Below, one piece after another: positions 1 through 64,000 of a stretch of DNA of 64,000 nucleotides; within the stretch, counting starts at the first letter, position 1, and each line of letters opens with the position of its first letter. The stretch spans positions 1,315 through 65,314 of the forward strand of contig JARKOQ010000149.1 in assembly GCA_029976005.1 (NCBI GenBank), given 5' to 3'. The notes beneath the pieces are model-generated. The model was not told where the DNA came from and searched no databases. It saw only the letters and a list, made by a program, of their open reading frames with translations. The stretch is from Aggregatilineales bacterium. Its GTDB lineage: Bacteria; Chloroflexota; Anaerolineae; Aggregatilineales; Ch27. The position numbers and the translations under genes were made by a program.

Positions 1-1
1 G

Positions 2-2524
2 GCGGCGCGCTTCCTCCAGCGCCCGCGTGACCTCCTGGTGCCGTCCGAGCTGGCGCTGGCACAGGGCCAGATTCCACCAGGCCGCCCCAAAGGTCGCGTC
101 CAGGGCCAGCGTCCGCTCGAAGTGCCGGCAGGCCTCGTGGAACTTGCGCTGCCCAAAGAGCGCCGCCCCGCGCAGGAAGATCACCAGCGCGCTTTCCCGC
201 ATCCGGCGGCAGTGCTCGACCGCCTCCTGCGCCAGCGGATAATCCCCGCAGCGCAGCGCCGCCTCCGCCACGTTCAGCCACTGTCTGGCGTCGTCAGGCC
301 GCAGTTGGGTCAGGTGCTGGTAGGCTTCCAGGGCGTCGGCGAACTGCCCAAGCTGGACGTTCGCATCGCCTAACAGCCGCCAGCCATCGGCGCTGCGCGG
401 CGCCCTGGCCACCCCTTCGCGGAGCGCCTGGACCGCCAGGCGATATTCCTTCAGCGCCAGCAGCAAGGCCCCCTGCGCGATTCGCTGGCGGCTGCTGGTC
501 GTCGCCTTGCGGGCAACCTCGGCGGACGACAACCGGGGCGATCGGGCATCCACGAGTCCCAAACGCTGCACCACGCCGGACCAGCGCTGGTAGAAGGCGC
601 GCGCCGCCACGAAATCCGCCGCCCGCACGGCCACTTCCGCCGCCAGGGCCAGCAGCCGGGGATTGTTCTGCCCACCCTGACTCAGCCGCTTCTTGATCAG
701 GGCCAGCGCGGTCCGGCTGAACGCCGCCCCAGGCATGCAGGTCAGCACCGCGTCAATCGAGTCGAACGCATCACTTTCCAGGCCCGCCCGGAACTCCAGT
801 GTCATGGCATCCGCGTATTCGGGATCGTCCGGCCCGATCTGGCCGCAGAAGCGCAGGCATTCCACGTAGCGCTTTCCGGTGAACGCGATCCGCGCCCGCA
901 GGTGCAGCGTGCTGGACGATTCGCCGGCCAGTTCCTCGTGGCGGGCCAGCGCGTCCAGCGCCTGGGTGGTACGTTCCAGGTGGGTCAGGGCGTAGGCCTG
1001 CTGGAAGAAGGCCGCCGCGTCGCGCGGCTCAAGGTGAGTCGCTTTCAGAGCCGAATAGTAAGCCTGCTCATGACGGCCCAGGCGGTTGAGCACTTCACTC
1101 TGGTGCCGCCAGGCCACCTGGAGGTAGCGCTCCAACTGGATCGCCTTTTCGAAGCAGGCCAGCGCTTCCGCGTCCCGGCCCAACTCCGCCAGGGTCAATC
1201 CCCGGTTGGCCAGGACAATGGCGGCATTCGGTTCGTGCTGCAAGGCCACGTCCAGGCATTGCAGGGCGCTGTCCAACTCGCCAAACTCGGCCAGGATCAC
1301 GCCACGATTGGCCCAGGCAACCGCATTTTCCGGCGAGTCCTTGAGCACTTCGTCGAAGCAGGTCAAAGCCTGGGGCAGTCTGCCCAGGCGGAACAGGGCC
1401 GCCCCGCGCTCGTTCATCTCGTCGGCCGTGGCTCGTTCCCGGCTGAGGATCGGCGGCACGATCTCCCGGAACTCGCGCTGGAGGATATGCATCAGTTCGA
1501 ACTGAAGCTCGGTGAAATTGGGGTAGCGCGCCTCGCGCTCCTTCTCCAGGCAGCGCGCGACCACGCGGTCGACGGACACGGGAATGTCCGGCCGGATGGC
1601 GCTGGGCGGGCGCGGGGTGTAACCCAGGTGCTTCCGGTACACCTCCTGGCGCGACTTCCCATAGAAGGGATGGACATGGGTCAGCATCTCGTACAACATC
1701 ACGCCAAAGGAGTAGATGTCCGAGCGAATGTCCACGCTGCCCGGATCGTGCCACTGCTCCGGGGACATGTATTCCTTGGTTCCGAAGCCGGGCACGTTCG
1801 ATCCGGTGATCCGGGTGCCGACGAACACCTCGTTGTGGGAAAAAACAAAGGGCTGCCCGTCGTCCAGCTCCTCGTATTCCAGGTCCGGGTCAGCCTCGGT
1901 CAGGAGTTTGACCAGGCCGAAGTCGGTCACCTTGGCGTTCTGGCCGCTGGTCAGCATGATATTGTCGGGCTTGAGGTCGCGGTGCGCGATCAGGCCCATG
2001 TTGGCGGCGTGACGCATCCCCCGGCAAATCTCCACCGCCATGCCCAGCAAATCGGCCAGCGTGAACTCGTTGCGCCGCAGCGCCGAGCGCAGACTGCCCC
2101 CGGCGACAAATTCGAGGAAGATGTGCGGCTGATCGTCCAGGTACTCGAACCCGCGCGCCTGGACAATGTTGGGGTGCTTCTTGAGGGCAATCCAGGCTTC
2201 GGCCTCGCGCTGGAAGCGCTTGCGCAGCGGGGCGTGGCGAACGAGCTGCTCACGAATCCCCTTGACTACGAAGGGATCGCCGGTCTGGGTATCCAGCACC
2301 ACGTAAACGACCCCCATCCCTCCCACGAGGATTTGCTCCACCTGGAAGGCGCGCTCGCCGGAGTGGTAGGATACGCGATCCCCGACCTGCCAGTGAGCAT
2401 ACTGGCCGTGTGACTCGCGGCCGGTGGAGGCCCGGGTCGGCAGGGCCGAATGCAGCCCGATCATGTAGCGCCGGTGGCCGGAATGCGCGCTGTCTTCAGA
2501 CCCATCCCTGTGCCGGGTAGTCAC
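2..2524 (-). CDS. Serine/threonine protein kinase (Hanks-type) with C-terminal TPR repeats; 3' end truncated by the window edge
   Basis: Not in the ORF track because it has no stop inside the window. Manual translation gives GGMGVVY, FVVK, HPNIV, HRDLKPDNIM, KVTDFGL and DIYSFGVMLYE, then TPR-like helices (NAVAWANRGVILAEFG, ALANRGLTLAELG). Probable GTG start at 2524 after GAGGGGG; alternative ATG at 2464. Confidence 0.9.
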   Translation of the reverse strand, partial: MTTRHRDGSEDSAHSGHRRYMIGLHSALPTRASTGRESHGQYAHWQVGDRVSYHSGERAFQVEQILVGGMGVVYVVLDTQTGDPFVVKGIREQLVRHAPLRKRFQREAEAWIALKKHPNIVQARGFEYLDDQPHIFLEFVAGGSLRSALRRNEFTLADLLGMAVEICRGMRHAANMGLIAHRDLKPDNIMLTSGQNAKVTDFGLVKLLTEADPDLEYEELDDGQPFVFSHNEVFVGTRITGSNVPGFGTKEYMSPEQWHDPGSVDIRSDIYSFGVMLYEMLTHVHPFYGKSRQEVYRKHLGYTPRPPSAIRPDIPVSVDRVVARCLEKEREARYPNFTELQFELMHILQREFREIVPPILSRERATADEMNERGAALFRLGRLPQALTCFDEVLKDSPENAVAWANRGVILAEFGELDSALQCLDVALQHEPNAAIVLANRGLTLAELGRDAEALACFEKAIQLERYLQVAWRHQSEVLNRLGRHEQAYYSALKATHLEPRDAAAFFQQAYALTHLERTTQALDALARHEELAGESSSTLHLRARIAFTGKRYVECLRFCGQIGPDDPEYADAMTLEFRAGLESDAFDSIDAVLTCMPGAAFSRTALALIKKRLSQGGQNNPRLLALAAEVAVRAADFVAARAFYQRWSGVVQRLGLVDARSPRLSSAEVARKATTSSRQRIAQGALLLALKEYRLAVQALREGVARAPRSADGWRLLGDANVQLGQFADALEAYQHLTQLRPDDARQWLNVAEAALRCGDYPLAQEAVEHCRRMRESALVIFLRGAALFGQRKFHEACRHFERTLALDATFGAAWWNLALCQRQLGRHQEVTRALEEARR

Positions 2525-2716
2525 TGGTTCCCCCCCTCAGTGGCGACTCGCTCAGAGGCCCTAACCGCCTTGCTGAGACATAGACTGTAAGCAACACCAT
2601 GAGTACTAGTACAAAAGTCCTGTTCAGAGTATATATCAATCATTTGGAAAGGCAAACAACTTTCATATAATTCGCCCACGTGAACGGTGGATTCCCGCGC
2701 TATATAAAATGCACGC

Positions 2717-2745
2717 TTGACCCAGGTTGTATTTTCCGATAAAAT
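2717..2745 (+). promoter_or_regulatory. Sigma70-type promoter for rpoB
   Basis: TTGACC-17 nt-TAAAAT in an AT-rich intergenic region about 110 nt upstream of rpoB. Confidence 0.75.
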
Positions 2746-2856
2746 GTTAGATTGCAGTTCTTCTACCTCCGTACACAACCAGATGCAGGATTCACCATCG
2801 CACCACGCTCACGTGTGCCACTTGGGGGAGTCAAACTGTATATCTGAGGAGAGCTC

Positions 2857-6777
<3,921 letters not shown>

Positions 6778-6804
6778 GCCCCATCCGCTTCACGCAGCAC
6801 CTTT

Positions 6805-6838
6805 CTGCGCCGGTTCATCTGAACCGGCGCAGTTTTTT
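6805..6838 (+). terminator. Rho-independent terminator after rpoB
   Basis: Perfect inverted repeat CTGCGCCGGTTCA/TGAACCGGCGCAG followed by TTTTTT. Confidence 0.85.
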
Positions 6839-6960
6839 CCTCCGGCCACATAAGAAAACGATGAATCCCATCCGAGACTCGTATTCCGTATAGAATTTGT
6901 CCAGGTTTTGCGCTATGCTTTGTGACCGATAGCACGAGACTCCATTCCAGAGAGGCGCGC

Positions 6961-7692
6961 ATGCGGAGTTCTAACGGGGCACGGCCAGAGCACCTGATCG
7001 AGATACGCGGCCTGACCAAGACCTACGGCGACGAGAACCGGCGTCTGACCGTGCTGGATGACGTCGATTTGGACATCCAGACCGGCGAGTTTTTCGTCCT
7101 GCTGGGCAACAGCGGCAGCGGCAAGAGCACCCTGCTCAACCTGATCGGCGGCATCGACCGGCCCGACCGGGGCCAGATTCGCATCCACGGCACGGACATG
7201 ACCACCCTGAGCGAGCATCGCCGCACCCTCTTTCGCCGCGAGCACGTCGGGATCGTGTTCCAGTTCTTCAATCTGATTTCCACCCTGACCACGCTCGAAA
7301 ACGTGACCCTGCCCCTGGAACTGGGCGGCATGGCCCCGCGCGAAAGCCGCCGCCGCGGGCAGGCCATGCTGGAACGAGTCGGCCTGGCCGACCGCGCCGG
7401 AGACCCGCCCGACAGGCTCAGCGGCGGGCAGCAGCAGCGCGTCGCCATCGCCCGCGCCCTGGTTCACGAGCCGCTGCTGGTGCTGGCCGACGAGCCGACC
7501 GGCAACCTGGACGAGGACACCGGCCAGACCGTGCTGGCCCTGCTGCTGGAATTGACCCGCGACGTGGGCAAGACCCTGGTCATGGCGACCCATGCTCCGG
7601 CCATCGTCCCGCTGGCCGACCGGGTCTGCCGGGTACATCACGGCCACCTGCTGCTGGAAGCAGCCGTCGTGGAGGAGCCGCGCCCCGCATGA
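6961..7692 (+). CDS. ABC transporter ATP-binding protein (LolD/MacB-like)
   Basis: Walker [10 protein letters not shown], signature [27 protein letters not shown] 6961 follows GAGG; the track starts the ORF at 6922. Confidence 0.93.
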
Positions 7693-10265
7693 TCGTCCGA
7701 CAGCGCCTCATGTTGCGGTTGGCCCGGCGCTATATCGGCCGCCGCCTGTTGCAGAGCCTCCTGTTTGTGTTGGGAGTCGCGCTCGGCGTGGCCGTGGGCG
7801 TGGCGATCGACGTGGCGAACACCTCCGCCAAGCGGGCCTTCACCCTCAGCGCTGAAAGCATCGCCGGGCGCGCGACTCACCAGATCGTCGGCGGCCCTGC
7901 CGGATTGCCGGAGGAACTGTACACCCGCCTGCGGGTCGAGCTTGGCCTGCGCGCCAGCGCCCCGGTGGTCGAAGCCTACGTCCGCGCGCCGGAATTGGGG
8001 GATCAGCCACTGCGTCTGATGGGCATCGATGTGTTCGCCGAAGCCCCCTTCCGCGATTACCTGACCACGACCGAGATCGAGGGCCAGACCCAGGCCTCGT
8101 TTGACGCTCTCGACCTGTTCCTGACCCAACCCAATACCCTACTCGTCAGCGAGGCGCTGGCCGCCAGCCACGGCCTCCAGGCGGGATCGCGTGTGACGAT
8201 CGTGTCCAACACCCGCCGGGTGGAAGTCACCCTCGCCGGGCTGCTGCGGCCGGGCGACCGGCTCAGCGCCCAGGCTCTGGATACGCTGCTGCTGGCCGAC
8301 ATCGCCACTGCCCAGGAGATTCTGGGCAAGCCCGGCGTGCTGTCCCGGATCGATCTGATCCTGCCGGAGGGATACGACCTCGGCGCGTTGGAAGCCCTGC
8401 TGCCCGCCGGAGCCAGCCTGACCACCCCGGCGGCCCGCAGCGGCGCGCTCAGCCAGATGACCGACGCCTTCGAGCTGAATCTGCGCGCCCTTAGCCTGCT
8501 GGCCCTGGTGGTGGGCGTCTTCCTGATCTACAACACCGTCACCTTCAGCGTGATCCAGCGCCGGCCCGTGATCGGCATCCTGCGCTCGCTGGGGGCGACT
8601 CGCCGCCAGGTCTTCGGCCTGATCCTGGGCGAAGCCGTGGTGCTGGGCGCGCTCGGCACGCTGCTGGGCCTGGCCCTGGGGATCATCCTCGGCCGGGCAG
8701 TCGTCGGTCTGATCGCGCAGACCATCAGCGACCTGTACTTCTCGGTGACGGTGGAGGGCATCTCCGTCGCCCCCGGCACGCTGCTCACCGGAGCCGTGAT
8801 CGGCATGGCCGCCAGCCTGATCGCCGCCCTGATCCCCTCCTACGAAGCCACCCACACCCCGCCCGCCGGGACGATGCGTCGCTCGGAGGTAGAGCAGCGC
8901 GCCCGGCGCATCACGCCCTACATGACCGCCGCCGCGGTCTTGCTCAACCTGCTGGGCGTGCTGGCCCTCAGCCTGCCCACGCGGAGCGTCCTGGTCGGAT
9001 TCGCGGGCCTGTTCCTGATCGTGGTTGGCTGCGCGTTGTTCACGCCGGTGGCCCTGATCGCCGCCATGCGCGCCGTCCTCCCACTCACCGGCCGCCTGTT
9101 CGGCGTGATTGGGCGGATCGCCCCGCGCGACGTGATCCGGTCACTGAGCCGCACCTCGATCGCCGTGGCCGCCCTGACCGTGGCGGTCAGCGTGATCGTC
9201 GGGGTCGGCGTGATGATCGCCAGCTTCCGGGGCACGGTCACCGACTGGCTGGGCCATACCCTCGGCGCGGATATCTTCATCTCGCCGGTCTCGGTCACGG
9301 CCAACCGGGTCACAGCCGATCTGGACCCCGGCCTGATCGACCTCGTGGCGTCGGCTGACGGCGTGGCTTACGTCACCAGTGTGCGCAATACGAGCGTCGT
9401 CGCCCCGGACTATCCCGACCTGCCGCCGGTCAACGTCTCCGCCATCAGCCGCGACATCAGCCAGCGCCGCTTCGCCTGGTTGAGCGTGCCGGAGAGCGAA
9501 ACCTGGGCCGCGCTCCAGGCAGGATCGGTGCTGGTCAGCGAACCGTTCGCCTTCCGCCGGGGAATCACCCCGGAGCGCAACACGATCCGGCTCGAAACCG
9601 ATCGCGGCCCGCACACCTTCAGCGTGGCAGGTGTCTATTATGACTACACGACCGATCAGGGCGCGCTGCTGATGGCCGACCCGGTCTACCGCCGCTTCTA
9701 CGACGACCGGGCCATCTCGTCGATGGCCGCCTTCATCACCCCGGACGCCGACCTGCAAGCCGTGATCGACCGGCTGCGCACCGAGACCCTGGCCGGGCGC
9801 GACCTGGTCGTGCGCGGCAACCGCGCCCTGCGCGACAGCGCCCTGGAGGTCTTCGAACGCACCTTCTCGATCACCGTCGCGCTTCAGGCGCTGGCGACGA
9901 TCGTCGCCTTTATCGGCATCCTCAGCGCCCTGATGTCGCTCCAGTTGGAGCACAGCCGCGAATACGCCGTGATGCGTGCCAACGGCCTGACTCCGCGCCA
10001 GATGTGGCAGCTCACCCTGACCCAGACCGGGCTGATGGGCGCGACCGCCGGCCTGCTGGCCGCACCGATCGGGCTGGCCTTGGCCTACGTACTGATCTAT
10101 GTGATCAACGTACGCTCGTTTGGCTGGACGATGCAGGTCATGCTCGCCCCGGAGGAATTTCTCCAGGCTTTCCTGGTGGCGGTCGCCGCCGCGCTGCTGG
10201 CCGGAATCTACCCTGCCTGGCGGCTCAGCCGCCTGAATCCCAGCGACGCCCTGCGAACGGAGTAA
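7689..10265 (+). CDS. ABC transporter permease, FtsX/MacB-like with duplicated architecture
   Basis: 858 aa with two repeats of TM + extracytoplasmic domain + 3 [16 protein letters not shown] motif; ATGA overlap with the ATPase gene. Confidence 0.9.
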
Positions 10266-10270
10266 CCCGC

Positions 10271-10795
10271 ATGCCCCCCATCACCCTGCTGACCGGCCCC
10301 GCCGCCTCCGGCAAAAACACGATCGCCCACCTCTACGCGACCGAGCAGCGCCAGGCGTGCGCCGTCATCGACAACGACCTCGTGCGCTGGATGCTGCGCC
10401 AGCCGCATCTGGCCCCCTGGCCCACCGATCCCCCCGATTCCCCGGCGCAAGTCCAGCACCGGCTGGGCATCAAACATACCTGCATGCTGGCCCGCTCATT
10501 CGTGAGCGAAGGCTACGAGGCCGTGATCTGCGACGTGGTCGGCGACCGGCTGGCCGCCTACTACCGGGAACTGCTCGCCGGGCAGGACTTCACCATCGTG
10601 CTGCTGCTCCCCACCTGGGAGGAAGCGCTGCGCCGCCTGCGCGGGCGCACCCACGGCATCACCGAGGACGAGGCCCGTCTGCTCTACGACCAGCAGCAGG
10701 CGCTCACCGATTACGATCACCGCCTGGACAACTCCACCCTCTCCGCCGGCGACGTCGCCCGCTGGCTGGCCGGGCTGCATCCGGCACAGGGATGA
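10271..10795 (+). CDS. Small P-loop kinase/AAA-family NTPase
   Basis: N-terminal LLTGPAASGKNT Walker A; 174 aa with a nucleotide-kinase-like pattern (LDNS near the C-terminus). Confidence 0.75.
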   Translation: MPPITLLTGPAASGKNTIAHLYATEQRQACAVIDNDLVRWMLRQPHLAPWPTDPPDSPAQVQHRLGIKHTCMLARSFVSEGYEAVICDVVGDRLAAYYRELLAGQDFTIVLLLPTWEEALRRLRGRTHGITEDEARLLYDQQQALTDYDHRLDNSTLSAGDVARWLAGLHPAQG

Positions 10796-10875
10796 ATCGG
10801 CCCGGCCGCGGATCTGTTGCATCAGACGCCGGTAGCGTCTATGCGAAAAGCAAAACTCAGGTTCTTGAGGTCTCG

Positions 10876-10916
10876 CTCCGCGTTGTTCCTGGGCGTCCTT
10901 GGCGTTTTAGCGGTTC
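10876..10916 (+). repeat. Dispersed intergenic repeat, copy 1
   Basis: CTCCGCGTTGTTCCTGGGCGTCCTTGGCGTTTTAGCGGTTC; similar to copies at 19146, 27521 and 60753. Confidence 0.65.
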
Positions 10917-10980
10917 ACTTCCGTCCTGGCCGTTCGCTTCCATCTGGCATCCCCACCCTGGCCGGGTTACAATGCCGGGC

Positions 10981-11832
10981 ATGACTCCACCACCCGCCCC
11001 CATCGCCCTGCTGACCGACTTCGGCACGTCCGACCCCTACGTTGGCGTCATGAAAGGGGTCATGCTCGGCCTGTGCCCCGCCGCCACCTTCGTCGACCTG
11101 ACCCACGCGATCGCCCCACAAAACGTGCGCCAGGCGGCGTTCGCCCTATGGACGGCTTACCGCTACTTCCCGCCGGACACGGTCTTCCTGGCCGTGGTCG
11201 ATCCGGGGGTCGGCTCCACCCGGCGCGCCATCGCGGTCGAAACCGCGCGGGGCCGCTTTGTGGGGCCGGACAACGGCCTGTTTGGCGACGTACTGGCCGA
11301 GGTTGGCCCCTGGCGGGCCGTGGCCCTTGATCCGGCCAGAATCGCACTTACGGGAGCCAGCTTCACCTTTCACGGCCGCGACCTGTTCGCCCCGGCGGCG
11401 GCCCGCCTGGCGGCCGGCGCGCCGATGGAATCGCTCGGCGCACCGCTGGATACGCTCGTCACGCTGCCCCCGCCGGCCTTCGCCAGCGAACCGGGCGCGC
11501 TGACCGGCGAAGTGATCTATATCGACCACTTCGGCAATGTGGTCACCAGCCTGGGCCAGTTCGCCTGGCAGTCGGATGGCAACCTGCGGTTGTCTCCCCG
11601 ACTCCAGCCGGAAGCCGAGCCGTTGTTCGTGCCCGCCAACAATCTCACCATCGCCATCGGCCAGCAGCGCTATGCCGCCATCGCCGCCACCTATGCCCGC
11701 TCGGCCCCCGGCGATTCCCTGGCCCTGATCAACAGCGCCGGGATGCTCGAAATCGCGGTCAACCAGGGCCACGCCGCCCGCCAGCTTGGGCTGGCCCCGG
11801 GGATGCCGGTCCACGTTCGCTGGACGCCCTGA
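10981..11832 (+). CDS. SAM hydroxide adenosyltransferase / chlorinase-fluorinase family (DUF62)
   Basis: IALLTDFG, VVDPGVGS, GPDNGL, TFHGRDLFAP, YIDHFGNV and LEIAVNQG motifs. Confidence 0.92.
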   Translation: MTPPPAPIALLTDFGTSDPYVGVMKGVMLGLCPAATFVDLTHAIAPQNVRQAAFALWTAYRYFPPDTVFLAVVDPGVGSTRRAIAVETARGRFVGPDNGLFGDVLAEVGPWRAVALDPARIALTGASFTFHGRDLFAPAAARLAAGAPMESLGAPLDTLVTLPPPAFASEPGALTGEVIYIDHFGNVVTSLGQFAWQSDGNLRLSPRLQPEAEPLFVPANNLTIAIGQQRYAAIAATYARSAPGDSLALINSAGMLEIAVNQGHAARQLGLAPGMPVHVRWTP

Positions 11833-11872
11833 GCCGAGCCTCGCGCCTGCCCACCCGGAAGGAGCGCTACGC

Positions 11873-13159
11873 ATGGATCGCTTTGTGATTGACGGAGGTC
11901 ACCCCCTGCGGGGTGAGATCACCGCCAGCGGCAACAAAAACGCGGCCCTCAAGATGCTGCCCGCCTGCCTGCTGACCAGCGAGCCGGTCATCCTGCGCAA
12001 CGTGCCGGATATCGCCGACGTGCGGATCACGGCCGAGATCATGCGCGACCTGGGCGTGGAGATCACCGAGATCGAGCCGCACACCTGGCAGGTGCATGCC
12101 CGTGAGATTCGCACCTCGCAGCTCCCGGAGGACAAAGCCCGCCAAATCCGGAGCAGCATCGTGATGGCCGGGCCGCTGCTGGCCCGTACCGGCAGCCTGG
12201 CTCTGCCTGTACCCGGCGGCGACGTGATCGGCGCGCGCCGTCTGGATACGCATATTCTCGTGCTGGAAAAGCTGGGGGCGCACATCGACTACACCAGCGG
12301 GATGTTCACCATGAACGCCGACGGACTGCGCGGGGCCAACCTCCTGCTGGACGAAGCAAGCGTCACCGCGACCGAAAACGCGATCCTGGCCGCCGTGACC
12401 GCTAGCGGCACCACGGTCGTGCGCAACGCGGCCAGCGAACCGCACGTCCAGAACCTGTGCCACATGCTCAACGCGATGGGCGGGCAGATCGAAAACATTG
12501 GCTCCAACTGCCTGACTATCCACGGGGTGGAGCGCCTGCATGGCGGTGAATGCCGCATCGGGGCGGACTACCTGGAGGTGGGCAGCTTCATCGGCGCGGC
12601 CGTCATGACCGGCGGCGAGATCACCATCCGCGAGGCCGATCCCGAACACCTGGACATGATCGCCCTGGTCTTCGACCGGCTGGGGGTTCATTGGGAAGCG
12701 CGCGGCAGTGACGTGTTCGTCCCTGCCGGACAGGAGCTGGCGATTCGCAGAGACCTGGGCAACCGCATCCCGGTGATCAAGGCCCAGCCCTGGCCGGCCT
12801 TCCCCTCCGACCTGATGAGCATCGCCCTGACCGTCGCCACCCAGGCGTCCGGGGCGGTGCTGTTCCACGAGTGGATGTACGACGGGCGGCTGTTCTTCAC
12901 CGACAAGCTGGTCAGCATGGGCGCGCGGATCGTGCTGTGCGACCCGCACCGGGCGCTGGTCTACGGCCCGACCCCGCTGCACGGCGTGCCCAGCATCGCC
13001 AGCCCGGATATCCGCGCCGGGATGGCCACCCTGCTGGCCGCCCTGGCGGCGCGCGGCCAGACCGTGATCCATAACATCCGCCAGATCGATCGCGGCTACG
13101 AACGGGTGGAAGCCAAGCTGGCCGCGCTTGGCGCGCACATCGAGCGCCTGTCCGACTGA
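11873..13159 (+). CDS. murA: UDP-N-acetylglucosamine 1-carboxyvinyltransferase
   Basis: GNKNAAL, PGGDVIGAR, SVTATEN, PWPAFPSD, DIRAG and IDRGYE motifs; AAGGAG RBS. Confidence 0.96.
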   Translation: MDRFVIDGGHPLRGEITASGNKNAALKMLPACLLTSEPVILRNVPDIADVRITAEIMRDLGVEITEIEPHTWQVHAREIRTSQLPEDKARQIRSSIVMAGPLLARTGSLALPVPGGDVIGARRLDTHILVLEKLGAHIDYTSGMFTMNADGLRGANLLLDEASVTATENAILAAVTASGTTVVRNAASEPHVQNLCHMLNAMGGQIENIGSNCLTIHGVERLHGGECRIGADYLEVGSFIGAAVMTGGEITIREADPEHLDMIALVFDRLGVHWEARGSDVFVPAGQELAIRRDLGNRIPVIKAQPWPAFPSDLMSIALTVATQASGAVLFHEWMYDGRLFFTDKLVSMGARIVLCDPHRALVYGPTPLHGVPSIASPDIRAGMATLLAALAARGQTVIHNIRQIDRGYERVEAKLAALGAHIERLSD

Positions 13160-13160
13160 C

Positions 13161-13189
13161 AAAAAGCGGGGATGGTTGCCCATCCCCGC
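13161..13189 (-). terminator. Terminator between convergent murA and the TrxR-like gene
   Basis: GCGGGGATGG/CCATCCCCGC stem with an A5 tract on its left (U-tract on the minus strand). Confidence 0.7.
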
Positions 13190-13215
13190 GCGCTTCAGGT
13201 CCGGTTCGTGTCTGC

Positions 13216-14127
13216 TCAGCGGATGCCGAGCAGATCGTCATAGATGGACAGAATCGCTTTGGCGCCCTCGCCCATCGAGATCAACACCTGGTCGGACATG
13301 GCCGTCGTCACGTCCCCCGCGGCATAGATGCCGGGCCGGCTGGTCCGGTTGCGCTCGTCCACCCGGATGAAGCCCTTCTCATCGAGGTCGACCAGAGTCG
13401 CCACCAGCTTCGAGTTGGGAATCAGGCCCTTCTCGATGAAAACGGCGTCGGCGCGCACCTCGCGCATCTCGTCGTCGCGGCGCATCTTGACGCAGTTGAC
13501 AAACTGATCGCCCTGGATTTCGACCACCTCATACCCTTCGAGTATGGAGACGTTGCGCTCGGAGCGCAGCCGGGCCGCCAGCGGCGAGTCCAGGTCGCCA
13601 TGCGTGCGGGCCACCAGGGTCACGTGGCTGGCGATGCGCTGAAGCTCCGCCACGGCGCGCAGGGCCTGGATGCCGTCGCCGATCACCATCGCCGTCCGGT
13701 CGATGAACAGCGGGGCGTAGGTCGTGGTGCTGTAGCACAGCCCTTTCATCTCGAAATGGGCCTCGCCCGGCACGTTGAGCATCTCGCCAACCGCGCCGGT
13801 CGCCAGCAGGATCGTGCGCGTGAGCAGTTCCTTGCCATCCTTGAGGACGACGCAGTACCCCTCCTCGCGCGGCTCGATCCGGTCGACCGTCGTCCGGACG
13901 CGCAGGAAGTCGAGGTACTCGATCTGCGAGCGAAAGCGCTCCACCATCGATTCGCCCACCAGGACGTTGTAATCCTCCACCCAGGGCAGTTCCAGCTTGC
14001 GATTGGTGCGCCCGCCCAGGCCGGGCGAGATCAGCACCGCGTCCATGCGCTTGCGAATCGCGTACGCCGTCGCCGCCATCCCGGCCGGGCCGCCGCCAAT
14101 GATGATTACGTCATGCACCTCAGACAT
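13216..14127 (-). CDS. Thioredoxin-reductase-like FAD-dependent oxidoreductase lacking CxxC
   Basis: IIGGGPAG FAD motif, LLATGA, TSRPGIYAAGDV; the active-site region reads GLCYSTTTY instead of GVSYCATCD; GAGGAGG RBS. Confidence 0.85.
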   Translation of the reverse strand: MSEVHDVIIIGGGPAGMAATAYAIRKRMDAVLISPGLGGRTNRKLELPWVEDYNVLVGESMVERFRSQIEYLDFLRVRTTVDRIEPREEGYCVVLKDGKELLTRTILLATGAVGEMLNVPGEAHFEMKGLCYSTTTYAPLFIDRTAMVIGDGIQALRAVAELQRIASHVTLVARTHGDLDSPLAARLRSERNVSILEGYEVVEIQGDQFVNCVKMRRDDEMREVRADAVFIEKGLIPNSKLVATLVDLDEKGFIRVDERNRTSRPGIYAAGDVTTAMSDQVLISMGEGAKAILSIYDDLLGIR

Positions 14128-14143
14128 TCCTGGCCTCCTCACT

Positions 14144-15508
14144 CTACGCCTCAGGGGGTTCCGGGATGAAGTCCTCGTCCATCAGCAGTTGGGTCATCGC
14201 GCGCGCCTGGCGGATCAACGTCGACGCCCGTTCCAGCTCTTCTTCGTAGGTGCAGGGCAGATCGGCGATTCCCTGCTCGATCGCCTTCATGGCGACTGCC
14301 GCCGCTTCCCGGGGGAAGACCTCCCAGTCGTCCATCGTGGGCAGGATGTGCTCCGCGTCCAGCTTGCCTTCGGCCATCGCCGCCAGCGACTCGGACGCGG
14401 CGATCGCCATCTCGTCGGTGATCGTCCGTGCCCGGACGTCCAGCGCCCCGCGGAAGATGCCGGGGAAGCCCAGCGAATTGTTGACCTGGTTGGCGAAGTC
14501 CGAGCGCCCGGTCGCCACGACGGCCGCGCCTGCCTCCTTCGCCTCCCACGGCCAGATCTCCGGAATGGGGTTGGCGGCCGCGAAAACGATCGCATCCTTG
14601 GCCATCGTCCGCACCCACTCTGGCTTGATCGTGCCCGGCCCCGGCTGCGAGAGCGCGATCACGGCGTCCGCCCCGCGTAAGGCCTCGGCGATGTCGCCTT
14701 GCAGCTCGCCGTCGTTGGTGATCTGGCACAGACGCCACTTCTGGACGAATTCCGCCTTGCGGTCGGCGACGTCCTTGCGGTGCTTGCCCAGGATACCCTT
14801 GCTGTCCACCATCAGGCAGTTGCCCGGCTCGGCCCCGTAGGCGAAGATCAGGCGCGAGCAGGCCACGTTCGAGGCCCCGCTGCCCACAAACACGATCCGC
14901 ATGTCCTTGAGCCGCTTGCCCACCACTTTGGCCGCGTTAATCAGGCCCGCCAGCGTGACGCTGGCCGTGCCCTGCTGGTCGTCGTGCCAGACCGGGATTT
15001 CGGCCTTTTCGCGCAGGGTATCCAGCACCCGGAAGCACTTGGGCTGCGAGATGTCCTCCAGATTGATCCCGCCAAACGACGGCTGGAGCATCAGGACCGT
15101 CTCGATAATCTTGTCCGGGTCCTTGGTATCGAGCATGATCGGCACGCAGTCCACCCCGCCCAGGTATTTGAAGAGCAGGGCCTTGCCCTCCATCACCGGC
15201 AGGCCGGCCTTCGGGCCAATATCGCCCAACCCCAGGACGCGCGTCCCATCCGACACCACGGCGACCGTGTTCCACTTGCTGGTGTACTCGTAAACGAGGG
15301 CCGGATTCTGCTGAATCGCGCGGCAGGGAGCCGCCACGCCGGGCGTATACCAGATCGCGAAATCGTCGATGTTGCGCACGCTGGCCCGCAGCGCCGTCTG
15401 AATCTTGCCCCGGTAGAATGGGTGCAGACGCATCGCATCCGCGGCAGGCTTCTTGGCCTTCTCCAGCAGTTCCTCGACCGTCACAACCGTCTTTTGCGTT
15501 TGAGCCAT
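14144..15508 (-). CDS. NAD(P)-dependent malic enzyme
   Basis: YTPGVA, SDGTRVLGLGDIG, VMEGKALLFK, INLEDI, HDDQQGTA and ATGRSDFANQVNN motifs. Confidence 0.95.
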   Translation of the reverse strand: MAQTQKTVVTVEELLEKAKKPAADAMRLHPFYRGKIQTALRASVRNIDDFAIWYTPGVAAPCRAIQQNPALVYEYTSKWNTVAVVSDGTRVLGLGDIGPKAGLPVMEGKALLFKYLGGVDCVPIMLDTKDPDKIIETVLMLQPSFGGINLEDISQPKCFRVLDTLREKAEIPVWHDDQQGTASVTLAGLINAAKVVGKRLKDMRIVFVGSGASNVACSRLIFAYGAEPGNCLMVDSKGILGKHRKDVADRKAEFVQKWRLCQITNDGELQGDIAEALRGADAVIALSQPGPGTIKPEWVRTMAKDAIVFAAANPIPEIWPWEAKEAGAAVVATGRSDFANQVNNSLGFPGIFRGALDVRARTITDEMAIAASESLAAMAEGKLDAEHILPTMDDWEVFPREAAAVAMKAIEQGIADLPCTYEEELERASTLIRQARAMTQLLMDEDFIPEPPEA

Positions 15509-15700
15509 AGAGACTTCTCCCCCTTACACACGTTCTGCTTGCTGAAACAGAGCTGACATCGATGGTCTGGCCTTGTTCCGCACGGCGATGAATGCGGCGC
15601 AACGATAACACGCGCGGCGGGATTCGACCATCCAGCGCCCGGTGGGGATTCTCCGGGCCAGCGGCGACCGGCCTGAGCTACAGCCGATCTTGGTGGTTAC

Positions 15701-15709
15701 ACTATAGCA
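15701..15709 (-). promoter_or_regulatory. Extended -10 promoter element for the malic enzyme/TrxR-like operon
   Basis: TGcTATAGT on the minus strand about 190 nt upstream of the start codon. Confidence 0.5.
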
Positions 15710-15796
15710 CCTCTGTGCAAATCAAATAGTCAAGTCTGTACGTATTGTACAGGAGGAACAAGGATTCCAATCCGAATCGCGGGAAGAAGGGGGGTA

Positions 15797-17677
15797 TCAG
15801 CGCGCCGGGCGGCGTCCCCAGACCCGCACGTCCCCGTTACGCCGGGTGATGCCCAGCCCGTCCAGATGCTCCAGGAACGCAATGGCGTACTTGCGCGACG
15901 TATCGAAGCGATCGCGCAGCTCGCGCGCGGAGACCTCGCCCGCACTATCCAGCATGTCCGCCACGGCCTGCATGAACTCGCCGTACACGCCCGCCGACAA
16001 CACCACGTCCGGCGCGACCAGCACCAGATCGCCCCGATCCACCAGGTAGCGGAACAGATCGTCGCCGACCTGGGCCGCCGCCTCCTTGACCGAGGGCGGC
16101 AGGTAGGGCGCGCGCTCGAAGACGCGCCGCAGATCATCCACGGTCTGCTGCTGACGCGCGGTCAGACTCACCGCGTAGCCGCGCCGCCAGACGAGATCGG
16201 CGTCGCTCTCCACCCCGTCGGCGGCGCGCTCCAGAATCCGCTCGAAGGGGGCGCGTTCCAGGCCCAACCGGCTGCGAAGCTGCTCGCGCGGCATGCCGCG
16301 TCGCAGCGGTTCCGCCGCATGGAAGGCCGCCAGTTCATTCTGAAGCTGGCGCACGATTAGCGCGTAGGTCTGCGCGGCCAGCCACCAGCCGCCCTCCATC
16401 TCGAAGGCCAGCCCGTCCCGCCGGGCATCGGCCAGCGCCGTCTGAAGCTCGGCCGCGGCCAGCCCACTGCGCTTGAGGATCGCTTCGATCCGGGCCGGCG
16501 CGCCGATCCGCTCCAGGGCCTGGGCGGCCAGCTCCGCCGGAGTGCCCTGGGCCAGCGTCTCCAGCCGTGCGATCACATCCGGGCGGTGCCGCCGCCAGCG
16601 CCGCCCCGGCGCGGGGTCGACCACCACCCCGCCGCCGATCGTCTCGCCGGGAGAAGGATAGCGCAGGATGAAGCGGTCGCCCCGCGCCAGGGCGAGCGGG
16701 CTTTCCAGCCGGACCTGCACCCAGGCTTCCTGACCCGGCGGCAAGAGGTCGCTATCCAGCAAGCGCACGTGGGCGACGCTCTCCGCCGCGCCGCTGAAGA
16801 ATTTGACCTCGGCGTTGTGGCGCAGCGGCCGGCTGGCGTCCGCCAGGTGGCGAAAGCGTACGTCGGCCAGGGTCGTGGCGCGCAGCAGACCGGGCAGAGT
16901 CAGCACCTGGCCCCGTCGCACCTGCTCCTTGTCCACGCCGCTCAGGTTGACCGCCACCCGGCTCCCCGGCTGGGCCTGCTCCAGTTTGGTCTTGTACGCC
17001 TGCAAGCCGCGCACCCGGCCGGGGATACCCTCCGGCTGAAGCTCGATCGCGTCCCCGACCTTGAGGCCGCCGCCGTTCAGCGTCCCGGTCACCACCGTGC
17101 CAAAGCCGCTGATGGTGAATACCCGATCGATCGGCAGGCGGGGATGGCCCTGATCGATCCTGGGCGGAAGCGCGGTCAGAAATGCCTCCAGTGCGGACTT
17201 GAGCGCGTCCAACCCCACCCCGGCACGCGCCGAGACGGGCAGGATGGGCGCGTCGGCCAGCACCGTGCCCTGTACGGTCTCCCGCAGCTCGACCTGGACG
17301 AGCTCCAGCCATTCCGGGTCGTCGACCATGTCCGTCTTGGTCAGGGCGATGACGCCGCCGGGAATGCCCAGCAGGTCCAGAATCGCCAGGTGCTCGCGAG
17401 TCTGGGGCATCACGCCCTCGTCGGCCGCCACCACGAACAGGGCCGCGTCGATTCCCCCCACCCCGGCCAGCATGTTCTCGATGAAGTCGCGGTGGCCCGG
17501 CACGTCGATCACGCCAAGCTGGGCGCCTCCCGGCAGGTCAATCCAGGCAAAGCCCAGATCGATCGTCATCTCGCGCTCTTTTTCCTCGCGCAGCCGGTCG
17601 GGGTCGATCCCGGTCAGTGCCTTGACCAGGGTAGACTTGCCATGATCCACGTGGCCTGCCGTGCCAATCACGTACAT
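15797..17677 (-). CDS. selB: Selenocysteine-specific translation elongation factor
   Basis: GTAGHVDHGKS, MTIDLGFA and DVPGH GTPase motifs; C-terminal winged-helix motif TSRKYAIAFLEHLD. Confidence 0.97.
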   Translation of the reverse strand: MYVIGTAGHVDHGKSTLVKALTGIDPDRLREEKEREMTIDLGFAWIDLPGGAQLGVIDVPGHRDFIENMLAGVGGIDAALFVVAADEGVMPQTREHLAILDLLGIPGGVIALTKTDMVDDPEWLELVQVELRETVQGTVLADAPILPVSARAGVGLDALKSALEAFLTALPPRIDQGHPRLPIDRVFTISGFGTVVTGTLNGGGLKVGDAIELQPEGIPGRVRGLQAYKTKLEQAQPGSRVAVNLSGVDKEQVRRGQVLTLPGLLRATTLADVRFRHLADASRPLRHNAEVKFFSGAAESVAHVRLLDSDLLPPGQEAWVQVRLESPLALARGDRFILRYPSPGETIGGGVVVDPAPGRRWRRHRPDVIARLETLAQGTPAELAAQALERIGAPARIEAILKRSGLAAAELQTALADARRDGLAFEMEGGWWLAAQTYALIVRQLQNELAAFHAAEPLRRGMPREQLRSRLGLERAPFERILERAADGVESDADLVWRRGYAVSLTARQQQTVDDLRRVFERAPYLPPSVKEAAAQVGDDLFRYLVDRGDLVLVAPDVVLSAGVYGEFMQAVADMLDSAGEVSARELRDRFDTSRKYAIAFLEHLDGLGITRRNGDVRVWGRRPAR

Positions 17678-17722
17678 CGTTCCGCGCTTCCTGTCTGCCG
17701 GTTGGATTCGGAATAGAACAGC

Positions 17723-17754
17723 AGAGGCATGACCCCTGCGCCCGTCATGCCTCT
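17723..17754 (-). promoter_or_regulatory. Stem-loop upstream of selB (terminator or regulatory hairpin)
   Basis: 11-bp perfect stem AGAGGCATGAC/GTCATGCCTCT with a 10-nt loop, 45 nt before the selB start. Confidence 0.55.
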
Positions 17755-17813
17755 TTGCGAAACCACGTTCAACATCTGGCGTTCAACCCTCGGCCAAAGG
17801 CCAGGTCGCCAGC

Positions 17814-19043
17814 CTAGCCGGACGACTCCGCACCGCCATTGCCAAAGGCCGCGACTCCCGCCGACGACATGCTGGGAATCCCCTGGGTATCGTATTCATC
17901 CAGGAGGGCCTGCTCGTTGTCCCGGATGGAACGGACGCGCGCCCGGTACATGGCCCACAGCCGGTCGATGCCATCCCGCAGCGGCGGAAGCTGTTCGATC
18001 AGGTCCTTGATCCGGTTTGTGTACGCCTCGAATTCCTTGTCGTGGCTGCGCCAGGCTTCGTCGTTGGTCAACGTGAACTGCTTCCAGCGCTTCTGGTCGT
18101 CGGCCATCCAGGAGTTCCATTCCTGGCGGAAGCGGTCCTCGGACAGGCGCTGCATCTCGGCCACCTCGTTGATCCGGCGCTCCAGCCGGTCGCCAATACG
18201 CTCGAAGTCGTCGATGATCCGCTTCATCTGGCGGTAGGCTTCCGACCACGTCTCGAAGCGCTGGATATTGGCGCGCATGTCGTCGTCGTACTTCCCGAAG
18301 CGGCTGGTGACTTCTTCCAACCGTTTGTCGCGCTGCTGGAGCAGCAGGGTCTGCTGATCGATGAACTGCTGAATCTGCTCGCGGCGCTCGCGCTCGCTGC
18401 CCTGCGTCTCCAGGACGCGCTTCTCGGTGCGCAGAGCCATTTCTTCCAGCAATTCCAGCTTGGGACGGACCGCCTCCACCTGCTTCTGGACTTCGGGAAT
18501 CTCCGCCTGAAGCTCTGAAAGGCGACGGGAGTCGGCCCGGCGCTGTTCCTCCAGGAAGGCCAGCCGCCGGTCCGGCTCTTCCAGCTTCTTGGCCAGGTCT
18601 TCGATCCGCTGCTGGAGCGCCGGGATCATCCCCATCAGACGATCCTGCTCGGAGCGCAGCGCCCCGATCTGCTCCAGGCTGCGTTCGATTTTGTCCAGGC
18701 GCTCGCTCTGTTCGCGCATGGGCCGCACCAGGCTGTCCCTGGAAAGCGCGGCGCGCCGTTCCGCTTCGCGCTCGGCGGTGAGCCGTTTGGTTTCGGTCTG
18801 TTCCAGGAGTTGCTGTGTCTCGACCCGGAGTTGCTCGGCGACCTCCATCTCCTTACCGGCCGGAAGGAACGCCGATCGCATCGAGGCCTGATCACTCTCG
18901 ATGCCGTTGACACGACGGGACATCTGCCCGATGGTTTCCTGCTGCTGCTGAATCCGCTGCTCCAGGGCGGCAATCGTCGCTTTGTCACGCCGCCGTTCTT
19001 CGTCCAGCCATTCGATCATCCGCGCAAGCTGGTTCATGTCCAT
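17814..19043 (-). CDS. Long coiled-coil hypothetical protein
   Basis: 409 aa, E/R/Q/L-rich with heptad periodicity throughout; GGAGA RBS; no enzyme motif. Confidence 0.85.
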   Translation of the reverse strand: MDMNQLARMIEWLDEERRRDKATIAALEQRIQQQQETIGQMSRRVNGIESDQASMRSAFLPAGKEMEVAEQLRVETQQLLEQTETKRLTAEREAERRAALSRDSLVRPMREQSERLDKIERSLEQIGALRSEQDRLMGMIPALQQRIEDLAKKLEEPDRRLAFLEEQRRADSRRLSELQAEIPEVQKQVEAVRPKLELLEEMALRTEKRVLETQGSERERREQIQQFIDQQTLLLQQRDKRLEEVTSRFGKYDDDMRANIQRFETWSEAYRQMKRIIDDFERIGDRLERRINEVAEMQRLSEDRFRQEWNSWMADDQKRWKQFTLTNDEAWRSHDKEFEAYTNRIKDLIEQLPPLRDGIDRLWAMYRARVRSIRDNEQALLDEYDTQGIPSMSSAGVAAFGNGGAESSG

Positions 19044-19145
19044 GGTGAGTCTCCCTGTACCTAAGCGGGACAGGCTGCATTATAGCGTATCCCGCCGGAC
19101 TGGCGCACTCCCCCTCCAAACAGGGTGTCGCAGGAAAAAGCAATG

Positions 19146-19240
19146 GAACCGGCAAAACGCCAAGGAGGAACGCGGCAGTCGTCAAGGAAAGGCCTGAGAG
19201 ACCTGATTCTCCCTCTATGTCCTCCGTGACCTCTGGGGTG
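19146..19240. repeat. Dispersed intergenic repeat, copy 2 (reverse orientation), plus a second 9-nt periodic arm
   Basis: 19146-19175 reverse-complements to CCGCGTTCCTCCTTGGCGTTTTGCCGGTTC; 19211-19240 is CCCTCTATGTCCTCCGTGACCTCTGGGGTG. Confidence 0.6.
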
Positions 19241-19328
19241 CAATGCCTTTTCAGTTGGTGCGATTTGCCCCGTCTCCAAAGCAACTCACCCTCTCACCCA
19301 CCGTCTATGTTGCGTTATACTGTGCCCC

Positions 19329-20435
19329 ATGCGGATTGGAATCGACGCCCGTCTCACCTACTACCGCCAGGGCGGCATTGCCGCCTATGCCCGCCGCGTG
19401 ATCGAAGCCCTGGACCGCCTGGACCGCGATCCGGCCTATGTGATCCTGCACAGCCGCAAGGATCGCCTGACTCTGGCCCACGGCGAGAACTTCCGGCGCG
19501 CTTCCCTGTGGACGCCCTGCCACCACCGCCTGGAGGCCTGGGCGCTCGGTACGGAACTGCTGCCGCTGCGCCTGGACGTGCTGCACAGCCCGGACTTCAT
19601 CCCGCCGCGCTGGGGCGCACGCCGCTTCGTGATCACCATCCACGACCTGAACTTCCTGCACTACCCGCAATTCCTGACCGCTGAAAGCCGGCGCTACTAC
19701 AACGACCAGATCCGGCGCGCCGTGGCCCAGGCCGACCACATCCTGGCCGATTCGGAAGCCACCCGCGCCGACCTGGCCGCGCTGCTCGATGTGCCGCAAT
19801 CCAGAGTCACGGTCCACATGCTGGGAGTCGACGAGGCATTCCGGCCCCTGGACGACTCGGCCCTGGAACAGGCCTGCCAGCAACTCGACCTGCCGCGCGG
19901 CTACCTGCTCTTCGTCGGCACCTTCGAGCCACGCAAGAACATCCCCGGCCTGCTGGAAGCCTACCGCCTCCTGCGCGACCGCCTGCCGGAGGCCCCACCC
20001 CTGGTCCTGGCCGGGCGACGCGGCTGGTTGGCCGAAGACCTGACGCGCCGCGTCGAGACCCTCGGACTGGCCGATCGCGTGCTCTGGCGGGAGGAAGTGC
20101 CGCAGGCGGCAATGCCCGCCCTGTACGGCGCGGCGGCTCTGCTGGTGACCCCATCCTTCTACGAAGGCTTCGGCCTGCCCGCCCTGGAAGCGATGGCCTG
20201 CGGTACGCCAACCGTGGTCGCCAACCGGAGTTCGCTGCCGGAAGTCGTGGGCGAGGCCGGCCTGCTGATCGACCCGGACGATCCCCAATCGATCGCGGAC
20301 GGGCTGTACCGCGTCATGGACGATCCGGCCCTGGCCGCTCGCCTGCGCGCGGCCGGGCTGGCCCGCGCCCGGTCCTTCACCTGGGATAATACGGCCCGTA
20401 TCGTGCTCGAAGCCTACCGGGCCGCTGGACGTTAA
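19329..20435 (+). CDS. Glycosyltransferase family 4 (GT-B)
   Basis: MRIGIDAR, TIHDL, VGTFEPRKN and EGFGLPALEAMACG motifs. Confidence 0.93.
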   Translation: MRIGIDARLTYYRQGGIAAYARRVIEALDRLDRDPAYVILHSRKDRLTLAHGENFRRASLWTPCHHRLEAWALGTELLPLRLDVLHSPDFIPPRWGARRFVITIHDLNFLHYPQFLTAESRRYYNDQIRRAVAQADHILADSEATRADLAALLDVPQSRVTVHMLGVDEAFRPLDDSALEQACQQLDLPRGYLLFVGTFEPRKNIPGLLEAYRLLRDRLPEAPPLVLAGRRGWLAEDLTRRVETLGLADRVLWREEVPQAAMPALYGAAALLVTPSFYEGFGLPALEAMACGTPTVVANRSSLPEVVGEAGLLIDPDDPQSIADGLYRVMDDPALAARLRAAGLARARSFTWDNTARIVLEAYRAAGR

Positions 20436-20446
20436 GGAGCGCACGC

Positions 20447-21667
20447 TTGAGACTCCTGATCCTGACCTCGGACTTTCCCTACCCTCCGCTGGCGGGCGCT
20501 CCGCTGCGCAACTACGGGCTGATCGAAGGGCTGGCCGAGCACGAGATCTGGCTGCTCTCGTTCGCCGGGACGCTGGCTTCCCCGGAGGCGCGGACGCCCC
20601 TCCACCGCCTGTGCGCCGAAGTGAAGATCGTCCCCCGGCCGCAGCGCGGCCTGCCCGACCGGCTGCGCGACCTGGCCCTGACCCGCGACGCGGACATCGC
20701 CCACCGCTTCCTTTCGCCCGCCTTCACGACCGCCCTGCGCGAGTGGCTCACCGCCCAGCGCTTCGACCTGATCCAGATCGAGAACCTGGAGATGGCGGTC
20801 TACCTGCCGCTGATCCGCGAGTTGCAGCCGCAGGCGCGGGTCGTCTACGACGCACACAATGCCGAATACGCCCTTCAGCAGCGTATTTACGAGACCGAGC
20901 GCGCCTCCCTGACTCACGCGCCGGGGGCGGCCTATTCCCTGATCCAGGCACGGCGCGTGCGGGAGTTCGAGCGAACGGTCTGCGCCGGGGTTGATTACGT
21001 GATCGCCGTGTCGGATACCGACGCCGGGCTGCTGCGCGCCCTGGGCACGCCCACACCGATCGCCGTGGTGCCCAATGGGATTTCGACCTCGCTGTATGAG
21101 TCCCCCCCCGGCGAGTCGATCGAACTGGTCGAGCCGGCGCTCGTCTTTACCGGCAAAATGGACTACCGGCCCAACATCGACGCCGCGCTGTGGTTCGCGG
21201 TGGAAACCTTGCCCCTGGTGCGCCGCGAGCTGCCCAACGCCCACTTCTACATCGTCGGCCAGTCGCCCCACCCCCGGCTGGACGTGCTGCGCGGGGTGGC
21301 GGGCGTGACGCTGACCGGGCTTGTGCCGGAGATTATCCCCTACCTGCGCGCGGCGACCATTTTCGTCGTCCCTCTGCGCATGGGCAGCGGCACGCGCCTG
21401 AAAGTCCTGGAAGCGATGGCGGCCGGCTGCGCCATCGTCTCCACCCCGATCGGCGCGCAGGGTATCACCTGCGTGGACAACCAGGAGCTGGTCCTGGCCA
21501 GCACCGCCAGAGAATTCGCCCAGGCGGTGATTCGCCTGTGCCGCAACCCGGAGGATGCCGCCGCCCTGGGCAGCAACGCGCGGCGCTTCGTCGCGTCCCA
21601 CTACGACTGGGGAGTATTGCTGCCCAGGCTGCACGCCGTCTACCGGGAGCTTGGCCTCGATGGATAA
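20447..21667 (+). CDS. Glycosyltransferase family 4
   Basis: YDAHNAE, FTGKMDYRPNIDA and GSGTRLKVLEAMAAG motifs; TTG start with AAGGAG RBS. Confidence 0.92.
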   Translation: MRLLILTSDFPYPPLAGAPLRNYGLIEGLAEHEIWLLSFAGTLASPEARTPLHRLCAEVKIVPRPQRGLPDRLRDLALTRDADIAHRFLSPAFTTALREWLTAQRFDLIQIENLEMAVYLPLIRELQPQARVVYDAHNAEYALQQRIYETERASLTHAPGAAYSLIQARRVREFERTVCAGVDYVIAVSDTDAGLLRALGTPTPIAVVPNGISTSLYESPPGESIELVEPALVFTGKMDYRPNIDAALWFAVETLPLVRRELPNAHFYIVGQSPHPRLDVLRGVAGVTLTGLVPEIIPYLRAATIFVVPLRMGSGTRLKVLEAMAAGCAIVSTPIGAQGITCVDNQELVLASTAREFAQAVIRLCRNPEDAAALGSNARRFVASHYDWGVLLPRLHAVYRELGLDG

Positions 21668-22874
21668 AACCACGCTCGCGGGGCGCAATCAGACCCTGGC
21701 CGCCCTCCACCATCACCGCAGACTCCGTCACAAGGTGCGCGGCGGGCTGCTGCGCGCTCTGGCTCACCTGCCCGTCCCCCCATCTCCGGCCAGCGAGACC
21801 ATCCTCCTGATCCGGCCCGATCACGTTGGGGACGTCCTCCTGACCTTTCCGGCGATCGACGCGCTAAAAGCCGCCCGGCCGGAGGCGCGGCTGGTGGCCC
21901 TGGTCGGGCCGTGGTCGGCCCCGGTGATCAGCGCCAGCCCGCACCTCGACCTGATTCTGACCCTGCCCTTCCCCGGCTTCGCCCGCAATCCGGCCCGGCG
22001 TGGGGCCGCCCCATCGCTGGAGCCTTACCGGCTGGTCTGGCGCTGGGCGCGCCAGTTGCGCGCGCTGCACGCCGGGACGGCGATCGTGTTCCGGCCCGAT
22101 CACTGGTGGGGGGCCATGCTGGCCTGGCTGGCGGGAGTCCCAGAGCGGATTGGCTACGCCCATCCGGACGTGGCCCCGTTCCTGACGGAAGCGATCCCCC
22201 TCCGCCAGGCACACGTGGTCGAACAGAACCTTGCCCTGCTCCGCCGCTGGGTGGACATGCCCGCCCGGCGCGACATTCACCTGAGCTATCCGGTCGATCC
22301 GGACGAGCGATCGGCCACCCGAACCTGGCTCGAAGGACTGGGCCTGCCGCCCGGAGCGCCGCGCGTGGTCATCCATCCCGGCTCCGGCACCAAAATCAAG
22401 CAATGGGCCCCCGAACACTGGGCCAGCGTGGCCGACCGGCTGGCGATCCGCTTCGGCGCGCCGATCCTGTTCACCGGGGGCGATCACGAGTTGCGCCTGA
22501 TCCAGACCATCACCGGCCAGATGAGCGCGGCCGCCATCAACCTCGCCGGGGAGACGCCCCTGGTCCGCCTGGCGGCGCTCTACCAGAGCGCGACGGTGGT
22601 GCTCGGCCCGGATAGCGGCCCGCTCCACCTCGCGGCGGCGGTCGGCGCGCCGACGGTCACACTGTTCGGCCCGGCCGATCCGGCGGAGTTCGGCCCGTGG
22701 GGCGATCCGGCCAGCCATGCCTGCCTGACGACTCCCATCGCGTGCCGCCCATGCCGGATTCTGGACTGGCCGGACGACGATCCCGCCTATCACCCGTGCG
22801 TGCGCGACATCCGGCCGGATCAGGTCGTCGCGGCCGCGCTGAAGGTGGCGGCTACCGCTGCAACCACTCCCTGA
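21660..22874 (+). CDS. Glycosyltransferase family 9 (heptosyltransferase-like)
   Basis: IRPDHVGDVLL, IHPGSG..IKQW and DSGPLHLAAAVGAPTVTLFGP motifs; overlaps the upstream GT4 stop. Confidence 0.92.
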   Translation: MDKTTLAGRNQTLAALHHHRRLRHKVRGGLLRALAHLPVPPSPASETILLIRPDHVGDVLLTFPAIDALKAARPEARLVALVGPWSAPVISASPHLDLILTLPFPGFARNPARRGAAPSLEPYRLVWRWARQLRALHAGTAIVFRPDHWWGAMLAWLAGVPERIGYAHPDVAPFLTEAIPLRQAHVVEQNLALLRRWVDMPARRDIHLSYPVDPDERSATRTWLEGLGLPPGAPRVVIHPGSGTKIKQWAPEHWASVADRLAIRFGAPILFTGGDHELRLIQTITGQMSAAAINLAGETPLVRLAALYQSATVVLGPDSGPLHLAAAVGAPTVTLFGPADPAEFGPWGDPASHACLTTPIACRPCRILDWPDDDPAYHPCVRDIRPDQVVAAALKVAATAATTP

Positions 22875-22995
22875 TCCCCACCTGGAGCGCCTCATGGCCG
22901 GGCAAATCCTCGCAGTCCGGCAGCCAGCGGGCCAGCCCGCGATCGTGCTAGAATAGGCGAGCAGGCTGTTCGTTCACATCAGTCAGGGCACCGCC

Positions 22996-23928
22996 ATGAA
23001 ACTCGAAAATCTGATTGCCAACCTTCACAACCCGCACCCTGCCATTCGAATCGACGTCGCCCGCGTCCTGGGCATGCTGGATGAGGCGCGCGCGCTGAAG
23101 GCGGTGGGAGAAGCCTACAAGCAGGAGACCGATCCCGACGTGCGCGCCGTGCTGGCCTGGACCGGCAAGCGCCTGTACGCAGCCCAGCAAGCCGGGTATT
23201 CGACCCTCGACGAGATTTTCCGCCACTTCAGGATCAACAACGAAATCGACCATGCCAGCACCAAGGAAGAACAGGAGATGATCCACAGGCTCCAGGCCGA
23301 CCTGGACGCGGAACTGGCCCGCCGCCAGGACGACGCGGCGCGGCGCAAGGTCGGCTCCGCCGTGGCAATGGGACTGGCCGGGGCCATGCTGGGCGGGGCC
23401 TCGATGGGCATGACCATGGCGATGAGCGCCGGAGTCACCCCCGGCGCGGACGTGCTCTCCTCCAACATGGGCAGCCGCCCGGAAACCGGCGTGCAGCGCA
23501 CGCCCGCCGCCATGCCATCGACGGCGGACATCAAGGTCTGGGTCAAACGGCTGCGCGAATCCGCCAGCCCGGCCGACCGGGAGAAAGCGGCGCTTGAGCT
23601 GCTTACGCTGAATAACCCGGCGGCGCTGCCTTTCCTCGGCTCGGCCTTCATGTCCGATCCCTCGCCCCAGGTTCAGGCGGCCGTCCAACGCGTCGGCAAG
23701 CTGCTGTACTGGGGCGTCCTGTATTGGACGATGGAGCAGGACGGCTCGCTGGCGCAGGAAATCGCGCAGCGGGCGGCCGCGCGCGGCAAACCGATCCCGG
23801 ACGACGTAAAACGCGCGATCGCTCCGTCGCCCGCCCAACCGGAACAACCCGCCCGCCCGGAGCAGGATATCAGCGCCATCCTGCGCGCGGCCGAGGCGGG
23901 CCGCAAGCGGCGCATGAAGGGCCACTGA
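22996..23928 (+). CDS. HEAT-repeat domain protein
   Basis: PAIRIDVARVLG, DPDVRAVLAW and DPSPQVQAAV HEAT-like units flank a Gly/Ala/Met-rich hydrophobic segment. Confidence 0.75.
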   Translation: MKLENLIANLHNPHPAIRIDVARVLGMLDEARALKAVGEAYKQETDPDVRAVLAWTGKRLYAAQQAGYSTLDEIFRHFRINNEIDHASTKEEQEMIHRLQADLDAELARRQDDAARRKVGSAVAMGLAGAMLGGASMGMTMAMSAGVTPGADVLSSNMGSRPETGVQRTPAAMPSTADIKVWVKRLRESASPADREKAALELLTLNNPAALPFLGSAFMSDPSPQVQAAVQRVGKLLYWGVLYWTMEQDGSLAQEIAQRAAARGKPIPDDVKRAIAPSPAQPEQPARPEQDISAILRAAEAGRKRRMKGH

Positions 23929-23968
23929 TCCACCCGCGCGATCTTTCGGCTAAAAGGAGCCAATCCCC

Positions 23969-24775
23969 ATGACCCAATCTCTGACGCTCTCCCCCGGCAA
24001 ACGCTTCAGACTCGATGAGTTCGATCCCGACGATCGGGGCGACTTCAAGAGCAAGAAGGAGGCCGAAGAAAAGACCGCGGAGAATCTGCGCCGTCTCAAA
24101 GCCCTCCAGGAGATGCTGTATGCCCAGCAGAAGCACAGCCTGCTGATCATCCTGCAAGCCATGGACGCGGGCGGCAAGGACGGCGCGATCGAGCACGTGA
24201 TGGGCGCTTTCAACCCGCAGGGCGTGCAGGTCACTGCCTTCAAAGCCCCCACGCCGGAAGAGCTGGCCCACGACTTCCTGTGGCGCGTCCACAAGGCCAC
24301 GCCAGGCCGGGGCATGATCGGCATCTTCAACCGGTCACACTACGAGGACGTGCTCATCGTCCGGGTCAAAGAGCTGGTGCCGGAGGAGGTCTGGCGCAAA
24401 CGCTACGACCACATCAACGCCTTCGAGAAGCTGCTGGCCGATTCGGGGGTCACGATCGTCAAGTTCTACCTGCACATCAGCAAGGAAGAACAGAAGGCGC
24501 GTCTGCTCGAACGGCAGCAGACCCCGGAAAAACAGTGGAAGTTCGCGCCGGGCGACCTGGAAGAACGCAAGCGCTGGGGGAGCTACATGGAAGCTTTCGA
24601 GGAGGCGCTGACCCGCTGCAACAAGTCACATGCGCCCTGGTACGTCATCCCCTCCAACCGCAAGTGGTACCGCAACCTGGCGATCTCCGAGGTGCTGATC
24701 AAGACCCTGGAAAAGCTCGACCTGCGCTACCCGGAGCCCCCGCCGGATATCGCCTCGTACGTCATCCCGGACTAG
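23969..24775 (+). CDS. ppk2: Polyphosphate kinase 2 family protein (probably class III)
   Basis: QAMDAGGKDG, AHDFLWR, IFNRSHYEDV and KWYRN motifs; AAGGAG RBS. Confidence 0.95.
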   Translation: MTQSLTLSPGKRFRLDEFDPDDRGDFKSKKEAEEKTAENLRRLKALQEMLYAQQKHSLLIILQAMDAGGKDGAIEHVMGAFNPQGVQVTAFKAPTPEELAHDFLWRVHKATPGRGMIGIFNRSHYEDVLIVRVKELVPEEVWRKRYDHINAFEKLLADSGVTIVKFYLHISKEEQKARLLERQQTPEKQWKFAPGDLEERKRWGSYMEAFEEALTRCNKSHAPWYVIPSNRKWYRNLAISEVLIKTLEKLDLRYPEPPPDIASYVIPD

Positions 24776-24783
24776 CAGAACAA

Positions 24784-24813
24784 CAGGGGGCGCGGACAGT
24801 TCCGCGCCCCCTG
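24784..24813. terminator. Hairpin between convergent ppk2 and rqcH
   Basis: 13-bp perfect stem CAGGGGGCGCGGA/TCCGCGCCCCCTG. Confidence 0.65.
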
Positions 24814-24818
24814 ATCTG

Positions 24819-26528
24819 TCATTCCTCCGCCGCGACATCCGCCGGACGGACCTCGATCACGGTCTCGTTGCGGTAGGTGACCTGCCCAGGCTTGCCGCCC
24901 TTGATCTTGCGCACGTACTTGCGCAGGGTGTAATCGACCTCGGCGCGGCCCTCACCGCGCGCCGCGCTGTAATACGCGGCCAGGGCCGCCGCCCTGGAAA
25001 GCACGTCCTCCGGCACGCCCCGCCCGCCGGTCTTGATGATCACGTGCGCGCCCGGCATCCCTCGGACGTGGCACCACACGTCGTCCGGCGCGCCCTTGTC
25101 GAAAGTGACCTGATCGTTCTGGCGGGAGTTGCGCCCCACCCAGATCACGTAGCCGTCCGGCGTGCTAACCTTCAGGGGGGCCGATTTGCCGGTCTGCGGG
25201 CGAGTCTGGCGCGGGCCGCGCCAGTGTCCATCACGCTCCAGGGCGTCGCGCACCTCGTCGATCTCCGGCCAGTTGGCGGCCAGGGCCAGGTCAGTTTCGA
25301 GCTGCTTGAGGAAGGCCAACTCATTCTCGGCGGCCTGGAGCAGAGCCGGTACGCCTTCCAGGGCGCGCTTGGCCTTGTCGTATTTCTCGAAGTACTCCTT
25401 GGCGTTATCCAGCGCGGAAAGCGCCGGGTCGAGTTTAATCCGGACGGGCGGCCCATCGAGGTCGTACTGCGCCTCGAATTCGGTCGCTCCCCTGGGGATG
25501 GTGTACTGGTAGGCCAGCAGCAGTTCCCCCGCCTGCCGGATGTGGGTCAGTTCCGCCTCGGAACGCAGCCCTTCGCGCAGCGACTCGGCCTTGTGGCCGA
25601 CCCTAGCCAGCGCCTCCCGAATCTGCGCCAGCACCGGCTCCTTGGCTTTCTGGTAGGCGTCCTCGCCGACCGGCGCGCCGTAATACGCCTCCAGGGCCGC
25701 GCTGATCGACGGGCTGGCCTCCCAGCCGGGCAGGTACGTCACCTCGAAGGTTGAGAAAGAAGTCACCCGGCCGCTTTCGTCACGGGTCATGCCCGGCCGC
25801 CAGGCGCGTTTGAGCAGCGGCTTGATCAGCTCGGCATAGGCGCTGAAGACGGCTCGCGCGCCGCAGTCCGCAGCGCTGGCGTTGGCGCGGCCCACCGCCT
25901 GGAAGATCATCTCACGGGCCAGCAGCGGGCTGACGCCCTGGATGTGGCGCGACAGAATCCGCCAGGCCGGATCGCCGGGAATCTCATCCAGCCATGCGGC
26001 GATCTCGCCCACCTCGACCATGCCCGCCGGCACCTTATCCACCTGGGGCGGCGGCTCCACGTAGTCGCGCCCCGGCAGGCTGACCCGGACGCGGTTGTCC
26101 TGCGCCCCCACCCGCCGGACGCAGTCCAGAATCAGCCCTTCCTGGACGAGCAGGATGTTGGCCCGCCGCTCGATCGCCTCGACGATCACCTGGCTGAGAC
26201 CCAGCGGGCTGTCAAAGTGCAGGATCAGGACGCGCTCCCCAACCGGCTGGGTGATATCCACCAGGAAACCGCTTTCCACGTAACGCCGCATCAGCAGGCC
26301 GAGCTGGGTGGGCTTGGGCAGCCCGCGCCGCAGCTTGCCATCGACCAGATGCGCTCGCGGCCGGTTCGGATCGGCGTCCAGCAGCAGGTAATAGCGCTGG
26401 TGGTCGTTGTAGATTTCCAGCCCGATCGCGGCTTCCGTCACGTCGAGCACGTCCTGCGCCCGGCCGCCCACCAGCCGCTCGCGCAGCTCGTCCACCAGGG
26501 CGCTGATGGTGAAAACATCAAAGTACAT
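24819..26528 (-). CDS. rqcH: NFACT family ribosome quality control protein (RqcH/Rqc2/FbpA)
   Basis: MYFD N-terminus, NAKEYFEKYDKAK, VGRNSRQND, WCHVRGMPGAHV and AAYYS motifs. Confidence 0.92.
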   Translation of the reverse strand: MYFDVFTISALVDELRERLVGGRAQDVLDVTEAAIGLEIYNDHQRYYLLLDADPNRPRAHLVDGKLRRGLPKPTQLGLLMRRYVESGFLVDITQPVGERVLILHFDSPLGLSQVIVEAIERRANILLVQEGLILDCVRRVGAQDNRVRVSLPGRDYVEPPPQVDKVPAGMVEVGEIAAWLDEIPGDPAWRILSRHIQGVSPLLAREMIFQAVGRANASAADCGARAVFSAYAELIKPLLKRAWRPGMTRDESGRVTSFSTFEVTYLPGWEASPSISAALEAYYGAPVGEDAYQKAKEPVLAQIREALARVGHKAESLREGLRSEAELTHIRQAGELLLAYQYTIPRGATEFEAQYDLDGPPVRIKLDPALSALDNAKEYFEKYDKAKRALEGVPALLQAAENELAFLKQLETDLALAANWPEIDEVRDALERDGHWRGPRQTRPQTGKSAPLKVSTPDGYVIWVGRNSRQNDQVTFDKGAPDDVWCHVRGMPGAHVIIKTGGRGVPEDVLSRAAALAAYYSAARGEGRAEVDYTLRKYVRKIKGGKPGQVTYRNETVIEVRPADVAAEE

Positions 26529-26555
26529 GGGAATAGCCCGTCTTCTCGCTGTGTG

Positions 26556-27245
26556 TCAGCGCGTATCGCCCGGCTCGTCGCGCTCCGGCTCGGCGGGCCG
26601 AAGCCCCTGTTTGGCTCTGGCCCGGTTGCGAGCCACATAGGGCCGCAGGCGAATGGGACCGGCCTGCTCCGGGTATTTGGGCGACTTGGTAGCGTAAAAC
26701 GTCCGGATGATTTCCATGTCCGCGTCGATGTCGTCGCCGGGTTCGACCACCGGGCCGAAGCCCCCCTCGCGTTTGGCATAGTCCAGGTAGCCCAGCACCA
26801 GCGGCACCCCGGCCTGCTCGGCGATCTCATAGAAACCGGACTTCCAGAACGAGACCCGCTTGCGCGTGCCTTCCGGCGCGATGGCGATCACCATGTCCTC
26901 GTTGTGCGCGAACAGGTCGAGCAACTGCTGGGCCATGTCCATGCTGCGGCTGCGGTCGATCGGCTTGCCTCCCAGGGCGCGCACGATCGGCCCCAGCGGC
27001 CAGCGAAACAGAGAATCCTTCATCAGTACCGTGAGTTTGACGCCCGCCGCCAGCGTCACCACGAACAGCAGGAAGCCATCCCAGTTGCTCGTGTGCGGCG
27101 CGCCGATCAGCACGTAACGCCGCAAGGGCGGCGGCGGATCGCCCAACCGCCAACCGAGCAGGCGCAGAAACACGTGCGCCGGGCCGCGTATCAGACGCCG
27201 TCCCAGGGAGAGCCGGCCCGGCATAGCTGCCGTTTTCGTGGTCAT
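26556..27245 (-). CDS. 1-acyl-sn-glycerol-3-phosphate acyltransferase family (PlsC-like)
   Basis: APHTSNWD (HX4D) and APEGTR motifs. Confidence 0.9.
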   Translation of the reverse strand: MTTKTAAMPGRLSLGRRLIRGPAHVFLRLLGWRLGDPPPPLRRYVLIGAPHTSNWDGFLLFVVTLAAGVKLTVLMKDSLFRWPLGPIVRALGGKPIDRSRSMDMAQQLLDLFAHNEDMVIAIAPEGTRKRVSFWKSGFYEIAEQAGVPLVLGYLDYAKREGGFGPVVEPGDDIDADMEIIRTFYATKSPKYPEQAGPIRLRPYVARNRARAKQGLRPAEPERDEPGDTR

Positions 27246-27520
27246 GAACCCACCTTTGTCTCGTCGGTAAAACCAATCAAGGGCGAACGATAGGCACGCC
27301 CCCGATTATACCAGCCTCGACCCCGGCCATCGCACCCAACCGGAAAGCATCTTCCCCGGAGTCTGTCGTGCGGCTGGGAGCGGCGAAGCGGCAAGCGTCC
27401 AAGCACCAGGCGAAAAGCCGGAGCGGAGTGGGGGCACGCCGCAGCGATGAAAAGGCAGTTTCAACCGTGTGTTGCCAGCCGATCTTGGCGTTTGTCTGAC
27501 CGCCGATTTTCTGAGTCTTT

Positions 27521-27561
27521 CTCCGCGTTTTTCCTTGGCGTTCTTGGCATCATGGCGGTTC
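27521..27561 (+). repeat. Dispersed intergenic repeat, copy 3
   Basis: CTCCGCGTTTTTCCTTGGCGTTCTTGGCATCATGGCGGTTC. Confidence 0.65.
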
Positions 27562-27655
27562 GCTTTGCTTTTGGCGCGATCGCCCAGCCCGCTGATCGCC
27601 CCGCCATTGGCGTCTGCCCCGGCCTGATGCTACAATGCTGCGCGAGGTCGAACCC

Positions 27656-28201
27656 ATGCTGATTGCCATTGGCTCGCTCAATCCGGTCAAAATCCATGCG
27701 GCTGAACAGGTGCTTCAGCCTCTCTTTCCGCACGCCGAGCTGCGCCCGGTTCCGGCGTCCTCCGGCGTCCCGGAACAACCCTGGGGCGAAACCGAGACGC
27801 GCACCGGCGCGATCAACCGCGCCCGCGCGGCGCGGACGGTCTGCCAGGCGGACCTGGCCGTCGGCTTCGAGGGCGGCCTGATCCGCACCGACCTGGGGCT
27901 GATGACCTGCGCGTGGTGCGCCGTGGTCGCGGCCGATGGGCGGCTTGGCATCGGCGGCGGATCGCACATGCTGCTGCCGCCCGCCGTGGAAGGACTGCTG
28001 GCGGAAGGCCAGGAGCTGGGGGCGGCCATGGACAGCCTGACCGGCCGGCACGATACCAAGCACGGCCTGGGGGCGATCGGCATCCTGACGGGCGGCCTGG
28101 AAGATCGCAGCAGCGCCTACGCGCACCTGCTGCGCCTGGCGCTCGCCCCGTTTCGCAGCCCGGAACTGTTCCAGGAAGGACCCCATCTTGACCGAGACTG
28201 A
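27656..28201 (+). CDS. yjjX: Inosine/xanthosine triphosphatase (DUF84)
   Basis: GSLNPVKI, SGVPEQP, GAINRA, GFEGG and GAIGILT motifs. Confidence 0.9.
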   Translation: MLIAIGSLNPVKIHAAEQVLQPLFPHAELRPVPASSGVPEQPWGETETRTGAINRARAARTVCQADLAVGFEGGLIRTDLGLMTCAWCAVVAADGRLGIGGGSHMLLPPAVEGLLAEGQELGAAMDSLTGRHDTKHGLGAIGILTGGLEDRSSAYAHLLRLALAPFRSPELFQEGPHLDRD

Positions 28202-29012
28202 AGCCATCCAGCGCCGGGCATCGGAGACGCCGGTGACCGTCGCCTCCCTGAGCGACGACCTGATCCGGCTCGGCCTGACCGCGGGCCAGACCGTGTTGGT
28301 GCATTCGTCGCTGAGCGTGCTCGGCTGGGTTTGTGGCGGCCCGGTCGCGGTCATCCAGGCCCTGGAAGCCGTGCTGGGGCCAACCGGCACGCTGATCATG
28401 CCCGCCCATTCCGGCGACCTGTCCGATCCGGGCTACTGGGTCAATCCGCCCGTCCCGGAATCGTGGTGGCCGGTCATCCGCGCCACCATGCCGGCCTTCG
28501 AACCGGACCTGACCCCGACGCGGGGCATGGGGATTATCGCGGAGTGCTTCCGCAAGCAAGACGGCGTGCGGCGCAGCAGCCACCCGGCGGTTTCTTTCGC
28601 CGCCTGGGGCCGCCATGCCGAGATCATCACGGCCGATCACCAGCTCCAGGACTGCCTGGGCGACGGCTCGCCGCTGGCCCGGCTGTACGATCGCGACGGC
28701 TGGGTGCTGCTGCTGGGAGTCGGCCACGCCAACAACACGTCGCTCCACCTGGCCGAATACCGGGCGACCTGGCCCGGCAAGAAGCACACCACACAGGGTG
28801 CGCCCATTCGTATCGACGGCGAGCGCCGCTGGGTGAGCTTCACCGACATCGATCTGAACGACCAGGACTTTCCCCAGATCGGGGAGGCCTTTGAAGCCCA
28901 GGCCGGTGATGCGCTCCGGATTGGGCCGGTGGGCAGCGGCACGGCCCGGCTGATGCGCCAGCGCGCGCTGGTCGATTTTGCAGTAACATGGATGGAAAAT
29001 CACCGAATCTGA
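28188..29012 (+). CDS. AAC(3)/YokD family N-acetyltransferase
   Basis: VLVHSSLS.LGWV.GG, RSSHPAVSFAAWG and NTSLHLAE motifs; TTG start overlapping yjjX. Confidence 0.92.
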   Translation: MTETEAIQRRASETPVTVASLSDDLIRLGLTAGQTVLVHSSLSVLGWVCGGPVAVIQALEAVLGPTGTLIMPAHSGDLSDPGYWVNPPVPESWWPVIRATMPAFEPDLTPTRGMGIIAECFRKQDGVRRSSHPAVSFAAWGRHAEIITADHQLQDCLGDGSPLARLYDRDGWVLLLGVGHANNTSLHLAEYRATWPGKKHTTQGAPIRIDGERRWVSFTDIDLNDQDFPQIGEAFEAQAGDALRIGPVGSGTARLMRQRALVDFAVTWMENHRI

Positions 29013-29079
29013 TCGGGTGCCGCTGTTCTGTCTGGCGCCGATCCAGCCCTCAACCGTCCGTACGGGGGGAGCGAATCCG

Positions 29080-30297
29080 ATGAAAAGAACCACACTGTTT
29101 TTACTGGTCGCGACTCTGCTGTTGGCGGCCTGCACGATGGCCGCACCCCAACCAGAGGCGACCCAGGCCCCGGCCGCCGCGCAGGAGACTAAATCCGCGC
29201 CCCCGGCAAACGCCACGGCTGCGCCAGAGACCGCAATCACGCCGAACGCCACGCTCGTGCCACGGCCGGTCATCGACCTGCTCATCGGCGATCAGACAGT
29301 CACCGGCCTGCCCGCCGCGTCCTGCTGGCTGGAGAGCGCCAACGACATTGTCTGCCAGCCCGATCCGGCCGACCTGACCGGGATCGACGCGACCACCATC
29401 ACCGCCGGAGATAACCTGACTTTCGCCATCCAGGGCACGGCCGGCACACCCGCCGCGTTCTACCTCAATCTGCTGAACGAGAAAGCCGGGGGAGAGCCAG
29501 TTCGGATTGACTTCGGTACGGTGAGCAGCGCGCAGTACATTCCCAACCTGGAACCGGGCATCCATCGCATGGCGGTCGTCGCCGAGTATCCGCTTGACAG
29601 CGGCGATACCTCCTTCGTGTCCGCGATCTTCGCGATCGAGGTCCCCCAGGTGCTGGCCGAAGCGCCGACCGTCGCGGCGACCCCGACGGTCGCCCAGCCC
29701 ACCGCGTCCCCCGCTCAAGAAACGAAACCGACCGAGGCCAGCGCGGCCATGAATACCCCGACCCCGGCGGCCACGACGGCAGCTCCAACGGAAACGCCGA
29801 CCGAGGTATCGCCCACCGTGCCGCCGTCGCCCACCCCACCGCCACCGCCAACCGCCCGGCCCACCGAAGTGCCCGCCACAGCCATCCCATCGCCTACGAT
29901 CGCCCCCACCGAAGGCCCTGCCGGCGCCGGGAACATCCCGGAAGTGATCGCGGTCAACGGCGGCCAGAACTACGTGCCGTCCGCGGTCGAGTTCTGCCCG
30001 CAGGGCGCGGCGGAAGACGCCTGCACCGAGTTCCCGGCCACGGCTCAGAGCGAGCGCATTCTGGTCGCCAACGGGGATACCATTCGCATCGACCTCGCCA
30101 GTCCGGGGCCGAGCAGCATTAGCCTCGCCCTGGCCAACAACAGCCTGAGCCAGGAACTCAACCGCACCGATCTGGCCGGTAGCACGATCGCGCTGTACAC
30201 CGTCAGCGGAAACGCGGGCAACTACATCCTGGTTGTCTCGGCTCAATGGCCCAACGGCGTGGCGACCTACTACTTCCGTCTGCAAATTCAGGGATAG
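29080..30297 (+). CDS. Lipoprotein with two similar beta-rich domains and a Pro/Thr-rich linker
   Basis: Signal peptide with LAAC lipobox; PT-rich linker; GGGGAG RBS. Confidence 0.8.
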   Translation: MKRTTLFLLVATLLLAACTMAAPQPEATQAPAAAQETKSAPPANATAAPETAITPNATLVPRPVIDLLIGDQTVTGLPAASCWLESANDIVCQPDPADLTGIDATTITAGDNLTFAIQGTAGTPAAFYLNLLNEKAGGEPVRIDFGTVSSAQYIPNLEPGIHRMAVVAEYPLDSGDTSFVSAIFAIEVPQVLAEAPTVAATPTVAQPTASPAQETKPTEASAAMNTPTPAATTAAPTETPTEVSPTVPPSPTPPPPPTARPTEVPATAIPSPTIAPTEGPAGAGNIPEVIAVNGGQNYVPSAVEFCPQGAAEDACTEFPATAQSERILVANGDTIRIDLASPGPSSISLALANNSLSQELNRTDLAGSTIALYTVSGNAGNYILVVSAQWPNGVATYYFRLQIQG

Positions 30298-30347
30298 ATC
30301 GCCTACCCCTGGCGGCGCATCCCCCCTACAATAGAAGAAACATCGAC

Positions 30348-30376
30348 GCGGGCAGGGAGACAGTTTCCCTGCCCGC
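30348..30376 (+). promoter_or_regulatory. Hairpin in the melA leader / after the lipoprotein gene
   Basis: GCGGGCAGGGA/TCCCTGCCCGC stem just after a TACAAT element at 30327. Confidence 0.45.
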
Positions 30377-30444
30377 CCGATCCAATCACCCGATCCTCAA
30401 CAGCCAGACTGCTCGATCCATTTCGCCCATAGGGAGTCAGGACG

Positions 30445-31758
30445 ATGCCAAAGATTACGCTGGTGGGTGCCGGCAGCACCGTGTTCGCCAAGAACCTGCT
30501 GGGGGATATTCTAAGCTTCCCCGAGCTGGCCGGGTCTCAGATCACGCTGTTCGACATCGACGAGAATCGCCTTCATACCTCCGAGATCGTCGCCCACAAA
30601 GTCGCCCAGGCGGTCAAGGCCCACCCGACGGTGGAGAGCACGACCGACCGGCGGCGGGCGCTGGACGGCGCGGATTATGTGATCACGATGTTCCAGATTG
30701 GCGGGTACAAGCCCGGCACCGTGATCGACTTCGAGATTCCCAAGAAATACGGCCTGCGCCAGACCATTGCGGACACCCTGGGCATCGGCGGAATCATGCG
30801 CGGGCTGCGGACAATCCCCGTGCTGCTGGACATGTGCGCGGAGATGGAAACACTCTGCCCAGACGTCTTTCACCTCAACTACGTCAATCCGATGGCCATG
30901 AATTGCTGGGCCATCAACGAGGCCACCAACATCAGGACAGTTGGGCTGTGCCACAGCGTGCAGGGCACGGCGGAGCAGATCGCCAGCGACATTCGCGTGC
31001 CGATTGAGGAGATCAACTACCTCTGCGCCGGGATCAACCACATGGCGTTCTACCTCAAGTTCGAGCGCCGCCTGCCGGACGGCAGCACCGAGAATCTGTA
31101 CCCCCGCATCCAGGGCGTGATCGACGAAAATCGAGTCCCCGCCTGGAACCGGGTGCGTTACGAAATGTTCCGGCGGCTGGGGTACTTCGTGACCGAATCT
31201 AGCGAGCACTTCAGCGAATACACGCCCTGGTTCATCAAGCGTGACCGGCCCGACCTGATCGAAAAATTCAATATCCCCCTGGACGAGTACATCACCCGTT
31301 GCGAGGCCCAGATCGCCGGCTGGGAGGGCCTGCGCGAGGCCCTGGAGGATCGCAACGAGCCGCTGGCCCACGAGCGCAGCCATGAATACGGTTCCTACAT
31401 CATCCACAGCCTGGAAACGGGCGTGCCGCGCGTGATCTATGGCAATGTCGCCAACCAGGGCCTGATCGACAACCTGCCCGCCGATTGCTGCGTGGAAGTC
31501 CCCTGTCTGGTGGACAGGAACGGCCTCCAGCCAACCCGGATCGGCAGTCTGCCACCCCACCTCGCGGCCCTGATGCAAACCAACATCAACGTCCAGGCCC
31601 TCACGGTAGAAGCCGCCCTGACCGGCAAGCGCGAGCACATCTACCACGCAGCGATGCTGGACCCGCACACCGCCGCCGAACTCGACCTCGATCAAATCTG
31701 GTCGCTGGTGGATGACCTCATCGAGGCGCACGGCGACTGGCTGCCCGCCTTCCATTAA
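30445..31758 (+). CDS. melA: NAD+-dependent alpha-galactosidase, GH4
   Basis: [41 protein letters not shown] and [10 protein letters not shown] motifs. Confidence 0.93.
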
Positions 31759-31792
31759 TCGCGTCGGAATCCTTCGTGGGGGGAACATCCCT

Positions 31793-32842
31793 ATGTCCGA
31801 GTCCATTTTCGACCCAACCGAACACCCACATCGCCGCCTGAACAAGCTGACCGGCGAATGGGTGCTCGTTTCGCCGCACCGCACCAAACGCCCCTGGCAG
31901 GGCCAGATCGAGCGCCTGCCGGAGGAGCAGCGCCCGACCTACGATCCGGGCTGCTACCTGTGCCCCGGCAACAGGCGCGCCGGGGACGTCGCCAACCCGA
32001 ACTACGAGTCGACCTTCGTCTTCACCAACGACTTCGCCGCCCTCCTGCCGGAGACGCCCGTCGCGGAAAGCAGCCCCAGTCCGCTGTTCGAGGCCAGGAC
32101 GACGCGCGGCACCTGCCGGGTGATCTGCTTCTCCCCGCGCCACGACCTGACCCTGCCGCTGATGTCGCTGGAGGAAATCCGGACGGTGATCGATCTGTGG
32201 GCCGATCAGATCACTGACCTCGGTCAGACCTATCGCTGGGTCCAGATTTTCGAGACCAAGGGCGCGATCATGGGCACCTCGAATGCCCATCCGCACGGCC
32301 AGGTCTGGGCCGGAGACGTCCTGCCCAACGAGCCGTTCAAGGAAGACCGCGAGCAGCGGGCTTACTTCGAGCAGTTCGGCTCGGTACTGCTGGTCGACTA
32401 CGCCCGGCAGGAGAGCGAGCGGCGCGAGCGCGTGGTCGTGGAAAACGAGGAATGGCTGGTGGTGGTGCCCTATTGGGCCTACTGGCCGTTCGAGACACTC
32501 GTCCTGCCGCGCCGCCACGTCCTGCGCCTGCCCGATCTGACCGGCCCGGAGCGCAACGGGCTGGCGGACGTGCTCAAACGCCTGCTGACGCGCTACGACA
32601 ACGTGTTCGAGACCTCCTTCCCGTATGGCTCCGGCTGGCACGGCGCGCCGACCGGCCCCGGCGACTATGGCTACTGGCAGCTTCACGCCCACTACTACCC
32701 GCCCCTGCTGCGCTCGGCCACGGTCAAGAAGTTCGTCGCCAGCTACGAGATGCTGGGCGAAGTCCAGCGCGACCTGACCGCCGAACAGGCGGCGGCCCGG
32801 CTGCGCGAGCTTCCCGACGTGCATTACCGCCAGCGCGGGTGA
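31793..32842 (+). CDS. galT: Galactose-1-phosphate uridylyltransferase
   Basis: [23 protein letters not shown], catalytic HPH and [12 protein letters not shown] motifs. Confidence 0.96.
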
Positions 32843-32920
32843 GTTTTCCTGTTTGAGGCCATTCCGATCTATGGTAGAATGCGTCAGGTGCGCGTCCCTC
32901 AGGCAAGCGAGCAGGTGAGC

Positions 32921-33385
32921 ATGGGCGAGGCAAAAGTATTGACTCCACGCCAGCAGCACCGGCGTCAGGTTCGGAACCAGATCATGCTGCCGATGCTGGG
33001 CATTCTGGCGGGTCTGATCCTGCTGCTGCTCGTGGTCGGGCTGGCCCTCAACGGGGGGCAGGTCTCGCTGGTCGCGGACTTCATGCTGACCCTGTTCTAC
33101 CTGCTGCCCCTGATGCTGACCTGCCTGATCCCGACCCTGCTCATGATGGCGGCCGCCGTCGGGCTGTGGAAAGCCACCAACATGGCCGCCCCGCCGTTGC
33201 GCCGGGGCCGGTCGAGAGCCGTCAGCACCCTCCAGCGCGTCCAGCGCATGGTGCCCAGGGCCGCCGCGCCGGTCGTCGCCCTGCAGAGCCGCCTGAGCTA
33301 TCTTGAGCGTTTTGTCGGACGTCTGGCAGGCCAGCCGCCTTCCGCCAGCACGCCCCCTTCACAGGAGCAATCCAATGGCCGTTAA
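32921..33385 (+). CDS. Hypothetical membrane protein (2 TM)
   Basis: Two long hydrophobic segments; start uncertain (32879 or 32921). Confidence 0.7.
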   Translation: MGEAKVLTPRQQHRRQVRNQIMLPMLGILAGLILLLLVVGLALNGGQVSLVADFMLTLFYLLPLMLTCLIPTLLMMAAAVGLWKATNMAAPPLRRGRSRAVSTLQRVQRMVPRAAAPVVALQSRLSYLERFVGRLAGQPPSASTPPSQEQSNGR

Positions 33386-33635
33386 ACCCGCCGGTACCCA
33401 GGCCGTCGCTCCGGCCGCTGCCGGGATGAGCTGGAAGACCCAGACCTACCTGATCGGGGCCGCCGTGGGCCTGCTGCTCGGCTTGCTTTCGGCGTACCTG
33501 TTCGTGCGCGCCTCCCAGGAAAACGCGAAATTCGATCAGATGCCCCAGAAGGTCAAGACGGGCGACATGATGAAGCTCACGCTCTCCGTGCTGACCCTGG
33601 TCCGCCAGATCGCCGAGATGGGCAACCGGGGCTAA
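33375..33635 (+). CDS. Small membrane protein
   Basis: AGGAG RBS; TM segment YLIGAAVGLLLGLLSAYLFV; overlaps the upstream gene. Confidence 0.75.
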   Translation: MAVKPAGTQAVAPAAAGMSWKTQTYLIGAAVGLLLGLLSAYLFVRASQENAKFDQMPQKVKTGDMMKLTLSVLTLVRQIAEMGNRG

Positions 33636-33731
33636 TCCCTCCCTTTTCCGCCAGCCTCCGCCGGGCGCGCCATCCACGCGCCCGGCGTTCGGTTTTCCCC
33701 GCAAGGCGTCTCCCGGCTTGCACGAGGCCCC

Positions 33732-34928
33732 ATGATCTTCAGCCCGCGCACGTGGCGTGATACCCGGATCGCCGGCCGGCCGTGGCAATGCTGGCGCGAC
33801 TGGCTGCTTCGGGTTGCGATCCTGATCGTGGTGATCTCCCCGCTGCGGGCCGCGCCGCCGCGCCCGGTCGCCACGCCGCCGCAAACCGTCCAGACCACCC
33901 AACCCTTGCTGTGCATGCACACCCGCCTGATCGACGAGGTCGACGAGTGGAAGATTCAGCGCTCGCTCCAGCTCGTCCGCGAGCTGGGAGCCGCAACGAT
34001 CGTCGAATTCTTCCCCTGGGCCTACCTGGAACCCGAGGAAGGCCACTTCGACTGGCGGCAGGCCGACCGGATCGTGGCCCACGCCGAGGCCCAGGGCATC
34101 CGGGTGATCGCCCGCCTGGGGCTGGTGCCCGCCTGGGCGCGCCCCAGCCCGCAGGACACCTTGTTCGGCCCGGCCGGGGAGGAAGGGCGTGGCACCACCC
34201 TCAACTATCTCCAGACGGAGCGCTTCCCGGATTTCGCCCGCTTCGTAGCGGCCTTCGTCAGCCGCTACGCCGGGCGGATCGACCAGGTCATCATCTGGAA
34301 CGAGCCGAACCTGACCTTCGAATGGGGCTACCGGATGGTCAGCCCGGCCGATTACGTGGAACTGCTGCGCCAGTCTTACCTCGCGGCCAAGGCCGCCAGC
34401 CCGGACGTTAGGGTACTGGCCGCGCCGCTGGCCCCCACCCTGGAAGTCGAGGGCAGCCCGTGGGGCCTCGATGACCTGGTTTTCCTGGAGCAGATGTACG
34501 CCGCCGGGGCCGCGCCGTACTTCGACGCGCTGGCCGTACACACCTACGGCTTCACCGAGCCGCCGGAGGCCGAGCCGGGCGAGGACAGGCTCAACTTCCG
34601 CCGGGTGGAGCTGATCCGGGCGATCATGGTCGCGCACGGCGACGCCGACAAACCGATCGCCATCACCGAAACCGGCTGGAACGATCACCCGCGCTGGACC
34701 AAGGCCGTCAGCCCGGCCGAGCGCATCGACTACACCCTCGCCGGCTACGAGTACGCCGAAAACCAGTGGCCGTACGTCGACGTCCTGTGCCAGTGGGTGC
34801 TGCGCTACCCGGCCCCCACTCTGAGCTACCCCGATAATTTCACCTTCCTGACCTCGGACTTCCGCCCGCGCCCGATCTATACCTACCTGCAAGCCTATGC
34901 CCGCCGGGGGGAGCTTACCCGCCCATGA
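33732..34928 (+). CDS. Secreted clan GH-A glycoside hydrolase (GH5/GH39-like)
   Basis: IWNEPN acid/base, FDALAVHTYG and ITETGW nucleophile motifs; N-terminal TM/signal. Confidence 0.85.
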   Translation: MIFSPRTWRDTRIAGRPWQCWRDWLLRVAILIVVISPLRAAPPRPVATPPQTVQTTQPLLCMHTRLIDEVDEWKIQRSLQLVRELGAATIVEFFPWAYLEPEEGHFDWRQADRIVAHAEAQGIRVIARLGLVPAWARPSPQDTLFGPAGEEGRGTTLNYLQTERFPDFARFVAAFVSRYAGRIDQVIIWNEPNLTFEWGYRMVSPADYVELLRQSYLAAKAASPDVRVLAAPLAPTLEVEGSPWGLDDLVFLEQMYAAGAAPYFDALAVHTYGFTEPPEAEPGEDRLNFRRVELIRAIMVAHGDADKPIAITETGWNDHPRWTKAVSPAERIDYTLAGYEYAENQWPYVDVLCQWVLRYPAPTLSYPDNFTFLTSDFRPRPIYTYLQAYARRGELTRP

Positions 34929-35707
34929 GACTTCGCCTGCCGTCTCGCCGGGCGCGCCTGGGAATCGGGCTGGGGCTGCTGGCCGTCGCGGCCGGAGTCA
35001 TGCTGGCCTATCTGCTCCGCGCGCCGGAACGTCCCATGCTGCCCTACGGTGCGCTGCGAGTCGGGATCGATCCCAGCTATCCCCCCTTCGGGCTGGATTT
35101 CGATGGCGAATTGAGCGGCCTGGACATCGACCTGGCGACGGCCCTCGCCGGACGGCTGGATGTCCCGCTGCGCCTCGTCCCGCTGGGTTACGACGGGTTG
35201 TACGACGCCCTGAAAGCCGATCAGGTGGACGTGCTGCTCTCGGCGCTGCGCGTCGATCCGGGCCGCATGGGGGATGTGCACTACACCACCGGTTATTTTG
35301 ACGCCGGACAGGTACTGGTCCGCCCGCCGGAGAGCGGCCTGGACGAGATGTCCGCTATGGATGGGCGCGTGATTGGGGTAGAATTCGGCTCCGAAGGGGA
35401 TCAGACCGCCCGCGCCTGGCAGCGCCGTCTGCGCGTCCTGGACATCCGGCCCTTCGAGACGGCCAGCGCCGCCCTGGAGGCGGTCCACTCCGGGCAAGCC
35501 GACGCAGCCCTGGTGGACGCGATCGCGGCCCGGCTCTGGCTGCGCGACCATCCGGGTCTGGCGATCGCGCCGGAGTATGTGACTCATGATCCCTACGCCG
35601 CCGCCGTCCGGCCGGACAATCCGCGTCTGTGGGAAGCGATCGACGCGGCGATCCAGGCCATGCACGCCGACGGCACGCTCGAAACAATTCTATCGCGCTG
35701 GCTCTAA
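34925..35707 (+). CDS. Amino acid ABC transporter substrate-binding protein (family 3)
   Basis: LRVGIDPSYPPF, GLDIDLA and DGTLETILSRW motifs. Confidence 0.88.
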   Translation: MRLRLPSRRARLGIGLGLLAVAAGVMLAYLLRAPERPMLPYGALRVGIDPSYPPFGLDFDGELSGLDIDLATALAGRLDVPLRLVPLGYDGLYDALKADQVDVLLSALRVDPGRMGDVHYTTGYFDAGQVLVRPPESGLDEMSAMDGRVIGVEFGSEGDQTARAWQRRLRVLDIRPFETASAALEAVHSGQADAALVDAIAARLWLRDHPGLAIAPEYVTHDPYAAAVRPDNPRLWEAIDAAIQAMHADGTLETILSRWL

Positions 35708-35722
35708 TCGATGGGAGAAGGC

Positions 35723-36088
35723 ATGGCACACATCCGCCACACAGACGACTGCAAGCCCCTGGTCAGCCCGCACGGCGAGATCGTGTACGAACTGGCCGGC
35801 CGCGCCGCCGGAGGCGCGACCCAACACAGCGTCGCCCACATCGAACTGCCGCCCGGCAAGGCCTCGCTCAAGCACTTTCACCCGGTCGCGGAAGAAAGCT
35901 ACACCATCCTCAGCGGGACGGCGCGGCTCGTGCTCGACGGCGAAACCTACATCCTGAAACCGGGCCAGTGCGTCGCCATCCAGCCGCCCAACGTCCACCA
36001 GATTTTCAACGACGGGCCGGAAACGCTGCACTTCATCGCCGTGTGCGCCCCGGCCTGGACGCCCGACAACAGCACCTATCTCGACTGA
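35723..36088 (+). CDS. Cupin domain protein
   Basis: HFHPVAEESY..LSG and PPNVHQI cupin motifs. Confidence 0.88.
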   Translation: MAHIRHTDDCKPLVSPHGEIVYELAGRAAGGATQHSVAHIELPPGKASLKHFHPVAEESYTILSGTARLVLDGETYILKPGQCVAIQPPNVHQIFNDGPETLHFIAVCAPAWTPDNSTYLD

Positions 36089-36097
36089 GTGGGTTCC

Positions 36098-36556
36098 CTA
36101 CGGGCGGCGCCGGACTTCGAGCAGCCTGAGGTCGGCGTCATAGCGGAACGTTGCCTCGTACAGCGGGGCATGCAGGTCGAGGATATCCGGCAGAAAGACC
36201 CGGTCGGCCGGCGGCATGGGTAGCGCTGGCACGTCCCCCAGCGCCCACCAGCGCAGCTCGCCTTCGCGCGGGTCGGGCGCGCCGGGCTGCTCGAACCGGG
36301 TGACTGCATAGGCAAACAGGAGCCAGGCCCAGTCCGGGCGGGGTGAGGTCAGGGTCAGCAGCCCGCGCAGGCGCATCTCCCGCGCCTGAATCCCGGCCTC
36401 CTCCCGAATCTCCCGCCGGGCACAGGCGTCCGGCGCTTCACCGGCTTCCAGCTTGCCGCCGGGGGCCGTCCATAGCCCGCGATTTGGCTCCTTGGCCCGG
36501 TGCATGAGCAGCACCGCCCCATCCTTCAGGCAGTAGACCATCGTCGCCAGGATCAT
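36098..36556 (-). CDS. NUDIX hydrolase (8-oxo-dGTPase, MutT/MutX-like)
   Basis: Nudix box GGKLEAGEAPDACARREIREEAG; AAGGAG RBS. Confidence 0.88.
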   Translation of the reverse strand: MILATMVYCLKDGAVLLMHRAKEPNRGLWTAPGGKLEAGEAPDACARREIREEAGIQAREMRLRGLLTLTSPRPDWAWLLFAYAVTRFEQPGAPDPREGELRWWALGDVPALPMPPADRVFLPDILDLHAPLYEATFRYDADLRLLEVRRRP

Positions 36557-36574
36557 GACGGCCACTCCTTTCCC

Positions 36575-36608
36575 ACAACAAAACAGCCTGCCCGGTGAGG
36601 CAGGCTGT
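36575..36608 (-). terminator. Terminator closing the parA-partner unit
   Basis: ACAGCCTGCC/GGCAGGCTGT stem followed on the minus strand by TTTGTTG. Confidence 0.7.
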
Positions 36609-36628
36609 CACGGCATATCGTTGAAGTC

Positions 36629-37915
36629 CTACGTGTTCGAGTCCGCATCCTCGCCCGCGACCGGCTCCGCGATCTGAGCCTCCGGCTCGGTCTGGGTCGA
36701 GGGTTCGCCCGACCGCCGGGGAATCCGGCTCAGCAGGCCCAGGATCGTTTCGTGCCCGTACCCGGCCAGGAAACACACCACCCACAGCAGGAACGGATAC
36801 TGGCCCATCACCGGAGTCTGCGTCGATTCCAGCACCCCGATGCTGACGGTCGAGATGACCGCCACGCCGAACAGCAGGGCCGCCAGCAGGCCGCTCACCA
36901 ACCCCAGCACCGGACTCATCAGGTACCACGACACCTGAGAGGCCTGGAAGCCACGGGCCACCATCAGGCGCGGGGTCAGGTTGAAGCAGGCATTCACCAG
37001 CCCGCCCAGCATCCCAAACAGCGCCGGGTGATAGACGAACGCCAGGGTTTCCAGGCCGAGCGTCTCACTCATGAACTGCCGGAACAGCGGCTCCAGGGCC
37101 ATCAGGACCAGCCACAGGCCGAGAATCAGCAGAAGATAGATCACAATCTGCGGCTTATAACGGGCGATGTCGGCCTGCACCCGTTCCTGAACCGCAAGTC
37201 CGGTCCGCACCTGGGCCAGAATCGCGCGCGCTTCCTCGTAACTCGCCAGGTCCCTGATCGCCAGGCCGCTGGCCCGCTTGAGCTCGAGTTGGAAAGCGTC
37301 GATAGTCTCCGCGTCGGTCAGGGTCGTGCCGGCCAGCGCATCCTGAGTCGCGTGGATTTCCTGAAGCAGACTCTCCAGGCGCTCGTCGGTCACAAAGCGC
37401 GCCAGGACATCAGGGCCGCTCGACGCGCGTATAGGGGCCGCCTGGGCCGCCAGCGGCGCGGCTTCGGAAGCATCCGCCCAGGCTTCTTCCGCCTCGTCGC
37501 CCAGTTCTTCCGGGGCGCGCGGAACCAGGGCGGCTACTTCCGGCCGGGTGACGTACAGCAGCGTCACCGGCCGCCAGGGCCGCGCGGCTTCGGCCGCCGG
37601 GACGGCCTCATATTCGACCACGGAGTCGCTCTGGGCCGGGCCGGACTGCGCCTCGCCGGAAGCCGCTACGCTTTCCGTGCTCGTGGCGGCCATCTCAGCG
37701 CGCGGGCTGGCATGCAGCTTGGCGTACTCAGGGCCGGCCAGCCGGATCGCAGGCGTCTGCGTGGGCGACGTATCCGCCGAGAGCGCGCTCGCTTCCAGCA
37801 AGGGGTCTTCCGAACCCGACACGTCATCCTGGGGAGGCTGTGTGCCGCGCAGGATTTCCCAGCCCTTGCCGAGCACCGACGCTCGCGGCTTGGGTTCCTC
37901 AGGACGGTGACTCAT
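36629..37915 (-). CDS. Membrane protein coupled to parA (ParB-like N-terminal peptide, disordered linker, helical region, about 4 TM)
   Basis: ATG at 37915 overlaps the parA 3' end by 17 nt; N-terminal VLGKGWEIL; C-terminal TM block GMLGG...WYLMSPVLG...FLAGY. Confidence 0.8.
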   Translation of the reverse strand: MSHRPEEPKPRASVLGKGWEILRGTQPPQDDVSGSEDPLLEASALSADTSPTQTPAIRLAGPEYAKLHASPRAEMAATSTESVAASGEAQSGPAQSDSVVEYEAVPAAEAARPWRPVTLLYVTRPEVAALVPRAPEELGDEAEEAWADASEAAPLAAQAAPIRASSGPDVLARFVTDERLESLLQEIHATQDALAGTTLTDAETIDAFQLELKRASGLAIRDLASYEEARAILAQVRTGLAVQERVQADIARYKPQIVIYLLLILGLWLVLMALEPLFRQFMSETLGLETLAFVYHPALFGMLGGLVNACFNLTPRLMVARGFQASQVSWYLMSPVLGLVSGLLAALLFGVAVISTVSIGVLESTQTPVMGQYPFLLWVVCFLAGYGHETILGLLSRIPRRSGEPSTQTEPEAQIAEPVAGEDADSNT

Positions 37916-38669
37916 GGTTGATGATCTCCTGTGCCAGGGCACGGTAAGCCTGGGAGGCCGGGTCGTCCGGGGCGTATTCGAGCACGGGCTGGCCGACGAT
38001 CGGCGCTTCCGCCAGGGCCTCGCTGTACTGGACGATCGTGCTGAACGTGCGCGAGGGGAAGACCGTCCTGATCTCTTGCAGGACTTCCCGCGCATGCGGT
38101 GAGTCGGCCCGGTACAGCGTCGGCAGGACGCCCAGCAGGCGCAGCGACGGGTTGAAACCCTGCTGGATGCGCGCGGCCATGTCCATCACCGCCCGCACCC
38201 CGCGCATCGCCAGGTAATGGCACTGCACCGGCAGCAGGATCTCGGTCGCCGCCACCAGGCTGTTGGCCGTCAGAATATCCAGGCTGGGCGGCGTGTCGAT
38301 CAGAATGTAATCGAAGGGGATGGGGCTGCGCTCCAGGGCCTCGCGCAGGCGGTAGGCATCGCGGCGTTTGGCGCCAATCGTCACCGCCGCCGAGGCCAGG
38401 TCGACGCTGGCGGGAATCAGCCCCAGCCGCCCGCGCACGTTAACCACCAGCCGTCCCACCGAGGACCGCTCCGACATCAGCAGGGAATAGGCGCTGCGGC
38501 GGATGACGTACGGATCGAGTCCCAGCGAGGCCGTCAGCGCCGCCTGAGGATCAAAATCGATCAGCAGGACGCGCCGGTTCTGTTCCGCCAGGGCCGCCCC
38601 AAGATTCAAGACGGTGGTGGTTTTGCCCACCCCACCCTTCTGGTTCACGACCGCCAGTTTTCGAACCAT
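37899..38669 (-). CDS. parA: ParA/Soj family ATPase
   Basis: Deviant Walker A NQKGGVGKTTT, IDFDPQA, DYILIDTPPS and LAEAP motifs. Confidence 0.93.
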   Translation of the reverse strand: MVRKLAVVNQKGGVGKTTTVLNLGAALAEQNRRVLLIDFDPQAALTASLGLDPYVIRRSAYSLLMSERSSVGRLVVNVRGRLGLIPASVDLASAAVTIGAKRRDAYRLREALERSPIPFDYILIDTPPSLDILTANSLVAATEILLPVQCHYLAMRGVRAVMDMAARIQQGFNPSLRLLGVLPTLYRADSPHAREVLQEIRTVFPSRTFSTIVQYSEALAEAPIVGQPVLEYAPDDPASQAYRALAQEIINHESPS

Positions 38670-38711
38670 GTTTATTCTTTCCAAACCAGAATGAAACCAT
38701 AAACAAGCAGG

Positions 38712-38720
38712 AGTATAACA
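38712..38720 (-). promoter_or_regulatory. Extended -10 promoter for parA
   Basis: TGtTATACT on the minus strand about 45 nt upstream of the parA ATG, in an AT-rich gap. Confidence 0.55.
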
Positions 38721-38725
38721 CAGCC

Positions 38726-39169
38726 TCACAAACCGGGCTGGAGCGTCTCGCCAGCCAGACCTTCCCCGGCGGAAAGCCCTAACGGCTCGACCGAAAGCCG
38801 GCCTTCGAAATCCGCGAGTTGGACGCTGCCCGGCGTCAGGTGAAAGACCAGGTAGGCATCCGGCGGGACAAGCAGCGTCACCTCGGCGGTGGACAGGGTA
38901 CCCACCACCGGCCTGCGCTTGAGGACGAGGTAGACCCCTGCCTCGTCCCGTTCCGTGACCCATTCCCAGCCGAACGCCTGGCGCAGGTCACACTCGATCT
39001 GCACCCGCGCCTCCTGAATGCGGCGCACGAGCACCCGGCAGTGGCTGGCCCGCACGAAGACGGTCGTCGGGCCGCGCACCTCGTACGCGGCCACCCTGCG
39101 CTCCCGAGCCAGGTCGGGCAGCGAGCGCACGGCCGACAGAGTCTCCAGCGCGAGTTCGAGCATTCGCAT
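38726..39169 (-). CDS. Hypothetical protein (beta-rich, DUF4097/adhesin-like fragment)
   Basis: GGAGGG RBS; coherent codon usage; family similarity is weak. Confidence 0.65.
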   Translation of the reverse strand: MRMLELALETLSAVRSLPDLARERRVAAYEVRGPTTVFVRASHCRVLVRRIQEARVQIECDLRQAFGWEWVTERDEAGVYLVLKRRPVVGTLSTAEVTLLVPPDAYLVFHLTPGSVQLADFEGRLSVEPLGLSAGEGLAGETLQPGL

Positions 39170-39203
39170 GGTTCGCCCTCCTTCTCCCCCCAAACGGCCG
39201 GAA

Positions 39204-39974
39204 TCAGCCGGGATCAACTCCGGCCAGCCAGCCGCGCACGACTTCGCCCACCCGGCCGGGCTGCTCCAGGGGCACGAAATGCCCGCCGCCTTCCACAACG
39301 ACCAGCGTCGCCGCGCCCATCCGGCCGGCCAGGTCCTCGCCAAGCGCGACCGGCGTCACGCGGTCGCCCCGCCCCACAACCACCAGGGCCGGCATGGACA
39401 GCCCACCCAGCCAGCCGGTCGCGTCGAACCGGCCGCAGGCCAGCAAATCCGCCCGGAGCACCGCCGGATCGATCGCGGCCAGATCAGGCACGGCCGGGAA
39501 GGAACTCGGCATCGGGTCGGAAGCCTCCAGCCGCGCGTCGAACTCAGCCAGCGCCCGCTGAGACTCTGCAACCAGCCCATCCAGAATCGCCGCCGGGACG
39601 GGCAGCCTGGCCCCGCACCCGATCAGAATCAGCCCGGCGACGCACTGCGGCCTCATGCGCGCCATGGACAATGCAATCGCCCCGCCCATGCTGTGCCCGG
39701 CCAGAATGCACCGGCCGAGGCCCAGGCAATCCAGGAGGCCCACCATGTCGCCGGCATAGGCTCCGATCGAGTCACGCCAGGGCGGCGCGCTGCGCCCGTG
39801 ACCCGGCAAATCCGGCGCGATCACCCGCCGGCCGGGCAGCCGGCGCAGGGTCGCGGGCCAGTCCAGGTGGGACCCGCCCGCGCCGTGCACCAGCAGCACG
39901 GGTAGTCGCGGCGACTCTTTCAGGCCCTGATCGGCATACCAGAGGCCGATCTCACCGACCTGGGCAACCGGCAT
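39204..39974 (-). CDS. Alpha/beta hydrolase
   Basis: LVHGAGG, DLPGHGRS, GHSMGG nucleophile elbow and GGHF motifs. Confidence 0.92.
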   Translation of the reverse strand: MPVAQVGEIGLWYADQGLKESPRLPVLLVHGAGGSHLDWPATLRRLPGRRVIAPDLPGHGRSAPPWRDSIGAYAGDMVGLLDCLGLGRCILAGHSMGGAIALSMARMRPQCVAGLILIGCGARLPVPAAILDGLVAESQRALAEFDARLEASDPMPSSFPAVPDLAAIDPAVLRADLLACGRFDATGWLGGLSMPALVVVGRGDRVTPVALGEDLAGRMGAATLVVVEGGGHFVPLEQPGRVGEVVRGWLAGVDPG

Positions 39975-40029
39975 GGCGCGCTATCCCCTGGTTGTGCGAC
40001 GAACGGCGGCAGACCTGCTCATTATAAAC

Positions 40030-40062
40030 AAAATCGCCCTGTCCGGAAAAGACAGGGCGATT
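40030..40062 (-). terminator. Terminator after the SH3-domain gene
   Basis: AATCGCCCTGTC/GACAGGGCGATT stem with a U-rich tail on the minus strand. Confidence 0.7.
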
Positions 40063-40088
40063 GATCTTACCTTCGGTGCGGCGACAGA

Positions 40089-41546
40089 CTAACCGCCGGT
40101 CTCCACCATCACCGGCACGGCGGTGATGTCGCCATCGACCATCTGCGAGCAGCCGCCGCCCAGGGTCGTCCACCCGTTGACCGTCCCGGCGGAAACCTGC
40201 ACCCAGAACATGTCGGTGCTGCGGCCAACCACCTGAAGCGTGGAGCCGGCAGGCAGCACCCGGACCACCGGATAGGACGTCGCCGGGCCGGAGCGCATAT
40301 TCTGGCCGCACGCGATGCCGATGACCGGCGTGCCGGGCGGCACGTTCACCTGGATCGGCCCAGGCGCGTTCGCCGGCGGCGCGGACACCTGGCCGCCCAC
40401 GGTGGTATTACCCAGGTTGACCGTGATCGGCGCGCTGTTCAGGCCGCTGGTGTTCACGTTGATGCAGCGCCCGTTGTATGTCCAGCCGGTCAGGCCGTCC
40501 GGCGTGGTCACGTTCAGCCAGGAAGCATCGTTGCTGCGTGCAACGACGTTCAGCACGGCCCCCGGCTGGAGCACGTCCAGAGTCGCGGCCCCGGTGCTGG
40601 GATCGAGCCGCAGCTTCTGGGAGCAGATCACCGTGACCGTGCCGCCGCCTGCCACGCTGCCAACACTGGCGCTGCCCCCGCCCGGAGCGGTACCGGCCCG
40701 CGCGCCAATCCCTGGCACCTGGAAGCGCCCATCCTCGACAAGCTGGCCGCCGATATACATCTTGACCCGCACGTAATCGCCGCCATCATAGAACAGTTCG
40801 ACCCGGAACTCCGCGTTGGACATGGTTGTGATCAGCCCGCCCGCACCGGGGATTCCGGCCACGCCCAGGTTCACCTGCCCGATCGGAACGCCGCTGTAGG
40901 AGTAGAACTGGTAATTGGTCGAGGATTGCTGGTAGACCACGACTTCCGAGCTGGGGTTGTCGTATCCGCCGTAGACGCGCGGCGCGGTACCGGGCGGATC
41001 AAGCGGCGGGAGCGGGGCGACATAGGGCGTCGTTGTCGTGCCGCCGCCGCTGGGAGGAGGCGTCGCGGGAGCCCCACCGCAATCCGGCAGACTAAGGGTC
41101 TGCGACATGCAGGTCGCGTTAGCAGCGCAGCCCACCGACCAGATATTGTTGTTAAGCGGTCCGTTTACGAAGCTGACGGTCACACTGGTGGCCGGGCCCG
41201 TATGGGTGAACTGGAATGTATAGTTGCTGGGTGTAGAATCGCACAACGCGCTGAAATACGCCGACCCTGAGTCAGCACAGGTGACAAGCTGGTTTGAGAA
41301 TACGGAACTGAAGGTGATCGTGCCAGAGCGCGATGCACTCGCGGGAGTAGCTCCATTCAGACGCACATCGATAATGCAGCTGTTACCCGCATTCAGGCTG
41401 ATGCTTCCGCCGCTAACAATGGCATCGGCCTTGCCCGGTGACATCATCAATGCACCTATGACCAATGCCAGTGCCAACGGCATAGCGAGCAAAATCGCCT
41501 TCTCACGAATGGACGAACTTAAGGCAGATTGCAGCAAGTTGCGCAT
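40089..41546 (-). CDS. Secreted protein with a Cys-rich N-terminal domain and two C-terminal bacterial SH3 domains
   Basis: Signal peptide; SH3b-like LRLDPS...VVARSNDASWL..GLTGW and NMRSGPATSYPVV...VVGRS..WVQV..GW. Confidence 0.82.
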   Translation of the reverse strand: MRNLLQSALSSSIREKAILLAMPLALALVIGALMMSPGKADAIVSGGSISLNAGNSCIIDVRLNGATPASASRSGTITFSSVFSNQLVTCADSGSAYFSALCDSTPSNYTFQFTHTGPATSVTVSFVNGPLNNNIWSVGCAANATCMSQTLSLPDCGGAPATPPPSGGGTTTTPYVAPLPPLDPPGTAPRVYGGYDNPSSEVVVYQQSSTNYQFYSYSGVPIGQVNLGVAGIPGAGGLITTMSNAEFRVELFYDGGDYVRVKMYIGGQLVEDGRFQVPGIGARAGTAPGGGSASVGSVAGGGTVTVICSQKLRLDPSTGAATLDVLQPGAVLNVVARSNDASWLNVTTPDGLTGWTYNGRCINVNTSGLNSAPITVNLGNTTVGGQVSAPPANAPGPIQVNVPPGTPVIGIACGQNMRSGPATSYPVVRVLPAGSTLQVVGRSTDMFWVQVSAGTVNGWTTLGGGCSQMVDGDITAVPVMVETGG

Positions 41547-41785
41547 GATTCGTACTCCCACATGTTCAGGGTGTATGAGCACTCAATGTCGGAATTGATT
41601 CTCTCTCAATTGTAGCACGATTCTTATTGTAGCATGTGGCGCGGTTTTGTCAGGGTTTCTATACAGATCGGGACAGGCATCGGTTGGTCCTGTTCCCCGA
41701 TACCTGCTCATCCAAACACCCCCGACGGTTGCCCACCACAAACTTAGCACAATTTCTTCATGCGCGAAAATGCACCCCGAACAGG

Positions 41786-42967
41786 TCACGCACCCGTGTG
41801 TTGCCCTGTATAGACCCGGATCATCTCCTCAGCCACCTTCGCCCAGGTAAAGCGCGCCCACACGAGACGGCGGCCCTGCTCGCCCATCGCCCACCGCCGA
41901 TCGGGATCGGCCAGCAGCGGCCGCAGCGCATCGGCAATCGGAGGGCCATCCAGCGTCGCCAGGGCCACCCCAGCCCCGGCCTCGATCGCCTCCGGCAGGT
42001 GGCAGCCGGAGCTGAGCGCCACCGGCAGGCCAGACGCCATCGCCTCCAGCGCGACCATCGGCAGCCCTTCCCCCACCGCCGGCAGCACCAGGACGTCCGC
42101 GTCGCGCAGGGCGGCCAGCTTGTCCGGGCCGGTCAGCAGCCCGGTGAACACCACGCGCCCGGCGACTCCGGTCCGATCGGCCTGCGCCCGTAGGATCGCC
42201 GCCTGCCCCTCGTCCGGCCCAACCACGGCCAGCCAGGCCTCCGGCAGGTGGGCCAGCGCCGCGATGGCATGCTGCGCCCCTTTGCGCACATGCAGGCGGC
42301 CCAGAAACAGGAGCAGCGGCCGCCCGGCCGGGATTCCAAACCGCTCCCGAAACAGGCCGCGCGGCCCGTCGACCGCAAACTCGGCCGGATCGATCCCATT
42401 GGGTACGATACTCACCTGCTCCGGCCCCAGCGGCACGCCCAGGCGCGCCCACAACGCGCGAACGTCCTGGGCTTCGTCCGCAGTCAGCGCGGCCACCCGG
42501 TCGATCCGGCGGGCCAGGCGTGCGCCCAACAGGGCATCCCACCCCTGCTTCAGTCCCCCGCGCCCGGCCTCGTACGCCAGCGTACCATGCGGGCTGAGCA
42601 CGGTGGGAACCCCCACCCCGCCCGCCAGCGGCAACCCCAGCAGATTCTCGACCGTGCGCAGTTCGTGCGCGTGGAGCACATCCGCCCCGGCCAGCGCGCG
42701 GCGCAGGACTCCCCGCAGCCCGCGCGGTGAGGAGAGATTGAACTTCAGCAGCGCCGGACTCAGATTGGGACAGCGCAGCACCCGCACGCCGTCGATCATT
42801 TCCTCTCGCCGCGAGAGGTGTTCCCCACCATCCCCCGCGTCGGTCGTGACCACGATCACCTCGTGGCCCTGAGCCGCCAGGGCGGTTGTCAGCCCATAGG
42901 CGGCCCGGACGACGCCGCCATAGCCCCAGGCCGGCGCGTAGTACCGCAACAGGTGGACGATCCGCAT
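41786..42967 (-). CDS. Glycosyltransferase family 4
   Basis: YAPAWGYGG, LSPHG, FLGRLHVRKG and EGLPMVALEAMASG motifs. Confidence 0.92.
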   Translation of the reverse strand: MRIVHLLRYYAPAWGYGGVVRAAYGLTTALAAQGHEVIVVTTDAGDGGEHLSRREEMIDGVRVLRCPNLSPALLKFNLSSPRGLRGVLRRALAGADVLHAHELRTVENLLGLPLAGGVGVPTVLSPHGTLAYEAGRGGLKQGWDALLGARLARRIDRVAALTADEAQDVRALWARLGVPLGPEQVSIVPNGIDPAEFAVDGPRGLFRERFGIPAGRPLLLFLGRLHVRKGAQHAIAALAHLPEAWLAVVGPDEGQAAILRAQADRTGVAGRVVFTGLLTGPDKLAALRDADVLVLPAVGEGLPMVALEAMASGLPVALSSGCHLPEAIEAGAGVALATLDGPPIADALRPLLADPDRRWAMGEQGRRLVWARFTWAKVAEEMIRVYTGQHTGA

Positions 42968-42977
42968 CCGGCCGCGC

Positions 42978-44345
42978 CTAACGCCCGCGTTGCCGCCGGA
43001 CAGGCTCGCCCAGGGCAACCTCCCCGGTCAATGCGTTCACCAGGCCCATCCGCATCCGGCCGCCTTCGCGCACGTCGTTCACCCACAGCGGCAGGAGGAT
43101 CAGCCGGTAGGCCAGGTCGCGGACTTCCCCCGGCTTGAACACCGGTTCGGCCACGGCTTCGCGCTGGCGCGCCACCGCCGCGGCGGCCTTGGCCAGGGCC
43201 TTGCGGCGCACGTCGTCCAGAATCAGGCTGCGCACGTCCCGCACCGATGCCTGCAAACTGTGGTTGGGCAGGAGTACGAACACCTCGCGCCCCTGAGCGC
43301 TGGTATAGGGTTTGGCCTCGTCCAACTCCAGGTTGGACGCCACGCGGAGCAAGCGCCCGTCGATCTGCGGCACGCCGTGCACCGGGACCGCCGGGTAGGT
43401 TTCTTTGAAGACCCCGTTCTTGCCCCGAAATTCGTACTCGACAACCCCGGTCCCCTGGAAAACCCAGACCGGCAGGTAGACTCGCCGCGGGCGGGTCATA
43501 TCCGTCCGGCCGCCAAACAGCCGCCGCACCCCACCCCGCGCCGCGTCTTCCAGGGCGATCGCCGCTTCGGCCTCGCTCAACTTGAACGGGAAACACCCGC
43601 CCGGCAGGCTGTAGGGCAGGTCGACCGGCTCGCTGATGGACTGCTGGCAGAGGGGGCACGGCGTCGATTCGACCGGGCGTCCGGCGGGATAGATCACGTA
43701 CGCTTCGCAGGTCAGGCAGCGGCGGGCCTGGCGGATTTCGGGCCAGGCTGTCTCCCCGTCGACCGCGCGCGCCCGATCCTGTTCGCCAAGCTGGCCGGTC
43801 ATGCCATACCCACAGAAGACGCAGACGGCCGCCGCGCTGCGCTCGTCAATGCGCAGCACCGCCCCGCAGCGGGGGCAGCGCTGGTGCGCCGCCGCGTCTT
43901 CCGCGTGCGCCGCCTCCGGCGGGGCCATCTCGCCCACCGAGGGCTGAGGCAGCGCCGTCTCTGGCTGCGGCGCGGCTACCGGCGGCGCAGCGGGAGCCTC
44001 AACCACCGGCGCGACAGTCTCCACCGGCGTCTCCGCTTCCGGCAGATCACCCGGTGATTCGGCTGCCGCCTCGTCCGGCCCGGAACGCGCGCCAAGCTGA
44101 TCCAGGGCCTGCCGCGCGCCGGCATGGCCGGGGTCGATGCGCAGCACCTCCTCCAGCAGAGAGCGCCGGTGAGCCGGATCGCTGGTGGTGCTGGTCAGCC
44201 ACAACAGCGCGTCGATATTGGTCGGATCGAGTTTCCGCGCGGCCAGCAAGATCTTGCGCGCCAGCTTGACGTCACGGTTCTTCAGCGCCACCGCGCCCTG
44301 CTCCACCAGCCGGGCCGCCTCACGCTTGTTGGCTTCGTCCGTCAT
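42978..44345 (-). CDS. TPR and double zinc-ribbon protein
   Basis: N-terminal TPR (LDPTNIDALLWL, VLRIDPGH); four CxxC pairs (CPRC, CVFC, CLTC, CPLC). Confidence 0.78.
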   Translation of the reverse strand: MTDEANKREAARLVEQGAVALKNRDVKLARKILLAARKLDPTNIDALLWLTSTTSDPAHRRSLLEEVLRIDPGHAGARQALDQLGARSGPDEAAAESPGDLPEAETPVETVAPVVEAPAAPPVAAPQPETALPQPSVGEMAPPEAAHAEDAAAHQRCPRCGAVLRIDERSAAAVCVFCGYGMTGQLGEQDRARAVDGETAWPEIRQARRCLTCEAYVIYPAGRPVESTPCPLCQQSISEPVDLPYSLPGGCFPFKLSEAEAAIALEDAARGGVRRLFGGRTDMTRPRRVYLPVWVFQGTGVVEYEFRGKNGVFKETYPAVPVHGVPQIDGRLLRVASNLELDEAKPYTSAQGREVFVLLPNHSLQASVRDVRSLILDDVRRKALAKAAAAVARQREAVAEPVFKPGEVRDLAYRLILLPLWVNDVREGGRMRMGLVNALTGEVALGEPVRRQRGR

Positions 44346-45045
44346 CCTGCGCCTCCATAAACAGAATATTCCTGACAACCGCCAGATCGGTCAGATCATC
44401 CAGAATCGCATACGGCTCCTCGGTTGCCAGCGCCTCGCGCGTTCCCATGCCATTCAGTACCGCCAGCGCCCGCCCGCCCACCGAGCGCGTGCAGATCACA
44501 TCATTCGGCGTATCCCCCACGATCACGATCCGCTCCGGCGGAAAGTCCTCGCGCCAGTGCGCCCTGGCCCGCCGCACCGCCAGGGGCGGCAGGTCGCTGC
44601 GGTTGGCCGACTCGTGGCCGAACGCCCCAATCGGAAAATCAGCCGGATCGAAGCCCGCCGCCCGCAGCTTGACCGGGACAGACGCGCCCACATTGCCCGT
44701 GACCAGCCCCAGCCGCGCCCGCGGCTCGTCCCGAAGCGCCTCGATCAACTCGCGCGCGCCGGGCAGCGGCCGGACCTTGTGCCTGCCGATGATCGCGGCC
44801 AGCTTGCGGGCCAGCATCTCGGCGAAATCGGGCATGGCCTGGGCCACGTCGGCCTGGGAGAATCCGCGCGGCAGCAGCAGATCCAGCAGGATTTGCCAGT
44901 CGGTCTTCCCGGCGAACGTGATGCCGTAGGACAGCCCTTCCAGGCCAAAAAGCTCCGCCAGGGCCAGCTCGAAAGCGACCCGGCCGGATCGATCGGCGGT
45001 CAGCAGCGTGCCATCGATATCGAAGAGAATCAGTGTCGAATTCAA
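44320..45045 (-). CDS. HAD-family hydrolase (phosphoglycolate phosphatase-like)
   Basis: LFDIDGTL, AGKTD, VTGN and VGDTPND motifs; start uncertain (TTG 45045 or ATG 45081). Confidence 0.88.
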   Translation of the reverse strand: MNSTLILFDIDGTLLTADRSGRVAFELALAELFGLEGLSYGITFAGKTDWQILLDLLLPRGFSQADVAQAMPDFAEMLARKLAAIIGRHKVRPLPGARELIEALRDEPRARLGLVTGNVGASVPVKLRAAGFDPADFPIGAFGHESANRSDLPPLAVRRARAHWREDFPPERIVIVGDTPNDVICTRSVGGRALAVLNGMGTREALATEEPYAILDDLTDLAVVRNILFMEAQDDGRSQQA

Positions 45046-45137
45046 CCGCGTGTCGCTCCCGGAAAAACAGTGATTGGCCATGGGTGATTGGTTGTTGGTA
45101 AAACCAAAAACCAATGCCCCGGATGACCTCGCCAGAT

Positions 45138-46223
45138 TCACAGCAGACGGCGCGGGCGTTCGCGCAGTTCGGCGATGATCCCCTGGTCGGCCTTGCCAAA
45201 CGCATAGCGATCCAGTTCGTCCAACGTCACCCAGGCGAAATCCGCCACGCCGATCCGGGCCGGCTCTCCGGCCGCGATCCAGCATTCGAAGGCGTGCAGC
45301 GTGATCCTGAAGTGCGTAAACGCATGCCGCACCTTGACCAGGAACGCCCCGACCTCGACCGTGACGCCCATCTCCTCGCGCAGTTCACGCACCAGGGCTT
45401 CCGGCAGGCTCTCGCCCGGCTCCCGCTTGCCGCCGGGAAACTCCCACAGGCCGCCCAGCAGCCCATCCGCCGGGCGCTGCGCGATCAAAATCCGGCCCTG
45501 CTGGCCGTCCCGCCCGTGGATGACGCCCGCCACGACGTCATAGTGCGGGATCGGCTTGCGCGGCGCTTTGACCGGCCGCCCCTCCTGCACGCCGAGCCGG
45601 TAGGCCGCGCAGTGTACCTGGATCGGGCAGACCCCACATTCCGGCTGGCGCGGCTTGCAGATCACCCGCCCCAGCTCCATCAAGCTCTCATTATACTGCC
45701 CCGCCGCGCCGGGCGGAATCAGCGACTCGGCCAGCGTCCAGAGTCGCTTGCGGGTCGCTTCCTGGCCCACATCCTCCGCGATATCGAAAACGCGGGCCAG
45801 CACGCGGATGACATTGCCATCCACGACCGGGACATCCTCCCCAAAGGCCAGGCTTGCGATGGCCCCGGCGGTATACCGGCCCACCCCCGGCAGCGTCTGG
45901 AGTTCCGCCGCACGGCCGGGAAAGCGGCCGCCATACTGCTCGACCACCACCCGCGCCGCCCGGTGCAGGTTGCGCGCCCGGCTGTAGTATCCCAGCCCTT
46001 CCCACAGCTTGAGCACCTCGTCCAGCGGCGCGGCCGCCAGCGCCTCCACCGTGGGAAAGCGCGCCAAAAAGCGCTCGTAGTAGCCGATCACCGTTGCCAC
46101 CTGGGTCTGCTGGAGCATGATCTCCGACAGCCAGACGGCGTAAGGCGTCCGGTCGCGCCGCCAGGGCAGATCGGCCGCGTGCTTTTCGAACCAGGCCAGT
46201 AGGTCGGCCACCAACGTCTGCAT
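45138..46223 (-). CDS. mutY: A/G-specific adenine DNA glycosylase
   Basis: WLSEIMLQQTQV, WEGLGYYSRARNL, LPGVGRYTAGA, VDGN, the C-x6-C-x2-C-x5-C FeS motif and a C-terminal Nudix-like domain. Confidence 0.97.
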   Translation of the reverse strand: MQTLVADLLAWFEKHAADLPWRRDRTPYAVWLSEIMLQQTQVATVIGYYERFLARFPTVEALAAAPLDEVLKLWEGLGYYSRARNLHRAARVVVEQYGGRFPGRAAELQTLPGVGRYTAGAIASLAFGEDVPVVDGNVIRVLARVFDIAEDVGQEATRKRLWTLAESLIPPGAAGQYNESLMELGRVICKPRQPECGVCPIQVHCAAYRLGVQEGRPVKAPRKPIPHYDVVAGVIHGRDGQQGRILIAQRPADGLLGGLWEFPGGKREPGESLPEALVRELREEMGVTVEVGAFLVKVRHAFTHFRITLHAFECWIAAGEPARIGVADFAWVTLDELDRYAFGKADQGIIAELRERPRRLL

Positions 46224-46470
46224 CGGGTCTCCTTCGCTTGCCCCCGCCTTGCCCAGGAGATTGTACGGCAGGCGGTCGCCCTCGGCAAAGACCGCCGCCC
46301 GGCGGCCACGCGACCCAAGTGGCCGCGCGTGCGTATAAGAACCAGATAAGACCGCCGGCAACGAGAGGTGACCGGGGCATCGATTTATGGTATCCTCCAC
46401 ACACGAGCGATGCTGATTGCGCAGTGGATGGCGCACACGCCATGTAGATTCGTTACCCATCGGAAAGAAC

Positions 46471-47205
46471 ATGGAACCCAAACGCACGACCTCCGAGATC
46501 GAACCCCCGCCGGAAAACGTCCGGGGCCGGATGATCGCCATCGGCGTCTATGTCGCTCTCTCGATCGGCCTGTACTTCGTCCTGGCTCCGGCCATGGCCG
46601 ATCAGGAGAAGCTGGCGAGCCACCTCGAAGCAGCCGGGGTCTGGGGCGTGGTGGCTTACATCGGGCTGTACGTCGCCCAGATGTTCATCCCGTGGCTGCC
46701 CGGCGCCCCCCTGGACATCATCGGCGGGGCCACCTTCGGCCTGTGGGAGACTGTCCTGCTGTCCAGCCTGTCGGCCTCCGGGAGCGGCATTCTGATCTAC
46801 CTGGCGGTTCGCCGCATGGGGCTGGAGAAGATCGTCTCCCGCTTTCCGGGTCTGCTGGAATCCCCCTGGCGGCTGGTGAAGGTCATCCGCCGCCAGCCCT
46901 GGGCGCTGATCGCGGTCAACATGCTGACCGGCGACGTGGCCTACTTCGTCGCCGGGGCAGCCCATACGCCGCCGGTCTTCACGGTCATCCTGCTGGGCGC
47001 CATGCGCGTGCCGAGCGTCCTGGTGGGCACCGCCCTGGGAGCCGGAATCATCTCCCGCGCCGTCCAGAACCAGCTTGACGTCTTCGTCACCATCGCCACG
47101 TTTGGCACCATCGCCAGCCTGCTGACCGGCTTCGCCATCGCCCGCAAGCACCTGCCGGGCTGGCTGGAACGCCTGGAAGCGCGGGCCGGCGGCGCCAATG
47201 ACTAG
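46471..47205 (+). CDS. VTT/TVP38/DedA family membrane protein
   Basis: [17 protein letters not shown] re-entrant-type motif; multiple TM segments. Confidence 0.8.
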
Positions 47206-47235
47206 TACCGGTACTTTTTTTGAGTGGAGTGCATT

Positions 47236-48192
47236 GTGAGCAACCTGATCGACCTGGACGACATCCAGACCACCGAACCCACCGCCTCGCCAGAGTCGGA
47301 CAAACCCAAGCGCCGCCCGCCGTGGATCAAGGTCCGCGCGCCTTCGGGCGACACCTACGAGATGGTGCGCAGCCTGATGCGGGCCAAGCACCTCAACACC
47401 GTCTGCGAAGAAGCCATGTGCCCCAACATGGGTGAATGCTGGGGCAGCGGCACGGCCACCTTCCTGATGCTGGGCGATACCTGCACCCGTTCCTGCGGAT
47501 TCTGCGACATCAAGACCGGCCGCCCCGGCCCGCTGGACTGGCAGGAGCCGAACCGGATCGCCGAGGCGGTACGCACCATGAACCTGCGCCACGTGGTGAT
47601 CACCAGCGTCAACCGCGACGAGCGCAAGGACGGCGGCGCGCCGATCTTCGCCATGGTGATCCGCCGCATCCGCCAGCTCCAGCCGGGATGCAGCATCGAA
47701 GTCCTGATCCCGGACTTCAAGGGCAACGAGGACGCCCTGCGGATCGTGATGGACGCCCAGCCGGAAATCCTGAACCACAACGTGGAGACGGTGCCGCGCC
47801 TGTTCCGCAAGGTGCAGCCCCAGGATCACTACGAATGGGCCATGACCACCCTGCGCAACGCCAAACAGATGGACCCGCTGGTGCTGACCAAGAGCGGGAT
47901 CATGGTCGGCCTGGGCGAGACCTTCGACGAAGTGGTCGAGGTCATGCGCGACCTGGCCGGGGTCGGCGTCGATATCCTGACACTCGGCCAGTACCTGCAG
48001 CCCAGCAAGAAGCACCTGCCGATCGACCGCTACTACGAGCCGGCGGAGTTCCAGGAGCTTAAGCGGATCGGTCTGGAAGAGCTTGGCTTCAAATGGGTGG
48101 AAAGCGCGCCTCTGGTGCGCTCCTCCTACCGGGCGGCCGAGCAGGTGCGCGAGCTGAGCAAGCTCGATTTCATCCACGTGCGGGAAGCCTGA
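47236..48192 (+). CDS. lipA: Lipoyl synthase
   Basis: [15 protein letters not shown], radical [18 protein letters not shown] and VRSSY motifs; GTG start after GGAG. Confidence 0.98.
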
Positions 48193-48411
48193 GTGACCGG
48201 GCGCGGCCCGGTTCGACCCGGCCCCGCCGCCCACGCGCATGCCACCGCCCGACTATCGCCTCGATCCAGCCTGTGGTAAACTGAGGCTGGTACTGGGCAC
48301 GTTACGGCCGCACTCCGGGGCAGGAGACCGGATGCCTACCTCGCTCCTTTTCCCGGCGGAATTCCGTCTAGACGCAAGCCGAATGACCGGATCAAGAGTG
48401 GCACAGGTAAG

Positions 48412-51400
48412 ATGACTGACAGCAGCGGATGGAACAAACGTTCATACCTAAACGATGACGATCGCGACCCCTACGACGCTTCTGGCCGCAAGGGCGGCAG
48501 CAGCCCGTTCTATCAGGGCAATGACGACATCGATGACGAGGTCGACGACGAAGACTCCGAAAAAGGCGCGTCGTCCAAGGATCGCTCCAGCGGTTACGGC
48601 GGCTCAAGTTCCTACGGCGGCAGCCGATATGGAAGCGGCGGCAGCTACGGAAGCAGCAGTGGCGGCGGCAGCGGCTCCTACGGCGGCAGCGGCAGCTCCT
48701 ACGGAAGCAGCTCCCGGTATGGCAGCTCGTCGTCCGACTCGGATCGCGCCAGCACGAGCGCCAAGAGCAGCGGCGACAAATCCGCGTCCAAGGGCGGCGT
48801 CGGCGCGCTCCTGGGCCGCTTCGGGCGGACTTCCTCCGCCGACAAAAAGCAGGACCGCCCGGCCAAACCCCGCGCCAGCTCCGGCGGCGGGATCGGCGGC
48901 AAGCTCAGCGGCGGCCTGAAGAACCTGCGCAGCAAGCTCCCCGGCGTGGGGAAGAAGTCCGCATCAGCCGGTAGCAGCGGCAGCGCGTCATCCTCAGGAT
49001 ACAGCAGCAGCGCGTCCTCCAGCCGGGCAAGCTCGGTGCGGGCGGTGGATCGCGGCGCGTCGGGCGGCGACGGCCGGTCCGGCGGCGCGCGCAAAGCGAG
49101 CAGCGACGCGAGCAAGAATCCGCTCGCCCGGCTGTTCCGGCGCGGCGGCGAAAGTAAGCCCAGTCAACCGCCAAGTCATCGCGGCGGCAAACGGGCGGAA
49201 TCGCTCCCCCGCGCGGCGCGCACCCCGCGCATCAAAAACGAAGGGCTGTCGCTCGACCTCAAGCTGGACATTCTGGGCTGGGGCCTGATCATCCTCTCGG
49301 CCATCATCTTCTTTGGCGCGGTCAGCAGCAACCCCGGCGATCTCAGCGGCGTGCTGCTGCGGATCATCTACCAGCTTGTCGGGATTGGCTGGCTGGCCGT
49401 GCCCGTCGCCCTGGGAGGCAGCGGAATCTGGCTGATCTGGCGGCGCTTTGGCGAAAGCGCCCCCGAAGCCGATGCCGTCAAGCTCGCCGGTTGGGTGGTG
49501 GTGTACCTGGGCCTCCTGGCGAGCTTCCAGTTCGTGCACCTGCTGACGACGCCTGTCTTCAGCATCGAACAACTGCGCACCCTGTCGGAAGCGGCGGCCC
49601 AGGTCGGGCAGGCCGGCGGCTGGATCGGCAGCACGATCTACCTGTTCCTGATGCAGAACATCGGCGACATCGGCACCTTTTTCGCGCTGTTGGGCTGGCT
49701 TGGCGCGGGCCTGATCATGGCGACCGACCTGTCCATCGTGGGCATCGTCAACGCCGTGCGCCAGGTCGCCAACCGGACGCGCCAGCGCTACCAGTTCGCG
49801 CGCAACCAGAAAGCGCCCGCCGCCGCCCTCGGCGCAGCCAGGGCTTCGTCGGCGGAACAGCTCTCCGCCGGAGCAGTCCCGGCCCTGGGCGAGACCAACA
49901 GCGCACGCCAGGCCCTCCCCGCCTCGGACGCGATCCCCTACGCGGAAAGCGACCTGCGCGAGCAGCCGGTCATCCGCCGCCAGCGGGGACGCGAGACGGT
50001 CAGCGTGGACGTCGAAGCCGCCGCGCCGGCGGCGCGTCTGGAAGTCTCCGGCACGCGCTATACCCCCGTGCAGCCGGCCCTCTCGCCCGCCGTCCATGAG
50101 GAACCGGAGGAAGAATCCGGCTACGTGGCCGCGAGTGACTACGCCGAAAAGCAGCTTGCCCTCAAGCGGGGCATGGACGTGCTGCGCGTGCGACGGCCTG
50201 CCTACAGCCAGCCGGAAGAGCCCGATCTGGACGAGGAAACCTACGCCGAGGAGGAGGAAGACGCCGAGGAAGCGGATGGCCTGATCATCGACAGCCGCGC
50301 CTATACGACCTCCGCGCCATCCGTGCCCGCGACTCCGGCCCGCCAGCCCCTCGCCGTGTCTCCCTTCGAGGACGAGGAGGAAGACGAGGAAGACGGCGCG
50401 GAAATTCCCAAAGCTCCGCCGGAACCGCCGGCCAGGCCGGCCTACTCACAGCAACGGGAAAGCCCGTTCGCCGCGCCGCCCCCCCGCCCGTCGCGTTATA
50501 ATTCGATTACGGCCCGCCCGGCCTTCGATACTGGCTCCCTGGACGATGACGACGAGGTGGAAGACGAGCAGGACGATCTGGCGCGCCCGGCCCAGCCGCG
50601 CGATCCCGCGCGCTTGCGCCAGTTCCGTCCATTGCGTCCGGCCGGAAGCGGGCTATCCCCGGCCGAAGCCGCCGCCCTCAGCGGCGACTATGCCGACGCG
50701 GAAGACGAGTCCGACGAAGAAGATGACGCGGACTACGACGAGCCGGTGTACGAAACGCTGGATGATGCGGACAGCGCGGAGGACGAGCTGCCCGCGATCG
50801 AGATCGCCGGGGATGAGGAAGACGACGAAGACGAAGAAGACGCCCTGACCCTTTCCGCCCCGGCCAGGCCCAGCGCCAGCCCGATCGCGCCGGTCAGGAC
50901 TACGCCGCCGCCCGTGACCCGCCCGGCTCCCTCAGCCTCGGACCCTGCCGCGCCGCCTTTCCGCGTGGCGGAGCCGGCGCAGCCCACGTCCAAACTTCCC
51001 GCCCGGCCAGCTACGCCGGAACCCGCGCCCGCCAGGGCGGCGGCCGATTCGGTCGACTCCGAGCTGGACGAGCAGATGTCCATCCCGGAGCCGGCCCAGA
51101 CCCCGGCCTGGGGCAAGCCCGACTTCATGCGCATCCTCGATCCCTCGGCCGAGCAGAACATCAACGACGACCTGCTCCTGGAGCGCGCGCGGATCATCGA
51201 GGACACGCTGTCCAGTTTCGGCGCGCCCGGCAAAGTCGTCGAGGTCAATCCCGGCCCGGCCATCACCCAGTTCGGCGTGGAGCCGGACTACGTGGAAGGG
51301 CGCGGCGGCAAACGCACCCGCGTCAAGGTGCAGGCCATCGCCCGCCTGGCCGACGACCTGGCCCTGTCCCTGGCCGCGCGCTCGATCCGCATTGAAGCGC

Positions 51401-52752
51401 CGGTACCCGGCAAGGGCTTCGTCGGCATCGAAGTGCCCAACTCAGAGACTGCCCTGGTCGGCCTGCGCGACATCATGGAAAGCCCGGAATACGCCCGGAT
51501 CGACTCCAAGCTCCGCATCGGCATGGGGCAGAGCGTCGACGGCACGCCGGTCGTGGCCGACCTGACCGCCATGCCGCACCTGCTGATCGCCGGCACGACT
51601 GGCTCCGGCAAGTCGGTCTGCGTGAACGCGATCATCGCCTGCCTGCTCCTGGAGAACACGCCGGAAGACCTGCGCCTGATCATGGTCGACCCCAAGCGCG
51701 TCGAACTGACCGGTTACAACGGCATCCCGCATCTGGTCGCCCCGGTCGTGGTCGACCTGGAGCGAATCGTCGGCGTGCTCAAATGGGTCACGCGCGAGAT
51801 GGATGACCGCTACCGCAAGTTCAACGAGCGCGGCGCGCGCAACATCACGATCTACAATACCATGCTCCTGCCGCACGAGAAGCCGCTGCCCTACCTGGTG
51901 GTCATTATCGACGAATTGGCCGACCTGATGATGCTCGCCCCGGACGAGACGGAGCGCGTGCTGACTCGCCTGGCCCAGATGGCCCGCGCGACCGGCATCC
52001 ACCTGATCATCAGCACCCAGCGGCCCTCGGTGGACGTGGTCACCGGCCTGATCAAGGCCAACTTCCCGGCCCGCGTGGCGTTCGCCGTGGCTTCATCGGT
52101 CGACAGCCGCGTCATCCTCGACCAGCCCGGCGCGGAGCGCCTGCTCGGCCGGGGCGACATGCTGTTCCAGGCCCCGGACGCGGCCGCTCCGGCCCGTCTG
52201 CAAGGCGTCTTCGTCTCCGACAGGGAACTGAACCGGCTGGTGAACCACTGGAAAGGCCTGCGCACCCTGGAAGAGGCCCCGCGCTCCACCCTCCAGGTCG
52301 ACTCGCTTTCTCCGGCGCTCGGCCCCACCCCCGTCCGCAGTATTCCCACCGTGCAGAGCCGGACGGAGAAGTACCCTGCCCCGCCGGCCGCATCCACGTC
52401 CAGCCGGACGAGCAGCACCAGCTTCTGGGACGAGCCGGGCGACTCCCGGCTGGAGCGCAAACCCAAAACGGCCGATGACGACGTGGACGACCTGTACGAC
52501 CAGTCGGTGGAGGTCGTCCGGCGGCTCAAGAAAGCCTCCGTGTCGCTGCTCCAGCGCCAGCTTCGCATCGGCTACACCCGCGCCGCGCGGCTGATCGACG
52601 TCATGGAGGAGCGCGGGGTGGTCGGCCCGGCTCAGAGCGGCAGCAAGCCACGCAAGGTCATCGGCTACTCGGACGATGACCTTGACTTCGCCGACGAGGA
52701 CGATGACGACATCCTCGACGACGAAGACAATCTCGACGACGAGGACATGTAA
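48412..52752 (+). CDS. ftsK: DNA translocase FtsK/SpoIIIE with long low-complexity extensions
   Basis: 4-TM domain, IRIEAPVPGK, PHLLIAGTTGSGKSV, IIDELADLM, TQRPSVDV and the gamma-domain motif SLLQRQLRIGYTRAARL. Confidence 0.96.
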   Translation: MTDSSGWNKRSYLNDDDRDPYDASGRKGGSSPFYQGNDDIDDEVDDEDSEKGASSKDRSSGYGGSSSYGGSRYGSGGSYGSSSGGGSGSYGGSGSSYGSSSRYGSSSSDSDRASTSAKSSGDKSASKGGVGALLGRFGRTSSADKKQDRPAKPRASSGGGIGGKLSGGLKNLRSKLPGVGKKSASAGSSGSASSSGYSSSASSSRASSVRAVDRGASGGDGRSGGARKASSDASKNPLARLFRRGGESKPSQPPSHRGGKRAESLPRAARTPRIKNEGLSLDLKLDILGWGLIILSAIIFFGAVSSNPGDLSGVLLRIIYQLVGIGWLAVPVALGGSGIWLIWRRFGESAPEADAVKLAGWVVVYLGLLASFQFVHLLTTPVFSIEQLRTLSEAAAQVGQAGGWIGSTIYLFLMQNIGDIGTFFALLGWLGAGLIMATDLSIVGIVNAVRQVANRTRQRYQFARNQKAPAAALGAARASSAEQLSAGAVPALGETNSARQALPASDAIPYAESDLREQPVIRRQRGRETVSVDVEAAAPAARLEVSGTRYTPVQPALSPAVHEEPEEESGYVAASDYAEKQLALKRGMDVLRVRRPAYSQPEEPDLDEETYAEEEEDAEEADGLIIDSRAYTTSAPSVPATPARQPLAVSPFEDEEEDEEDGAEIPKAPPEPPARPAYSQQRESPFAAPPPRPSRYNSITARPAFDTGSLDDDDEVEDEQDDLARPAQPRDPARLRQFRPLRPAGSGLSPAEAAALSGDYADAEDESDEEDDADYDEPVYETLDDADSAEDELPAIEIAGDEEDDEDEEDALTLSAPARPSASPIAPVRTTPPPVTRPAPSASDPAAPPFRVAEPAQPTSKLPARPATPEPAPARAAADSVDSELDEQMSIPEPAQTPAWGKPDFMRILDPSAEQNINDDLLLERARIIEDTLSSFGAPGKVVEVNPGPAITQFGVEPDYVEGRGGKRTRVKVQAIARLADDLALSLAARSIRIEAPVPGKGFVGIEVPNSETALVGLRDIMESPEYARIDSKLRIGMGQSVDGTPVVADLTAMPHLLIAGTTGSGKSVCVNAIIACLLLENTPEDLRLIMVDPKRVELTGYNGIPHLVAPVVVDLERIVGVLKWVTREMDDRYRKFNERGARNITIYNTMLLPHEKPLPYLVVIIDELADLMMLAPDETERVLTRLAQMARATGIHLIISTQRPSVDVVTGLIKANFPARVAFAVASSVDSRVILDQPGAERLLGRGDMLFQAPDAAAPARLQGVFVSDRELNRLVNHWKGLRTLEEAPRSTLQVDSLSPALGPTPVRSIPTVQSRTEKYPAPPAASTSSRTSSTSFWDEPGDSRLERKPKTADDDVDDLYDQSVEVVRRLKKASVSLLQRQLRIGYTRAARLIDVMEERGVVGPAQSGSKPRKVIGYSDDDLDFADEDDDDILDDEDNLDDEDM

Positions 52753-52764
52753 CGCCGGATCAAC

Positions 52765-52805
52765 AAAAAAACGCCCGCGGCCGTGAACCAGCGACCGCGG
52801 GCGTT
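52765..52805. terminator. Terminator between convergent ftsK and a secreted-protein gene
   Basis: AACGCCCGCGG/CCGCGGGCGTT stem with an A-tract on its left. Confidence 0.7.
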
Positions 52806-52827
52806 ATGATTCCCGGTTGAGGTGGGC

Positions 52828-53499
52828 TTACGGCTCTGGCGGCGGATCGCAGACGCGCGGCGCGCCGGTCTGGGTCTGCGCGCACGGGATCGGGTAGGTG
52901 AACGGGATGCTCAGCGCCAGCCCGCCATCGGGGCCGTGCCAATCCATCCGGTAGTACCCACGCCCCAGGAAAATCAGGCGCAGCGTCCCCGCCAGGATTT
53001 CGTGCTCGTCGATCATCTGGCCGGGCCGGTAGTTCCCCAGCATCTTCCAGTAGGGTGTGGTGTGGATGTGAAACCCGTTCGGCCAGTAGAAGGACACGTC
53101 ATAGTTCGCGTCGCGGAAGATGACCGCAGTCAGCTTGTCGTCCCACAGACGTTCCACACCGGGGCCGTCGCCGGTCGCGCAGTTCACGCCGCGATCCTCG
53201 ACCCGCACGACCAGGGTCTCCGATCCGGTTTGCAGATCGAGCAGGTCGTCCAGGGTGATCTCGTTCAAATCGTCGGGCAGGCTGGAAAAGTCCGCGCCTT
53301 CGAACGTGGGCACATCGACTTCGTACGTGCCCGGCGCGGAAAAATCCCAGCCAAACAGGGCATTGCCGTTCTGAACGTCACACCAGTCGAGCGTCACGTC
53401 GGGGTCCGGCTCCGGTCCGCCCTGGGCCAGCGCGGACCGGCCCCAGGCAAGCATCGCCACCCATCCCAGACATACGACCACCAACCACTTCCGGCGCAT
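52828..53499 (-). CDS. Secreted hypothetical protein
   Basis: Signal peptide MRRKWLVVV...ALAQ; AGGAG RBS. Confidence 0.75.
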   Translation of the reverse strand: MRRKWLVVVCLGWVAMLAWGRSALAQGGPEPDPDVTLDWCDVQNGNALFGWDFSAPGTYEVDVPTFEGADFSSLPDDLNEITLDDLLDLQTGSETLVVRVEDRGVNCATGDGPGVERLWDDKLTAVIFRDANYDVSFYWPNGFHIHTTPYWKMLGNYRPGQMIDEHEILAGTLRLIFLGRGYYRMDWHGPDGGLALSIPFTYPIPCAQTQTGAPRVCDPPPEP

Positions 53500-53520
53500 C
53501 ACGTTTCTCCTGAACAACTT

Positions 53521-54726
53521 CTAGTCCCCGGCAGGCGTCACCGGCCCGCCGGCCGGAACGCCATAAAAATACAGTGTACCATTCCCTGCAGCCAGGACGA
53601 GCATCCGCCCGTCGGGCGACCACCCGGCCAGCGTGATCTCCTGGCTGCTGTCCAATAGTTGGACGCGCTGGTTCGGATCGCTCATGTTCCACAGGTAAAC
53701 CGGGCCGGGCCGGGCCACGGTCACCAGCAGATCGCCCGCCGGATTGAGGGCCATGCTGTCGAAGTTCTCGCCGTGGCCGGGCAGCCCGGCGAAATACTCG
53801 CCCGACTCGATCGACCACATGCCCACCGTATCCAGCGCGCCGGCGCCCAGGATGTAGCCACTGGCGGTCAGCACGATCTGGCGGTCGGCCGTCTGTTCGG
53901 CCAGCGTGATCGCCTGGACCAGAGCGCCGTCCGCCGTCCGCCAGACTCGAATCTGGTTGCCGGTGTTCATCGCAACCAGACTGCTGTCCGGGCTGAAGGT
54001 GACCGACTGCGCGTTGCGGTCGAACTCGGCCAGCACGGCGGTGGTCCGCCCCGTGGTCGTGTCCCATAGCCGGATCGCCCACTCGGCGCTGAATGTCGCC
54101 AGCAGCCGGCTGTCCGGGCTGAACACCACGCCGCGCACGGGAAAGCTGTGCGCCTCCAAGACGAAGCGCTCCTCCTCGCTCACCATGTCCCAGATGGCCA
54201 CGGTGCCGTCCTCCGCCCCGAAGGCCAGCAGCCGCCCATCGGCAGAGACACTGGCCGGGCCGACATTCCCCTCATGGGCGCGGAAACTGCGCACCCGGTG
54301 CTGATCCTGGGCGTCGAAGACCTCAACCTGTTGGCGTTGGCTGCGGTTCACCAGGGCAAGCTGGCTGTCATCGACCACAAAGAAGCCATAGCTGGCTTCG
54401 GAGTGTTCCAGGAACCAGATCGGCGTCCCGGACTCCAGGTCCCACAGGCGGGCCGAATCATCACCGGACACGGTCAGCAGCCGCCGTCCATCCCGGCTGA
54501 ACGCGAAGCCGAAGATGGTGCCGTTTGACTGGCGGCTGATCCCCAGCAGGGTCAGTTGGGTCACCGACTCCAGCGACAGCACCTCGGCGGGAGGCTGCCA
54601 GACGGGCGGCGTGGGCGTGAGGCGGGCGGTGGGCTGAACATTGGCCGGCCCCGCGCAGGCCGTCAGAATCAGCGCTGCGGCGACCAGACTCCATATTCTA
54701 CGGGCCAATCCAAACCTCCTTGTCAA
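53521..54726 (-). CDS. WD40-repeat lipoprotein
   Basis: LTAC lipobox; repeated FSPD/FSRD...LWD units. Confidence 0.88.
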   Translation of the reverse strand: MTRRFGLARRIWSLVAAALILTACAGPANVQPTARLTPTPPVWQPPAEVLSLESVTQLTLLGISRQSNGTIFGFAFSRDGRRLLTVSGDDSARLWDLESGTPIWFLEHSEASYGFFVVDDSQLALVNRSQRQQVEVFDAQDQHRVRSFRAHEGNVGPASVSADGRLLAFGAEDGTVAIWDMVSEEERFVLEAHSFPVRGVVFSPDSRLLATFSAEWAIRLWDTTTGRTTAVLAEFDRNAQSVTFSPDSSLVAMNTGNQIRVWRTADGALVQAITLAEQTADRQIVLTASGYILGAGALDTVGMWSIESGEYFAGLPGHGENFDSMALNPAGDLLVTVARPGPVYLWNMSDPNQRVQLLDSSQEITLAGWSPDGRMLVLAAGNGTLYFYGVPAGGPVTPAGD

Positions 54727-54753
54727 GCCGGACGGAACTCAGCGCCAGGGTGA

Positions 54754-56592
54754 TCACCGGTCGTTGGGATGCGTCACCCACAACTGGTTGACGTAGTAGT
54801 GGCGGCTTTCCAGGCGGGCGGTGCTGTGCAGGTTATAGGCCATCCGCCAGACCGGGTAGCCGTTGACCACCCGCAGCGGACGCACGACCTGGCCGTTCTC
54901 GATCAGACGCAGGATTGGCTCGCACGTACCCACATTGCCGATCTGACCGCAGACATCGATGCGAATCTCGGCCCAATTCTCACCCTGGTTGTCCACGTCG
55001 AAATACACGCGGGTATGCGCATAGTCGAGGTACTGCAGGTTGCGACCGGGGGAACCGGCGCTGGTGGAACCGCCTGCCGCGCCGCCGTTAGGCAGCGTGC
55101 GTCCCATCGGGTCGCCGTTGTGGATGATCGCCTCGCAGAAGGTCGCGAAGCAAAGGAGTTGCGGCAGTTGATCCTGGACACTCTCGGCCAGCGGCAGGCT
55201 CAGGTACTGCTCCTCGGTGAGGGTCGTCCACGGCCATCCTACCCAGACGTGGAATCCCTCCCCCGTCACATACATCATCCGCGAGCCTTCCGCACTGCTC
55301 CGTGCCAGCGCCCGCAGCGCCGTGCCGCGCAGGATCACGCCAATGGCCTGCCGGGCCTGGCGATCCAGATAGGCGGTGGGCGAAACCGCCTGCCCGTCGA
55401 TTCCGCCAATGGCCACCACCATCGGGGCAACGCTCGCCGCGGCGGAAGTCAGGCCGCCTTCCGTGGTTGCAGCGCCGCCAGACACGGCCGGCGCTGCGAC
55501 CGCCGGGGCCGCCGCAGCAGCCGACTCCTCGCCCCCACCCGTTTCGGATGGGAGGTTGGCGGTCACGAAGCGTCCGGCCTGGATGTCCACCCAGGTGCAA
55601 TAACCGGCGTCGTACACGTCGGCCGTATACGTGAATCCGGCATCCTTCTGGAGCAGCCGGGCCAGATTCTGCGTGCCGCGCGGGCAGCGCAGCAGCGCCC
55701 CGGCCTCCGGGGACGGCGCGACATAGGTCCAGCCGTCCGGCCGGGTGTTGTAGCCCAACTTGGCGTCGGCCAGCACTTCCAGGTCGTGCCGGAGCGCCCG
55801 GCCGACGACCCAGTCCGTCCCGAAAACCGCGCCGAACCAGGCCGAGTCGGTCACCGCCTGGCCTACCTGAGCGCCGATGCCGCGCAGTTGATCCAGGTCG
55901 TGGCGCAAGCCGTTCGTCTCCGGCGTGTTCGTCCAGCCGGCCGGGAAAACGTCCGTCCCCAGGATAGCCCGGTAGAGGGTGTTGATGTCGGTACGCGGTT
56001 CGCCCGTCGGAGTCTCTCCGGGAACCAGGATTTCGATGAACAGGTTGACTTCCTCGCTCGCCTGCGCACAGTAATCCGGCCCCGGCAGGAATGGGCTGAG
56101 CTTGAATACCGGGTTGGTGCGCTGGAGCCACGGCACCATCGCTTGCAGGGTGCGATCGCACGCCAGCAGTGGATTGCCGCCGCCAATCCAGATCGGCGGA
56201 CGCTGGCCGGGGCCAAGCAAGGCATCGGCCAGCAGTTCCAGGTCGTGGCGGATGTCGCGGGCGATTTCCTCCGGAGAGCCGGATACCGCGCCAAACCAGC
56301 CGGACGGCCGCTGGTCGGCGCCCAGCCTGGCCCCGGCCAGCAGTTCCAGGTCCAGCCGCATGTTCACGACAAAACTCGCCCCGGCGGGATCGTAGTCGTT
56401 CGTCCAGCCCACCGGCCGGACGCCATCCCCCATCGCCTGGTTGGCCAGAGACTCGAGATCGGATCGTGCCGCGATCAGAACGGGATTGACTCCGCCTGCC
56501 TGCCCGGCGGGCTTCGCCCGCGCCCATCCGGCATAACCGAGCAGCAGAACCACCACCAGCAGGAGACCCCACAAACGCTGCCTGAGAACCAC
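54754..56592 (-). CDS. Secreted protein with six RxDL...RPxGW repeats
   Basis: Signal peptide; AAGGAG RBS with GTG start; visible internal repeats. Confidence 0.8.
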   Translation of the reverse strand: MVLRQRLWGLLLVVVLLLGYAGWARAKPAGQAGGVNPVLIAARSDLESLANQAMGDGVRPVGWTNDYDPAGASFVVNMRLDLELLAGARLGADQRPSGWFGAVSGSPEEIARDIRHDLELLADALLGPGQRPPIWIGGGNPLLACDRTLQAMVPWLQRTNPVFKLSPFLPGPDYCAQASEEVNLFIEILVPGETPTGEPRTDINTLYRAILGTDVFPAGWTNTPETNGLRHDLDQLRGIGAQVGQAVTDSAWFGAVFGTDWVVGRALRHDLEVLADAKLGYNTRPDGWTYVAPSPEAGALLRCPRGTQNLARLLQKDAGFTYTADVYDAGYCTWVDIQAGRFVTANLPSETGGGEESAAAAAPAVAAPAVSGGAATTEGGLTSAAASVAPMVVAIGGIDGQAVSPTAYLDRQARQAIGVILRGTALRALARSSAEGSRMMYVTGEGFHVWVGWPWTTLTEEQYLSLPLAESVQDQLPQLLCFATFCEAIIHNGDPMGRTLPNGGAAGGSTSAGSPGRNLQYLDYAHTRVYFDVDNQGENWAEIRIDVCGQIGNVGTCEPILRLIENGQVVRPLRVVNGYPVWRMAYNLHSTARLESRHYYVNQLWVTHPNDR

Positions 56593-56710
56593 GTTGCCGC
56601 TCCTTCATCACCCATCAACCGGGCCGCGCCCGGCACGAACCATGTCCCATTATAGCACCGAGCCTCAGGGCGCACGCCCGGCCCTACCGCGCCACCGCAC
56701 CGGGCCAAAT

Positions 56711-56766
56711 TTCTTAGGTGTTTTTCAGAATCTTCCTACAATTCTCTTACAGTTGTAGGGTATAGT
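56711..56766 (+). promoter_or_regulatory. ftsH promoter with 11-bp-phased direct repeats and a TATAGT -10
   Basis: TTCTTAG, TTTTCAG, TTCCTAC and CTCTTAC at 56711, 56722, 56733 and 56744; TATAGT at 56761. Confidence 0.5.
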
Positions 56767-56811
56767 TATCCAATCGGCATCAAGTGTACTGTTTTTGGGA
56801 AGGACAGAGGC

Positions 56812-58695
56812 GTGAACAACAACCCGAACGAACAACCCGGCCCAACCCTATCCTCCCGGATATGGTTGTTTCTGGGTCTGGGATTGCTGCTCCTGCTGGG
56901 GCTGCAGTTTTTGTCCAGCGGCGCGCCGCTCGGAAACGAAGTCCCCCTGTCGGAACTGGCGGCCGCCATCCGTAACGGCACGGTAACTCAGATCGTTGTG
57001 CAGGCCGATACGGAAATCCTGGCCAAACAGCGAGATGGGAACATGCTCATCAGCCGCAAGGAACGCAGCGTGGGCATCACCGAAACCCTCCTGAGCCTGG
57101 GTGTCACCGAGCAGCAGCTCCAGAACATCGAGATCCAGGTACAAACCGGCGAGAATCTCGCCACGCTCCTCATTAACCTGCTGCCCTTCATCCTGCCCAC
57201 CCTGCTGCTGGTCTTCCTGGTATGGCGCATGATGCGCACCGCCCGCGCGGGCCAGGATCAGGCCCTGAGCTTCGGCCGCAGCCGGGCGCGTGTCTCCCGT
57301 GATATGGAACGGCCCACCGTCACCTTCAACGACGTGGCGGGGGCGGACGAGGCCAAGCAGGAGCTTCAGGAAATCGTCGAGTTCCTCAAGGAGCCGGACA
57401 AGTTCATCCAGCTCGGCGCGCGCATTCCCAAGGGCGTCCTGATGGTCGGCCCGCCCGGCACCGGCAAGACTCTGCTGGCCCGCGCCGTCGCGGGTGAAGC
57501 GGGCGTGCCCTTCTTCAGCATCTCCGGCTCGGAATTCGTCGAGATGTTCGTGGGTGTCGGCGCGAGCCGCGTGCGCGACCTCTTCGACCGGGCCAAGAAG
57601 GAAGCCCCGGCAATCGTCTTCGTGGACGAAATCGACGCCGTGGGCCGCCAGCGCGGCACCGGCCTCGGCGGCGGGCACGACGAGCGCGAGCAGACCCTTA
57701 ACCAGATTCTGACCGAGATGGACGGCTTCGAGCAGGGCACCAACGTGATCATCATCGCGGCCACCAACCGGCCCGATGTGCTCGACCCGGCCCTGTTGCG
57801 CCCCGGCCGTTTCGACCGCAAGGTCACGCTCGACCGGCCTGACTTCAAAGGCCGCGAGGCGATCCTCAAGGTGCATACCAAGGGCAAGCCGCTGGCTTCG
57901 GACGTGAGCCTGGAAGCCATGGCCAAGCTAACCCCCGGCTTCGCGGGAGCCGACCTGGAAAACCTGGTCAACGAAGCGGCCATCCTGGCTGCCCGCCGCA
58001 ACAAGCGCACCATCAGCATGCGTGAATTCCAGGAGGCGATGGAGCGCATCATCGCCGGGCCGGAACGGCGCAGCCGGGTGATCACGCCCGAAGAGCGCAA
58101 AACAATCGCCTACCATGAGGCCGGACACGCGGTCGTGATGTACCACCTCGAGGAAGCCGATCCGGTTCACAAGATCACGATCATCCCGCGCGGCCAGGCC
58201 GGGGGCTATACCATGAGCCTGCCCGAAACCGATACCATGCTGGTCACCAAGGAGAAATTCGAGGATCAGATCGTGGGGCTGTTGGGCGGCCGCGCGTCGG
58301 AAGAGATCACCTTCAACAAGATCACGACCGGCGCTTCCAACGACCTGGAACGCGCCACCCAGATCGCGCGGGCCATGATCACCCGCTACGGCATGAGCGA
58401 GAAGCTGGGGCTGCGCACCTTCGGTGAGCCGAGCGGCAGCATCTTCCTGGGCCGCGACCTGATGGAACAGCGCAACTACAGCGAGGAAGCAGCCGTCCAG
58501 ATCGACAACGAAGTCCGGCGCATCCTGGATCATTCCTACCTGCGCGCCAAGACCATCCTTCAGGAGAACTTCGAGCGGCTGGTCCGGCTGAGCGAAGCTC
58601 TGCTCGCCAAGGAAACGATCGACCGCGAGGAGTTCGAGGCGATCATGACCGAGAACATCGAACCGGCGGATGTCACCCGCGCGGTGCCCGCCTGA
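56812..58695 (+). CDS. ftsH: ATP-dependent zinc metalloprotease FtsH
   Basis: 2 [25 protein letters not shown], second region of homology [19 protein letters not shown], and HEAGH. Confidence 0.98.
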
Positions 58696-58709
58696 CCGGC
58701 GACATTCAG

Positions 58710-58753
58710 AAAAAGAACGCCCGTCCTGAGCCTTCGGGACGGGCGTTTTGTTT
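58710..58753. terminator. Bidirectional terminator between ftsH and the FHA gene
   Basis: AACGCCCGTCC/GGACGGGCGTT stem flanked by A- and T-tracts. Confidence 0.8.
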
Positions 58754-58770
58754 CGCGGGATTTCAGGGCC

Positions 58771-59241
58771 TCAATAGGGGGAGCGCACGAAGCGGACTGT
58801 GATCCGCACCCGGCCCAGTTCCAGCTCGTCGCCATCGCGCAGCCGGTAGAGCTGATCCTTTTCCAGTTGGAAGCCGTTGATCCGGGAGCCGTTGGTGCTG
58901 CCCAGGTCCTTGACGTACAGGGCCTTGCCGCCCTGGGTGATGGCCAGGTGCTTGCGGGAGACGCCGCTTTCCTGGCCGCCGTATGGCGTAAGATCGAGAT
59001 CGGGGCGAAAATCAGCCAGCGGGTCGGAGCGCCCGATGACGATCGTGTCGGATATCTCCATGCCAACCGTGGTCTGGTTGTCGCCGCCGATTTGCATCAG
59101 CAGCCGCCAGGGCGGCGCGAGCAACCCGGTCTTGGGAGCTGCCCGGTCGGGCATGGGCGGGCGTTGTGCATCACCCAAAAAGGAAGTGTTTCGCTTCATA
59201 GGTTTTTGTACCCAGGGCATCATCACAATCGCTTCCCGCAT
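58771..59241 (-). CDS. FHA domain protein
   Basis: IGRSD, GVSRKH, DLGSTNGS and LRDGDEL.LG motifs; start uncertain. Confidence 0.9.
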   Translation of the reverse strand: MREAIVMMPWVQKPMKRNTSFLGDAQRPPMPDRAAPKTGLLAPPWRLLMQIGGDNQTTVGMEISDTIVIGRSDPLADFRPDLDLTPYGGQESGVSRKHLAITQGGKALYVKDLGSTNGSRINGFQLEKDQLYRLRDGDELELGRVRITVRFVRSPY

Positions 59242-59371
59242 TCATTAGAAATCGATGGTAGCTTCAGTCTACCTTTAGACTATACCAATTTTACGGATAG
59301 ATTCAAGTAGGCAGTGCGTACTAAAGGCCCGCAATTGTCATCATTTTGTGCGTAAAGGTACTCTGAGCCTC

Positions 59372-60661
59372 ATGCGCGTCCCATGTCGACTGCTGCTGAG
59401 TTTCCTGGCCGGTCTGCTGATCCTGAACGGCTGCGTGCCCGCTTCGGACTCGCCCTCCGGGTTGCCCCACGCCGGAACCTGGGCGACCCTGCCACTCACC
59501 GCCGGCCGTTCGGACGCCGCGGCGGTGGCCCAGTCGGACGGCGGCTGGATCGTCGCCTGGGCCGAGGCGGGCAGCCTGCGCGCCCGGTGCATCGAGTCGT
59601 CCGGCGCGGACAATCCGGCCAGCACCGTGACCCTGGGCCGCCAGCCCTGGCACCTCAGCCTGATCCCGGCCACCGGCGGCTGGCACCTGCTCTGGCAGGA
59701 CCTCGACCGGTTTGGCGAGGCGCGCCTGTACAGCGCCCTGCTCGACCTCACCGGCCAGCTCGTCCGCGGGCCGCTGCTGCTGGCGCCCGATCCGGTCGGG
59801 GACTACGCCGCGCTCGCCGCGCGCGGCGCGGCCATCGTGGTCTGGACAGACACGGCCAACACCCCCACCCTGTTCGGCTATCAGATCGACGCGGCCGGCC
59901 GCCCACTCGGCAGCCCGCCGGTCGCAATCGCCAGGGGAGCGAGCCAGCCCATGCTGGCCCGCCAGAACGACGGGACATGGCTGCTCGGATGGGTGGCGCG
60001 CCCCTTTTCGCCGCACGCCCCGGACACCCTGCGCAGCGTCAAACTTCTGACCTCGCGCCAGTCCCTGCCCTGGGAAAGCGCCGGTCAGCCGGTGGTGCTG
60101 GACACGCTGGCCCTGGAGAACGTGACGTCATTCATCGAGCACGCCGCGCTCGGCCTGGATCAGACCCACGTCTACGTCTTCGTCACCCAGCGCGACGCGG
60201 CCACCCAGCAATCGGCCACGACCGTCCTGACCGCCCCCCTGCAATCGCTCACCCAGACTTCCCGTGTGGAGCGCCTCGCCCTGCCAGACAGTCTGGAGAT
60301 CAGGGAAGCAGCCCTGCCCACCGGCTTCAACACGGGCGCGGCGCTGGCCGTCCCGGCGTCCACCTCCTCGGCCAGTTCGCTCGCGCTCGACTGGCTGGCT
60401 CCCGTCGGCGGCCAGTACGATGTGCTGCCCGCCGCCGCCAACGCGCGGGGCAACCTGCTGGTTACATACTGGCGAGCCGGGCAGTGGGTCGGCCTCCAGG
60501 TGATCGAGACGTCGTCCGTGGACTCCGCCGCCCTGGCCCTCGTGACCGATCCAGGCCGCCACCTGAGCCTGCTGTGGACCAGCCGTGCCTCAAGCGACTC
60601 CGAGGCCCCCCGGCTTCAGTTGAGCACCACCCAGGCCATCACGGAACCGCCCGCCGCCTGA
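59372..60661 (+). CDS. Hypothetical lipoprotein (beta-propeller-like)
   Basis: LNGC lipobox; repeated xIVAW/LLW/VVW beta-strand units. Confidence 0.72.
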   Translation: MRVPCRLLLSFLAGLLILNGCVPASDSPSGLPHAGTWATLPLTAGRSDAAAVAQSDGGWIVAWAEAGSLRARCIESSGADNPASTVTLGRQPWHLSLIPATGGWHLLWQDLDRFGEARLYSALLDLTGQLVRGPLLLAPDPVGDYAALAARGAAIVVWTDTANTPTLFGYQIDAAGRPLGSPPVAIARGASQPMLARQNDGTWLLGWVARPFSPHAPDTLRSVKLLTSRQSLPWESAGQPVVLDTLALENVTSFIEHAALGLDQTHVYVFVTQRDAATQQSATTVLTAPLQSLTQTSRVERLALPDSLEIREAALPTGFNTGAALAVPASTSSASSLALDWLAPVGGQYDVLPAAANARGNLLVTYWRAGQWVGLQVIETSSVDSAALALVTDPGRHLSLLWTSRASSDSEAPRLQLSTTQAITEPPAA

Positions 60662-60752
60662 ATCGCCGGATGGATCGCGGCAAACAAGGCACGAAACTCA
60701 CCGTAGAAACCGCGAAAGGGCGCAACGGGGAATTCACCCTCCTTTTGCCTTT

Positions 60753-60783
60753 CTCCGTGCTATCCTTGACGTTTTGGCGGTTC
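60753..60783 (+). repeat. Dispersed intergenic repeat, copy 4
   Basis: CTCCGTGCTATCCTTGACGTTTTGGCGGTTC, with a degenerate inverted arm (AACCGCGAAAGGGCGCAA) at about 60708-60725. Confidence 0.6.
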
Positions 60784-60931
60784 CAATCGCTTTTTGATGC
60801 GAGTCTGAGCCAAGCTACCGAAAGGCTCCTCAAATCGACCAAGTGTGTTACACTTGCAGGGACTTCCCCGAATATCGTGATCGTCTCGCCCGCGCATTCT
60901 CAGGCCGGCCGCCAGCACCAGGAGCGCCCAT

Positions 60932-61876
60932 ATGGACAGCTTCAACGAAGAACGCCACGTCCTCGTCATCGGATCCGCCGGGATCGACGTGAAGGGCCGG
61001 CCGGATTACGGCGTGACCCCCGGTATCTCGACCCCCGGCCGGATTCGGAGCAGCATGGGCGGCGTGGCCCGTAATATCGCCGAAAACCTGGCCCGCCTGG
61101 AAGTGCCCACCTGGCTGCTCTCGGCCGTGGGAACCGACTCCTCCGGAGAGCATATCCTGGTCAGCTCCAGCGAGGCAGGCATCCACATGGAGCGCGTCCT
61201 GTCCGTCCCCGAGGCCCGCACCGGGCACTACATGGCCCTCCTCACGCCCGAAGGCGAGCTGGACACGGCCGTCAGCGACTACACCATCACCGAGCACATC
61301 ACCCCGGCCTACCTGGAAGACAACGCCGATCTGTTCGAGATGGCCTCGCTGGCCGTGATCGATGCCAATCTGAGCACGGAAACCCTGCGCACGGTGTTCG
61401 CCCTGGCGGGGAAACACGGCGTCCCGGTCTGCGCCGATCCGACAGCCCCTTCGCTGGCCAACCGGCTGCGCCCATACCTCAACCGGATTCACCTCATCAC
61501 GCCCAACCTGGCCGAAGCGGACGTCCTGTGCGAGCAGGCCGTGACCGAGCGCGACTCCGACGCAGCGATCGCCGTCGCCCAGACCCTGGTTGAGCGCGGC
61601 GTCCGGATTGCCGTGATCACCCTGGGGGTGCGCGGCCTGGTGTATGCCAGCGGCAGTGATCGGGGGCAGATCCCCGCGATCCGGACGGAGATTCGAGACG
61701 AGACCGGGGCGGGCGACGCGCTGACCGCTGGAGTGATCTTCGGCATGGTCAACCAGGTCCCCCTGGATGAGGCAATGCGGCTGGGGATTTCGGCGGCGAC
61801 CCTGACCCTGCGCTCGCGCGAGACGGTGGTCAAGGAACTCAGCCAGGAGCTGCTCTACGACCAGCTCGTGATCTAG
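60932..61876 (+). CDS. PfkB family carbohydrate kinase (pseudouridine kinase-like)
   Basis: GGVARNIAENLARL, ITPNLAEA and DETGAGD motifs; AGGAG RBS. Confidence 0.9.
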   Translation: MDSFNEERHVLVIGSAGIDVKGRPDYGVTPGISTPGRIRSSMGGVARNIAENLARLEVPTWLLSAVGTDSSGEHILVSSSEAGIHMERVLSVPEARTGHYMALLTPEGELDTAVSDYTITEHITPAYLEDNADLFEMASLAVIDANLSTETLRTVFALAGKHGVPVCADPTAPSLANRLRPYLNRIHLITPNLAEADVLCEQAVTERDSDAAIAVAQTLVERGVRIAVITLGVRGLVYASGSDRGQIPAIRTEIRDETGAGDALTAGVIFGMVNQVPLDEAMRLGISAATLTLRSRETVVKELSQELLYDQLVI

Positions 61877-63525
61877 TCCCCGACCTGTTCGAGATTGCCC
61901 TGCCCGGTGACGAATTCGAAGATCATGGTATTGATCAGCGTCTCCACCGGCGCCTGATCGTCCGTGAAGACGATTGCGGACGGTTGGATCGCCACGATCG
62001 CCTGCGCCGCCAGCGCGAGCGTGTCCCGCAGCAGGGGGTGGACGTCCGCCGGGAGCAGGCCGAGATTGGCCGTGAGGTTGCCGGGATCGCTTTCCAACCG
62101 GGTGCCCACCAGCATGGTGTTGAAGGAGTAAGGCACGTCAATCGCGTGGACGCTGGGGAACACGGCGAGCAGCGTGGCCGTCATCGCGTCGACCAGCCGC
62201 CGGTCGCTGGCCGCTCGCCCGACGTTGATCATCACCACCCCATCCGGCGCGAGGTGATCGCGCACTTCCTCGAAGAACTCGACCGTCGTCAGGTGCCAGG
62301 GGATGTACGGTACCCGGTAAGCGTCGATCGCGATCAGGTCGTAGCCGCCCCCCAGGCGTGACAGTCCATACCGGCCGTCATCCACGATCACGTTCAGATT
62401 CGGCATCGTCATGCCGAAATACCGCCGCCCGGCCTCGACGATCCCCGGATCGATCTCGATCCCGTCGATGGCCAGCGGCCCGTAGACCTCGGTGTACTGG
62501 TGGGCGATCGTCCCCGCCGCCAGCCCGATGATCGCGATGTGATCGACCGCGTCAGGTCCATACGGCGGCGGGTTGAAATACGGCGCGGCCAGAAACATAT
62601 CCCAGGTCGCCTGGGTCTGGAGGATGTCCGGGTGGTAGACCGAGTGGACGCCCTGCCCTTCGTTGAGCAGCAGCAGGCGTGTGCCCGGCTGCTGGCGGGA
62701 GACAATCACGCCCGGCTCGACTTCTACCACCTGGACGTAGTTGTACTGCGTCTCAGCTTCGTAGAGCAGCCGGGTTCCGGCCGGGGCGGGCTTGACCGGC
62801 CCCCGGATCACCAGCACCAGCGCGACCAGAAGCACCACCGGCATCCAGCCCAGCCGCCAGGCCCGCCGGGGCTGTACCCGGACCAGCCCAAGCAGAGCGA
62901 CGGTCATCAGCCCTCCCGCCAGGATGGCGAACGTCCAGGCGGTCCCCACGGCCGGGATCATCACCAGGGCCGGAGCGAAAGTCCCCAGAATGCTGCCCGC
63001 AGTCGACAGCGCATACAGCCGGCCTGCGGTGGCTCCGGCCGTTTCGACGTCGCTGACCGCCAGCCGGATCACGTAGGGGGAGACGCAGCCCAGCAAAGTC
63101 ACCGGCACCGCGAACAGAATCGCCACCGTCAATCCAACCGCCCCCAGCACCAGCAGGTTGAGATCGGCCAGGGCAAACGCCGCCGCCATCTGGAGCATCA
63201 GCGGCCGGGCGAGCACCGGCAGCAGCCCGGCGGTCAGGGCCGCCCAGGCCATCAGCCGGAAGAAATCAGCCTGGGATGGCCGCCGGTCGGCCAACCTGCC
63301 CCCCAGAAAGTAACCGGCGGTAAGGTAGACCAATACCAGGGCGATCACGGCGGCCCACACCAGATCGGAGGTTCCCAGCACGGCCCCGATCAGGCGCGAG
63401 GTCGCCATCTCCACCCCGAGGGTGGTCAGCCCGGCGACGAACGTCGCCAGGTAGAGATACCAGCGCGGGGCCTCGGCCTGGGATTGCGTCTGCATGGCGG
63501 CGTGGTTCGCCGGGGAAGTGGTCAC
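61873..63525 (-). CDS. Membrane-fused spermidine synthase-like SAM-dependent transferase
   Basis: About 7 N-terminal TM (GRLAD, GRLYALSTAGSILGT) plus IGLAAG, EIDP, DDGR, IDAY, HLTTVEFF and FTDD motifs. Confidence 0.88.
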   Translation of the reverse strand: MTTSPANHAAMQTQSQAEAPRWYLYLATFVAGLTTLGVEMATSRLIGAVLGTSDLVWAAVIALVLVYLTAGYFLGGRLADRRPSQADFFRLMAWAALTAGLLPVLARPLMLQMAAAFALADLNLLVLGAVGLTVAILFAVPVTLLGCVSPYVIRLAVSDVETAGATAGRLYALSTAGSILGTFAPALVMIPAVGTAWTFAILAGGLMTVALLGLVRVQPRRAWRLGWMPVVLLVALVLVIRGPVKPAPAGTRLLYEAETQYNYVQVVEVEPGVIVSRQQPGTRLLLLNEGQGVHSVYHPDILQTQATWDMFLAAPYFNPPPYGPDAVDHIAIIGLAAGTIAHQYTEVYGPLAIDGIEIDPGIVEAGRRYFGMTMPNLNVIVDDGRYGLSRLGGGYDLIAIDAYRVPYIPWHLTTVEFFEEVRDHLAPDGVVMINVGRAASDRRLVDAMTATLLAVFPSVHAIDVPYSFNTMLVGTRLESDPGNLTANLGLLPADVHPLLRDTLALAAQAIVAIQPSAIVFTDDQAPVETLINTMIFEFVTGQGNLEQVGD

Positions 63526-63998
63526 GAGCTGGCCCTGCCCTGGTGGGGGATGTAGAGTGTAAAAGTGCTGCCTTCGCCGGGCTTGCTCTCGACTTTCAGC
63601 CCACCGCCGTGCCGCTCGGCCACGGTCTGCGCGACAAAAAGTCCCAGCCCCACGCCCATCGTCTCGCCCATCTGCTGCGGCCGCCCCCGGCTGAAGGCGG
63701 CATTGAGGCTCTGGAGTTCCCGGCGGTCGATTCCGGGGCCGGTATCCCGCACCCGCAGGCCCACATAGGGCTGATGGCGCAGATCGAACCCCACCAGATC
63801 AATATTGACCCTGCCGCCCGCCGGCGTATAGGTTAGCGCGTTTTCGATCAGCTCGCAGCACGCCTGGGCGAGCCATTGCTCGTCGCCCAGGATGGTATCC
63901 AGATCGTTGGGTGGAGAAGCCACCTCCAGCGTCACCCCCTGCCGGACAGCCCGATCCGTGAAACGGATGCGCAGGCCCTCCAGAAAGGAGGACAGATA
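63522..63998 (-). CDS. Sensor histidine kinase, C-terminal HATPase domain; 5' part outside the window
   Basis: LIENALTYT (N box), DTGPGI (G1), GLGL (G2) and GEGSTF motifs; frame is open to the window edge. Confidence 0.9.
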   Translation of the reverse strand, partial: YLSSFLEGLRIRFTDRAVRQGVTLEVASPPNDLDTILGDEQWLAQACCELIENALTYTPAGGRVNIDLVGFDLRHQPYVGLRVRDTGPGIDRRELQSLNAAFSRGRPQQMGETMGVGLGLFVAQTVAERHGGGLKVESKPGEGSTFTLYIPHQGRASS

Positions 63999-64000
63999 AA

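Follow-up and report, generated by a model that had tools for sequence, protein, structure and literature searches.

The nucleoid is described as the matrix of ParA-type positioning ATPases, and the membrane, reached through a targeting helix of their own, as that of the MinD-type ones. Among the described systems, chromosomal ParA (Soj) and ParB (Spo0J) are close to the locus reported here, as they likewise comprise a Soj-like ATPase, a basic G-[KR]-G peptide, and an overlapping parA-partner operon. However, ParB comes with a CTPase, an HTH, and parS, and the membrane partner found here has neither of the two domains and no evident parS. The McdA-McdB, PomXYZ, ParC-ParP, and PpfA-TlpT systems are similar in that an orphan ParA neighbors a dedicated partner with a charged N-terminal peptide, and such partners are soluble adaptors or receptors. 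While these cargo ParAs are described as nucleoid-using, the partner here is an integral membrane protein, and the ATPases of its order largely lack the nucleoid-binding arginines. In the partners of cargo ParAs, the charged and disordered N-terminus was proposed to contact the ATPase while the remainder holds the cargo (10.1101/2022.06.09.495121, PMC11407121, and PMC9178275, in the parts available). Similarly, in the TP228 ParF-ParG and MinD-MinE pairs an effector helix docks at the edge of the Walker-box dimer (PMC5393062 and PMC12462528, both in partial text), as is predicted here. ParG, as its partial source describes it, binds plasmid centromeres, unlike the membrane partner, and MinD has its own membrane-targeting helix, which the ParA of the window lacks.

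Membrane-associated capture of a ParA-family ATPase has been described for HubP/FimV, DivIVA/Wag31, PopZ, and PadC-bactofilin (10.1101/2023.09.20.558563, PMC9178275, and PMC12704722, in the accessible text). None of these landmark proteins has a sequence or family match to the partner, which differs from them in being co-transcribed with a single dedicated ParA. HubP contains a long acidic linker, as does the membrane partner. PadC, in the portion of its description available, has a CTPase domain, whereas the partner has a ParB-like tip and no CTPase. Finally, the actinobacterial PldP is a second chromosomal Soj-like ATPase encoded outside parAB, which is not stimulated by ParB and is associated with a division-related phenotype; it is slightly stimulated by DNA and keeps the DNA-binding arginines that the order studied here has largely lost (10.1101/2025.07.02.662783, partial text). 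A literature search with most subscription papers outside its coverage returned no paper on the ParA/membrane-partner pair, and for many orphan ParAs we know of no partner.

The window (the whole 64,000-nucleotide stretch analyzed here, from a member of the Aggregatilineales) encodes the pair on its minus strand, with the following features:

38712..38720, minus strand: extended -10 element TGTTATACT, promoter of the two-gene unit, from sequence and conservation in the order
37899..38669, minus strand: parA paralog, Soj-like, 256 aa; signature K11, K16 (Walker A), D40, and D125 (Walker B) all preserved; R156 and H192 specific to its clade
38103..38105, minus strand: codon of D189, first DNA-binding arginine position, from alignment to 8ray_B (R189 in B. 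subtilis, R209 in M. xanthus)
38016..38018, minus strand: codon of A218, second DNA-binding arginine position, beside E217 (R218 in B. subtilis, R238 in M. xanthus)
36629..37915, minus strand: gene of the membrane partner (428 aa), sharing 17 nt with parA and matching no Pfam or NCBIfam family
37844..37885, minus strand: ParA-tag peptide, partner residues 11-24, consensus R-A-S-[LI]-x-G-[RK]-G-x-[DE]-I-L-x-G
37421..37843, minus strand: partner linker, residues 25-165, acidic, Ala/Pro/Glu-rich, variable in length, likely disordered (composition and homolog alignment)
37169..37420, minus strand: partner three-helix bundle, residues ~166-249, predicted cytoplasmic, continuing into the first membrane helix (AlphaFold2 model)
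36710..37168, minus strand: partner four-helix membrane domain, residues 250-402, predicted, likely N-in/C-in, with invariant glycines and a proline (hydropathy and model)
36575..36609, minus strand: intrinsic terminator-like hairpin and T tail, with a 12-pair stem at 36609-36582

The two-gene unit is real, with an intact Soj-like ParA, a gene overlap, a conserved extended -10, and a terminator. The initial annotation had described it as a dedicated unit of a KGGVGKT-bearing ParA and a 428-aa gene, flanked by a putative extended -10 and a terminator; the coordinates and start were confirmed, both flanking elements were recovered, and the pairing was found to be conserved. Of 30 loci in the order, 25 had the extended -10 form 33-52 nt ahead of parA (0.3% of shuffles) and 29 had the -10 core (6% of shuffles); a promoter scanner that requires a -35 did not report the extended -10 of the unit. 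The sequence sets available for judging expression were RNA-derived to a small share or by guess, and gave no information.

The ATPase of the window matched Pfam AAA_31 (E 6.7e-47, 160 bits against a cut-off of 27), and its best PDB sequence matches were 4pfs, 8ray, and 1wcv (E 1e-49 to 1e-51). The deviant Walker A motif with its signature lysine K11 was present together with K16, D38, D40, and D125, and K11, K16, D40, and D125 were intact in every full-length ParA of the order. A MinD/FlhG identity was rejected (46.8 bits against a family cut-off of 212.9, and no C-terminal extension): the protein ends ~5 residues past its last helix without a MinD-type membrane-targeting helix, and the MinD proper of this genome is encoded separately on contig C85. 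Phylogenies were of the quick and FastTree kind. In the ParA clade tree, a quick and midpoint-rooted one from which seven of 122 ParA rows were left out as partial or frameshifted, the ParB-linked ParAs formed one clade (support 99) and the partner-linked ParAs another (91), with the order nested therein (98). By its sequence, the partner-linked ParA is a lineage separate from the chromosomal ParB-linked ParA. Consistent with a distinct clade, the window ParA has R156 and H192 where 29 of 29 ParB-linked ParAs have E and L. The window genus is located on long branches of the trees, and its ParA shows the unusual changes A95, T97, and D131.

The partner could not be assigned to any named family. 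No Pfam or NCBIfam family was found for the protein or its 66 homologs, comparison with PDB sequences gave no family match, the ESM Atlas clusters listed were three unnamed ones, with no usable named match, and the names of the homologs among the matches listed were all hypothetical or blank. Its linker has a net charge of -15, and in the AlphaFold2 model of residues 165-402 (pLDDT 89) a bundle of three helices precedes four helices long enough to span the membrane. Composition, hydropathy, and model thus agree with the layout first proposed, namely an acidic Ala/Pro linker, a helical segment, and about four transmembrane helices. A Foldseek search found nothing at E<=0.001; in VIA-align, the three-helix bundle matched generic bundles alone, and the best match of the membrane domain was to GPCR helices (Z 7.4, rmsd 4.5, 116 aligned), within a range of common arrangements. 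The C-terminal domain was present in 108 of 251 genomes of the class.

The claim that this membrane protein carries a ParB-type ParA-activation peptide was correct in part: the peptide is conserved and ParB-related, but its motif is not the same. Across 64 homologs, G16 and G18 were found in all and K or R at position 17 in 61, while the linker was unconserved; a relaxed motif, written after the 90 N-termini concerned had been viewed, matched 77 of the 90 against 1.1% of shuffles. The peptide is therefore more than a chance likeness. The basic G-[KR]-G, an acidic residue, and a leucine occur at offsets shared with the ParB peptides of the same genomes. In contrast, the ParA-binding pattern of ParB, (L/F/I)G[KR]G(L/F/I), as defined in the available part of PMC12704722, was matched by only three of the 90 homologs, and the window protein, which reads LGKGW, does not match it. 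The two leucines essential in ParB (positions 15 and 19) were present in 21 of 21 ParBs versus 5 and 6 of the 64 partners, the hydrophobic face of which is formed by positions 14/21/22. The resemblance of the window's LGKG to ParB is thus partly luck. The initial annotation had asked whether homologs keep both the LGKG peptide and the adjacency to parA; the G-[KR]-G core was kept and its leading leucine was not. Adjacency was seen in 38 of 61 partner-first genomes of the class (by manual count) and in 14 of 40 genomes of the held-out set, while in the order all 30 loci found through ParA had it. No other convincing tagged protein was found in the window assembly (next best 12.9 bits versus 45.6).

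The tag peptide is lost or kept together with ParA, and it is portable between three unrelated membrane anchors. Among 94 genomes, 72 contained both tag and ParA, 17 neither, three ParA only, and two the tag only (L152 is absent from the tree behind this tally). Over 12 independent pairs, a mean of 8.2 were concordant, none were opposite, and 3.8 were tied (median p 0.008). In held-out genomes with the pattern fixed, the tag was found in 19 of 25 genomes with ParA and 2 of 15 without, or 20 of 24 and 1 of 15 once two reassignments had been made and one row excluded. The exceptions among 132 genomes were seven with ParA and no tag call and three with the tag and no ParA found, where such calls of absence rest on incomplete genomes. 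Within the order, losses were repeated: ParA and tag were gone in nine of nine genomes checked, and the membrane domain was gone in six genomes. The membrane protein was kept without ParA and without the tag in 31 of the 132 genomes. In one genus (6/6 genomes), the four-helix domain was replaced and the tag resides on a one-helix tail-anchored protein, with ParA kept; in another family (5/6 genomes), the tag is on a one-helix protein that was SdrD_B-like in the two scanned. The evolutionary evidence strongly supports a partner for this ParA family, one whose tag moves between unrelated membrane anchors.

When the ParA dimer was modeled with the peptide, as the initial annotation had suggested, the peptide docked on the dimer with a score of 0.90 versus 0.12 for the best control, although the model was run with custom alignments and ligands that its calibration does not cover, and may echo solved ParA-peptide complexes. 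Of the solved pairs, 116 of 157 attained the mark for this score, against two of 215 mismatched pairs. The runs agreed to at least 91%, and the pLDDT of the partner was at least 73. The predicted groove lies at the dimer edge and involves ParA residues ~152-169, 191-207, and 221-225, the last of which contact the peptide on the other subunit; V14, G18, I21, and L22 of the peptide would be buried, with K17 near E199. A provisional mapping of the model suggests that the groove is the region of the C-terminal helices (M. xanthus H10/H11) reported for ParG. Enrichment of clade-diagnostic residues in this interface was not significant (R156 and H192, 2/7, p 0.21).

The site in the complex model lies outside the M. 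xanthus ParB pocket, which adjoins Walker B, is used by ParB together with an acidic site of H4/H6/H7, and is backed by NMR and mutagenesis in the available text of PMC12462528. Since the hydrophobic residues of that pocket are largely retained in the window ParA (V96, L130, I132, and F172, with T at the equivalent of E117), the pose is uncertain. The structural literature, to the extent covered by the same partial source, is in disagreement over a second docking site for ParB-like peptides (PMC12462528). We consider it very likely that the tag peptide binds this ParA and, given binding, likely that it stimulates the ATPase. Peptide stimulation of M. xanthus ParA requires DNA, according to the portion of PMC12462528 available, so that a ParA blind to DNA might escape stimulation entirely.

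The initial annotation had suggested that this system may act over the nucleoid, which was not supported for the window organism. In an alignment to 8ray_B, D189 and A218 occupy both of the DNA-binding positions, which correspond to the arginines R189/R218 named for B. subtilis ParA (PMC3778016). A basic residue at either position was found in two of 33 ParAs of the order, compared to 49 of 49 from other orders and 29 of 29 ParB-linked ParAs. Position 189 was basic in none of the 33 and acidic in 23, and position 218 was basic in two of 33 versus 49 of 49 in other orders. The DNA-face patch had a charge of -2.1 in the 33 ParAs of the order, +2.5 in the 49 from other orders, and +2.8 in the 29 ParB-linked ParAs. 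Being shared and biased to acidic residues, the arginine losses look selected rather than random. With these changes near-universal in the order, spacing over the nucleoid seems unlikely here, while it is plausible in other orders, and the ParA of this order likely acts at the membrane and not on the chromosome. Canonical nucleoid binding is probably absent from the ParA of the window organism, as judged from its residues. Nevertheless, a new arginine at position 187 in 22 of 27 ParAs of the order outside f3, together with a non-acidic charge of the protein as a whole (+4 for P0002), would allow for a changed DNA-binding face.

Searches of the window genome (82% complete) gave no match to ParB_N or TIGR00180, and no 16-mer lay within two mismatches of the parS palindrome initially considered, with six at three mismatches in this incomplete genome, although parS may be lineage-specific. 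The early observation that no parB is apparent at the locus extended to the genome searched; the separate canonical parAB expected elsewhere was not recovered, as searches for canonical parB came up empty here and in 68 of the order's 71 genomes. SMC was found in none of the 71 searched, and the apparent absence of both ParB and SMC from the order raises a question for chromosome biology. In 45 of the 71, the partner-linked ParA ranked first among the Soj-like proteins or was the sole one, while two families of the order mostly lack it (0/12, and one weak match of 11). In the class, parB was present in 60 of 63 partner-bearing genomes. The pair occurs near rnpA-yidC in three families, a block that is usually origin-proximal. 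Proximity of the pair itself to the origin was not supported by the dnaA positions in five genomes, as dnaA is ~0.6-0.7 Mb away in the closed genome G013 and on another contig in the remaining four.

On balance, we lean toward a reading in which the membrane protein is the dedicated partner of a second ParA, with a tag that holds the ATPase at the membrane and likely triggers hydrolysis, off the nucleoid in this order. The flexible cytoplasmic tail of the partner would end in the tag, which would dock on the ATP-bound ParA dimer, retain it at the membrane, and likely trigger ATP hydrolysis as the ParB, MinE, and McdB peptides do. In the Anaerolineae orders that keep the arginines, ParA may cover the nucleoid, and a ratchet of the ParB/McdB kind would then space the tagged protein. 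In the order of the window, where ParB, SMC, and the arginines were not found, ParA may serve as a landmark switch that alternates between the cytoplasm and the membrane anchor or works on some other surface that is not DNA. Envelope, division-site, or filament organization are candidate downstream jobs. More tentatively, and with some doubt, an Anaerolineae-wide ParA system can be envisaged in which an integral-membrane activator carries a portable tag that binds outside the ParB pocket, and in which this order has moved off the nucleoid to pattern the anchor or a non-DNA matrix without a MinD-type helix. If true, ParA/MinD positioning would gain a third type of matrix. The same system with the DNA-binding arginines (most orders) and without them (the order of the window) offers a natural comparison, through which a DNA-free ParA peptide switch and a second ParB-like docking site become directly testable.

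A nucleoid-bound ParA might instead space or tether the four-helix protein, or its complex, by a ParB/McdB-like diffusion ratchet in the window organism as well. Such a ratchet suits the other orders with their invariably basic position 218, the persistence of the membrane protein without ParA and tag suggests a job of its own, as cargo would have, and R187, R156, and R159 could make a new basic face. We nevertheless regard it as unlikely here given the arginine losses and negative patch charge of the order, the substitution of one anchor helix for the four-helix domain in genomes that retain ParA and tag, and the finding that R238E alone abolishes non-specific DNA binding by M. xanthus ParA (PMC12462528, partial text). 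It is quite improbable that the pair substitutes for lost ParABS/SMC and segregates or anchors the chromosome at the membrane, perhaps via a DNA-binding adaptor. The missing parB and SMC, the standing of this ParA as the main Soj-like protein of many genomes, and the rnpA-yidC neighborhood are in its favor; however, the coexistence of pair and parB across the class speaks against an origin of the pair as a substitute, this ParA is itself mostly absent from two families of the order, and dnaA is distant or on another contig in the five genomes checked. Moreover, the DNA-binding residues were lost in exactly this order, the partner has no DNA-binding domain, and the window assembly provides no other tagged protein as an adaptor.

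The repeated losses within the order, along with the long branch and unusual residues of the window genus, could also reflect a decaying remnant in which the peptide passively anchors ParA without an ATPase cycle or positioning. This seems improbable, as the catalytic residues have been preserved in every full-length ParA of the order, the promoter, overlap, and peptide are conserved in at least six families, and the arginine losses look selected. Lastly, the strict ParB pattern in just three of 90 homologs and the 23 of 61 class partners not adjacent to parA would be compatible with chance likeness or mere synteny of two proteins that do not interact. The co-loss over independent pairs, the held-out test, the same tag on unrelated anchors behind the same ParA, and the complex model all argue against this, and it is highly improbable.

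Two further observations concern the details of the pair and its surroundings. A covariation between W19 of the peptide and A135 of ParA was rejected, as A135 occurred in 26 of 27 ParAs of the order outside f3 with either W or R in the partner, and f3 combines L135 with W. No third same-strand gene was conserved across families around the pair, and no conserved cargo gene was found; its recurring neighbors included murA-like, nicotinate phosphoribosyltransferase-like, nicotinamidase-like, and cupin genes as well as rnpA-yidC, mostly on the opposite strand.

The ParA/partner pair is a real, previously undescribed form of ParA-partner systems, and no paper on it was found in literature searches. 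All elements from which the initial annotation had assembled a two-gene unit were present in the sequence:

38669-37899, minus strand: parA, encoding a Soj-like ParA of 256 aa
37915-36629, minus strand: partner gene, 428 aa, overlapping parA by 17 nt
38720-38712, minus strand: extended -10, 5' of parA
36609-36582, minus strand: 12-pair hairpin with a T tail, at the 3' end of the unit

The putative extended -10 was also retained in the window organism's order (hereafter the order): at 33-52 nt 5' of parA, the extended form occurred in 25 and the -10 core in 29 of 30 loci, compared with 0.3% and 6% in shuffles, respectively. No co-transcribed cargo gene was found among the ParA/partner loci compared. 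An ORF with no Pfam match (38726-39343, minus strand) lies directly 5' of the promoter, a NUDIX hydrolase gene (36098-36565, minus strand) comes after the terminator, and a cupin gene convergent on the NUDIX gene (35711-36088, plus strand) recurs 3' of the ParA/partner pair in four families.

The partner had no family match in protein family and structure-sequence searches. An N-terminal peptide, or tag (residues 11-24), and an acidic linker with a net charge of -15 precede a three-helix bundle and four membrane helices, both predicted (structure prediction pLDDT 89 and 88); the charge distribution of the partner suggests that both ends are cytoplasmic. Its relatives were named as Anaerolineae, Ardenticatenia, or Chloroflexota; among the 1.84 billion searched, 588 representatives matched at E<=0.001. 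The C-terminal domain was found in 108 of 251 genomes of the class Anaerolineae (E<=1e-15; single copy in all except one), and in 47 of 70 genomes of the order. Across the phylum, 19 of 301 genomes matched at E<=0.001, most of them weakly. One genome outside the class (G326) contained the full pair.

The peptide goes with the ParA, not with the membrane domain. It was gone in all nine genomes of the order (one partly masked) and in five genomes of the class that kept the partner where the partner-linked ParA lineage (clade ParA) was not found. Among 94 genomes with status labels set by hand, 72 had both tag and ParA, 17 neither, three ParA only, and two tag only. Since the peptide pattern had been written after seeing these data, it was applied unchanged to 40 further genomes, where the tag was found in 19 of 25 with ParA versus 2 of 15 without. 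After G038 (whose match was a canonical ParA) and G057 (whose adjacent ParA was missed by the genome search) were moved and the 5'-cut G067 was dropped, the counts were 20 of 24 versus 1 of 15, with degenerate tag relics visible by eye in six of the 14 negatives. In an independent-pair comparison on a FastTree tree (132 rows), the tag differed in the same direction in a mean of 8.2 of the 12 pairs differing in ParA, in the opposite direction in none, and was tied in 3.8 (median p 0.008).

Other membrane proteins also carried the peptide. In all six genomes of genus g155 (L199-L204), where parA is divergent from rnpA-yidC, the ParA was followed by a short protein in which an acidic linker joins the peptide to a single C-terminal membrane helix. 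In five of six genomes of family f41, it was followed by a different tagged one-helix protein (L116:2572-4011, minus strand; also L119, L134, L273, and L279) that has a region resembling a coiled coil and, in the two scanned, an SdrD_B-like C-terminus; it is unrelated to the four-helix partner, which is encoded elsewhere in f41 and is tagged too. The constant unit is a ParA, the peptide, a linker, and a membrane anchor. At L134 (G224), the clade parA is apparently frameshifted into two frames beside its intact tagged neighbor, which may be an assembly error.

The initial annotation had proposed checking whether homologs keep both the LGKG peptide and adjacency to parA. A relaxed peptide pattern matched 64 of 67 adjacent partners, and in the other three the peptide was visible by eye, although one of these has it out of frame next to a gap in the assembly. 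Adjacency was complete among the ParA-first loci of the order (30/30, each followed immediately by the partner or its start) but partial in the class, where 61 of 63 partner-bearing genomes were read and parA was directly 5' of the partner in 38 and absent there in 23 (counted by hand). In families f5, f10, f27, f49, and f53, the clade ParA stands apart from the partner, directly behind a second, divergent ParA with a clade to itself (support 100), which suggests that the two ParAs form a tandem or heteromeric pair; successive ParAs occur at L117, L118, L121-L127, L262-L264, L266, L267, and L276-L278.

The partner-linked ParA is a lineage separate from the ParB-linked ParAs. In a quick midpoint-rooted tree (115 of 122 rows), 27 ParB-linked ParAs formed one clade (support 99), while partner-linked ParAs and unlinked orthologs formed another of 78 rows (support 91), within which the ParAs of the order were nested (support 98). 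The markers R156 and H192 were found in 80 and 81 of 82 clade ParAs, versus E and L in 29/29 ParB-linked ParAs.

The ParB-type nature of the peptide held only in part. The 64 partner peptides and 21 ParB N-termini of the class had in common G16, K/R17, G18, and L22, as well as a basic position 11 and an acidic position 20. In contrast, leucines 15 and 19, whose equivalents are critical in Myxococcus xanthus ParB according to PMC12462528, were universal among the ParBs (21/21) yet present in 5 and 6 partners, respectively; the partners instead carried L/I/V at 14 (55/64) and I at 21 (46/64). The strict ParB pattern, as given in PMC12704722, matched 3 of 90 partners. The LGKG match in the window is thus partly luck; the tags of some families are much nearer to ParB.

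The complex model proposed by the initial annotation favored contact: a ParA dimer modeled with ATP, Mg, and two copies of the peptide reached a score of 0.90 versus 0.12 for the best control, with at least 91% of contacts agreeing between runs and partner pLDDT of at least 73. The score mark, met by 116/157 solved and 2/215 mismatched pairs, applies only roughly to this model, which may echo solved ParA-peptide complexes. The predicted interface (ParA 152-169, 176-178, 191-207, 221-225, and 232) omits the equivalents of the M. xanthus ParB pocket (96, 130, 132, 135, and 172, mapped via structure 8ray_B) and appears, by an inferred mapping, to be the region reported for ParG on ParF. It includes R156 and H192, although this share of diagnostic positions (2/7) was not significant (p 0.21). 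The closest peptide contacts (14, 18, 21, and 22) are family-conserved positions, an agreement that is consistency rather than independent proof because the model saw the family alignment. Binding of the peptide to ParA is predicted with high confidence, and a chance likeness and adjacency, to which the rarity of the strict pattern might point, is very improbable beside the independent-pair comparison and the held-out test.

The initial annotation had the ParA act over the nucleoid, which suits the sequences of other orders but not those of the order itself. Two DNA-binding arginines, R189 and R218, are described for Bacillus subtilis ParA, and loss of DNA binding for M. xanthus R238E. The window ParA has D189 and A218. 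A basic residue at 189 was found in 29/29 ParB-linked ParAs, 27/49 clade ParAs of other orders, and 0/33 in the order (acidic in 23/33), and at 218 in 28/29, 49/49, and 2/33; patch charge was +2.8, +2.5, and -2.1, respectively. A new R187 in 22/27 non-f3 ParAs of the order and a whole-protein charge that is not acidic count against lost DNA binding. A nucleoid role for the window ParA is doubtful, and a nucleoid ratchet operating in this organism is unlikely. We instead favor, with moderate confidence as a whole, a membrane-anchored partner whose peptide would likely capture the ATP-bound ParA dimer and likely trigger its ATP hydrolysis. The outcome would be an anchor spaced over the nucleoid in most orders and, in the order, action without canonical DNA binding. 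Such action resembles peptide activation by ParB, McdB, or MinE and landmark capture by HubP. The pair falls outside ParABS and the window ParA outside MinD: this ParA lacks the C-terminal helix typical of MinD, and the genome encodes its true MinD elsewhere.

A separate canonical parAB was anticipated elsewhere in the genome. This was confirmed for the class, where 60 of 63 partner-bearing genomes had a canonical parB, mostly adjoining its own parA where the locus was read, but not for the order, where only 3/71 genomes had a match (68-127 bits, versus 167-207 for the best matches elsewhere). SMC was found in 0/71 genomes of the order versus 5/5 in other orders, and the clade ParA was the best Soj-like match in 45/71; completeness is 82% for the window assembly but reaches 90% or more in 65 of the 71. 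Families f2 and f64 of the order mostly have no Soj-like ParA as well. The system might substitute for the chromosome segregation machinery not found in the order, which is improbable given its co-occurrence with parB across the class. Slightly less improbable is a decaying remnant, with which the repeated losses of ParA and tag within the order would agree; the catalytic motifs of the window ParA are intact and its promoter is retained.

The four-helix partner was retained without ParA and tag in 31/132 genomes, and it therefore has a separate job of its own. In the ten family f85 matches, which are among the 19 of the phylum search, a distant four-helix domain reads as a fusion behind another domain, with parA absent from the locus, which may hint at its function; the preceding domain is AIG2/ChaC-like (Pfam match, one scanned; L175-L178, L180, L181, and L183-L186). 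Two near-identical partner gene copies lie ~6.6 kb apart in G179:C27:884857-892138, tagged, yet with no clade ParA found. At L215 (G520:C26), a long gene overlapped by another orphan ParA opens with a basic helix-like peptide and goes on to sensor-like sequence.
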